In this document: piece by piece, positions 1 through 31,169 of the stretch
Layout of the letters: the number at the start of each line of letters is the position of its first letter
Position numbering within the stretch: the stretch's first letter is position 1
NCBI GenBank assembly: GCA_039714055.1
Contig: JBDLKB010000001.1
Location: 1-31,169 of the forward strand
Length of the DNA: 31,169 nucleotides
DNA from: Chloroflexota bacterium
GTDB lineage: Bacteria; Chloroflexota; Anaerolineae; Promineifilales; UBA4811
Direction: 5' to 3'
The notes under the pieces: model-generated
Databases searched by the model: none
What the model was told of the DNA's origin: nothing
The model's input: the letters and a program-made list of their open reading frames with translations, nothing else
Made by a program: the position numbers and the translations under genes

Positions 1-3000
1 CGAAATTCCGCCCGGGGATTGGATTCATTTTTCTCGACTGCGATCACTACCGATACATACACATTGGGGGCATAATCACTCGTAACCGGAATATGCAGCA
101 CATGGGTATTGCCTTCCATCTGGATCAATTCATAGCTCTTGATGTCCGCTCGTTCGATGGTAACCAATGCCGTCTGCGGCCCTTCAAATGGTGAAGGGAT
201 CAGAATCTCTGCAATTTCTCCCGGAACGTAACTATCCTTGTTGCTGATTAGGTTGACGCGGTTGTTATCCTCAATTCTCCAGCGCACCTTGCCTGGACCC
301 ATGGCCCAGAAGAAGGTGCTGCTGCGGATCGAACGCGAACTATCATCCACGCTTATGGCTTTCACCCGGTATGACCCAGCATCGGGAGCAGTCACCTGCA
401 CTGATGCTTCACCAAGATCATCGGTAACAGCCGACTTTCTCTCGATGAAAATCTCTTTCTGCTCCCAGGTCCAGCGGCCAAACCCTTGCTCATCACGCAC
501 GTATACTGACTCGCCTTCGATGCGATATAGTTCAACGGTGATTTCCCGTCCTTCAAGGCGACCATCATTAACCAACTGCTGTCCCGCCTTGGGCCACTCC
601 ACGGTGATGAGATCGATCTGGATTGGCTCGCCTGCCTGAGCGATTCGCTCAGAGGCCGCAACACCGACATAGTAATCACCTTTGTGAACCACCATCTGGC
701 TGCGACCCGATATTACGCTTCCATCAGGACCATAAACCATGACCTCGAAAGTCACAATTAGACTTCCGTCCTTTTCAACTGCTTCCGCAATCTCATCCAG
801 GGGGCTATCGAGAAGGAACATCCCTTGTGCATCGGTCCTTCCTTTGCCCCCAGCTATGGTGGTCTTCTCTGCCTGAGGCTCTCCCCACCACGATCTATAC
901 ATAATCCAGGGGTCATCGACTTCATCATAGCTGTAATTTCCTGGACCATCGAAAGAATAGGGCGAAGCTATCAGAGCCCATTCCAGTTCGGCGTCGCTCA
1001 CAGGGCTGCCAAAGAAGGTCTGGACCTGGGTAGCCCATTTGCTCGACTCACCTACGGTAATCTCATCCATGGATGGGGTCACTTTGACCTCAAACTCTGG
1101 TGGTCGGTATGCCGCAACCATAAAGGTACTCATCCCGTAGCTCTTGTAACGATCTTTGGATATTTCAATCATGTATCGCCCTAGAGGAGCGTCCTCCGCA
1201 AGGATCAACTCACCACTAAAGGCGTCATTGTCATTGAGCGTCACTAACTCATTGAATACATCATTGTATTCCGGGTCCTTTATCGTCACTTGTATCTGTC
1301 TCTGCTTGAGAGGATGATACCGGGCATCATCCTCCATCTTAACCAGCCCGCGGTAGTAAACAGTTTGATCTGGGCGGTATATAGGCCTGTCGGTATAAAT
1401 ATGCGCCCTCTCGACCATCGAGTAATCACCCGATGCAAAGCCAAAATCCCAGGGAGATAAACCTTGATCCCACCACTGAGAGGCCATGGAGAAGCGGTCA
1501 CCATCCTCATCAGACAATACCCATAGTTCACTCTTGTATCTTGGTACAGACTCTAGCAAAGCGACGCCGTCCTGATCAGTGAATAAAGTTTGCCGCTCCA
1601 CCCCGCTAGTAATAAGCTTTAACTCCAGTCCAGATACGGGCTGCCCTGACTGAAGGTCAGTTGCCCAGACCAAGAGCTGATCTTCCGTCCACTTGAGAGT
1701 GAGATTGGTCTTGGTCACCACCAACAAGTGATGATTATAACCCCAGTAGTAATTGATATTGTTGATCTCTGGAGAATAGGATGACAGGAAATACAAGCCT
1801 GGCTCCAAGGCTCCCCCATCTTCCAGCAAGTTTATGTTGACTATCTCAGTGGAATTGGGCACCCTCTCGACCGGCATACTCCACTCGCGTATCAGCGAAC
1901 CGACAGCCGGAGTGTATCTTTCCCATTCAGCCTCTACCTTGAAATACTCATCCGCAGTCAGCCGATATAGCTTGAAATCGATCCCAGATATATTACGATA
2001 CACCACCTGCAGCCTGGCAGGCTCGTAGGCATCGTATGTATTCACCAAACCGGAGGTGATCAATCTCAATTCAGGATCATAATCTCTGGTGGTGAATGTG
2101 ACATCCAGTGCATCAGGCGTCTCGTTTCCGTAAGCATCCTTGATACCGGGTTCGATTTTCACCTGATATTCTGTAGCGGGGAGAAAGTCAAAGTGTATCC
2201 AGAAACTATCGTCCCAGCGGCTGAACCAGGTGGATACTTCCGTGGCGGTAATGGCAGGAGTGATGCTGACATGCTCCATTACGGTAGATGGAACAATATC
2301 AGTGTTGAACTGAATTTTGAATCCACGATGCTGCGGATGTACTCTGGTCTCACCATCCCTGGGGTCAGTAGACAATATCCGCGGCAGAGGTACGGTATTG
2401 AAATGCCAGGAATACTCTTCTTCCATGCCTGCGCCGCCTGAAGATGAAGTCAATCCCGGCTCAATCTTCACAGTGTACATTTCATCGAATGCAAGATCGC
2501 CTTCCGGCTCAAATGCAACTTGGGCGCCATCTGTAGTTATCCTGCCCGGCACCTGGGTGCCGCTGCTATCAGTAACTCTGATCTTCTCCCGAGCAGAGTT
2601 GAGATCCACCGGCTGGTTAAAAGTAATCGAGATTGGATCGGCGATTGGAACCTGCTGTGCATTCACAGACGGTACATGCCAGGTAACAACGGGAGGACTA
2701 GTGGTAAAACTCCAGGAATGATCCTCGGGGAGAATCCCTCCGGTGAGATCCTTGAATCCTGCAGGTACACTAGCAGTTATGCGCGTGCCCCCAGGGAAAT
2801 TCCCGTCGGGGACGAACTCATAGATGGAGGTGTTGATCCACTCGCCCTTGCCTTTGATGGATGGATCCAGGGTCAACGGATGAGGAAAGTTTGCCTGGTC
2901 GTTCAAAGTTGCCAAAGGAACCACCGGTCGGTTAAAAATCACAATTATGTGACTGTCAGGTTCCACGCCGCTTGATCCTTCTGGGGGAGACACTTGAGCT

Positions 3001-3455
3001 ACCTGGAGAAAACCGACAGTGTTAAAGTCAAAGCTGTAATCGCGAAGAGCGGCACCAGTTGCAGCAGTGGCGTCGCTTGTCAACGATACCTGGTATTGCC
3101 CAGCACGAGGTAGGCTTTTATCAGGGATGAACTTTAATTGCTGATCGTCACTCCATTGAAATGAACCGGCTACCTTTGGCTCAATAGAGAAGGAGGATTC
3201 AACTGCTCTTCTATCCATTGGCTGATTGAACACCAGTACAATACTGGCATCGGTGGCTAGCTCTGCACCGGGCTCCGGGGACCTGTCAATGACCATAGCG
3301 GGGGCAATGACATCTTGGACCCACGAGGTGGGTGTTGGGATAGAAGTTTCAGTAGTTGGTTCGGGTGTGGCTGGAGTGGGAGTTTCCTTCGCCTTGCAAC
3401 CAACCAGCAACAATGTAACCAGAACAACGATCAAGAACAATCGATATTTCAACAT
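1..3455 (-). CDS. Bacterial alpha-2-macroglobulin family lipoprotein with four N-terminal Ig-like (Big_5-type) domains; 3'-truncated by the window edge (>1151 aa)
   Basis: Translated by hand; absent from the ORF track because it has no stop in the window. ATG at 3455 follows GGGAGG. The N-terminus MLKYRLFLIVVLVTLLLVGC is a signal peptide with lipobox, followed by a TPTPATPEPT linker and four ~100-aa repeats of the type 'V..SP..G....D..I.V.FNQP...F.T'. The MG2 motif IYTDRPIYRPDQTVYYRG (~1400-1347) and PNVYVSVV (~68-45) are in the same frame, and the track lists no ORF terminating in this frame. Confidence 0.93.
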   Translation of the reverse strand, partial: MLKYRLFLIVVLVTLLLVGCKAKETPTPATPEPTTETSIPTPTSWVQDVIAPAMVIDRSPEPGAELATDASIVLVFNQPMDRRAVESSFSIEPKVAGSFQWSDDQQLKFIPDKSLPRAGQYQVSLTSDATAATGAALRDYSFDFNTVGFLQVAQVSPPEGSSGVEPDSHIIVIFNRPVVPLATLNDQANFPHPLTLDPSIKGKGEWINTSIYEFVPDGNFPGGTRITASVPAGFKDLTGGILPEDHSWSFTTSPPVVTWHVPSVNAQQVPIADPISITFNQPVDLNSAREKIRVTDSSGTQVPGRITTDGAQVAFEPEGDLAFDEMYTVKIEPGLTSSSGGAGMEEEYSWHFNTVPLPRILSTDPRDGETRVHPQHRGFKIQFNTDIVPSTVMEHVSITPAITATEVSTWFSRWDDSFWIHFDFLPATEYQVKIEPGIKDAYGNETPDALDVTFTTRDYDPELRLITSGLVNTYDAYEPARLQVVYRNISGIDFKLYRLTADEYFKVEAEWERYTPAVGSLIREWSMPVERVPNSTEIVNINLLEDGGALEPGLYFLSSYSPEINNINYYWGYNHHLLVVTKTNLTLKWTEDQLLVWATDLQSGQPVSGLELKLITSGVERQTLFTDQDGVALLESVPRYKSELWVLSDEDGDRFSMASQWWDQGLSPWDFGFASGDYSMVERAHIYTDRPIYRPDQTVYYRGLVKMEDDARYHPLKQRQIQVTIKDPEYNDVFNELVTLNDNDAFSGELILAEDAPLGRYMIEISKDRYKSYGMSTFMVAAYRPPEFEVKVTPSMDEITVGESSKWATQVQTFFGSPVSDAELEWALIASPYSFDGPGNYSYDEVDDPWIMYRSWWGEPQAEKTTIAGGKGRTDAQGMFLLDSPLDEIAEAVEKDGSLIVTFEVMVYGPDGSVISGRSQMVVHKGDYYVGVAASERIAQAGEPIQIDLITVEWPKAGQQLVNDGRLEGREITVELYRIEGESVYVRDEQGFGRWTWEQKEIFIERKSAVTDDLGEASVQVTAPDAGSYRVKAISVDDSSRSIRSSTFFWAMGPGKVRWRIEDNNRVNLISNKDSYVPGEIAEILIPSPFEGPQTALVTIERADIKSYELIQMEGNTHVLHIPVTSDYAPNVYVSVVIAVEKNESNPRAEF

Positions 3456-3625
3456 AATACCGCCTCCCTGAATAAGCATGCGACAGCAATCATCTGAGCT
3501 GCAAGAGCCAGCTCGTATATTATGACGATGTATCAGGAAAATAGGTTCCGCAGTTCACAGTGAATCTATGTTATATGATACACTGACCATGCGGCGCTTG
3601 CGATTCCTCACCTATTTGTTAAACT

Positions 3626-3636
3626 TGTGCCATAAT
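3626..3636 (+). promoter_or_regulatory. Extended -10 promoter element (TGTG-C-CATAAT) just upstream of the candidate small RNA
   Basis: Sequence TGTGCCATAAT fits TRTGnTAnnnT except for the first hexamer base. The expected start site (~3642-3643) falls at the base of the predicted closing helix. Confidence 0.55.
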
Positions 3637-3639
3637 CAA

Positions 3640-3726
3640 GGGGCGCTATAAAGGGTCCCCCCACCCAAGTCCTTTGGTTTTCCTCGGGGGCGTCCGGGTT
3701 CCCCCCGCCTTGGCGCTCCCTTTTTT
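3640..3726 (+). ncRNA. Candidate structured small RNA (~85 nt; three-way junction, ends in U6); family not recognised
   Basis: GC-rich island in an AT-richer intergenic region. A 9-bp closing helix (3640-3648/3711-3719, two G-U pairs), hairpin P2 (3650-3656/3669-3675) and hairpin P3 (3685-3690/3702-3707) are followed by TTTTTT at 3721-3726. There is an upstream extended -10 and no + strand ORF start. Confidence 0.55.
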
Positions 3727-5189
3727 CATCTAGTTCGCGGCTCCCAATCCAGGTAATTATCCAAAGGATTGTCAGCAGATGTATTTAACGCTGTGATCAT
3801 ATCAATCACGGGCTGCCTCCAGTCGATCGCTGTTTGATAAGGGTTCGGATCCTGTCTCCAAAATAGAAAACCGCTTCCTCCTGAATACATAAAATCAGTC
3901 ACCAACACATGATAGGAAGCTCCGGGGTCAATCTTTTCGCCATTCGCCAAGTTGTATCCTTTGGTCGAGGTCATCCCTGCCATTACCGGATCACAGCATA
4001 GAATATTCTCCACCACTTGTGCTCCAACAATCTCGACATCCACCAGAACATTGGAAAACGGCAGAATACCAATTATGGATTTCAAGGTTATCTCACCTGG
4101 GAGTAAACCCTGACGAAAACCGCCACGATTGGTAAAGGCGATATCCGCGTTGGGATAAGCCTCAAGCCAGGCATCAGTGACCAGATTCTGAAGCGCAACC
4201 GAGTCCTTACCCAGAGGAGATTCGATGTAACCAATGACGTGATCCAACTCTTGGCTTGTTTCTGCATCCCAACGTTCGACGACCTGTTCTACTTGTTCGT
4301 CTCTCTGTCCCCCTTTGTTAGGAACAATCTCGATGCTAGAACTGGCAACGGTTTCTGTCTCTGTATCCCATTCAATGTCAACCCGAGCATAGTTATCCAT
4401 ATAGGCACCGCTTTCAACCAATGCCACATTGCTGACCGTTTCACTAATGGTTTCGTGACAATGTCCCCCACCAATCATGGCAATGCCCAGGTCCTCAGCT
4501 CTTGGTGCCAGCGCGCGCATTTCATCGCCGCACAAATGACCAATTACAATCAACATCTCTGCGCCATCTTGTTTGGCTTGCGGGACGATCATCTCAAGCG
4601 CATCAGCGTAAGGCACAAATAGGTAATCTTTGACATGCGCCGGCATGGTCGTTCTCGGTGTGCTCACAGATGATAGACCAATTATGCCCACCTGTACTCC
4701 GCTGACTTCTTGCACTATGTATGGAATGGCAATATCTGCAGTTTCTTCAGTAGCAAGATCCAGCATATTGGCAGCAAGAAAAGGGAATTCCGCTTGTGCG
4801 ATACGTTGGCGCAGCACATCGACACCAAAGTCGAATTCATGGTTACCCAAGGCTACCGCGTCGTATCCCATTTCATTCATTACATCTACCATCGCCTCGC
4901 CATCAGACCAGGTGGAGATGGCAGGCCCAGTCCAGGTATCACCACCACTTAGCACAAGATAGTTGCTATCTGGAACATACCCCTCGTTCTCCTTCCAAAG
5001 CGCAAACATACCTGCGGCACCGGCTTTCTCAGCAACCGGCTCAATCCAGCCGTGCTCGTCGTTGGTGTACAGGATCACTATATCCGTCGTCTCAGACACA
5101 ACTGGTTCAGTGGGAACCTCCTCCACCGGAGCGCTGGTGCAAGCCGCAGATAGAACAGCCAGCATCAATATCAGGATTGACTTTTTCAA
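3726..5189 (-). CDS. 5'-nucleotidase / metallophosphatase family lipoprotein (UshA-like, with C-terminal 5'-nucleotidase domain)
   Basis: Metallophosphoesterase motifs TNDEHG, GGDTWTG, GNHEFD and GGHCH; C-terminal domain with NRGGFR and LPFSN. Start moved to TTG 5189, which follows GGAGG and gives MKKSILILMLAVLSAAC (lipobox); the ORF track start at 5264 overlaps the upstream gene. Confidence 0.92.
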   Translation of the reverse strand: MKKSILILMLAVLSAACTSAPVEEVPTEPVVSETTDIVILYTNDEHGWIEPVAEKAGAAGMFALWKENEGYVPDSNYLVLSGGDTWTGPAISTWSDGEAMVDVMNEMGYDAVALGNHEFDFGVDVLRQRIAQAEFPFLAANMLDLATEETADIAIPYIVQEVSGVQVGIIGLSSVSTPRTTMPAHVKDYLFVPYADALEMIVPQAKQDGAEMLIVIGHLCGDEMRALAPRAEDLGIAMIGGGHCHETISETVSNVALVESGAYMDNYARVDIEWDTETETVASSSIEIVPNKGGQRDEQVEQVVERWDAETSQELDHVIGYIESPLGKDSVALQNLVTDAWLEAYPNADIAFTNRGGFRQGLLPGEITLKSIIGILPFSNVLVDVEIVGAQVVENILCCDPVMAGMTSTKGYNLANGEKIDPGASYHVLVTDFMYSGGSGFLFWRQDPNPYQTAIDWRQPVIDMITALNTSADNPLDNYLDWEPRTR

Positions 5190-5208
5190 ACTGCCCTCCA
5201 TATGATTT

Positions 5209-5706
5209 CTAATGATCATGCTCATTCGCATCCGACGAACGACTGACTGGAGTAATGGTAGCATCAGTTGCTGAAATCAGAACCCTAGTTTCGATTCGTA
5301 TCAAGGCATTTGAGCTGCCGCCACCAGCGTAAACCACATCTTGTTCTAGTACTTTGGGATCGATCCATGTGGTCAATTTAGAAATGTGAGCAAATGGCGG
5401 CACACCTCCAACGCTGTATCCGGTTATATTCTCTACATGCTCCGCGGTTGCTAGTTTCACTCTCTTTCGCCCCACCTGGAAACGCTCTGCGATCAGCCTC
5501 CTGTCAATGGTTGACTTTCCATTGGTAATCACCAGAAGGTTTTGTTGGTCAATTGTAAAGAGAACGGACTTGATTATTTGCTCAGTAGATACTCCCACAG
5601 CACTCGCGGCAGCAGCTACGGTTGGTGTAGGCGCTGCGGGATACACCAAGGTTGCTGATATCTGGTTCTCATCAAGCCAACGAGTCACATCTTGGTCGTT
5701 CAACAT
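5209..5706 (-). CDS. YbaK/EbsC family aminoacyl-tRNA deacylase (trans-editing domain)
   Basis: Motifs IIKSVLF and TGYSVGGVPPF plus the terminal 'VYAGGGS' are typical of the YbaK/ProX fold. Start set to ATG 5706 because the longer ORF overlaps the divergent gene. Confidence 0.88.
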   Translation of the reverse strand: MLNDQDVTRWLDENQISATLVYPAAPTPTVAAAASAVGVSTEQIIKSVLFTIDQQNLLVITNGKSTIDRRLIAERFQVGRKRVKLATAEHVENITGYSVGGVPPFAHISKLTTWIDPKVLEQDVVYAGGGSSNALIRIETRVLISATDATITPVSRSSDANEHDH

Positions 5707-5713
5707 GAATTTT

Positions 5714-5719
5714 ATTATA
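5714..5719 (-). promoter_or_regulatory. Perfect -10 hexamer (TATAAT) 7 nt upstream of the ybaK-like ATG; probable leaderless promoter
   Basis: Minus strand reads TATAAT-AAAATTC-ATG. No Shine-Dalgarno and no clear -35. Confidence 0.55.
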
Positions 5720-5720
5720 C

Positions 5721-5747
5721 TCGACAGTGCACAGGTCAGGGTATAAT
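5721..5747 (+). promoter_or_regulatory. Probable sigma70-type promoter for the acyl-CoA synthetase
   Basis: TATAAT at 5742-5747. TCGACA at 5721-5726 gives only a 15-nt spacer, so the -35 is doubtful. SD-like GGGAG precedes ATG 5782. Confidence 0.45.
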
Positions 5748-5781
5748 CTATTATGCCGGTTAGCCAAACAGGGAGCGAACC

Positions 5782-7872
5782 ATGCACAATATCTTCTATC
5801 CAAAGAGTATTGCAATAATTGGAGTATCATCCAAACCAACCAACCTGGGGCGCAATATCGTTGCCAATCTGATTGAATTCGGATTCGATGGCATCGTTTA
5901 CGCTGTTGGTCCCTCCGGTGGAACGATTGAGACTCGGCGTATCTACCGGTCTGTCACCGACATACCTGATCATGTTGACCTGGCAGTGATTCTTACACCC
6001 GCCAAGATTGTTCCCGGTCTGTTGGAGGAATGCGGGGAAAAGGGAATAAAGCGAGTGGTGGTAGAGACTGCCGGCTTTCGTGAATATGGCGAAGCGGGCA
6101 AGGAACTAGAACAACAGATGACTCGAAATGCAGCCAAGTACGACATGCGCTTTGTCGGTCCCAACTGCATTGGAGTGATGAATATGGAAAACGGTCTATG
6201 CGTGCCGTTCCCCCGACTGAAGCGCTTTGTCAAACGCGGCGATGTTTCAATCGTCTCCCAAAGTGGTGGCGTTGCCATGAGCGCGCTAAACCTCATGGCG
6301 AACGAAGGAATAGGCCTGAACAAGTTCATTTCTGTGGGCAATATGCTCAATATCGATGCGGAAGATGTGATCGAGTACTTGATAGAGGATGAAGGTACGC
6401 GCCAGATCTTTCTTTACCTGGAAAGCATGCGGAACGGGCGAAGACTGATGGAGATAGCAAAGCGTTCGCCCAAGCCCATACTGGCGTTCAAAGCCAATAT
6501 CGGTCACTTGAGCCAATCCATCGCCTCTTCTCATACGGCTTCGCTTTCTAGCGACGACAGTGTGGTGGACGCAGCATTTAAACAATCCGACATCATCCGG
6601 GTTCACGATGCCACCAGTTTGGCAAACAATCTCAAGGTGCTCAAGCTGCCCCCTATGAAAGGACGTCGCCTAGCGATCATCTCCCGTTCAGGCGGTCACG
6701 CGGTGATCGCCGCTGACGCATGCGAGCTTGTTGGATTTGATTTAGCCGACTTTCCTGAGCCTTTCCTCCGTGAGGTTGAGAAGCATTTCCGCGCATCGGT
6801 GATACGTCTGACCAACCCTTTGGACCTTGGTGACCTATTCGACCTCAATGTATATGCCCAGATAGTAGAGCGAACACTGAAAGTGGAAAACGTTGATGGC
6901 ATAGTGTTCCTCCACACTTCTTTTGCAGAGATAGAAGGAGACGCTACAAGGCAGCTTCTTGAGCGGTTGATGCAACTGGGAAGCCAATACGCCAAGCCGG
7001 TGGCTTTTTACCTCTCATCCTCAGCCCAAGAGGTAAATCTCTTGAAGCAGGAGTATGACTTCCCAATATTCACTCAAGTTGTAGAGACGATTCGCGCGCT
7101 TGAGATGAGCTATGACCACCATTGCTTTCACGAACGAGTTGCTCAGACTGATCAAGTTGTGGATCTTGAGGTGGGAAAAGTTGAAGCCAGCGAAATCGTT
7201 GCTTCAGCAGCAGCCCAGAAGCGCGACTTGTTGCTTTCAGAAGCAGTCTCACTGTTGGATCATTACGGAATTCCTACTGTGCCTGACCGCATAGCAGAGT
7301 CATCCGATCAAGCGGTGGAAATGGCTGAGGAGCTTGGCTATCCTGTTGTCATCAAGGTCATTGCTGATCAACTATCTCACAAATCAGATGTCGGTGGGGT
7401 GCAACTGAACCTACGCAATGGATCGGCTGTGGCACAAGCATATGATGAGATGATGTCACGATTGGCAGCACAGTATCCTGACGTACCAATCGATGGCGTG
7501 CTAGTACAGCCAATGATCAGTGGCGGTCGCGAGCTTATCGTAGGTGGACGGCAAGATGAGAGTTTTGGCCCCATCGTTCTGGTGGGAATGGGTGGAATCT
7601 ATGTTGAGATCCTTGAGGAAGTAGCGATCCGCGTCGCTCCCATCACTCAACAGGATGCAGAGGAGATGATCAATGAACTCAAAGCAGCTCCGATTTTGAA
7701 AGGGGCGCGAGGACATCGCAAGTCTGACATCCAGGCAATTATAGATACTCTGCTCCGAATCTCGCAGCTCTTGGTTGACTTTCCACAGGTGCAAGAGATT
7801 GACATCAACCCTCTGGTGGCATTCCCAGAGGGAGAAGGATGCCTGGCACTGGACGCTCGGGTGCTGCTGTAA
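5782..7872 (+). CDS. ADP-forming acetate/acyl-CoA ligase (single-chain alpha-beta, CoA-binding + ATP-grasp)
   Basis: CoA-binding N-terminus (PKSIAIIGVS), GPNCIG, SQSGG, phospho-His motif SHT, NPLDL, and ATP-grasp motifs HKSDVGGV and EIDINPL. No GNAT domain. Confidence 0.92.
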   Translation: MHNIFYPKSIAIIGVSSKPTNLGRNIVANLIEFGFDGIVYAVGPSGGTIETRRIYRSVTDIPDHVDLAVILTPAKIVPGLLEECGEKGIKRVVVETAGFREYGEAGKELEQQMTRNAAKYDMRFVGPNCIGVMNMENGLCVPFPRLKRFVKRGDVSIVSQSGGVAMSALNLMANEGIGLNKFISVGNMLNIDAEDVIEYLIEDEGTRQIFLYLESMRNGRRLMEIAKRSPKPILAFKANIGHLSQSIASSHTASLSSDDSVVDAAFKQSDIIRVHDATSLANNLKVLKLPPMKGRRLAIISRSGGHAVIAADACELVGFDLADFPEPFLREVEKHFRASVIRLTNPLDLGDLFDLNVYAQIVERTLKVENVDGIVFLHTSFAEIEGDATRQLLERLMQLGSQYAKPVAFYLSSSAQEVNLLKQEYDFPIFTQVVETIRALEMSYDHHCFHERVAQTDQVVDLEVGKVEASEIVASAAAQKRDLLLSEAVSLLDHYGIPTVPDRIAESSDQAVEMAEELGYPVVIKVIADQLSHKSDVGGVQLNLRNGSAVAQAYDEMMSRLAAQYPDVPIDGVLVQPMISGGRELIVGGRQDESFGPIVLVGMGGIYVEILEEVAIRVAPITQQDAEEMINELKAAPILKGARGHRKSDIQAIIDTLLRISQLLVDFPQVQEIDINPLVAFPEGEGCLALDARVLL

Positions 7873-7880
7873 TAATGGAA

Positions 7881-8864
7881 CTAGAACTCGAGTTCCTTAA
7901 TGAAACCAAAACTTCCGGTGATGCCGCCGGTGTGCCAGAACAACACAGTTTGATCCCGGCTAAAGCCTCCTGAGCGGATCAGATCGATCATGCCTGATGC
8001 GGCTTTGCCGGTATATACCGGATCCAGGATTATGCCCTCATAGCGGCCAAATAACTGCATTGCTTCACGTTCTTTGTCACCGATGACAGCGTATCCCCCA
8101 CCAACATAATTGTCGTTGGCAGCAATATCTCTGGGTTGGAACTGAAGATCGAGTCCAAGCAATTCAGTTGTAGAATTGCAGATTCCAGTTACTACCTCTG
8201 CTAGCTTTTGTCTTTCGAGGTGCACACTTATTCCTAATATCGCGGTATCAGAATCGGTTGCTTTGGCTCCAACAACAAGCCCGGCATGGGTGCCACCACT
8301 AGATGATGCGAACATAATTGAGTCGAAATTAATCTGTCGCTCATCCATCTGCTGCGCAAGCTCCTCCCACGCTGCTACATAACCCGCAGCCCCCATGGCA
8401 TTCGACCCGCCATAGGGGACCAGGTAGGGCCGTGCGCCTGAATGCCAGAGGTCCTTTGCAGTATCCTGCATCAACTTCTCCATGTCTCGCCCTGAAGCCC
8501 AGACTATTTCAGCACCCAAGATACGATCTAGCAGCAGGTTGCCAGTGACAGCACCCTCTGGAGGATCTGCATTGAGCACCAGCACCGCTTTGAGCCCGTA
8601 TTTGGCTGCTGCGGCAGCCGTCTGGCGACAATGATTGGACTGAATAGCTCCCCCTGTGATCAATGTGTCCGCTCTACCCCGCAGGGCTTCCGCCACCAGG
8701 TACTCAAGTTTGCGTGCTTTGTTGCCACCTGTGGCAAGCCCGGTCTGGTCGTCACGCTTAATGTAGATGCGGGGACCTCCCAGATGATCAGACAAGCGAT
8801 CAAGTGACTCTAGGGGTGTGGGGAGATGAGCAATCGGTACTCGATCAATTGAGTTGGTGAGCAT
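7881..8864 (-). CDS. dcyD: D-cysteine desulfhydrase family PLP enzyme
   Basis: Motifs PTPLE, KRDD and GGNKARKLEYL (PLP Lys), QSNH, SSSGGT. DPVYTGKA and HTGG carry Thr at the positions where true ACC deaminases have Glu and Leu. Confidence 0.85.
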   Translation of the reverse strand: MLTNSIDRVPIAHLPTPLESLDRLSDHLGGPRIYIKRDDQTGLATGGNKARKLEYLVAEALRGRADTLITGGAIQSNHCRQTAAAAAKYGLKAVLVLNADPPEGAVTGNLLLDRILGAEIVWASGRDMEKLMQDTAKDLWHSGARPYLVPYGGSNAMGAAGYVAAWEELAQQMDERQINFDSIMFASSSGGTHAGLVVGAKATDSDTAILGISVHLERQKLAEVVTGICNSTTELLGLDLQFQPRDIAANDNYVGGGYAVIGDKEREAMQLFGRYEGIILDPVYTGKAASGMIDLIRSGGFSRDQTVLFWHTGGITGSFGFIKELEF

Positions 8865-8908
8865 TTTAACCTCCGCTTCTACTAATCAAACCACAGCTTA
8901 TGCTGCTT

Positions 8909-10741
8909 TTATTTTCTTCGTTCAAACAGAACCAACACTGCAAACCAGGGAAGCACCAACATGCGGCGCCAACGCCACGGTTCGCGCATCAAACGATATA
9001 GCCACTCCAAGCCCACTCTTTGCATCCATTGTGGAGCACGCAATATGATACCGCTGATGAAATCAAAAGCTCCCCCAACTCCCATAGCCATTGAAACATC
9101 GAGCCGGTGCAGATTGCGAGCTATCCATTTATCTTGCTTTGGTGCACCATAAGCTACGAAAAGTATGTCAGCTTTGGATTGATTAATTCTTTCAACCAGA
9201 TCATCTTCTTCATCTTGAGAAGGGCTCCCGGCATAGGTGCCAGCGATCTCCAGGTCGGGATATCTTTGAATCAGTTCAGCAGCCGTTTTCTTGGCAACAC
9301 CAGGTGCCGCTCCCAGTAGATATATGCGCCATCCCTGGCGGGCGGCAGCTTCCGCAATCAGAGGTACCCCATCTGAACCGGTGATCCTTTCCGGTAGAGG
9401 TCTCCCTTTCCAGCGTGCTGCTGCCATCAATCCTATTCCATCCGCTACGGACAGAGTAGCCCGCTCTAAAATTAGGCGGAAAATGGAATCCTTGCGTGCT
9501 TCCATGATGAATTCTGGATTGGCTGTTGCAAGCTGCGCTTTCTGCCCGTTATCGATCCAGGATTGAATCTGATCCATCAACTCACTGTATGTCACCTTGT
9601 GGATGGGAACTCCCAACACACGCAAATGTGGGGTTGGAGGTTTGGCGATTTTGCGCTCTTGTACATCCTCCGGATATTTGCCTTCAAGAACATTCTCCGC
9701 CTCTTGAAGCACTCGTGACACTTGGATAGAGCGCATGCAGGTACGTTCGGGGCATCCAGCAGGAGAGCCCAAACCAAACTCGGTATATATGCAAGGACTG
9801 CACAGACTTCCTGCACGAATCACCCGCAAATTCGATTCTTGTACAAGTGGTTGCCAAGCCTGGTGATTGGAAGGCCCAAATATCGCCACAGTGGGAGTGT
9901 TCACTGTGGAAGCGACATGCAATACTCCAGAGTCAGCTCCGATCAGCAAGTCGCAACGAGATAGTACCGCTGCCAGTTGAGGCAATGTAGTCTTGTCCGT
10001 CAAGTTGATCACATTGCCATCGATTGCTTCCGCCAACTCGTTCCCTCCATCCATGGGCGCCCCAACAACTACGATCATTGCGCGGTAGGCTAATGCCCTC
10101 CCCAGCTCTACGAACTTGGTTAATTCCCAGCGGCGCGCCCTACTGTATGCTCCAGTGCCGGGGTGGATGGCGATCACAGGTAATTCGCCTGACGGAATCC
10201 ATTCGTCAGCTTGAGCATGGTCCTCATCCGAAACTGCGAGCAATGTTTGCGGAACGTCATCCGCTGCGGTAATGTTCTGACTCACTCCTGCTGCTGACAC
10301 CAAATCTAACCAATATTGACTCTCGTGCTTGACTCCAAATCCACCGTCGGGCACCTTGTGGGTCAGGAACCAGCCACGTCCGTTATCAAGCCCGATAGAC
10401 TTTTGTGCCCGAACACTCGACACCATCAACGCATGCTTCAAAGCCCCAGAGCGTAGTGAAAGATGATGAAACAGGATTACCGAGTCATATTTTCGAGAAC
10501 GAAGAATTAGTCCGGTTTTGATTGCTTGGAACCAGCGACTTGCAGTTGAATGAGTTGACGATTTTTCAACCGTAACGATTTCATCAAACAACGTTTGTGG
10601 GTATGCCTCTGCGGTTGAGGGAATGGTCAGTAGATCGATCTCGGCATTGGGGAACTGCTGACGCAGTGCTTTGATAGCTGGGGTCACCAGTATCAGGTCG
10701 CCGATGTCAGCTAGCTTGATTGCCAATATCTTGGAGGTCAC
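8909..10741 (-). CDS. Fusion protein: glycosyltransferase family 9 (heptosyltransferase-like) + WecB/TagA/CpsF (GT26) glycosyltransferase
   Basis: N-terminal ~350 aa carry IGDLILVTPAIKALR..FP.AEI, HPG, DSGVLHVA and CSPC...CPERTCM (GT9). C-terminal ~240 aa carry TANPEF, DGIG, YLLGA, GAPKQDKW, GVGGAFD and RAPQWMQRVGLEWLYRL..EP.RWRR (TagA/WecG). One continuous ORF; GTG start overlaps the upstream stop. Confidence 0.9.
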   Translation of the reverse strand: MTSKILAIKLADIGDLILVTPAIKALRQQFPNAEIDLLTIPSTAEAYPQTLFDEIVTVEKSSTHSTASRWFQAIKTGLILRSRKYDSVILFHHLSLRSGALKHALMVSSVRAQKSIGLDNGRGWFLTHKVPDGGFGVKHESQYWLDLVSAAGVSQNITAADDVPQTLLAVSDEDHAQADEWIPSGELPVIAIHPGTGAYSRARRWELTKFVELGRALAYRAMIVVVGAPMDGGNELAEAIDGNVINLTDKTTLPQLAAVLSRCDLLIGADSGVLHVASTVNTPTVAIFGPSNHQAWQPLVQESNLRVIRAGSLCSPCIYTEFGLGSPAGCPERTCMRSIQVSRVLQEAENVLEGKYPEDVQERKIAKPPTPHLRVLGVPIHKVTYSELMDQIQSWIDNGQKAQLATANPEFIMEARKDSIFRLILERATLSVADGIGLMAAARWKGRPLPERITGSDGVPLIAEAAARQGWRIYLLGAAPGVAKKTAAELIQRYPDLEIAGTYAGSPSQDEEDDLVERINQSKADILFVAYGAPKQDKWIARNLHRLDVSMAMGVGGAFDFISGIILRAPQWMQRVGLEWLYRLMREPWRWRRMLVLPWFAVLVLFERRK

Positions 10742-11826
10742 TTGTTTTCCTCAATGGCATTCAAGATGACTGCCGCACAATTCACCCACGAAAACCTCTG
10801 TAGATTCCGATATCCCTCGCCTATCAGTCGATTTCGTAGCTCATAGTTTTCGATCAACTGCAACAGTGAGTTCGATATCGCCTTGGTATCCAGGGGATCA
10901 ACCATAAGCGCGGCGCTGTTCGCCACCTCTGGCAAAGAGCTGCTATCGCTGCATACGACCGGGGTGCCGCATGCCATTGCTTCCAACACTGGAAAACCAA
11001 AACCCTCATAAAGCGACGGAAAGGCAAAGGCTATAGCTCCGGAAAGCAGAGCCGCTTTGTCTTCTTCAGGGATGTAGCCCAACAAGGCGATTTGACTCTG
11101 ATTGAAATCACTTACCCTAGCTTTGATTCCACTGGCTAGCCACCCTAATCCGCCGGCGAGAGCCAACTGAGGTTGTTGATCTATAGGCAGCATTTCCCAA
11201 GCATCAATAAGGCGAAGAATGTTCTTTCTTGGCTGAAGTGTGCCCAGGTAAAGAATATAGTCTTCTGCCAACCCGTATTTATCACGCGCTCTAGCGATCT
11301 CATCGTCTGTTGTTCTTGTCAGTGATTCGTCATAACCAGGATACGCTACAACTATCTTTGAATCCGGAACCCGGTAATCCAGTACCAAATCCTCGCGGGT
11401 TGCGTTTGAATCAGCAAAAACCACATCGGCTCGTGATATGCTTCGACGGGTCATTAAATCAAGATACATGCGATCGGTCAGCCGGTGAGCTTCGGGAAAG
11501 TGCCGGAATCCAAGGTCGTGTACCGTGACTGCGGCTTTGCCCGAAAACAGCAAAGGCAGAATGTGCGATGGAACAAAGAGCCAATCCACTGGATTGCGTG
11601 ACAGCTCACGCGCTAAACGATAATGAGTCCACAACCGTCGAGAGGGCAACTCTCGATGTTCAGCAGTTGATGCGGGAAACATCTCTTTCGGTGGATGCTG
11701 GTTAAAGAACAAGCGTACATGATGTGTTGTCTGTGCCAGCATCGCTCGAATGAGATGGAGGGAATAGGCTTCAGTGCCGGTTCGACGATCAAGTGCAGCG
11801 CGGCTGGCATCAACTCCTAGCAGCAT
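10738..11826 (-). CDS. Glycosyltransferase family 4 (GT-B retaining)
   Basis: TVHDL, LGTLQPRKN and the signature FPSLYEGFGFPVLEAMACGTPVV. Confidence 0.93.
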   Translation of the reverse strand: MLLGVDASRAALDRRTGTEAYSLHLIRAMLAQTTHHVRLFFNQHPPKEMFPASTAEHRELPSRRLWTHYRLARELSRNPVDWLFVPSHILPLLFSGKAAVTVHDLGFRHFPEAHRLTDRMYLDLMTRRSISRADVVFADSNATREDLVLDYRVPDSKIVVAYPGYDESLTRTTDDEIARARDKYGLAEDYILYLGTLQPRKNILRLIDAWEMLPIDQQPQLALAGGLGWLASGIKARVSDFNQSQIALLGYIPEEDKAALLSGAIAFAFPSLYEGFGFPVLEAMACGTPVVCSDSSSLPEVANSAALMVDPLDTKAISNSLLQLIENYELRNRLIGEGYRNLQRFSWVNCAAVILNAIEENK

Positions 11827-12470
11827 CTAATCAACCTCACACAGCCGAAAATGTCATCTCTGCTTATCGGTCCTTTACGCAGAATGCGCGGTTGTTCTCC
11901 AGTACAATCAACGATGGTCGAAGGAACACCTCCCGGCGCTAATCCGCCGTCGAGAAGCAGATCAATTCGACCCTCCAAGCCAGCCATTACCTTGTTAGGA
12001 TCGATAATAGGAGGATGACCAGAAAGGTTAGCCGAGGTTACAGCTAGAGGTGCTCCAACCCTGTCTATGAGAGCTAGGGTAAGGGGATGATCAGGAATGC
12101 GCAGTGCAACCGTGGGCGTGGCGCTGACCACCTGTGAAACTTGATCAGATTTGCGCACCACCAGAGTTAACGGACCAGGCCAAAAACATTTCGCCAGCCT
12201 ATATGCTAACTCGTTTGCCTTGCATACTAACTCGAGCTGTTCGATAGATGCCAAGAGCAGTGGAATCGCTTTCTCATCCGGTCGTTCTTTTGCCTGATAC
12301 AGACGTTGAACTGCCTGGTCATCTGAAAAAAGCGCAGCTATACCGTACACTGTGTCTGTGGGTAGGCTTACTAGCCCACCCGCCTGCAATACTGAGCTTG
12401 CCTCTTCCAATGAGCAATCATCATTTGGACCTTTGGCTACCAGCACTCTTGTCTTTGTGTCATGCATCAT
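11817..12470 (-). CDS. tsaC: L-threonylcarbamoyladenylate synthase (YrdC-only, no Sua5 C-terminal domain)
   Basis: Motifs PTDTVYG, KERP, FWPGPLT, LRIPDHP, TSANLSG and STIVD. Confidence 0.92.
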   Translation of the reverse strand: MMHDTKTRVLVAKGPNDDCSLEEASSVLQAGGLVSLPTDTVYGIAALFSDDQAVQRLYQAKERPDEKAIPLLLASIEQLELVCKANELAYRLAKCFWPGPLTLVVRKSDQVSQVVSATPTVALRIPDHPLTLALIDRVGAPLAVTSANLSGHPPIIDPNKVMAGLEGRIDLLLDGGLAPGGVPSTIVDCTGEQPRILRKGPISRDDIFGCVRLIRCC

Positions 12471-13291
12471 GATTCCAGAATGAATTTCTCAATCGCTTTG
12501 GCTACTCCGTGCTGTTGAAAGGCCGGTGCAATCCAATCGGCGCTGGCTTTCGTCTTCTCACGTGCATCGCCCATGGCAACCCCAATACCAGCCCACGAGA
12601 TCATGCTTATATCGTTTTCAGAATCACCCACCGCCATGGTTTGCTCTCGATCAATGCCAAGTTTCGCTGCAACATAACTTAGCGAGTCTCCCTTTGAAAC
12701 ACCATTGGCAACGATGTTCACGAACTTGACATGGGTCTGAAACACTGTTGCCTTTGAACCAAGTTCGTCTATCAATATTTCCGCTGCTCCCTCACCTGGC
12801 GTATGACCAAAGAACAAACCTATCTGATGCGCTCCACGAACTGATGCCAGATCATCAACATCAATGATTTCCAGGTTTTGTATCTGAATTAGGTTGGGGT
12901 CGTAAACACGCCCGTTCTCAATAAAGAGGGCACCATTGCGTTCGACATATACCTGCCAATCCTCGGCGGTGGCAAGATCACGTACTATGGCAATTGCCTC
13001 GCGAGGGATGGTACATTCCCGAATCAAATCACCGTTCATGGTCTTGATCTCGGCACCTTGGTAGCCAATCAGGGGAGCTGACAGACCAAGCTGTTTCGCG
13101 ATTGGTAAACTGAACTGGTACGGTCGCCCCGTAGCAATGCCCACAGTCACACCCAGATCGATTGCCTGGCGTACTGCACTTTCCACTACTGGGTGAATGC
13201 AGTGGTCCTTTACATCTATTAGTGTTCCATCCAGGTCCAGCGCTAGCAATTTGACAGGCGATGTTTGCGCTCTCACTGATTGTTTACTCAT
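12467..13291 (-). CDS. Cof-type HAD-IIB hydrolase
   Basis: Motifs DLDGTL (I), ATGR (II), GVSKG (III) and GDSENDISM (IV). Start set to ATG 13291 from promoter geometry; the ORF track gives TTG 13327. Confidence 0.9.
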   Translation of the reverse strand: MSKQSVRAQTSPVKLLALDLDGTLIDVKDHCIHPVVESAVRQAIDLGVTVGIATGRPYQFSLPIAKQLGLSAPLIGYQGAEIKTMNGDLIRECTIPREAIAIVRDLATAEDWQVYVERNGALFIENGRVYDPNLIQIQNLEIIDVDDLASVRGAHQIGLFFGHTPGEGAAEILIDELGSKATVFQTHVKFVNIVANGVSKGDSLSYVAAKLGIDREQTMAVGDSENDISMISWAGIGVAMGDAREKTKASADWIAPAFQQHGVAKAIEKFILES

Positions 13292-13298
13292 GGAGGCG

Positions 13299-13327
13299 AT
13301 TGTTACAGATTGTGAGAGCAATGACAA
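13299..13327 (-). promoter_or_regulatory. Candidate sigma70 promoter of the HAD-tsaC-GT operon (leaderless geometry)
   Basis: Minus strand reads TTGTCA-17 nt-AACAAT-7 nt-ATG(13291). No SD. The -10 is a weak match (first base not T). Confidence 0.4.
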
Positions 13328-13400
13328 GTAAGGTATAGATACGTCAATGAAAGCAAGGATGGTAAGAATGACACGTTACCTTGTGTCTGCACTATCGCTG

Positions 13401-13409
13401 TGTTAGTAT
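13401..13409 (+). promoter_or_regulatory. Extended -10 (TG-T-TAGTAT) for the PIG-L/CysQ pair
   Basis: Matches TGnTAnnnT. AGGA SD precedes ATG 13433. Confidence 0.45.
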
Positions 13410-13432
13410 CGTTGAGTTTTACAGGAACTAGA

Positions 13433-14305
13433 ATGAATAAGCAGGTATTGTTAGCAATCTTTGCTCACCCGGATGACGAGTCCTTTGGACCAGGCGGCAC
13501 ACTAGCAAAACACGCCGACCAAGGATATGAGGTGCACATCTGTACCCTCACCGACGGAGCTGCGGGAACTGCAGACCCCGATTGTTGGGATTGTTTGAAC
13601 GGTTACGAAACCCTGGCTGAACGGCGCATTGAAGAACTTGAATGCGCAGTGAGAACACTTGGCGCGAGACTCCACTTTTTGGGTTACCGCGATTCAGGTA
13701 TGAAAGGTGATGAGGCAAACGGGCATCCGGATGCCTTTATAAACCAACCTGAAGAACAAGTGACAGAGCAGTTAACTCGTCTTATCCGGCTGCTGAGACC
13801 TTCAATCATCATCACACACGACGATACCGGAGGATACTTTCACCCGGATCACATTGCAGTACATCATGCGGCTATGAGAGCCATAAAAGCCTCAGCAGAT
13901 CAATCTCGTTTCACCACTCAGCTAGATCAAGGCTTGGACACCTATGATCCACCTCTGGTCTATGGCACAGTGATTCCCCGTCGTCATATCCGCACTGTAG
14001 TCTGGATGACAAAGCTGACAGGTCAGGACCCGACACGATTCGGCCGCAATCAAGATATAGACCTCACAAAGATCGGCAAACCAGATAAATTGATCCACGC
14101 CCGAATTCATGTGCGCGATTATCTTGGGACCAAGTATCAAGCTAGCCGGTGTCATGGATCGCAAGGTGGCGGAATTGGGTCGACAAACAACAAAATGTCG
14201 TTGACAGAGCGGTTCATGTTCTTCCTGCGAAAAAGATCAGCCAACTGGGAATCATTTCAGCAGTTGCGCCCAACACCTAAAGCTGGCATCAAATCAAACC
14301 TATAA
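13433..14305 (+). CDS. PIG-L/LmbE family Zn-dependent N-acetylglucosaminyl deacetylase (MshB/Mca/BshB-like)
   Basis: Motifs AHPDDE, R..EL.CA, LGYRDSGM, G.Y.HPDH and H.SQ. Start set to ATG 13433 (SD AGGA). Confidence 0.9.
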   Translation: MNKQVLLAIFAHPDDESFGPGGTLAKHADQGYEVHICTLTDGAAGTADPDCWDCLNGYETLAERRIEELECAVRTLGARLHFLGYRDSGMKGDEANGHPDAFINQPEEQVTEQLTRLIRLLRPSIIITHDDTGGYFHPDHIAVHHAAMRAIKASADQSRFTTQLDQGLDTYDPPLVYGTVIPRRHIRTVVWMTKLTGQDPTRFGRNQDIDLTKIGKPDKLIHARIHVRDYLGTKYQASRCHGSQGGGIGSTNNKMSLTERFMFFLRKRSANWESFQQLRPTPKAGIKSNL

Positions 14306-15108
14306 TGAAAATGAAATCACTTGATTCTCAATCCATCCAAGAGCTGCTAACACTAGCAGAGAACGCCACCCAGCGTGCGGGTGAGGTTATTTGTTCTTAT
14401 TACCGGTCAGCATATCAATCATGGGACAAGAGGCCGGACAATCCGGTAACCACAGCAGACATGGAAGCTGATCAGCTGCTTCGTGAAACTCTGACAAGCG
14501 CCACCCCCGACTTTGGATGGCTGTCAGAAGAGACACGGGACACCCCGGAGCGGTTAGGTCGCCGGTTCACTTGGGTTGTGGACCCTCTCGATGGAACCAA
14601 GGAATTTATCCAGGGTTTGGATCAATTTGCGGTGAGTGTTGCATTGGTCGATAACGGTCAACCTCTACTGGGAGTAGTATATAACCCGGCTACAAAAGAG
14701 ATGTTTACCTCTTCAATCGAACAAGGGGTTCAACTTAATGGACATGCGGCACAAGCTTTTAGCTCTCGTCAAGATCCAAATGGAGCATCGGTGCTGGCAA
14801 GCAACACTGAAATTCAGCGTGGTATGTGGGAGCCCTATACTGACAAGTTCAAAGTAGTGGAGGTCGGCAGCGCAGCATACAAGTTGGCACGGGTCGCTGC
14901 AGGTATGGGGGATGCCTACATTAGTCTGAATCCCAAAAATGAATGGGATATTTGCGCTGGCACTGCTCTGGTTCTATCTGCAGGAGGAACTGTCACCGAC
15001 CTGTCAGGCGCTCCCTTGCGCTTCAATCAAGAGCGCACTCTGGTGCAAGGGTTGGTTGCGGCAAACAGCACTCTGCATCGGGGAATTGTCGATCTGATTG
15101 TCAGTTGA
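14305..15108 (+). CDS. Inositol monophosphatase superfamily, CysQ-like 3'(2'),5'-bisphosphate nucleotidase
   Basis: Motifs PVTTAD, SEE, WVVDPLDGTKEF, GSAAYK and EWDICAG. TAATG overlap with the upstream gene. Confidence 0.88.
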   Translation: MKMKSLDSQSIQELLTLAENATQRAGEVICSYYRSAYQSWDKRPDNPVTTADMEADQLLRETLTSATPDFGWLSEETRDTPERLGRRFTWVVDPLDGTKEFIQGLDQFAVSVALVDNGQPLLGVVYNPATKEMFTSSIEQGVQLNGHAAQAFSSRQDPNGASVLASNTEIQRGMWEPYTDKFKVVEVGSAAYKLARVAAGMGDAYISLNPKNEWDICAGTALVLSAGGTVTDLSGAPLRFNQERTLVQGLVAANSTLHRGIVDLIVS

Positions 15109-15177
15109 CTTTTACAGATCGCGTTTGGAAATCACGCGGAGCGCAACTGCGGCTAGAGCCACGATATTAAGTAGTTT

Positions 15178-15978
15178 CTAACCACCTTGAGAATGCGTTT
15201 TCAACGGTCCGATCCACTCGGTAGCCAGCCGCTCTAGTGCACCATCCTCTCGCATGGCAACCAAAGCAGAATTCACCGCTGTGAGCAACGCCTGATCGTT
15301 GCGCCGGGCAACAATCGAGAACGGTTCGGCTGTCACCATCTCTTCCATACGTAATTCCACTCCAGATTCTTTTGAGAGTGAACGCAGAGAAACAGTGTCT
15401 ATCAATGCAGTATCGCACTCGAGGCTAACAACCGTGTTCAGTGCCTGCTCTGGCGTAGTATGAGCAACCACCGTAATCCCTTCACTGCGCCGCTGCAAGC
15501 GGCGAGCTAACACCTCTGCTTCTGTAGCATACTCAACTGCGACGCAAGTGTTCTTGAGTCGGTCCCATTCTAACTTGTCGCTACTCAACCCAGACACCAA
15601 GGCCAAGCCAGCGTCGTAGTAGCCAATGCCATATGCTGCCTGATCCATACGTGATGGTTCCACCACCAAGGCAGAAAGTAACAGATCAACTTGCCCCAAT
15701 TCCAGCGCGTCGTACAGACCGTCAAAACCGATGACATGGAATGATGCATCCACTCCTATGCGCCCGGCAATCATCTGCCCCAACTCAATGTCGAATCCAA
15801 TCAACTCCCCTTCTGGAGTAAGCATCTCAAAAGGAGGAAAGCTTGGATCCAAGCCAAATTTGATCTCCTTTCGACTTCTGATGTCTTGCAGTGACCTGTC
15901 GGATGAGCACGACCCTAGCAAACTTGTAAGCAACATACCTGCAATCAGGTAGTTGATGATTGATCTGAGTCGACTCAT
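15178..15978 (-). CDS. Amino-acid ABC transporter substrate-binding lipoprotein (SBP family 3)
   Basis: Lipobox LLGSC, FPPFE, GFDIEL and two-lobe PBP2 pattern. No permease or ATPase gene nearby. Confidence 0.88.
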   Translation of the reverse strand: MSRLRSIINYLIAGMLLTSLLGSCSSDRSLQDIRSRKEIKFGLDPSFPPFEMLTPEGELIGFDIELGQMIAGRIGVDASFHVIGFDGLYDALELGQVDLLLSALVVEPSRMDQAAYGIGYYDAGLALVSGLSSDKLEWDRLKNTCVAVEYATEAEVLARRLQRRSEGITVVAHTTPEQALNTVVSLECDTALIDTVSLRSLSKESGVELRMEEMVTAEPFSIVARRNDQALLTAVNSALVAMREDGALERLATEWIGPLKTHSQGG

Positions 15979-17090
15979 GGCTGAGTGTACTCCTGCAAGG
16001 ATTGATAGATCATCTTGGGCGAAAAATCCGGGGTCACCAATGCGAAATAATCAGCGTAACTGCGCTGTGGCGCAGGGAAACGGAATGCCCAGATGGCTAC
16101 AGATTTCACCCAGGGCCAATGCGTCTCCGCATACGCAAGAGCATCCAATGTGTACTGCACACGCTGACCGGGGCGTACTGCCTTTGACCAACGTGGGTGA
16201 TCATTCCAGCCAGATTCAGTGATATAGACCGGCTTGTGTGCATCTCCATACTGCAGCATGATGTCGTGCAGCAGTTCTACCCGGCGAAAGTTGATCACCT
16301 CGGCTGATGGTGGCTCTTTTGGGGGAAATGCCCATCCATATGCATGTACCGCAAGAGCGTCAAAATAGGCAGAAGCTCCCTCCTCATACATTCTTTCCAG
16401 GAAAACCAGATCATTCATACCGGCGTTGCTGTCTTCAGGTTCCAAGGTTGGCGCTAGCGCCCCGCCCAGCACAGTTATTTTCGGATTTGCCCCCTTGGCA
16501 GCTTGGTAGCTTTTGGCTAGCAATCTCGAGTACTTGAACGGATCCGGCTTTTCCATGCCCCACTCAAAAGCTAGATTAGGTTCATTCCAGATAATTATCT
16601 TGTTCACCTTGCCTTGGTACTGCTCTACAAATGCAGACACGTAGAGCGCAAAGTCGTCGAAATGTTCCTCATCTAGCCAATTCCAGGTGGTCGCCTGTAT
16701 CTCAGGATCGGGTCTCGCCCATGCAGGCACTGTGCCCAATCGAGCGATCACATCGATCCCTTGAGACACCGCATGATCGATAACGAGATCAGAGTGAGAC
16801 CAATCGAATTCTCCGCCCTTCTCTGATTGTACATATGCCCAAGGAAAGAACTCTACGATGGTCGGAGCCCCCATCTCTCGCACCATTTGCAGTGTCTTTT
16901 GTATCTTCCACTCCTCAACTTCGTCAGTGAGCCGCGTGTGTACTCCAACGATCGGATGAGTCGTAAGTACCGTCTTGGGAGAACCAATTATCACCAATGG
17001 TCTCGGGGGAGAAAGACGGAATAGGAGAAAGGCAATCATGAAAGCAAATGACAGTCTGATTATCCATCGTAATGGTGAATGTTTTTCCAT
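15975..17090 (-). CDS. Membrane-anchored clan GH-A glycoside hydrolase (GH5/GH39/GH42-like)
   Basis: N-terminal hydrophobic anchor, FPWAYV, acid/base WNEPN, AVHAY and nucleophile YITESGW. Start set to ATG 17090; the track gives GTG 17108. Confidence 0.8.
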   Translation of the reverse strand: MEKHSPLRWIIRLSFAFMIAFLLFRLSPPRPLVIIGSPKTVLTTHPIVGVHTRLTDEVEEWKIQKTLQMVREMGAPTIVEFFPWAYVQSEKGGEFDWSHSDLVIDHAVSQGIDVIARLGTVPAWARPDPEIQATTWNWLDEEHFDDFALYVSAFVEQYQGKVNKIIIWNEPNLAFEWGMEKPDPFKYSRLLAKSYQAAKGANPKITVLGGALAPTLEPEDSNAGMNDLVFLERMYEEGASAYFDALAVHAYGWAFPPKEPPSAEVINFRRVELLHDIMLQYGDAHKPVYITESGWNDHPRWSKAVRPGQRVQYTLDALAYAETHWPWVKSVAIWAFRFPAPQRSYADYFALVTPDFSPKMIYQSLQEYTQP

Positions 17091-17148
17091 TTTCGTAACA
17101 CGCCGCACAAGACCTGTGTATTTCTATTGTATCGGAATCGATCAAGGC

Positions 17149-17177
17149 TAGAAATCAAGGAATGATTGGCATATAAT
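17149..17177 (+). promoter_or_regulatory. Probable sigma70 promoter of the acyl-CoA dehydrogenase/HD operon
   Basis: TAGAAA-17 nt-TATAAT. Strong SD AAGGAG precedes ATG 17208. Confidence 0.5.
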
Positions 17178-17207
17178 GTGATCATTCACCAAAAAGGAGA
17201 AGTCAAG

Positions 17208-18350
17208 ATGATTAGCTTCACCCTCTCTGAGGAACAACGCATGATTCGTGACCTGGCGCGTGATTTTGCCACCAAGGAAATCCTGCCGGCGGCAGAGCAT
17301 CATGATGTTTCTAGTGAGTTTCCCTGGAAAGTGATACGCAGGGCTCAGGAGACCGAGTTGATGAATCTCAATGTGCCGGAGGAATATGGCGGACCTGATC
17401 TCTCTGTGCTTGACGAATGCATTGTGAATGAAGAGTTGGCGCATGCTTGCTCAGGGATCCAAACAGCACTAATGTTGAACAGCTTGACTGCGTGGCCTAT
17501 TTTGCTTGCGGGATCAGAGGAGCAGAAACAGAGATATCTAACTCGACTGACAGAAGATGGGCAAATGGCAGCGTACGCCTTGACTGAGCCAGACGCTGGC
17601 TCTGATGTTGCGGGTATCAAGGCTCGTGCTATTCTGGATGGCGACCACTATATCCTGAATGGAAGCAAAGCTTGGATCACAAACTCTCCTGTGGCTGATT
17701 TCTACGTTGTGTTCGCCAAAACGGCTCCGGAACAGCGGCATAAAGGTATCAGTTGTTTCATAGTGGAACGTGAGTGGGATGGGGTCACCGTGGGAGAACC
17801 ATTACACAAGTTGGGACAACACGCAGCACATACGGGCGAGTTGTTCTTTGATAATGTGCGCGTTCCCACTTCCAATCTATTGGGCAAAGAAGGCGATGGT
17901 TTTATGATTGCCATGAAGGTATTCGACCGCTCACGCAACGCAGTCAGCGCGGCGGCAGTTGGTGTAGCGCGTAGAGCTATGGAAGAGGCTAGAGACTATG
18001 CACTCGACCGCACTGCATTTGGCAAACCTATTTACTATCAGCAGGGCGTTTCGTTTATGCTGGCAGACATGGCAACTGAGATCGAGGCTGCAAGGTTGTT
18101 GGTGTGGCAGTCGGCTTGGATGGTCGACAATGATATTCCCAACTCAAAACAGGCTGCTTTTGCCAAGGTTTTTGCCGCAGACATGGTAATGAAAGCCACA
18201 GTCGATGCAGTACAGATATTTGGCGGAAACGGCTACAGTCGTGAATATCCGGTTGAAAAGCTCATGCGAGATGCCAAGATATACCAGATCTATGAAGGCA
18301 CAAGTCAAATCCAAAGAGTCATCATTGGGCGCGAGCTAACTAGAGGGTAG
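17208..18350 (+). CDS. Acyl-CoA dehydrogenase (short/branched-chain type)
   Basis: Motifs [36 protein letters not shown] and [14 protein letters not shown] (catalytic Glu). Start set to ATG 17208 on SD evidence. Confidence 0.94.
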
Positions 18351-18354
18351 TAGG

Positions 18355-18939
18355 TTGAAAGAGGAAGCACGGCAGCAGATCTTTGATCTGGCATACAAGT
18401 ACCAGTTTGAGGAAGGGCATTCATTGCAGGATGCTCGTTTGGCGCTTTCGCTGTTTGACCAGACCCAAGAGTTGCATGACTTGCCAGATGATTACCGCGA
18501 CTTGCTGGAATTCGCCGCCATATTGCATGATATCGGCTACTGGTACGGATATGTTGGTCATCACAAGAGCGCCTACCGCATGATAATGGATGCAAAGTTA
18601 ACGGCGTTAACCAAGCGAGAGCAACGTCTGGTAGCCTTGATCGCTCGTTATCATCGAGGGGCTAGACCCAAACCAACACACAAGGGTTTTGCTCAACTAT
18701 CACCGGATGATCAGGATGCAGTTGCTAAACTGGGGAGTATTCTGCGCCTGGCTGATGGACTAGATCGCACCCACACTGACGCAGTACGGTCAATCGAAGT
18801 AGTATGGTTGAATGACACGCTGGTGATCTGGGTCTATCCTCCATATGGCATCCAGACCGAGTTATGGGCAGGACAGAAAAAGTCGCGCTTTTTCCAAGAG
18901 GTATTTGACGTTCCCGTAAGGGTGCTTGCCGCTCAATAG
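18355..18939 (+). CDS. Stand-alone HD-domain protein homologous to the C-terminal domain of Ppx/GppA exopolyphosphatases
   Basis: LALSLFDQT..LH, AAILHDIG, HHK..Y.MI, ARYHR...PK..H, LRLADGLDR and a closing 'FQEVF'. The Ppx actin-like ATPase domain is absent. Confidence 0.82.
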   Translation: MKEEARQQIFDLAYKYQFEEGHSLQDARLALSLFDQTQELHDLPDDYRDLLEFAAILHDIGYWYGYVGHHKSAYRMIMDAKLTALTKREQRLVALIARYHRGARPKPTHKGFAQLSPDDQDAVAKLGSILRLADGLDRTHTDAVRSIEVVWLNDTLVIWVYPPYGIQTELWAGQKKSRFFQEVFDVPVRVLAAQ

Positions 18940-18976
18940 CAAGCAATCATCATTCGAGGTGAAGATTAGGATACTG

Positions 18977-19960
18977 CTAGTCTATATAGTCGTGTTCTTT
19001 GTACCAATTGATGGCACGTACAACAGCGGCTCGCAAAGGCGTAGTTTGATACCCTAACTGCGAACGTGCTTTCTCTGAGCTGAATTGCAGCGTTCGGACA
19101 GACAAGCGCATCTGGTTGCCATCAAACGGGATGCGGTTTCCCAGTATCTTGCGAGCGCCGTCCACTGCTGATGCTGCAAACCTTATCATCCACGCAGGGA
19201 TGGTCATCTTGGGCCTCTTCAGACCGAGTTCGTCTACCACCATTTCGATCACTGAGCTATGAGTTACGTTCTCCCCTCCGAGAATGTAACGTTCTCCTGA
19301 TATACCTCTTTCTGCTGCCAAGATGTGCCCCTTGGCTACATCCTCCACCGCCACATAATCAGCACCACCGGGAAGGTAGAACCTAGCAAGCCCCCTAGCA
19401 GCTTCGATAATTATGGATCCAGAGATCATATTGAGATCTCGAGGACCAATAACGATGGTCGGGTTGACTATTACTACATCCTGTCCCAAAGCTACTGCAT
19501 GGCGTACTTTTGTCTCAGCAACAGACTTGGAGTGACCGTATGGGAACTGCTCAGGTCTGAGATTAAAGTGATGGGTTTCGTCCATGATCTGGTCATGTTC
19601 ACCCACCCCTATTGCTCCGACAGTGCTGGTAAATATCACTCGTCTGACAGATGCTTCCATTGCAGCTTGTAGAACAGTCTCTGTGCCTTCCACATTCACC
19701 TGGTACAGTCGATCTGTATCTTGGCGCCAGTAATCTGACACGGCAGCAACATGAAACAACCAATCGCAGCCTCGTGCCGCTTCTTTAACTACCTCATGGT
19801 CATTGATATCTCCGATGCGGGACTCGTATTCCAAGCCCTCGAGTGCATCGAGCCGGGATGTATGCCGGTGCAGCACAGTGACACTGTGCCCCTGTTCAAT
19901 TAACTCCCGCACAATATGTGCGCCCAAGAATCCGGTTCCACCGGTAACTAACGCTTTCAT
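18977..19960 (-). CDS. NAD-dependent epimerase/dehydratase (extended SDR, HpnA/dihydroflavonol reductase-like)
   Basis: Rossmann motif TGGTGFLG, HVAA, VNVEGT, catalytic YGHSK and GP.D. Confidence 0.9.
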   Translation of the reverse strand: MKALVTGGTGFLGAHIVRELIEQGHSVTVLHRHTSRLDALEGLEYESRIGDINDHEVVKEAARGCDWLFHVAAVSDYWRQDTDRLYQVNVEGTETVLQAAMEASVRRVIFTSTVGAIGVGEHDQIMDETHHFNLRPEQFPYGHSKSVAETKVRHAVALGQDVVIVNPTIVIGPRDLNMISGSIIIEAARGLARFYLPGGADYVAVEDVAKGHILAAERGISGERYILGGENVTHSSVIEMVVDELGLKRPKMTIPAWMIRFAASAVDGARKILGNRIPFDGNQMRLSVRTLQFSSEKARSQLGYQTTPLRAAVVRAINWYKEHDYID

Positions 19961-19979
19961 CGATTGCTTCCTGTGGCGG

Positions 19980-19988
19980 ATTCTACCA
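19980..19988 (-). promoter_or_regulatory. Extended -10 (TG-G-TAGAAT) for the SDR gene
   Basis: Matches TGnTAnnnT 19 nt upstream of ATG 19960, with an AGGA SD in between. Confidence 0.5.
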
Positions 19989-20010
19989 TAGGTAAAGATC
20001 CCCGCACTTC

Positions 20011-20039
20011 TTGCATGGAGAGCGTCAACAGGTTACGCT
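20011..20039 (+). promoter_or_regulatory. Candidate sigma70 promoter for the DUF362 gene (leaderless geometry)
   Basis: TTGCAT-17 nt-TACGCT-7 nt-ATG(20047). No SD. Confidence 0.45.
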
Positions 20040-20046
20040 TCGCTGT

Positions 20047-21192
20047 ATGATGAACAAGTCTGTGGTTGCGCTCGTCAAGTGCTCAAACTACACCCTGGAT
20101 GAGGTCAATCATGCGCTGGAGCGAGGATTCGACCTTCTTGGCGGGCTGGAGAATCTGGTACATCCCGATGAATTGTGGTTGCTCAAGCCGAATCTACTAG
20201 TCGGCAGCCGACCAGAGGCTGCAGTCACTACACACCCCATTGTATTAGAAGCTATTGGTAGCCAGCTACAAAAGGCTAGAGTCCGTGTGACTTATGGTGA
20301 CTCACCAGGGTTTGGCAGTGCCGGACTTGTAGCAAGGATCTCAGGGCTGGCTGAGGTAGCAGAGCGTTTAAATATTCCCTTGGCGGACATGTCGTCCAAG
20401 GTCAATGTTTCATTTCCCGAGGGTAATCTGGTAAAACAGTTTGGCTTGGGACACGGCGCAGTGGAAGCAGACGCCATTCTCTCATTGCCAAAGCTCAAGA
20501 CGCATGGGCTGCTGCGGGTCACTGGCGCAGTCAAAAACCAACTAGGTTGTGTTGCTGGTCTGGGAAAATCCTCATTTCACGTGCAGTTAGCAAACAAGAT
20601 TCATTTCGCCCAGATGCTGGTGGATCTCAATCGTTTATTGAGTCCTAGATTAGTTGTGATGGATGCCATCGTGGCTATGGAGGGAAACGGACCTCGAGGG
20701 GGCGATCCTCGCCATGTGGGTGTATTGCTGCTTTCAACCGACCCTATTGCTCTCGATGCGGTGGCTTGCCGACTAATAAACCTCGATCCTGGCTTGCTGT
20801 TAACCTGCAAATGGGGAGATCGTTGGGGACTAGGATCGATTAATGAATACACTCTAGTAGGTGATAGCCTGGATGACTTGGTAGTGCCTGACTTTAAGGT
20901 CAATCGAGGGGTGGAGACAGGTCATGACCGTGTAGGCCCATCGCATACATTGATACGGACCTGGTTTGCGAAGAGACCAGTACTGGCAACTGAACGTTGC
21001 GTGGGATGTGGAACTTGTTTTGAGGTTTGTCCCACGATACCAAAGGCGATCAAGATGAACGAGTCAAACACCCTCCCTCTTCCCGATTTTAACCTCGATC
21101 ATTGCATCCGATGTTACTGCTGTCAGGAGATGTGTCCCGAGAAGGCGATCATACTGCGCCCCACACCCCTGGGCCGCATATTGGGTTGGTAG
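20047..21192 (+). CDS. DUF362 domain protein with C-terminal 2x[4Fe-4S] ferredoxin domain
   Basis: Motifs KPNL, GDSPG, PKLKTH, GAVKNQLG and MEGNGP; ferredoxin motifs CVGCGTCFEVCP and CIRCYCCQEMCP. Confidence 0.88.
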   Translation: MMNKSVVALVKCSNYTLDEVNHALERGFDLLGGLENLVHPDELWLLKPNLLVGSRPEAAVTTHPIVLEAIGSQLQKARVRVTYGDSPGFGSAGLVARISGLAEVAERLNIPLADMSSKVNVSFPEGNLVKQFGLGHGAVEADAILSLPKLKTHGLLRVTGAVKNQLGCVAGLGKSSFHVQLANKIHFAQMLVDLNRLLSPRLVVMDAIVAMEGNGPRGGDPRHVGVLLLSTDPIALDAVACRLINLDPGLLLTCKWGDRWGLGSINEYTLVGDSLDDLVVPDFKVNRGVETGHDRVGPSHTLIRTWFAKRPVLATERCVGCGTCFEVCPTIPKAIKMNESNTLPLPDFNLDHCIRCYCCQEMCPEKAIILRPTPLGRILGW

Positions 21193-21201
21193 AAGGTCCC
21201 C

Positions 21202-21612
21202 CTATTCATTTGCTATGGGTGCCAACTGGTTGTACATGTTTTGAGGTAAAGATATCGCTTTCCCGCTGCCATCCACACAGATGAGTCGCGTGCTCCCTGT
21301 TGCCAGAACACGGTCATTTGCCCTATCTGACACTGTGTATTCGAATGTAATCGATCGGGTCTTTAATCTAGTCAGACTTGTTGAGACTTTGACCTCTTGA
21401 CCAAATTTGGCCGCCAATCGATACTTGACATGAACCTCAACCATAGCTAACTGCGCATCTTCGCCTGCCCACTCTTGGTAGTCGAGCCCATTGGCCCTAA
21501 AGAACGCCACGCGACCAGCTTCGAACCAAACAAGATGGTTGGAATGATGTACAATGCCCATAGCGTCAGTCTCGGCAAAGCGCACGGGAAAAGTAGTATC
21601 AATCTGATTCAT
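21202..21612 (-). CDS. Acyl-CoA thioesterase, hot-dog fold (YbgC/FadM/4HBT family)
   Basis: VRFAETDAMGIVHHSNHLVWFEAGR signature; GGAGG SD. Confidence 0.9.
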   Translation of the reverse strand: MNQIDTTFPVRFAETDAMGIVHHSNHLVWFEAGRVAFFRANGLDYQEWAGEDAQLAMVEVHVKYRLAAKFGQEVKVSTSLTRLKTRSITFEYTVSDRANDRVLATGSTRLICVDGSGKAISLPQNMYNQLAPIANE

Positions 21613-21663
21613 CTTGTTCCTCCATTAACTAGCATGTTGAATGTCAGCGTTAAAACCATACCA

Positions 21664-21691
21664 TTGACGGCCAATTACCCGTCTGTATAAT
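21664..21691 (+). promoter_or_regulatory. Near-consensus sigma70 promoter of the PBP gene
   Basis: TTGACG-16 nt-TATAAT. Confidence 0.7.
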
Positions 21692-21726
21692 GCTCCGGCA
21701 TCATTCTTGCACCGGAACAATCATAT

Positions 21727-24700
21727 GTGAATGTGCGTCTAAATGCCATGAATGAGTTGAACTCGAGTCAATCGAATAACGACAAACCCGAGCCGCTGCA
21801 CAGCGATTCTGCAGACGAGGTCCAGCCAACCTGGACCATCCACCAAGAAAATAGCGTTCCGCAAGATGATGAAGAGACAACACCAGAGGATATATTCGAC
21901 AGTGAGGATACGGTACTCCGTCCACCCCCGTGGACCGACCCGGATGCTACCTTGGTTCAATCCTCTGGAATTCCAGGAAGAACGCATCTGGGACCGCCTG
22001 ATTGGCAGCCGCTACGAGATGAAAACAGTGTAACCAGACCTACTTCCAGACCGACAACACCGCCAGACCCACTACCTTCACCACCAAATATTCCACCTCC
22101 ACCACCTATGCGCCCACGACCTTATCGACCTTCAACAACACCTCGACAGAAGAACAATGGTACGGGCTGTTTTCTCAAAACATTGATTTATGGAATTATC
22201 ATTGCTTTGATTTTTGCTTTTATCGGTGTGTCTGCTGCTGCGGTTGGCTACATAGCTATCGCCTCGCAACTTCCGCCGCCAGACGAACTTGCATCGAGAG
22301 CATCTGACTTTGAGACAGGATATATCCTTGACTCCGAGGGAAATCTGCTTTATGAACTCATCCCCTCAGACATGGGACGCCGACAAAGGGTAACTCTCAA
22401 GCAGATCTCACCACTTTTGATCCAAGCTACGATTGATACTGAGGATAGGTACTTTTACCAACATCCTGGCTTTGATCCCATTGGAATCGCCAGGGCGGCA
22501 GTACAAAACCTGATAGAACGTGAGATTGTCAGCGGCGCAAGCACTATTACCCAACAAGTCGCCCGGGGCATCCTCATGACACCCGAAGAGAGGGTGCAAG
22601 AAACAGCCAGTCGAAAGATTCGAGAGGCTATCCTGGCGACCGAGATATCGCGGCGATATTCAAAAGACGAGGTACTGGAGCTGTACCTGAACGAAATAAA
22701 CTATGGCAACCTAGCCTATGGAATCGAGGCGGCGTCACAGACCTATTTCGGTAAAAATGCATCGGAACTCAATCTTTCTGAAGCTTCGCTGCTCGCAGGA
22801 CTTCCACAAGCGCCTGCAGCATGGGACCCTTATACCGCACCGGAACTAGCACTTGGTAGACAAAGCCAGGTGCTTGCCTTGATGGTTGAAGCCGGGAGCA
22901 TCAGCCGTGAGAACATGGCAGCGGCTATGGCAGAGATGGAGAGCCGTATCTATGATCTCGAACCACCTCGAGTGGATATGGTTTACCCTCACTTTGTCAG
23001 CTATGTGCGTCAAGAGCTAGAGGGTCTTATGGGTCCTCAAAGCAGCTACCGGCAGGGGATCCGTGTATTCACCTCGATAGTCCCCCAGGTGCAGCAGGCT
23101 GCACTAGACACTGTTACCGAACACCAGCAACACTATGCTGACTGGGGCGCCAATAACACCGCTCTAGTCGCCGTCCATCCTGAAACCGGGCGAATTCTTG
23201 CCATGGTTGGAAGTATGGACTTTTACGATGATTCAATCGATGGGCAAGTCAACGTGTCCCTGTCCGGCAGACAGCCCGGCAGCTCCATCAAACCTCTTAC
23301 CTATGTAACCAATTTGGAAGAAGGATGGACTCCCAGCACCTTGATTTGGGATGTGCCAGTGACCTTCTCAAATGAATGGGGACAGACCTACACCCCAAAG
23401 AATTATGACGACAGATTCCACGGACCTACACTGCTGCGTGATGCGCTGGCAAACTCGTACAACATCCCTGCAGTCAAGGGATTGAATCAAGTTGGGGTAT
23501 GCAACTTAATCGAACGAGCCAACCAAATCGGAATATCATCGCTCAACGACACAGGCTGTGACACTGTAGGCAAACCGAGTGACTATTGGCTTGCCTTAAC
23601 CTTGGGAGGCGGTGAAATAAGCCCGATGGAGATGGTTTCATTCTATGCCACATTGGCTAACAATGGGAACAGAATCGATCCCGTCTCTATCGTACGTATC
23701 GAGGATTTGCAGGGCAACCTGATATACGAAGCCAAACCGGAACCAAAGACCGTCATCCGAGCGGAACATGCTTATCTGATCAGCGACATTCTGTCTGACA
23801 ATAATGCCAGAATGCCAGCTTTCGGGCAGAACAACTGGCTGCAGTTCAATGACCGCCGGGTGGCTGCCAAGACCGGTACATCCGGCACAAACGCGGACGA
23901 TGTCCGGGATGCTTGGACAATTGGCTATACCCCTCAAATCGCTGTAGGTGTGTGGGTAGGTAATACAGATAACTCACCAATGGCGCCGGGAGCATCTGGC
24001 TACCGTATTGCTTCACCTGTTTGGCGCTCATTCATGGAGCGTGTACTCAGCAATATGGAAGTAGTAGACTTTGCTCGCCCGGCAGGGATTGTGCAAACAG
24101 AAATTTGTGTCGATTCAGGAACGATTCCGTCCGAGGATTGCCCTGCAGACCGGCGCAAGATGGAGTTGTTTGCGAACAACCAGCCGCCTCTCTCAGCGGA
24201 ACATGACATCTACCGTCGAAAGCAGGTGGATTTGTGGACTGGTATGGAAGCAAATGAACATTGTACTGAAGCAGTCGAAGAGAGACTGTACGTGGTGATT
24301 GATGATAAAACTGGGCGCGCCTGGGTCGAAGAGACCGCCTCGGGTCGGCAATGGGCTGCCAATCGCAACATCACCATGGTTGAATACCCGGGTGATCCCA
24401 GTCCCCGACTCCCGCTTCCACCTTCCGTCGCTTGCGGTCCCGATACTCCACGTCCTCAGGTAATATTAACTTCACCGAACGAAGGACAACGAGTTCTTGG
24501 CGAACTCATTCTGTACGGGCGCGTTATTGCTCCTAACATGCGTGCTTATCGGGTGGAATACGGTGAGGGAGGAAATCCGATTGGATGGGGTCTAGTAAGC
24601 GATTGGAATCCGAGTCCGGTTGAAGCAGGCGAGATTGCTAGATGGAACACGCGCAATGTCAAGGATTATGAGTATACCTTGCGCGTGCTCATCGCTGGCC

Positions 24701-24996
24701 CCGTTGATAAAAATGGGAACGAGGTGCTGTTTGAGCATCGAGTGCACGTGAATGTGCTTAATCCAACACCGACCCCGACCGAGACGCCTACACCAACACA
24801 GACACCGACATCTACTCTAACACCAACTCCGACAGAGACACCGACCGAGACGCCTACCCCAACCCTGGCACCGGTGACGTTGGTGCCGACGCCGACAAAA
24901 GAAAAGGGTCCTCCTCCTACGGAGACGCCACCACCGCCATCTCCATCTCCGACGAGTACACCACCCCCGGCGGAAACCCCGACCCCGACTCCGTGA
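21727..24996 (+). CDS. Class A penicillin-binding protein (transglycosylase + transpeptidase) with acidic/Pro-rich N-terminus, Cys-containing and Ig-like C-terminal region, and Pro/Thr tail
   Basis: TM helix at about aa 153-179. GT51 motifs EDRYFYQH, GASTITQQ, RKIRE, KDEVLELYLN and LAGLPQAP. Transpeptidase motifs SSIK, SYN and KTG. Start uncertain (GTG 21727 or ATG 21748). Confidence 0.93.
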   Translation: MNVRLNAMNELNSSQSNNDKPEPLHSDSADEVQPTWTIHQENSVPQDDEETTPEDIFDSEDTVLRPPPWTDPDATLVQSSGIPGRTHLGPPDWQPLRDENSVTRPTSRPTTPPDPLPSPPNIPPPPPMRPRPYRPSTTPRQKNNGTGCFLKTLIYGIIIALIFAFIGVSAAAVGYIAIASQLPPPDELASRASDFETGYILDSEGNLLYELIPSDMGRRQRVTLKQISPLLIQATIDTEDRYFYQHPGFDPIGIARAAVQNLIEREIVSGASTITQQVARGILMTPEERVQETASRKIREAILATEISRRYSKDEVLELYLNEINYGNLAYGIEAASQTYFGKNASELNLSEASLLAGLPQAPAAWDPYTAPELALGRQSQVLALMVEAGSISRENMAAAMAEMESRIYDLEPPRVDMVYPHFVSYVRQELEGLMGPQSSYRQGIRVFTSIVPQVQQAALDTVTEHQQHYADWGANNTALVAVHPETGRILAMVGSMDFYDDSIDGQVNVSLSGRQPGSSIKPLTYVTNLEEGWTPSTLIWDVPVTFSNEWGQTYTPKNYDDRFHGPTLLRDALANSYNIPAVKGLNQVGVCNLIERANQIGISSLNDTGCDTVGKPSDYWLALTLGGGEISPMEMVSFYATLANNGNRIDPVSIVRIEDLQGNLIYEAKPEPKTVIRAEHAYLISDILSDNNARMPAFGQNNWLQFNDRRVAAKTGTSGTNADDVRDAWTIGYTPQIAVGVWVGNTDNSPMAPGASGYRIASPVWRSFMERVLSNMEVVDFARPAGIVQTEICVDSGTIPSEDCPADRRKMELFANNQPPLSAEHDIYRRKQVDLWTGMEANEHCTEAVEERLYVVIDDKTGRAWVEETASGRQWAANRNITMVEYPGDPSPRLPLPPSVACGPDTPRPQVILTSPNEGQRVLGELILYGRVIAPNMRAYRVEYGEGGNPIGWGLVSDWNPSPVEAGEIARWNTRNVKDYEYTLRVLIAGPVDKNGNEVLFEHRVHVNVLNPTPTPTETPTPTQTPTSTLTPTPTETPTETPTPTLAPVTLVPTPTKEKGPPPTETPPPPSPSPTSTPPPAETPTPTP
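24763..24993 (+). repeat. Low-complexity (PT/ET)n coding repeat at the PBP C-terminus
   Basis: Encodes PTPTPTETPTPTQTPT...PPAETPTPTP. The DNA repeat is degenerate at third codon positions. Confidence 0.85.
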
Positions 24997-25003
24997 CAAT
25001 TAC

Positions 25004-25038
25004 AGGGGGAAGAGACAAAGCTCTTCCCCCTTTCTTTT
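25004..25038 (+). terminator. Intrinsic terminator between the convergent PBP and PLP-enzyme genes
   Basis: Perfect 11-bp stem AGGGGGAAGAG/CTCTTCCCCCT, 6-nt loop ACAAAG, then TTCTTTT. It may also work weakly on the minus strand. Confidence 0.85.
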
Positions 25039-25039
25039 G

Positions 25040-26506
25040 CTACTTTAAAAGACCAGTCATTTCATTGAATTGGGTTACCAATTCGTCAATTTCGTCTATT
25101 TGAGAGTGGACACCGTCCCAGTAATCTGGCTGGTACCACTGAGCTTGAATCTCTTCGTAGGTCTTACCCTGCTGTTCTACCCAGGTGTAATACTTGAGAT
25201 TATGGATACGTTTCTGATCCCAATAACCCAATTCTTCAACGTAATCGACGGTGCAGCCCAGGAGATGTTGATGGTAATCTGCTGCCGCATCCATCGCATT
25301 GTATTCACCATGCTCCTGCTCCAATTCTCGCAGGCGGCTTTGGTACAGTTCCATTGAATCGGTTAGTACCGTGAGAACGATGTCGTTCTCACCCAACTCA
25401 TACCAGCGGGCGAATTTGATAGATGAAAGCACATTGGCAATACCAGAGATACCAAGAAGATCAAGTTGCTCAATTATCTCCGGAGGTACGTTTTGGGTTT
25501 GGAGGTAATGTTTACCTGCTGGTTCGTTGAATAAACGCACCAGGCTCATGCACGCTTCGTCGTCGATCGCCATCACCATGTCAGTGTTGCGCATGTTGTG
25601 GATCCAAGGTATGTGCTTGTCTCCAATGCCTTCAATCCGATGGCCGCCAAAGCCGTTGATTAGCAAGGTCGGGCACTGAAGCGCTTCGCTGGCGGCTACC
25701 TTTGACGTTGGGAACATCTCTTTCATATAGTCGCCGCAGCCGATTGTGCCTGCCGAGCCCGTAGTTAATACCACGCCTCGATAGTTGTCATTTGGTCCCA
25801 TCTCCTGCTCAAGCACCTCGCTCATAGCATGTCCGGTGACATCATAATGCCAGAGGTGATTTCCAAACTCGTCGAACTGATTAAAGATGACGATCTTGTC
25901 GCCACGTTCGTTTGTCAGCTCCCAGCACTTGTCAAAGATCTCTTTTACATTGCTCTCACAGCCAGGTGTGGCGATGATCTCGCCTGACACCTTTTCCAAC
26001 CATTCGAACCTTTCTCGACTCATCTCTTCAGGCAAAATGGCAACTGATTCGCATCCCAAAAGTTTTGCATCGTATGCGCCACCACGGCAGTAGTTCCCAG
26101 TTGAGGGCCACACCGCTTTCTGGTTCTTGGGATCGAATTGGCCCGTAACCAGGCGAGGCACCAAACAACCAAAGGTTGCCCCTACTTTGTGCGCGCCTGT
26201 GGGAAACCATTTCCCGACCAGGCAGATGATGCGGGCATCAACTCCGGTTAATGACTTGGGAAGTTCGACATAGTTCACTCCGCCAAACCCTCCACCAGAG
26301 GATACCGGCTCGTTCTTCCAGGTGATGCGGAACAAATTGGGTGAAACAATATCCCACAACCCGATTGAATCAAGTTGTTCCTTGATCTTGTCGGGGATTA
26401 GCTCTGGATTGCGCTGTTGGGCAAAAGTGGGAATGATGATATTCCGTTCACGTGCTACCTCAACCGCGCTTTCCAGCCCCTTTGAGTTGATAGTCAAGTC
26501 AATCAT
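25040..26506 (-). CDS. Uncharacterised fold-type II PLP-dependent enzyme (488 aa; cysteine synthase/threonine dehydratase superfamily)
   Basis: Candidate PLP-Lys motif FPTGAHKVG, PSTGNYCRGG, phosphate loop TGSAGT, IEGIG and LGISGIAN. Strong SD AAGGAG. Confidence 0.82.
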   Translation of the reverse strand: MIDLTINSKGLESAVEVARERNIIIPTFAQQRNPELIPDKIKEQLDSIGLWDIVSPNLFRITWKNEPVSSGGGFGGVNYVELPKSLTGVDARIICLVGKWFPTGAHKVGATFGCLVPRLVTGQFDPKNQKAVWPSTGNYCRGGAYDAKLLGCESVAILPEEMSRERFEWLEKVSGEIIATPGCESNVKEIFDKCWELTNERGDKIVIFNQFDEFGNHLWHYDVTGHAMSEVLEQEMGPNDNYRGVVLTTGSAGTIGCGDYMKEMFPTSKVAASEALQCPTLLINGFGGHRIEGIGDKHIPWIHNMRNTDMVMAIDDEACMSLVRLFNEPAGKHYLQTQNVPPEIIEQLDLLGISGIANVLSSIKFARWYELGENDIVLTVLTDSMELYQSRLRELEQEHGEYNAMDAAADYHQHLLGCTVDYVEELGYWDQKRIHNLKYYTWVEQQGKTYEEIQAQWYQPDYWDGVHSQIDEIDELVTQFNEMTGLLK

Positions 26507-26533
26507 ATGTTACAGTCTCCTTAATGTGAAATT

Positions 26534-27343
26534 TCACGCGAGCGCCAACATGGCAAGCATCGCGCTGTATGCTTCGATAATGTCTTCCCCTGTCCACTCC
26601 ACTGTTCTGCCATCTACTCGATTGGCTCCGGGCAGCGCTGACGCTCCTTCGGCCTGTACACTGGTTACAAACTGAATAGTGATGGTAACTGGAGGGGCAA
26701 ACACAAGTGCTTTTGGAATTGGTCCGTTTACCGCCTGGGATGCAGCTTCTTTGATTTGACCCATTACTTGCTCCACTGGCAGACTCTTTACCGCAGTTCG
26801 GCTCAAAGACTCTTTGACCTCAACCGTGTTTAGCCTATCTCCCAGTAAAGCCTTAGCTTCAGAGGCAACAGCCTGGTCACCAGTTACCAATACCACAGGC
26901 ACTCCATAGTGTCCGGCAATTGCAGCGTTTAATCCAGTCTCCCCTATGGTGCGCCCATTGGCTTGTAGTGAGTACACTTGTGAGCCAGACCAAGTGTGGT
27001 CAAGTACCGCGTGTGCTGTACCTGCCATGGCATGGTAGCCGATGAACATGGCTCTATCAATGTCTCTGTCCACACCTGCCATCATACCCAACTGCTTGGG
27101 ATACCCACTGATCAACTCGGCACGCTTGTCTAGCTTCTCCAAGAGAATATTCCTCATGCCTCCGTGTGAATCGTTTATCAGCACATACGCAGCGCCCCCG
27201 TTGTATGCTCCCTCAATCGCCGCATTGACTTCAGCGGTCATGATCTCCCTGAATCGATTGAAAGAAGGTTTGTTATGATCTACATCATCCCAGCATGACA
27301 CACCGGTGATCCCTTCCATATCAACAGATATAAACACTCGCAT
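26534..27343 (-). CDS. M55 family D-aminopeptidase (DppA-like Zn hydrolase)
   Basis: Zn ligand motifs SVDMEG, DSHG, GYH and HT; also GETGLNA and TGD. Confidence 0.92.
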   Translation of the reverse strand: MRVFISVDMEGITGVSCWDDVDHNKPSFNRFREIMTAEVNAAIEGAYNGGAAYVLINDSHGGMRNILLEKLDKRAELISGYPKQLGMMAGVDRDIDRAMFIGYHAMAGTAHAVLDHTWSGSQVYSLQANGRTIGETGLNAAIAGHYGVPVVLVTGDQAVASEAKALLGDRLNTVEVKESLSRTAVKSLPVEQVMGQIKEAASQAVNGPIPKALVFAPPVTITIQFVTSVQAEGASALPGANRVDGRTVEWTGEDIIEAYSAMLAMLALA

Positions 27344-28617
27344 CAGACACCCCTTTCCAGAGTACTTACTACTTGAACAACCTCATCGATACTTGGCTTT
27401 ATGGTGAACAGATCACCTTTAGCACGCATGGCAGCGTTGATATCCTTCAAGCCGCTGCCTGTTACCAGCACCAAGACACTCTCTTTCTCTTCAATAAATC
27501 CTTGCCGCAACGCTGATTCCAGACCCGCATAGGCGGCAGCCGCTGCGGGCTCTGCAAATACCCCAGTTGCTCGAGCAAGTATGGGAATCGCATTCAGAAT
27601 CATCTCGTCGCTCACACGGACAAAAGCACCTCCGGTCTGGTTCACCGCTCGCATCGCCTTGATCCGGTCACGAGGAAGACCAGCGGAGATACTATCAGCT
27701 ACAGTTTCAGCAACAATGGGAGCCTTGGTGAGAACATCCTCTTGTTGGCTCCATGCCTGCCACAGGAAATCAGATCCAGCAGCCTGAACCCCGATAATGC
27801 GCGGCATCTGGTCGATCCACCCCAGTTGAAGTAGATCGGTAAAGCCCTTGTGAACCCCGCCGATGATGCAGCCATCACCTACAGGTACAACCACTACATC
27901 CGGAACTTGCCACGTGCCGCCCTGCGTCTGCCCTAGTTGTTGGCAAACCTCATAGACCACCGTCTTTTTTCCCTCGGTCATGTATGGGTTGAAAGCTGTG
28001 TTTCGGTTGTACCAGCCAAATTTGTCACAAGCTTCAAGGCACAATTCGAAAGCAGCATCGTAGCTAGCTTCAACCAGCATCACTGTGCTGCCATAGACCA
28101 ACAACTGAGCGATCTTGGCTTTAGGAGCTGATGCGGGAACAAAGATGACGGTGGGTTTTTCAACACTGGCAGCAATACAAGCAAGTGCAGCCGCCGCGTT
28201 TCCCGTGCTGGCGGTGGCAATGACCCCCGCACCTGTTTCCTCAGCTTTTACCAATGCTAGCGCTGACGCCCTGTCCTTGAAACTAGCTGAAGGTTGTCTG
28301 CTGTCATCTTTTATCAATACTTTTCTAATGCCCAACGCGTTTGCTAACCTCGTTGAGTTGTAGAGAGGGGTATCTCCTACCATAAGCGGCGGGAATTCAT
28401 CGATTGCGACCGGGAGCAGATCACGATAACGCCAGATTCCGCCTCCCGAACCGACCGGCGGAATCGGATTCTCTTCCACTCTATGCGCAATCAATTCATA
28501 GTCATACTTGACATCAAGGATGCCATCGTTGCCGTGATTGGGGCATACATACTGAACCTCATCTGCGCCATACATCTCCCCGCAGATGACACATTCAAGA
28601 CCTAATACATGTTCCAT
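27343..28617 (-). CDS. Threonine synthase-like PLP enzyme with N-terminal Zn ribbon
   Basis: CVIC...CPNH ribbon, GDTPL, SASFKDR (PLP Lys), ASTGNA, PVGDG, EPAAA and TGSGLKD. TGATG overlap with the dppA-like gene. Confidence 0.85.
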   Translation of the reverse strand: MEHVLGLECVICGEMYGADEVQYVCPNHGNDGILDVKYDYELIAHRVEENPIPPVGSGGGIWRYRDLLPVAIDEFPPLMVGDTPLYNSTRLANALGIRKVLIKDDSRQPSASFKDRASALALVKAEETGAGVIATASTGNAAAALACIAASVEKPTVIFVPASAPKAKIAQLLVYGSTVMLVEASYDAAFELCLEACDKFGWYNRNTAFNPYMTEGKKTVVYEVCQQLGQTQGGTWQVPDVVVVPVGDGCIIGGVHKGFTDLLQLGWIDQMPRIIGVQAAGSDFLWQAWSQQEDVLTKAPIVAETVADSISAGLPRDRIKAMRAVNQTGGAFVRVSDEMILNAIPILARATGVFAEPAAAAAYAGLESALRQGFIEEKESVLVLVTGSGLKDINAAMRAKGDLFTIKPSIDEVVQVVSTLERGV

Positions 28618-28659
28618 TTACGCTCCGAACCTTTATCTGACCGTGATTGGGTGTTGATC

Positions 28660-31169
28660 TCAATTGATGAGACCTGGAAACGCCTGGCGTGCAGCCTGGA
28701 GGATCCAGTTCATCTCCAATGCCATCGCTAATGAGAGCTCCCCTGCAAAGGATTCATGTAATTGAGAGTCGGTCACATTGAATACATGGTCCAAGGATAG
28801 AGTAAAGTTGTTACACTTGAGCTGTCTACCTTGATTAGACATGGTCAATTGATATTCGTTGCCATCGTCTCGGCACCATATTGTGTCACCTTCCACCAAA
28901 TAGGCATTGTCTGTCTCTGCTTCGAATGTTTCACGCAGGAGAAACAACCTAGGCTTGTCCTTGAATGGCTGACCTTGATGAACGCAGAATGTGGTGCAGT
29001 TGCCGCAAGCGTTGCACAGATCATCCAAGTGCAATATCTGGCGCTCTTGTTCAATCGACACTGTTTCCTGCTGTCTGATCTCAATCCCAGTTCCGTTGGC
29101 AACAACAACAGGAACCTCATACCTTCCGGTTTTAATGAAATAGACTTGATTGGCGCGGTTGGGGCACACTTCAACACATTTGTCGCACAGGGAAGAACAC
29201 TGCAAGCATCGCGCGGCTTCCTCTCGCGCCTGTTCATCGCTGTAGGATGTCTCCACCAGGTCAAAGTTCTGGCGTTGGGCTGGAGGTAATAATGCTGGCT
29301 CGAACGCCGGTTGTTTGCGGGAACGGGCCAGTTTGACTTTTCGGACCTGCTCCGTGGTCATGGACACTGCTGGAAAAGTAGGAGCGACAAAGGTTTTATC
29401 GATCTGCGCCATTATCGTCTCGGCTGCTCGACGACCGTCAGCACACGCCTCAACGATGGTTGCTGGTCCTCTGACCGCGTCTCCACCCGCCAAGATACAG
29501 ACATGCCCCGCAGTACCGTCATCTTTAACCTCGATGGCACCCCAAGGATGCAGGGTCACATTGCTGCCATCCAGGAAACTGATTTCAGGTCGCTGTCCAA
29601 TGGCAATGATTACAGAATCAGCAGGCATCTCGAATTCGGTACCTGGAACTGGTATCGGACGACGTCTGCCATCTGGATCGGGTGGACCCAATCTGTTGCG
29701 AATTACTTTAAGAGCGACAACCTTCCCCTCATCCAGTACTACCCGTTGAGGGCTGAGCAGCTCTTCAATCTGATTGCCTTCATCTAATAACCCGTCAAGT
29801 TCCTCGTCAGTGGCGGGCATCTCTGCTTGGGTTCGACGGTAAACAACGGTTACTGGTTTGCCAATCAACCTCTGTGCCACGCGAGCCGCATCCATGGCAG
29901 TGTTGCCGCCGCCGATAACCAGAACATTGTCTCCTAAAGGCAGAGCATCTTTGTTGGCAGCGCGCCGCAATAGATCCATGGCGGAATACACTCCGAGTCC
30001 CTCTTCTCCAGGCATACCTAGAGTTGCATCCTTCTGATAGCCGGTAGCCACATACACTGCATCATAACCATCATCAAGCAGCGATTCGGGAGGACCATCA
30101 ACCGAATGTCCCAGCCGCAGATCGACCCCGAGGTCGATGATACGATCGATATCTTGCTCAACGATATTTGAAGGCAGACGGAAAACGGGGGCAATTGCCA
30201 ACATTCCACCCGCTTTGTTGCGGGATTCAAAAATGGTAACCGATACTCCGCTCAATGTCAGGTAGTATGCCGCCGCCAGTCCAGAAGGACCGCTGCCGAT
30301 TACAGCTACCTTGTGCTTGACACCATGGCTTCCGGCGTTTTGCTCTAGCGATACCTTACCATTCTCGACTGCGAATCGCTTCAGTGCCCTGATCTGCACA
30401 GGTTCATCATAATTGTTCCGTGTGCATCGTTCCTGACACAAGTGGGTACAGACATACCCAGTGACACCAGGAAGCGGATTCCGCGACAAGATCACTTGTA
30501 GTGCGGCATCATAGTCGCCATTCTGAATGTACCAGGCGTATTCTGGGATATCCTGGCGAACAGCGCATTGCTCAACACAGGGAGCGGCTATGCAGTCATA
30601 CTTTTCCAAAGATGCTGACACCTTTGGTAGTGGATAAGGATGGTATGTCTTGTGGTAACGACGGTCCCTTCGCGCCTCGTATGCAGCTAGCTGCAATTTC
30701 TCCTGCCTGTCTAGCGAGAAAGCAGCAAGATCGTTAGCATCGGCTTCTACCATTGCCATTTGCAGTTCCTGCAATGCCTGCAAGGAACGAGAATAGCCAC
30801 CAGGTTTCAGTAGATCTGACGCCATGGTGACAGGCAATGCACCGCAGGCGATGATGTCGCTTACGTTCAGTGCATCAGCACCTCCAGAGTAAGACACATT
30901 GAGATCGCCGTTGAAGACATCAACCAGCAAGTGGAACAGGTTCAAGGTGATGGGATAAAGCGCACGACCGGACATATACATCTCATCACCAGGCAGCATC
31001 TTGCGATGATTGCTCATTGCCAACGTGTTACTCAATTTGACTCCAAAGGCAAGCCCGGATGATTCCGCCTTCTTCTTTAGGGATCGAATCATCTCTAAAG
31101 CACGATCCAGTTGCAGGTCATGCTCAAAGACCGAGTCTGGAATACTAATGCTGCCGTAACCCAAATCAT
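28660..31169 (-). CDS. ygfK: YgfK-like Fe-S flavoprotein oxidoreductase (often annotated 'putative selenate reductase'); 5'-truncated by the window edge
   Basis: End of a DHODH-like barrel (FEHDL, FGVKLSNTL, MYMSGRALYP), CIAAPCVEQC, NPLPGVTGYVC.HLC and GltD-like FAD/NAD(P)H domains (GSGPSGL, VIGGGNTAMD). C-terminal CLQC..LCDKCVEVCPNRAN and CNACGNCTTFC. The frame stays open to the window edge. Confidence 0.88.
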   Translation of the reverse strand, partial: DLGYGSISIPDSVFEHDLQLDRALEMIRSLKKKAESSGLAFGVKLSNTLAMSNHRKMLPGDEMYMSGRALYPITLNLFHLLVDVFNGDLNVSYSGGADALNVSDIIACGALPVTMASDLLKPGGYSRSLQALQELQMAMVEADANDLAAFSLDRQEKLQLAAYEARRDRRYHKTYHPYPLPKVSASLEKYDCIAAPCVEQCAVRQDIPEYAWYIQNGDYDAALQVILSRNPLPGVTGYVCTHLCQERCTRNNYDEPVQIRALKRFAVENGKVSLEQNAGSHGVKHKVAVIGSGPSGLAAAYYLTLSGVSVTIFESRNKAGGMLAIAPVFRLPSNIVEQDIDRIIDLGVDLRLGHSVDGPPESLLDDGYDAVYVATGYQKDATLGMPGEEGLGVYSAMDLLRRAANKDALPLGDNVLVIGGGNTAMDAARVAQRLIGKPVTVVYRRTQAEMPATDEELDGLLDEGNQIEELLSPQRVVLDEGKVVALKVIRNRLGPPDPDGRRRPIPVPGTEFEMPADSVIIAIGQRPEISFLDGSNVTLHPWGAIEVKDDGTAGHVCILAGGDAVRGPATIVEACADGRRAAETIMAQIDKTFVAPTFPAVSMTTEQVRKVKLARSRKQPAFEPALLPPAQRQNFDLVETSYSDEQAREEAARCLQCSSLCDKCVEVCPNRANQVYFIKTGRYEVPVVVANGTGIEIRQQETVSIEQERQILHLDDLCNACGNCTTFCVHQGQPFKDKPRLFLLRETFEAETDNAYLVEGDTIWCRDDGNEYQLTMSNQGRQLKCNNFTLSLDHVFNVTDSQLHESFAGELSLAMALEMNWILQAARQAFPGLIN

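Follow-up and report, generated by a model that had tools for sequence, protein, structure and literature searches.

A candidate small RNA gene with two C6-loop hairpins in one family of Chloroflexota

We describe a conserved RNA element, from a family of marine, uncultured Chloroflexota, on the plus strand of the analysed window (the whole stretch of 31,169 nucleotides), where it occupies about positions 3598-3726 from promoter to U-tract. A conserved promoter and terminator, a strand signal from G-U pairs and neighbouring genes that vary between genomes all support the original prediction of an independently transcribed plus-strand non-coding RNA gene, and we consider it highly probable that the element is at least a real RNA gene with its own transcription. 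The fuller reading, which we favour with some reserve and which draws on analogy with characterised RNAs, is that it encodes, on the plus strand, a stand-alone sRNA of about 93 nt that would act in trans, independently of a chaperone, through its C-rich loops. The element is a new and well-delimited sRNA family, whereas the mechanism proposed for it is not new.

Results

Location and features of the element

The window is contig 1 of the source MAG (G000; 1.38 Mb, 69% complete, 50% GC), and the element sits there between two minus-strand genes that are 268 nt apart. The features are as follows.

3..3479, minus strand: divergent neighbour, alpha-2-macroglobulin-like protein (Pfam Big_5, MG2, bMG3, A2M_BRD), outside the RNA
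3598..3603, plus strand: -35 box TTGCGA, with TTG invariant and C nearly so in 11/11 aligned homologues; upstream of it conservation stops at once
3617..3625, plus strand: extended -10 element TGTTAAACT (TG-T-TAAACT), separated from the -35 box by a 16-nt spacer; TG.TA.A.T is invariant in 11/11 homologues
3631..3636, plus strand: CATAAT, a -10 look-alike specific to the source genome; the aligned positions in 10 other homologues are not -10-like
3633..3726, plus strand: predicted sRNA transcript of about 93 nt, its 5' end placed from the -10 element and its 3' end in the U-tract
3634..3679, plus strand: hairpin 1, with an 11-bp outer stem (3634-3644/3669-3679), an internal loop, an apical GGGU/ACCC helix (3653-3656/3663-3666) and the loop CCCCCC (3657-3662)
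3680..3685, plus strand: linker UUCCUC, a single-stranded, anti-Shine-Dalgarno-like pyrimidine stretch, unpaired in all single-sequence folds
3686..3720, plus strand: hairpin 2, the terminator stem (3686-3692/3714-3720 and 3694-3698/3709-3713), with the loop UUCCCCCCGC (3699-3708)
3721..3726, plus strand: U-tract (U6) of the intrinsic terminator; a T-rich tract follows hairpin 2 in 12/12 homologues
3726..5264, minus strand: convergent neighbour, a 512-aa 5'-nucleotidase_C / PGA_cap-like phosphoesterase (Pfam PF02872, E 6.5e-18), outside the RNA

Distribution and copy number

A DNA search of 40 relatives, comprising six genomes of the same family (Ardenticatenales-type) and 34 of the sister family, found the element in 6/6 of the former at 72-87% identity and nothing credible in the latter. 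In the alignment, conservation starts abruptly at the TTGC box of the -35 and stops at the T-tract. Recurrence at this identity in all six, within limits as sharp as these, is far beyond chance. Seven sequences were used to build a covariance model, with which each family genome yielded a single copy scoring 78-116 bits; the match in the source window (3627-3730) scored 105 bits, and one genome (G005) had two matches, both at contig ends. Loop-pattern scans of the genome collection and of metagenomes (one each) added homologues on five metagenome contigs. The carriers are Chloroflexota MAGs (Ardenticatenales, Anaerolineales, Chloroflexia), and among the public runs listed as containing this stretch there is no RNA run, the four that are listed being DNA runs from marine and sediment metagenomes.

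With the same model no convincing homologue was found in about 440 other Chloroflexota genomes (144 of the sister family, 150 of the class and 150 of the phylum). Outside the family it returned only look-alikes of 28-34 bits (G031, G097, G323, G395), which were rejected because the C6 loops are missing or the match is a tandem repeat. Loop-pattern matches in Acidobacteriota, Actinomycetes and other genomes were rejected for having no covariance-model match. Two metagenome contigs (L048, L059) were set aside as well, TTCCCCCCG motifs being scattered on them without an sRNA-like fold.

The element is single-copy in its own MAG and in each relative. It is therefore not a REP-like or otherwise dispersed repeat, an outcome that the original prediction of an RNA gene required.

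Structure and strand

The same two-hairpin structure was obtained from RNAalifold (7 sequences) and from separate MFE folding of each of the 12 homologues. On a MAFFT alignment of the 12 sequences this fold has 97.8% paired cells and 4 compensatory pairs, and G-U accounts for one-sided changes in many further pairs. Such values were reached by just 2-5 of 500 shuffles, and sliding the helix partners makes the pairing fall to 55% or less. In the outer stem of hairpin 1, where pairing over the 12 sequences reaches 98.5%, one pair is compensatory and seven show a change in only one partner, and an apical U-A or U-G pair of this hairpin is C-G in one family genome (G004). Hairpin 2 is 97.2% paired and has 3 pairs changed on both sides, for example a G-C pair here that all 11 others have as A-U. 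Because the 12 homologues are close to each other (83% mean column identity), their covariation is modest and in part inherited. The stability of the single sequence is ordinary relative to shuffles (z -1.06 for the plus strand and -0.44 for the minus strand), and support for the predicted structure is comparative. The G-U pairs also assign the element to the plus strand: with 40 G-U cells, the plus strand is 97.8% paired compared with 86.4% for the reverse complement.

Both apical loops have an invariant core, the C6 runs at 3657-3662 and 3701-3706 being unchanged in all 12 sequences, and this bears out the exposed C-rich loops noticed in the source sequence. The two invariant loop motifs are identical, UUCCCCCC, and closed by GGG/CCC. 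The linker is less conserved than the loops; it reads mostly UUCUCCUC across homologues and CCUUAUUU in one family genome (G004). The proposal that the UUUUCCUC linker is a conserved seed thus finds no support in the family. Since C6 is invariant whereas the linker is replaced in that genome, comparison of the homologues suggests that the loops, rather than the linker, are likely to be the seeds.

The original prediction had drawn a different fold, a three-way junction with a kissing-loop pseudoknot. Its individual elements can be found in the window: the possible 9-bp helix (3640-3648/3711-3719) and the U6 (3721-3726) are there, as are the internal pseudo-repeat GGGUCCCCCCACC (3653-3665) / GGGUUCCCCCCGCC (3696-3709) and the ACCC/GGGU complementarity of the loops. 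The homologues do not support the kissing interaction, nor the junction as a whole, which with the kissing pairs has 77.7% paired cells over 12 sequences, a value equalled by 417 of 500 shuffles. The junction helix P3 has 56.9% paired cells and is broken in 11/12 sequences. Already in the source genome the single-sequence MFE structure consists of the two hairpins, with no junction, and at -25.3 kcal/mol the three-way junction is 12.7 kcal/mol worse than the MFE of -38.0 kcal/mol. The three-way junction is an accident of the source sequence, which has GG instead of AA in the 5' arm of hairpin 2, given that P3 is broken in nearly all homologues, that the fold is no better than shuffles and that its energy lies so far above the MFE.

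A small-peptide gene was considered and rejected: loop indels of 1-2 nt shift the reading frame, and the homologues share no start codon, an ATG being present in some of them and absent at this locus in the source genome.

Promoter and terminator

Upstream of the structured part, the 11 homologues that have upstream sequence share a sigma-70-type -35 box and an extended -10 element at a fixed spacing of 16 nt. This promoter matches the hexamer consensus at 8 of 12 positions and was missed by the consensus scan. The 5' end of the RNA would lie near 3633, about 7 nt after TAAACT, with the first pair of hairpin 1 beginning at the next base. An own promoter and a U-tract terminator, as originally proposed, are both conserved, the coordinates of the promoter being different. 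The extended -10 that had been suggested, TGTG-C-CATAAT, is indeed present at 3626-3636; it is not conserved, and the conserved promoter is located 11 nt upstream. Elsewhere the CATAAT positions read CAGTAA, TAGAGA or CCAACC, and transcription starting from CATAAT would begin inside the 5' arm of hairpin 1. Judged from the alignment, CATAAT is probably not the promoter.

At the other end, the GC-rich hairpin 2 is directly followed by the U-tract in 12/12 sequences, as in an intrinsic terminator. It is absent from the list of scanned terminators because the loop of hairpin 2 exceeds the 8-nt limit of the tool.

Neighbouring genes

The downstream neighbour is convergent wherever it could be identified, and its identity varies between genomes: it is 5'-nucleotidase-like in the source MAG and two relatives (G000, G002, G004), an FAD-dependent reductase in three others (G001, G003, G005), YbaK on one metagenome contig and an M23 peptidase on another. 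Upstream we found alpha-2-macroglobulin (G000 and G004 only), a TMEM260-like transferase, ribosomal protein S1, a 222-aa unknown protein and a thiolase. The element is thus surrounded by at least four different downstream and five different upstream neighbours, while the promoter and the U-tract persist, which is the outcome foreseen for an autonomous RNA gene. No plus-strand gene lies upstream, as had been noted, and none follows the terminator in any genome examined. Promoter, RNA and terminator thus travel together, independently of neighbours that change from one genome to the next, and this argues against a conserved cis-regulatory, 3'-UTR or cis-antisense function. For the same reason we rejected a conserved antisense function against the convergent gene, that gene being a different one from genome to genome.

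Reading of the sequence shows that the convergent 5'-nucleotidase-like gene ends in a stop codon (TGA, 3728-3726) which overlaps the U-tract (3721-3726). In this genome the transcripts of the sRNA and of that gene would therefore be complementary at their 3' ends; in relatives the gap between the convergent gene and the U-tract is 7-53 nt. The alpha-2-macroglobulin-like gene reads away from the element and starts at 3457 or 3479. The open reading frame list puts its start at ATG 3479, and the in-frame ATG at 3457 has GGGAGG upstream at a good distance, which makes 3457 the likely true start. With that start the protein would have a predicted signal peptide ending in a lipobox-like LVGC, and for this reason it is probably a lipoprotein.

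Hfq and target searches

A Pfam search of 21 genomes from the family and the sister family, 17 of them of high quality, gave no Hfq above the cut-off. Two sub-threshold Sm-like matches were seen inside open reading frames of about 250 aa (G002 and G003). For the source MAG, base composition predicts about 380 runs of at least six G or C, about 2.5 times the 149 observed; A and T runs are less depleted (249 versus about 380).

Searches for targets were based on home-made gene calls on the 69%-complete MAG and therefore give weak negative evidence: G6 runs before start codons were not enriched (18/149, similar to the C6 control), and when the three single-stranded segments were paired with 1148 crudely called start regions, the duplex energies equalled those of the reversed control (mean -12.18 versus -12.28 kcal/mol). 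The best-looking site, G7AA upstream of a membrane-protein gene (contig C217), was not conserved in three orthologues.

Discussion

Relation to known RNA families

Searching the window against Rfam 15 gave no family at its gathering score, in line with the initial impression that the RNA belongs to no Rfam family. Under permissive settings (E<=10) only chance-level matches to 6C, ftsZ-DE, ctRNA_pGA1 and BjrC80 appear in the window, and other unrelated families in the homologues. The match to 6C (RF01066) is the only full-length Rfam alignment in the window and scores 16.2 bits (E 5.2) against a cut-off of 47, and the six homologous loci have no 6C match at E<=10; for these two reasons membership in the 6C family is not supported. 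The window holds no match to sX13 or RsaE at E<=10, nor even at this level to the purine riboswitch (RF00167), and the junction helices are not conserved. No sequence homology to characterised C-loop sRNAs was found.

In its design the element can nevertheless be compared to 6C, which is represented by B11 in Mycobacterium tuberculosis and scr3558 in Streptomyces coelicolor and is likewise a stand-alone sRNA of about 80-95 nt. Both have two hairpins, each showing a conserved run of about six or more cytosines in its loop, with the second hairpin being the intrinsic terminator, and both occur in a host lineage without detectable Hfq. They differ in that the carriers here are Chloroflexota, with 50% GC in the source genome, and not Actinobacteria, and in that hairpin 1 is long (11 bp and an internal loop), while the first hairpin of 6C is short. 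RsaE of Staphylococcus and Bacillus targets G-rich mRNA sequences with C-rich hairpin-loop motifs. The same kind of targeting by C-rich loop motifs is reported for sX13 from Xanthomonas (PMC3771888). These two RNAs resemble the element in having multiple redundant C-rich seed loops, and differ from it in the loop motif, CCCC or UCCC compared with UUCCCCCC here, and also in hairpin number and phylum.

Proposed mode of action

Transcription itself, like the whole mode of action, is something we infer. A promoter of the housekeeping-sigma type (TTGCGA, 16 nt, TGnTAAACT) would start transcription just before hairpin 1, and hairpin 2 with the U-tract would end it. The predicted RNA would consist of two hairpins joined by a short pyrimidine linker, each offering an invariant C6 loop. 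By analogy with 6C, sX13 and RsaE, these loops most probably pair with single-stranded G-rich stretches of several mRNAs, often at or near ribosome-binding sites, and the pairing would lower the translation or the stability of the targets. Pairing of C loops with G-rich ribosome-binding sites had already been proposed from the sequence, and we still consider it reasonable. Seeds so rich in G-C would presumably need no Hfq. In M. tuberculosis the C loops of 6C pair, chaperone-free, with G-rich and often ribosome-binding sites of mRNAs (PMC6486639), and the result that Hfq was not found in the relatives examined matches such pairing. Comparable depletion of G runs has been reported for mycobacteria in the same paper.

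It is tempting to go further and speculate, though we hold this only tentatively, that the RNA is an independently evolved, Hfq-free global regulator, whose twin C6 loops would be anti-Shine-Dalgarno mimics acting on a regulon with G-rich leaders, and that it represents the first trans-acting sRNA gene defined from promoter to terminator for Anaerolineae-type Chloroflexota.

Alternative interpretations

The element could instead be a stand-alone RNA that binds or sequesters a protein, for instance a binder of single-stranded C-rich RNA, or serves as a sponge, with no direct pairing to mRNA. Two identical invariant UUCCCCCC loops closed by GGG/CCC do resemble duplicated protein sites, and the lack of enrichment of complementary sites at translation starts would also fit. 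We regard this as rather unlikely, given that no candidate partner gene is linked to the element, the neighbours being variable, and that characterised RNAs of such design, e.g. 6C, all act by base pairing (PMC6486639). Somewhat less likely still is that the RNA is a highly diverged true homologue of actinobacterial 6C and not an independent invention. The shared architecture of two C6-loop hairpins, the second of which is the terminator, speaks for common descent, as does the fact that 6C alone gave a full-length Rfam alignment in the window (16.2 bits). That alignment is, however, far under the threshold of 47 bits (E 5.2), with nothing at E<=10 in six homologues, and the element belongs to a different phylum, in which it is limited to one family, with no convincing homologue in about 440 other Chloroflexota genomes.

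It is very improbable that the element is merely the terminator or 3'-UTR structure of the convergent minus-strand gene, that is, a bidirectional terminator without an RNA product of its own. The convergent gene does end 0-53 nt from the U-tract in 5/5 genomes examined, with the stop codon overlap in this one, but the conserved promoter is on the plus strand, the G-U pairs favour that strand as well, and the minus strand has no U-tract after either hairpin. Moreover, the convergent gene is not the same in different genomes, and termination would not require hairpin 1 with its invariant loop. A three-way-junction aptamer resembling the purine riboswitch, or another cis-regulatory leader, is hardly credible: a junction with complementary loops can be drawn in the source genome only, where it lies 12.7 kcal/mol above the MFE; P3 is disrupted in 11/12 homologues, and the structure does no better than shuffles. 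The absence of a purine-riboswitch match at E<=10, and of a plus-strand gene after the terminator in any genome, tells against it too. An sRNA that would pair with mRNAs through its C6 loops is the interpretation that we prefer.

Significance

The Chloroflexota are a large phylum, mostly uncultured, and to our knowledge almost nothing is known of how RNA regulates genes in them; in the literature searched we found no description of a C-rich-loop sRNA from this phylum. The present sRNA gene is cleanly delimited, with promoter, fold and terminator defined comparatively, and could be used for Rfam-style curation and for searches of metatranscriptomes. It also bears on whether C-loop RNAs of the 6C type are ancient or have been invented repeatedly where Hfq is missing.

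Other C-rich and two-hairpin loci

A few loci seen in the course of the searches may be mentioned in their own right. Two metagenome contigs carry nearly identical C-rich stretches (L048:560-760 and L059:3050-3250) with several dispersed (A/T)TTCCCCCCG motifs within about 200 nt. In another Chloroflexota class (G323), a U-tailed two-hairpin element with similar stems and without C6 loops (L078:1501-1591) scores 34 bits with the covariance model; it may represent either a very distant relative or two terminators with no relation to the sRNA. In the sister family (G031), a tandem array on the minus strand (L018:1464-1815) contains 4.2 copies of an 85-nt unit and scores 28 bits. Two perfect hairpins, with the linker UUCCCCACCCAA, the loop UUUUCCCC and a U-run, are found in each unit, and the array could represent tandem C-rich sRNA genes or a structured repeat. 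The same locus holds a second repeat (L018:13-231), made of 3.1 copies of a G-rich unit of 73 nt.

Follow-up and report, generated by a model that had tools for sequence, protein, structure and literature searches.

Four minus-strand genes at the end of the window (the whole stretch of DNA analysed, 31,169 nt) probably form the distal end of a variant anaerobic reductive urate/purine (2,8-dioxopurine) operon, in which a pair of fold-type II PLP enzymes is the candidate, judged by sequence, for the step carried out by YgeX in known systems. The window is the entire contig of a marine Anaerolineae (Chloroflexota) MAG that is 69% complete. A sequence-only reading had proposed the tail of a purine cluster with different late-step enzymes, and this was supported by the head of the operon, the recurrence of both PLP families and the missing ygeX. 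The features are:

28660..31169, minus strand: ygfK, Fe-S flavoprotein of the 2,8-dioxopurine reductase type, 5' end cut by the contig end
27343..28617, minus strand: gene for a ThrC-like fold-type II PLP enzyme, 424 aa, with PALP and thrC family matches
26534..27343, minus strand: M55 (DppA-like) metallopeptidase gene, 269 aa, PF04951
25040..26506, minus strand: PLP488 gene, encoding a 488-aa enzyme with a CysK/CBS-fold PLP core
25004..25031, no strand: G+C-rich hairpin between the convergent PBP1 gene (plus strand) and the PLP488 gene, the last of the operon (minus strand)

The tight co-directional arrangement of the four genes claimed in the sequence-only reading was confirmed by the ORF listing and by direct reading of the junctions. 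The ygfK stop lies 42 nt from the ATG of the ThrC-like gene, which is preceded by GGAG, the ThrC-like stop and M55 start share one base in a TGATG indicating translational coupling, and the 27-nt gap between the M55 and PLP488 genes contains AAGGAG. The terminator proposed after the last gene held up in part, as the hairpin is present (11 pairs, shared by the PBP1 gene and the operon) but its T-run occurs only on the plus strand, towards PBP1; read along the operon strand, the sequence after the stem is GTAATTGT. Shuffled sequence contained terminator-like sites at least as often as this region.

The head of the operon is carried by two other contigs of the same MAG, C68 and C36. The reverse complement of C36 and C68 share an exact overlap of 62 nt that proves their join, with the ORF of the second carbamoyltransferase spanning it, and the first ~46 codons of ygfK stand at the end of C68 (C68:6347-6460). 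The operon is continuous over the three contigs in the order GntR regulator, carbamoyltransferase (clade C), carbamoyltransferase (clade D), carbamate kinase, BMP-type ABC importer (four genes), ygfK, ThrC-like, M55 and PLP488, with the BMP-type nucleoside/base transporter directly preceding the ygfK start. The carbamate kinase is the YqeA equivalent (~48% identical to YqeA), and the two carbamoyltransferases take the YgeW role, although neither of their clades contains YgeW. The expectation of a purine cluster upstream was thus borne out for the carbamate kinase, two carbamoyltransferases, regulator and transporter but not for ssnA and hyuA, neither of which was found in the 69% complete MAG. 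Xanthine-dehydrogenase genes are present on separate short contigs, without a link to the operon; the MAG also encodes an 8-oxoguanine deaminase, an adenine deaminase and a PucD-like XDH subunit, as well as a YgeY-family hydrolase located away from the operon and adjoining glycosyltransferases.

The ygfK ORF (28660-31167, 835 aa, open at the contig end) matched TIGR03315 over model positions 259-990 with 649.7 bits, under the full-length cut-off solely owing to the ~258 residues missing beyond the contig end, and its product contains Fer4_20 and Pyr_redox_2 domains and has a 38% identity to E. coli YgfK over 790 aa. Residues 1 to ~46 are found at the end of C68, with 50% identity to E. coli YgfK over residues 1-38, leaving ~220 residues unassembled.

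The ThrC-like protein (PALP, 242 bits) exceeded the cut-off of the threonine synthase model TIGR00260 (185.8 bits; cut-off 167.1) and matched threonine synthases in the PDB with E-values of 1e-45 to 1e-53. It shares the fold, the SFKDR lysine motif and the STGN loop with the ThrC structures from T. thermophilus, B. subtilis, M. tuberculosis and Aquifex, and an N-terminal Cys/His ribbon with the housekeeping ThrC class of Chloroflexota. However, four residues of T. thermophilus ThrC that we take to be ligands of the substrate phosphate (numbering fits the alignment within one residue) were replaced in 51/51 aligned ThrC-like orthologues: S155 by G/A, R160 by M/T/L, N188 by an invariant D and T88 by A. 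On this assignment, the enzyme appears to have lost the phosphate-binding residues of threonine synthase, and R205 and K217 are new invariant residues of the family. The gene also sits in a catabolic cluster and exists alongside a canonical thrC, which scores 297-301 bits elsewhere in complete relatives compared to ~177 for the ThrC-like gene; in two small complete relatives the ThrC-like gene is itself the top thrC match, and a search of this incomplete MAG gave no further ThrC homologue. The match to the DpaL model was below the cut-off (64 bits compared to 276; 24% identity over 173 aa). The ThrC-like enzyme is the candidate 2,3-diaminopropionate lyase in the place of YgeX.

PLP488 is more distant from known families (PALP, 50 bits; top NCBIfam match cysK, 91 bits compared to a cut-off of 351) and gave no match to DpaL. 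Sequence matches in the PDB were only to cysteine synthase and CBS (~1e-14). In an AF2 model (pLDDT 95.3) the core aligned with CysK and beta-cyanoalanine synthase (TM by target ~0.8-0.85), and O-ureidoserine synthase was among the structural matches. The core shares its fold, PLP lysine, phosphate loop and HxxxT and GISxG motifs with these enzymes and CBS, but identity is only 20-26%, the lysine (K107) lies in a TGAHK-type motif, and conserved extensions of ~75 aa at the N-terminus (about 1-75) and ~100 aa at the C-terminus (about 390-488), without a solved counterpart, gave no structural match in the model search. Homologues retain 69-83% identity across phyla, and the MAG holds two more CysK-like genes.

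The neighbourhoods (±10 kb) of PLP488 homologues were surveyed in 80 genomes of many phyla; related genomes are non-independent, and the counts, which overstate the statistical weight, were 55 for ThrC-like, 46 for carbamate kinase, 44 for carbamoyltransferase, 23 for HyuA, 13 for XDH, 12 for SsnA, 11 for YgfK, 9 for YgeY and 5 for adenine deaminase, compared to 0/80 for YgeX. SsnA, YgeY, HyuA, YgfK and XDH of these loci scored over their NCBIfam or family cut-offs. The ThrC-like gene ended ≤2 kb upstream of PLP488 in 43 of the 62 loci with sufficient flank, whereas the exact ygfK to ThrC-like adjacency was observed only at the present locus, and about 30% of loci had PLP488 separate from the cluster. 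Four of five genomes without a ThrC-like gene at the PLP488 locus carry one elsewhere, and YgeX was absent from all five. No canonical ygeX was found in the MAG, in any of the 80 loci or in five additional purine clusters examined. PLP488 looks like an obligate, as yet uncharacterised partner of the ThrC-like enzyme.

Among 301 Chloroflexota genomes, PLP488-like genes were present in 44, ThrC-like orthologues in 43 and both in 35. The ThrC-like gene occurred in 36 of the 39 genomes with SsnA over the cut-off, and a PLP488-family gene in all eight YgfK-positive genomes. YgeX was found in only 4/39 SsnA-positive genomes, and no purine genes lay within ±10 kb of it in the two of these examined. 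YgeX and the pair are not strictly exclusive, since they coexist in four sampled genomes and one further genome (G130) has YgeX and PLP488 with neither a ThrC-like gene nor SsnA. The pairing takes three forms: PLP488 with the ThrC-like protein; a 345-aa canonical-looking CysK with the ThrC-like protein, adjoining SsnA, YgeY, carbamate kinase, carbamoyltransferase and XdhD; and a 45-50% relative of PLP488 with a distant 456-aa ThrC-like protein, adjoining HyuA, YgfK and carbamate kinase. Every fully seen cluster contained at least two ureido-cleaving enzymes (two carbamoyltransferases, or one and YgeY), matching the two ureido groups and suggesting that diaminopropionate is the first intermediate with a free alpha-amine available to a PLP enzyme.

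The reductive urate cluster of E. coli and Clostridium comprises xdhD-ygfM or xdhAC, ygfK, ssnA, hyuA, ygeW, yqeA, ygeY and ygeX (10.1101/2025.05.19.654654; 10.1101/2025.04.24.650524). The present operon shares its YgfK orthologue, YqeA-like carbamate kinase and carbamoyltransferases in the YgeW role, and related loci add SsnA, HyuA, YgeY and XDH. It differs in having two other fold-type II PLP enzymes in place of YgeX, carbamoyltransferases of other clades, an ABC importer rather than proton symporters, a ThrC-like gene rather than ssnA after ygfK, and an inserted M55 peptidase. Following the chemistry described for the known pathway (10.1101/2025.05.19.654654; 10.1101/2025.04.24.650524), purine bases or nucleosides would be imported, a xanthine-dehydrogenase-type enzyme and YgfK would dehydroxylate and reduce the ring, and amidohydrolases (SsnA and HyuA in relatives) would open both rings to give 2,3-diureidopropionate. 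The two carbamoyltransferases would then cleave off both ureido groups phosphorolytically and carbamate kinase would convert carbamoyl phosphate to ATP, with a presumed yield of two ATP, before the ThrC-like/PLP488 pair, replacing YgeX, would convert 2,3-diaminopropionate to pyruvate and ammonia. The overall scheme (the ring reduced, two rings opened, two ureido groups cleaved, ATP formed via carbamoyl phosphate, a final PLP step) would be that of E. coli and Clostridium. Its ureido steps resemble the arginine deiminase module (catabolic ornithine carbamoyltransferase and carbamate kinase) in OTC-family phosphorolysis of a ureido compound followed by ATP formation, but with two tandem carbamoyltransferase paralogues, which presumably act on 2,3-diureidopropionate and the mono-ureido compound formed from it rather than on citrulline.

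The pair resembles YgeX/DpaL (2,3-diaminopropionate ammonia-lyase, EC 4.3.1.15) in fold type, terminal pathway position and expected substrate. YgeX alone suffices for the reaction, compared to two PLP enzymes here. The ThrC-like enzyme is more likely to be the beta-eliminating lyase, and PLP488 may act on the opposite enantiomer as a second stereospecific lyase, or may serve as a subunit or helper. A literature search found no published description of the pair, which is widespread and uncharacterised; databases list its members as "threonine synthase" and "cysteine synthase".

A different role within the same pathway, either beta-elimination of urea from 3-ureidoalanine (albizziin) or beta-replacement of diaminopropionate to serine or cysteine with assimilation of the C3 unit, is possible but rather unlikely. 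The presence of two enzymes suggests two chemical steps, members of the fold of the PLP488 core perform beta-replacement, and both the O-ureidoserine synthase match and the canonical-looking cysteine synthase recruited beside the ThrC-like gene in one lineage are consistent with such chemistry. However, a urea-eliminating lyase would be redundant given the two ureido-cleaving enzymes of fully seen clusters, the clusters are catabolic (carbamate kinase, transporter), and YgeX is the sole canonical step without a homologue in them.

It is improbable that in this genome the operon serves another N-heterocycle or ureide route (hydantoin, a dihydropyrimidine-like compound or a nucleoside-derived ureide) instead of urate or purine, which was the second option of the sequence-only reading. 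The lack of SsnA and HyuA would fit this, as would an Anaerolineaceae late module (transporter, two carbamoyltransferases, carbamate kinase, two PLP enzymes, hydantoinase) that lacks XDH, SsnA and YgfK in the surrounding 10 kb, and a PLP488 relative with YgfK and HyuA in genomes where SsnA was not found. Yet the same Anaerolineaceae genomes carry SsnA over the cut-off elsewhere, the pair is directly joined to SsnA, XDH and adenine deaminase in related loci, and the present MAG, with its purine deaminases and PucD-like subunit, is incomplete.

A non-catabolic pair delivering sulfur or selenium to a selenium-dependent molybdenum hydroxylase (e.g., by making or breaking selenocysteine) is very doubtful. 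Selenide can serve as a substrate of CysK-type enzymes, Anaerolineaceae loci have SelB a few genes downstream and the canonical cluster is selenium-linked by its family names, but the pair sits beside late-step genes (carbamoyltransferases, carbamate kinase, hydantoinase), in many cases without XDH in the surrounding 10 kb, E. coli-type clusters require the same cofactor yet lack the pair, and the step missing a homologue is that of YgeX. Ordinary biosynthetic threonine and cysteine synthase genes merely adjoining catabolic ones are scarcely credible despite the TIGR00260 score, the two small relatives and the lack of a second ThrC homologue in the MAG, given the replaced phosphate-binding residues, the higher-scoring canonical ThrC of complete relatives, the low cysK score of PLP488, the two other CysK-like genes and a place in purine clusters kept across phyla.

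The remaining gene of the operon encodes a Peptidase_M55 protein (PF04951, 333 bits) below the cut-off of the NCBIfam DppA equivalog (239.5 bits compared to 430). All three families had been expected to recur with ygfK, and both PLP families do so across phyla, but the M55 gene was present only in the window and 3/80 PLP488 loci (L016, L020, L024), all close relatives. It is only a clade-specific insert without an established role, and the slot between the two PLP genes is variable, holding GT2, MBL or nothing in other lineages.

The open reading frame listing placed four tightly coupled minus-strand genes where the sequence-only reading had drawn them:

25040-26506, minus strand, 488-aa PLP enzyme (PLP488)
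26534-27343, minus strand, M55-family hydrolase
27343-28617, minus strand, threonine-synthase-like (ThrC-like) enzyme
28660-31169, minus strand, ygfK, assembled in part

The junctions were also as described, with 42 nt carrying a GGAG before the ThrC-like ATG, a TGATG stop/start into the M55 gene and 27 nt carrying an AAGGAG before the 488-aa gene. The terminator proposed for the operon was upheld in part. A hairpin (25004-25031) is common to the operon and the convergent PBP1 gene and has a T-run on the plus strand only, so it is a good terminator for PBP1 (+) and merely a possible one for the operon (-).

The window is the entire contig C1 of a 1.38 Mb metagenome-assembled genome (MAG; 247 contigs, 69% complete) most closely related to Chloroflexota MAGs assigned to Anaerolineae and Ardenticatenales, and two marine metagenome runs carry near-identical DNA. 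Two further contigs of this MAG extend the operon. C68 carries the four genes of a BMP-family ABC transporter, for a binding protein, an ATPase and two permeases, along with a carbamate kinase (CK) that is 48% identical to YqeA of E. coli. The final bases of C68 match positions 1-38 of the YgfK model TIGR03315, and the peptide encoded there is 50% identical to E. coli YgfK over residues 1-38. The start of C68 shares an exact 62-nt overlap with the reverse-complemented start of C36, a carbamoyltransferase ORF crosses the join, and C36 supplies the other carbamoyltransferase as well as a GntR regulator. The overlap and the YgfK N-terminus at the C68 end give the operon order across C36, C68 and C1: GntR, two carbamoyltransferases, CK, transporter, ygfK, ThrC-like, M55, PLP488. 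A YgfK-type ring reductase, a carbamoyltransferase and CK thus stand together in the reconstruction.

About 220 YgfK residues are unassembled between C68 and C1. The portion in the window scored 649.7 bits over TIGR03315 positions 259-990 (cut-off 835.3), and full-length relatives scored 927.7 and 994.5 bits. The domains expected of YgfK are a DPD-type 4Fe-4S domain, an FAD/NAD(P) oxidoreductase domain and, at the C-terminus, a dicluster ferredoxin motif; Fer4_20 and Pyr_redox_2 were both found, with two CxxCxxC-type motifs in the C-terminal part. In an attempt to close the gap, 39 nt from the window end were matched exactly against metagenome contigs, with no hit. A metagenome search with the window YgfK as query recovered nothing but GltD-like oxidoreductases, which aligned to the middle domain alone (35-40% identity).

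The reductive purine pathway was established in 2025 with the enzyme set of E. coli and Clostridium only. XdhD or XdhAC turns urate into 2,8-dioxopurine, the ring is reduced by YgfK and the rings are opened by SsnA and HyuA, after which YgeW and YqeA yield carbamoyl phosphate and ATP, followed by YgeY and finally by YgeX, the diaminopropionate ammonia-lyase (DpaL), which forms pyruvate (10.1101/2025.05.19.654654; 10.1101/2025.04.24.650524). The operon shares YgfK, carbamoyltransferase and CK with the published cluster; YgeX, SsnA and HyuA were not found in the MAG (69% complete), where the best match to the SsnA model was an 8-oxoguanine deaminase (147 bits) and HyuA matches were zero. SsnA and HyuA are both present in related clusters. 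Elsewhere in the MAG are a PucD-like XDH molybdenum subunit on contig C228 and more XDH-family genes on contigs C198, C191 and C77, none linked to the operon, an 8-oxoguanine deaminase adjoining an adenine deaminase, and a YgeY-family M20 hydrolase amid glycosyltransferases. The PucD-like gene lies directly downstream of, and is coupled to, a gene for a DUF6909 protein (529 bits; C228:2-1189, locus L218).

Recurrence was examined in the neighbourhoods of the best 80 PLP488 loci by clustering the ORFs and annotating the clusters. The module has a fixed order of GntR, two carbamoyltransferases, CK, an optional BMP transporter and ThrC-like, followed by a variable slot, which is empty or holds GT2, an MBL hydrolase or M55, and PLP488. 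PLP488 is followed in some loci by a HyuA-type D-hydantoinase (over its cut-off) and in others by XDH subunits, YgfK, SsnA, YgeY and adenine deaminase. Within 10 kb on either side of these 80 loci, ThrC-like was found at 55, CK at 46, carbamoyltransferase at 44, HyuA at 23, XDH at 13, SsnA at 12, YgfK at 11, YgeY at 9 and YgeX at none; YgeX was also missing from five further purine clusters. Five genomes had PLP488 loci with no ThrC-like gene, of which four carried a ThrC-like gene elsewhere and none YgeX. Direct adjacency of ygfK and the ThrC-like gene was seen among the related loci in the window only. The cluster is best read as encoding a variant form, new in its enzyme set, of the reductive urate/2,8-dioxopurine pathway. 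The sequence-only reading had taken the genes for the tail of a purine cluster with a different set of late-step enzymes, and the recurrence of the module, the upstream carbamoyltransferases and CK and the absence of YgeX from the clusters support it for all but M55. The M55 protein belongs to its family over the full length (PF04951, 333 bits), scored 239.5 bits against the NCBIfam DppA equivalog (cut-off 430), below equivalence to B. subtilis DppA, and occupied the slot between ThrC-like and PLP488 in only three close relatives among the 80 loci, so it does not recur as a pathway member.

Other PLP488 settings were also seen. Anaerolineaceae loci (L061-L095 type, e.g., L063:11500-20400 and L104:500-9300) have a conserved gene run downstream of PLP488 that encodes a 196-aa protein, HyuA, 534-, 198-, 467- (a NuoN/MrpD-like membrane protein) and 393-aa proteins and then SelB; four proteins of this run matched no Pfam or NCBIfam family. 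One sampled genome (G130) keeps a run of this type without SsnA and the ThrC-like gene. In roughly 30% of the loci that have sufficient flanking sequence (L021-L033, L043, L049 and others), PLP488 lies at a distance from every ThrC-like, CK and carbamoyltransferase gene, and in two loci it follows a tandem pair of 238-aa genes.

PLP488-like genes were present in 44, ThrC-like orthologues in 43 and both in 35 of 301 sampled Chloroflexota genomes, figures that are counts and not tests because related genomes are not independent. ThrC-like orthologues were taken at 342 bits or more, with housekeeping ThrC clearly apart at 215-250 bits. SsnA was over cut-off in 39 genomes, 36 of which had the ThrC-like gene. 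All eight genomes with YgfK had a PLP488-family gene, at most 10 kb away wherever both were on one contig. YgeX was over cut-off in 10 genomes, four of them SsnA-positive, and no purine genes lay within 10 kb of YgeX in the three examined (G242, G258 and the SsnA-negative G130). A strict exclusivity between YgeX and the pair of ThrC-like and PLP488 was dropped, as YgeX and PLP488 occur together in five sampled genomes. In four genomes with SsnA and neither PLP488 nor YgeX, the ThrC-like gene adjoins SsnA and a canonical-looking 345-aa cysteine synthase gene lies directly upstream. Another group has a PLP488 relative (45-50% identity) followed by a distant ThrC-like PALP protein (456-460 aa) and HyuA, with YgfK, CK and XDH nearby. 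From the genome counts and these alternative CysK-type partners, the constant feature in the Chloroflexota sample is a pair of one CysK-type and one ThrC-type enzyme, of which the ThrC-like one is the more nearly universal. Some Chloroflexota purine clusters lack YgfK. In these, XdhD and the CysK-like gene are separated by one or two genes resembling FMN-dependent L-lactate dehydrogenase (L097:13651-14715, L098:13493-14518, L100:6516-8580, L107:12792-13853), which possibly encode an alternative ring reductase.

The ThrC-like enzyme scored 185.8 bits against the threonine synthase model TIGR00260 (cut-off 167.1), conserves the SFKDR lysine motif and has PDB threonine synthases as its best solved relatives. 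It scored 64 bits against the DpaL model (NF006058, cut-off 276 bits), for which no PLP488 match was listed, and was the sole match to an E. coli YgeX query (24% identity). Residues S155, R160, N188 and T88 of Thermus thermophilus ThrC are replaced by G/A, M/T/L, D and A, respectively, in all 51 aligned ThrC-like orthologues. We take these four residues to be the ligands of the substrate phosphate of O-phosphohomoserine, in a numbering that fits the alignment within one residue. On this assignment the phosphate site is predicted to be lost, and the arginine found three residues earlier in the Chloroflexota housekeeping ThrC class is likewise absent from the orthologues. The invariant Asp at the phosphate position would suit a substrate whose leaving group is a cationic beta-amino group. 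Newly invariant are R205 and K217, and R316 is nearly invariant (46 of 51). A canonical ThrC (297-301 bits) is additionally present in three complete relatives and absent in two small genomes; no other ThrC homologue was found in the MAG (69% complete). The N-terminal Cys ribbon (CxxC...CxxH) is intact in the window protein. Several orthologues, L060 and L073 among them, have lost its cysteines, so the function that the orthologues have in common probably does not depend on it.

PLP488 gave a weak PALP match, and its best named relatives, the cysteine synthases, were far under their cut-offs (TIGR01139, 91.2 bits against 350.95; cysM, 35.7 against 413). Its AF2 model was of high confidence (pLDDT 95.3, pTM 0.94), and the core aligned by Foldseek with CysK, CBS, beta-cyanoalanine synthase and O-ureidoserine synthase (TM by target about 0.8-0.85, 20-26% identity; probability 1.0 for CysK/beta-cyanoalanine synthase). 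The PLP lysine K107 (TGAHK), the phosphate loop and CysK-type motifs are conserved, and the N-terminal (roughly 75 residues) and C-terminal (roughly 100) extensions are covered by no solved structure among the matches. An OrtB-like thiolase assignment was rejected, as the NCBIfam matches included no OrtB family and the folds matched were those of CysK and CBS. The family comprises 357 clusters at 50% identity (E below 1e-30) under generic database names. Proteins 69-83% identical to PLP488 are encoded in at least 592 stretches of species-representative genomes, and the range takes in Chloroflexota, Bipolaricaulota, Thermotogota, Halanaerobiales, Fidelibacterota, Acidobacteriota, Desulfobacterales and others. 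Distant metagenomic relatives were found only on 2-4 kb contigs, one with a further PALP gene overlapping upstream. At locus L136 and on one Logan contig, a distant relative (42% identity, 466 aa) follows an overlapping gene of 500-504 aa, PALP in one copy, with a radical SAM gene downstream.

The carbamoyltransferases fell into four clades (A-D) in a maximum-likelihood tree. E. coli YgeW falls in clade B together with the CK-adjoining copy of most loci, clade A is a very divergent upstream copy, and the two enzymes of the operon belong to clades C and D, with a few from Chloroflexota, Bipolaricaulota and Thermotogota. Clusters combined A and B in at least 19 loci, C and D in 9, B and YgeY in 11, and A, B and YgeY in 3. 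A strict complementarity between YgeY and the second carbamoyltransferase was softened, given these three loci and the unlinked YgeY-family gene of the MAG. No cluster seen in full had just one ureido-cleaving enzyme, and a minimum of two agrees with the published pathway, in which 2,3-diureidopropionate bears two ureido groups. The two-transferase variants suggest that both groups are conserved as carbamoyl phosphate. The presence of at least two ureido-cleaving enzymes in every full cluster argues that the PLP enzymes act once both groups are gone, i.e., on diaminopropionate.

From this gene context we infer a putative conversion of diaminopropionate to pyruvate and 2 NH3 by the pair. YgeX is a single D/L-bispecific enzyme, in place of which the variant is proposed to have ThrC-like and PLP488. 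Our fuller reading is tentative and held with less than even confidence: the pair would be a new two-enzyme last step of anaerobic purine breakdown replacing YgeX, either as two stereospecific diaminopropionate lyases or as a lyase with an obligatory CysK-fold partner, and in the same variant both ureido groups would be phosphorolysed by two carbamoyltransferase paralogues, giving two ATP per purine via CK instead of one. Environmental anaerobes of many phyla seem to carry out the last pathway step with two enzymes that databases name threonine synthase and cysteine synthase. The pair is small and highly conserved, and metabolic reconstructions mis-assign its genes. Neither 2025 paper mentions threonine-synthase-like or cysteine-synthase-like enzymes (10.1101/2025.05.19.654654; 10.1101/2025.04.24.650524), and the literature searched gave no later paper on the pair. 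PF00291, a general family, served one of the two papers as the marker for YgeX in gene neighbourhoods, so ThrC-like and PLP488 enzymes would be scored as YgeX in such surveys. The point bears on the actual chemistry of purine fermentation in sediments and oceans and on how much ATP it yields.

Four other genes in the window were annotated:

3-3479, minus strand, large bacterial alpha-2-macroglobulin-like protein running off the contig start (Big_5, MG2, bMG3 and A2M bait-region domains)
5782-7872, plus strand, ADP-forming acetyl-CoA synthetase-type protein (CoA_binding, Succ_CoA_lig, ATP-grasp_5)
7881-8864, minus strand, third fold-type II PLP enzyme, of the D-cysteine desulfhydrase/D-cysteate sulfo-lyase family (TIGR01275, 317.6 bits, above cut-off; CuyA model, 390.8, below)
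8909-10741, minus strand, 610-aa single ORF with a GT9 heptosyltransferase-like domain fused to a WecG/TagA glycosyltransferase domain

The PLP enzyme at 7881-8864 has no relation to the operon. The acetyl-CoA synthetase-type protein would fit ATP gain from pyruvate-derived acetyl-CoA.
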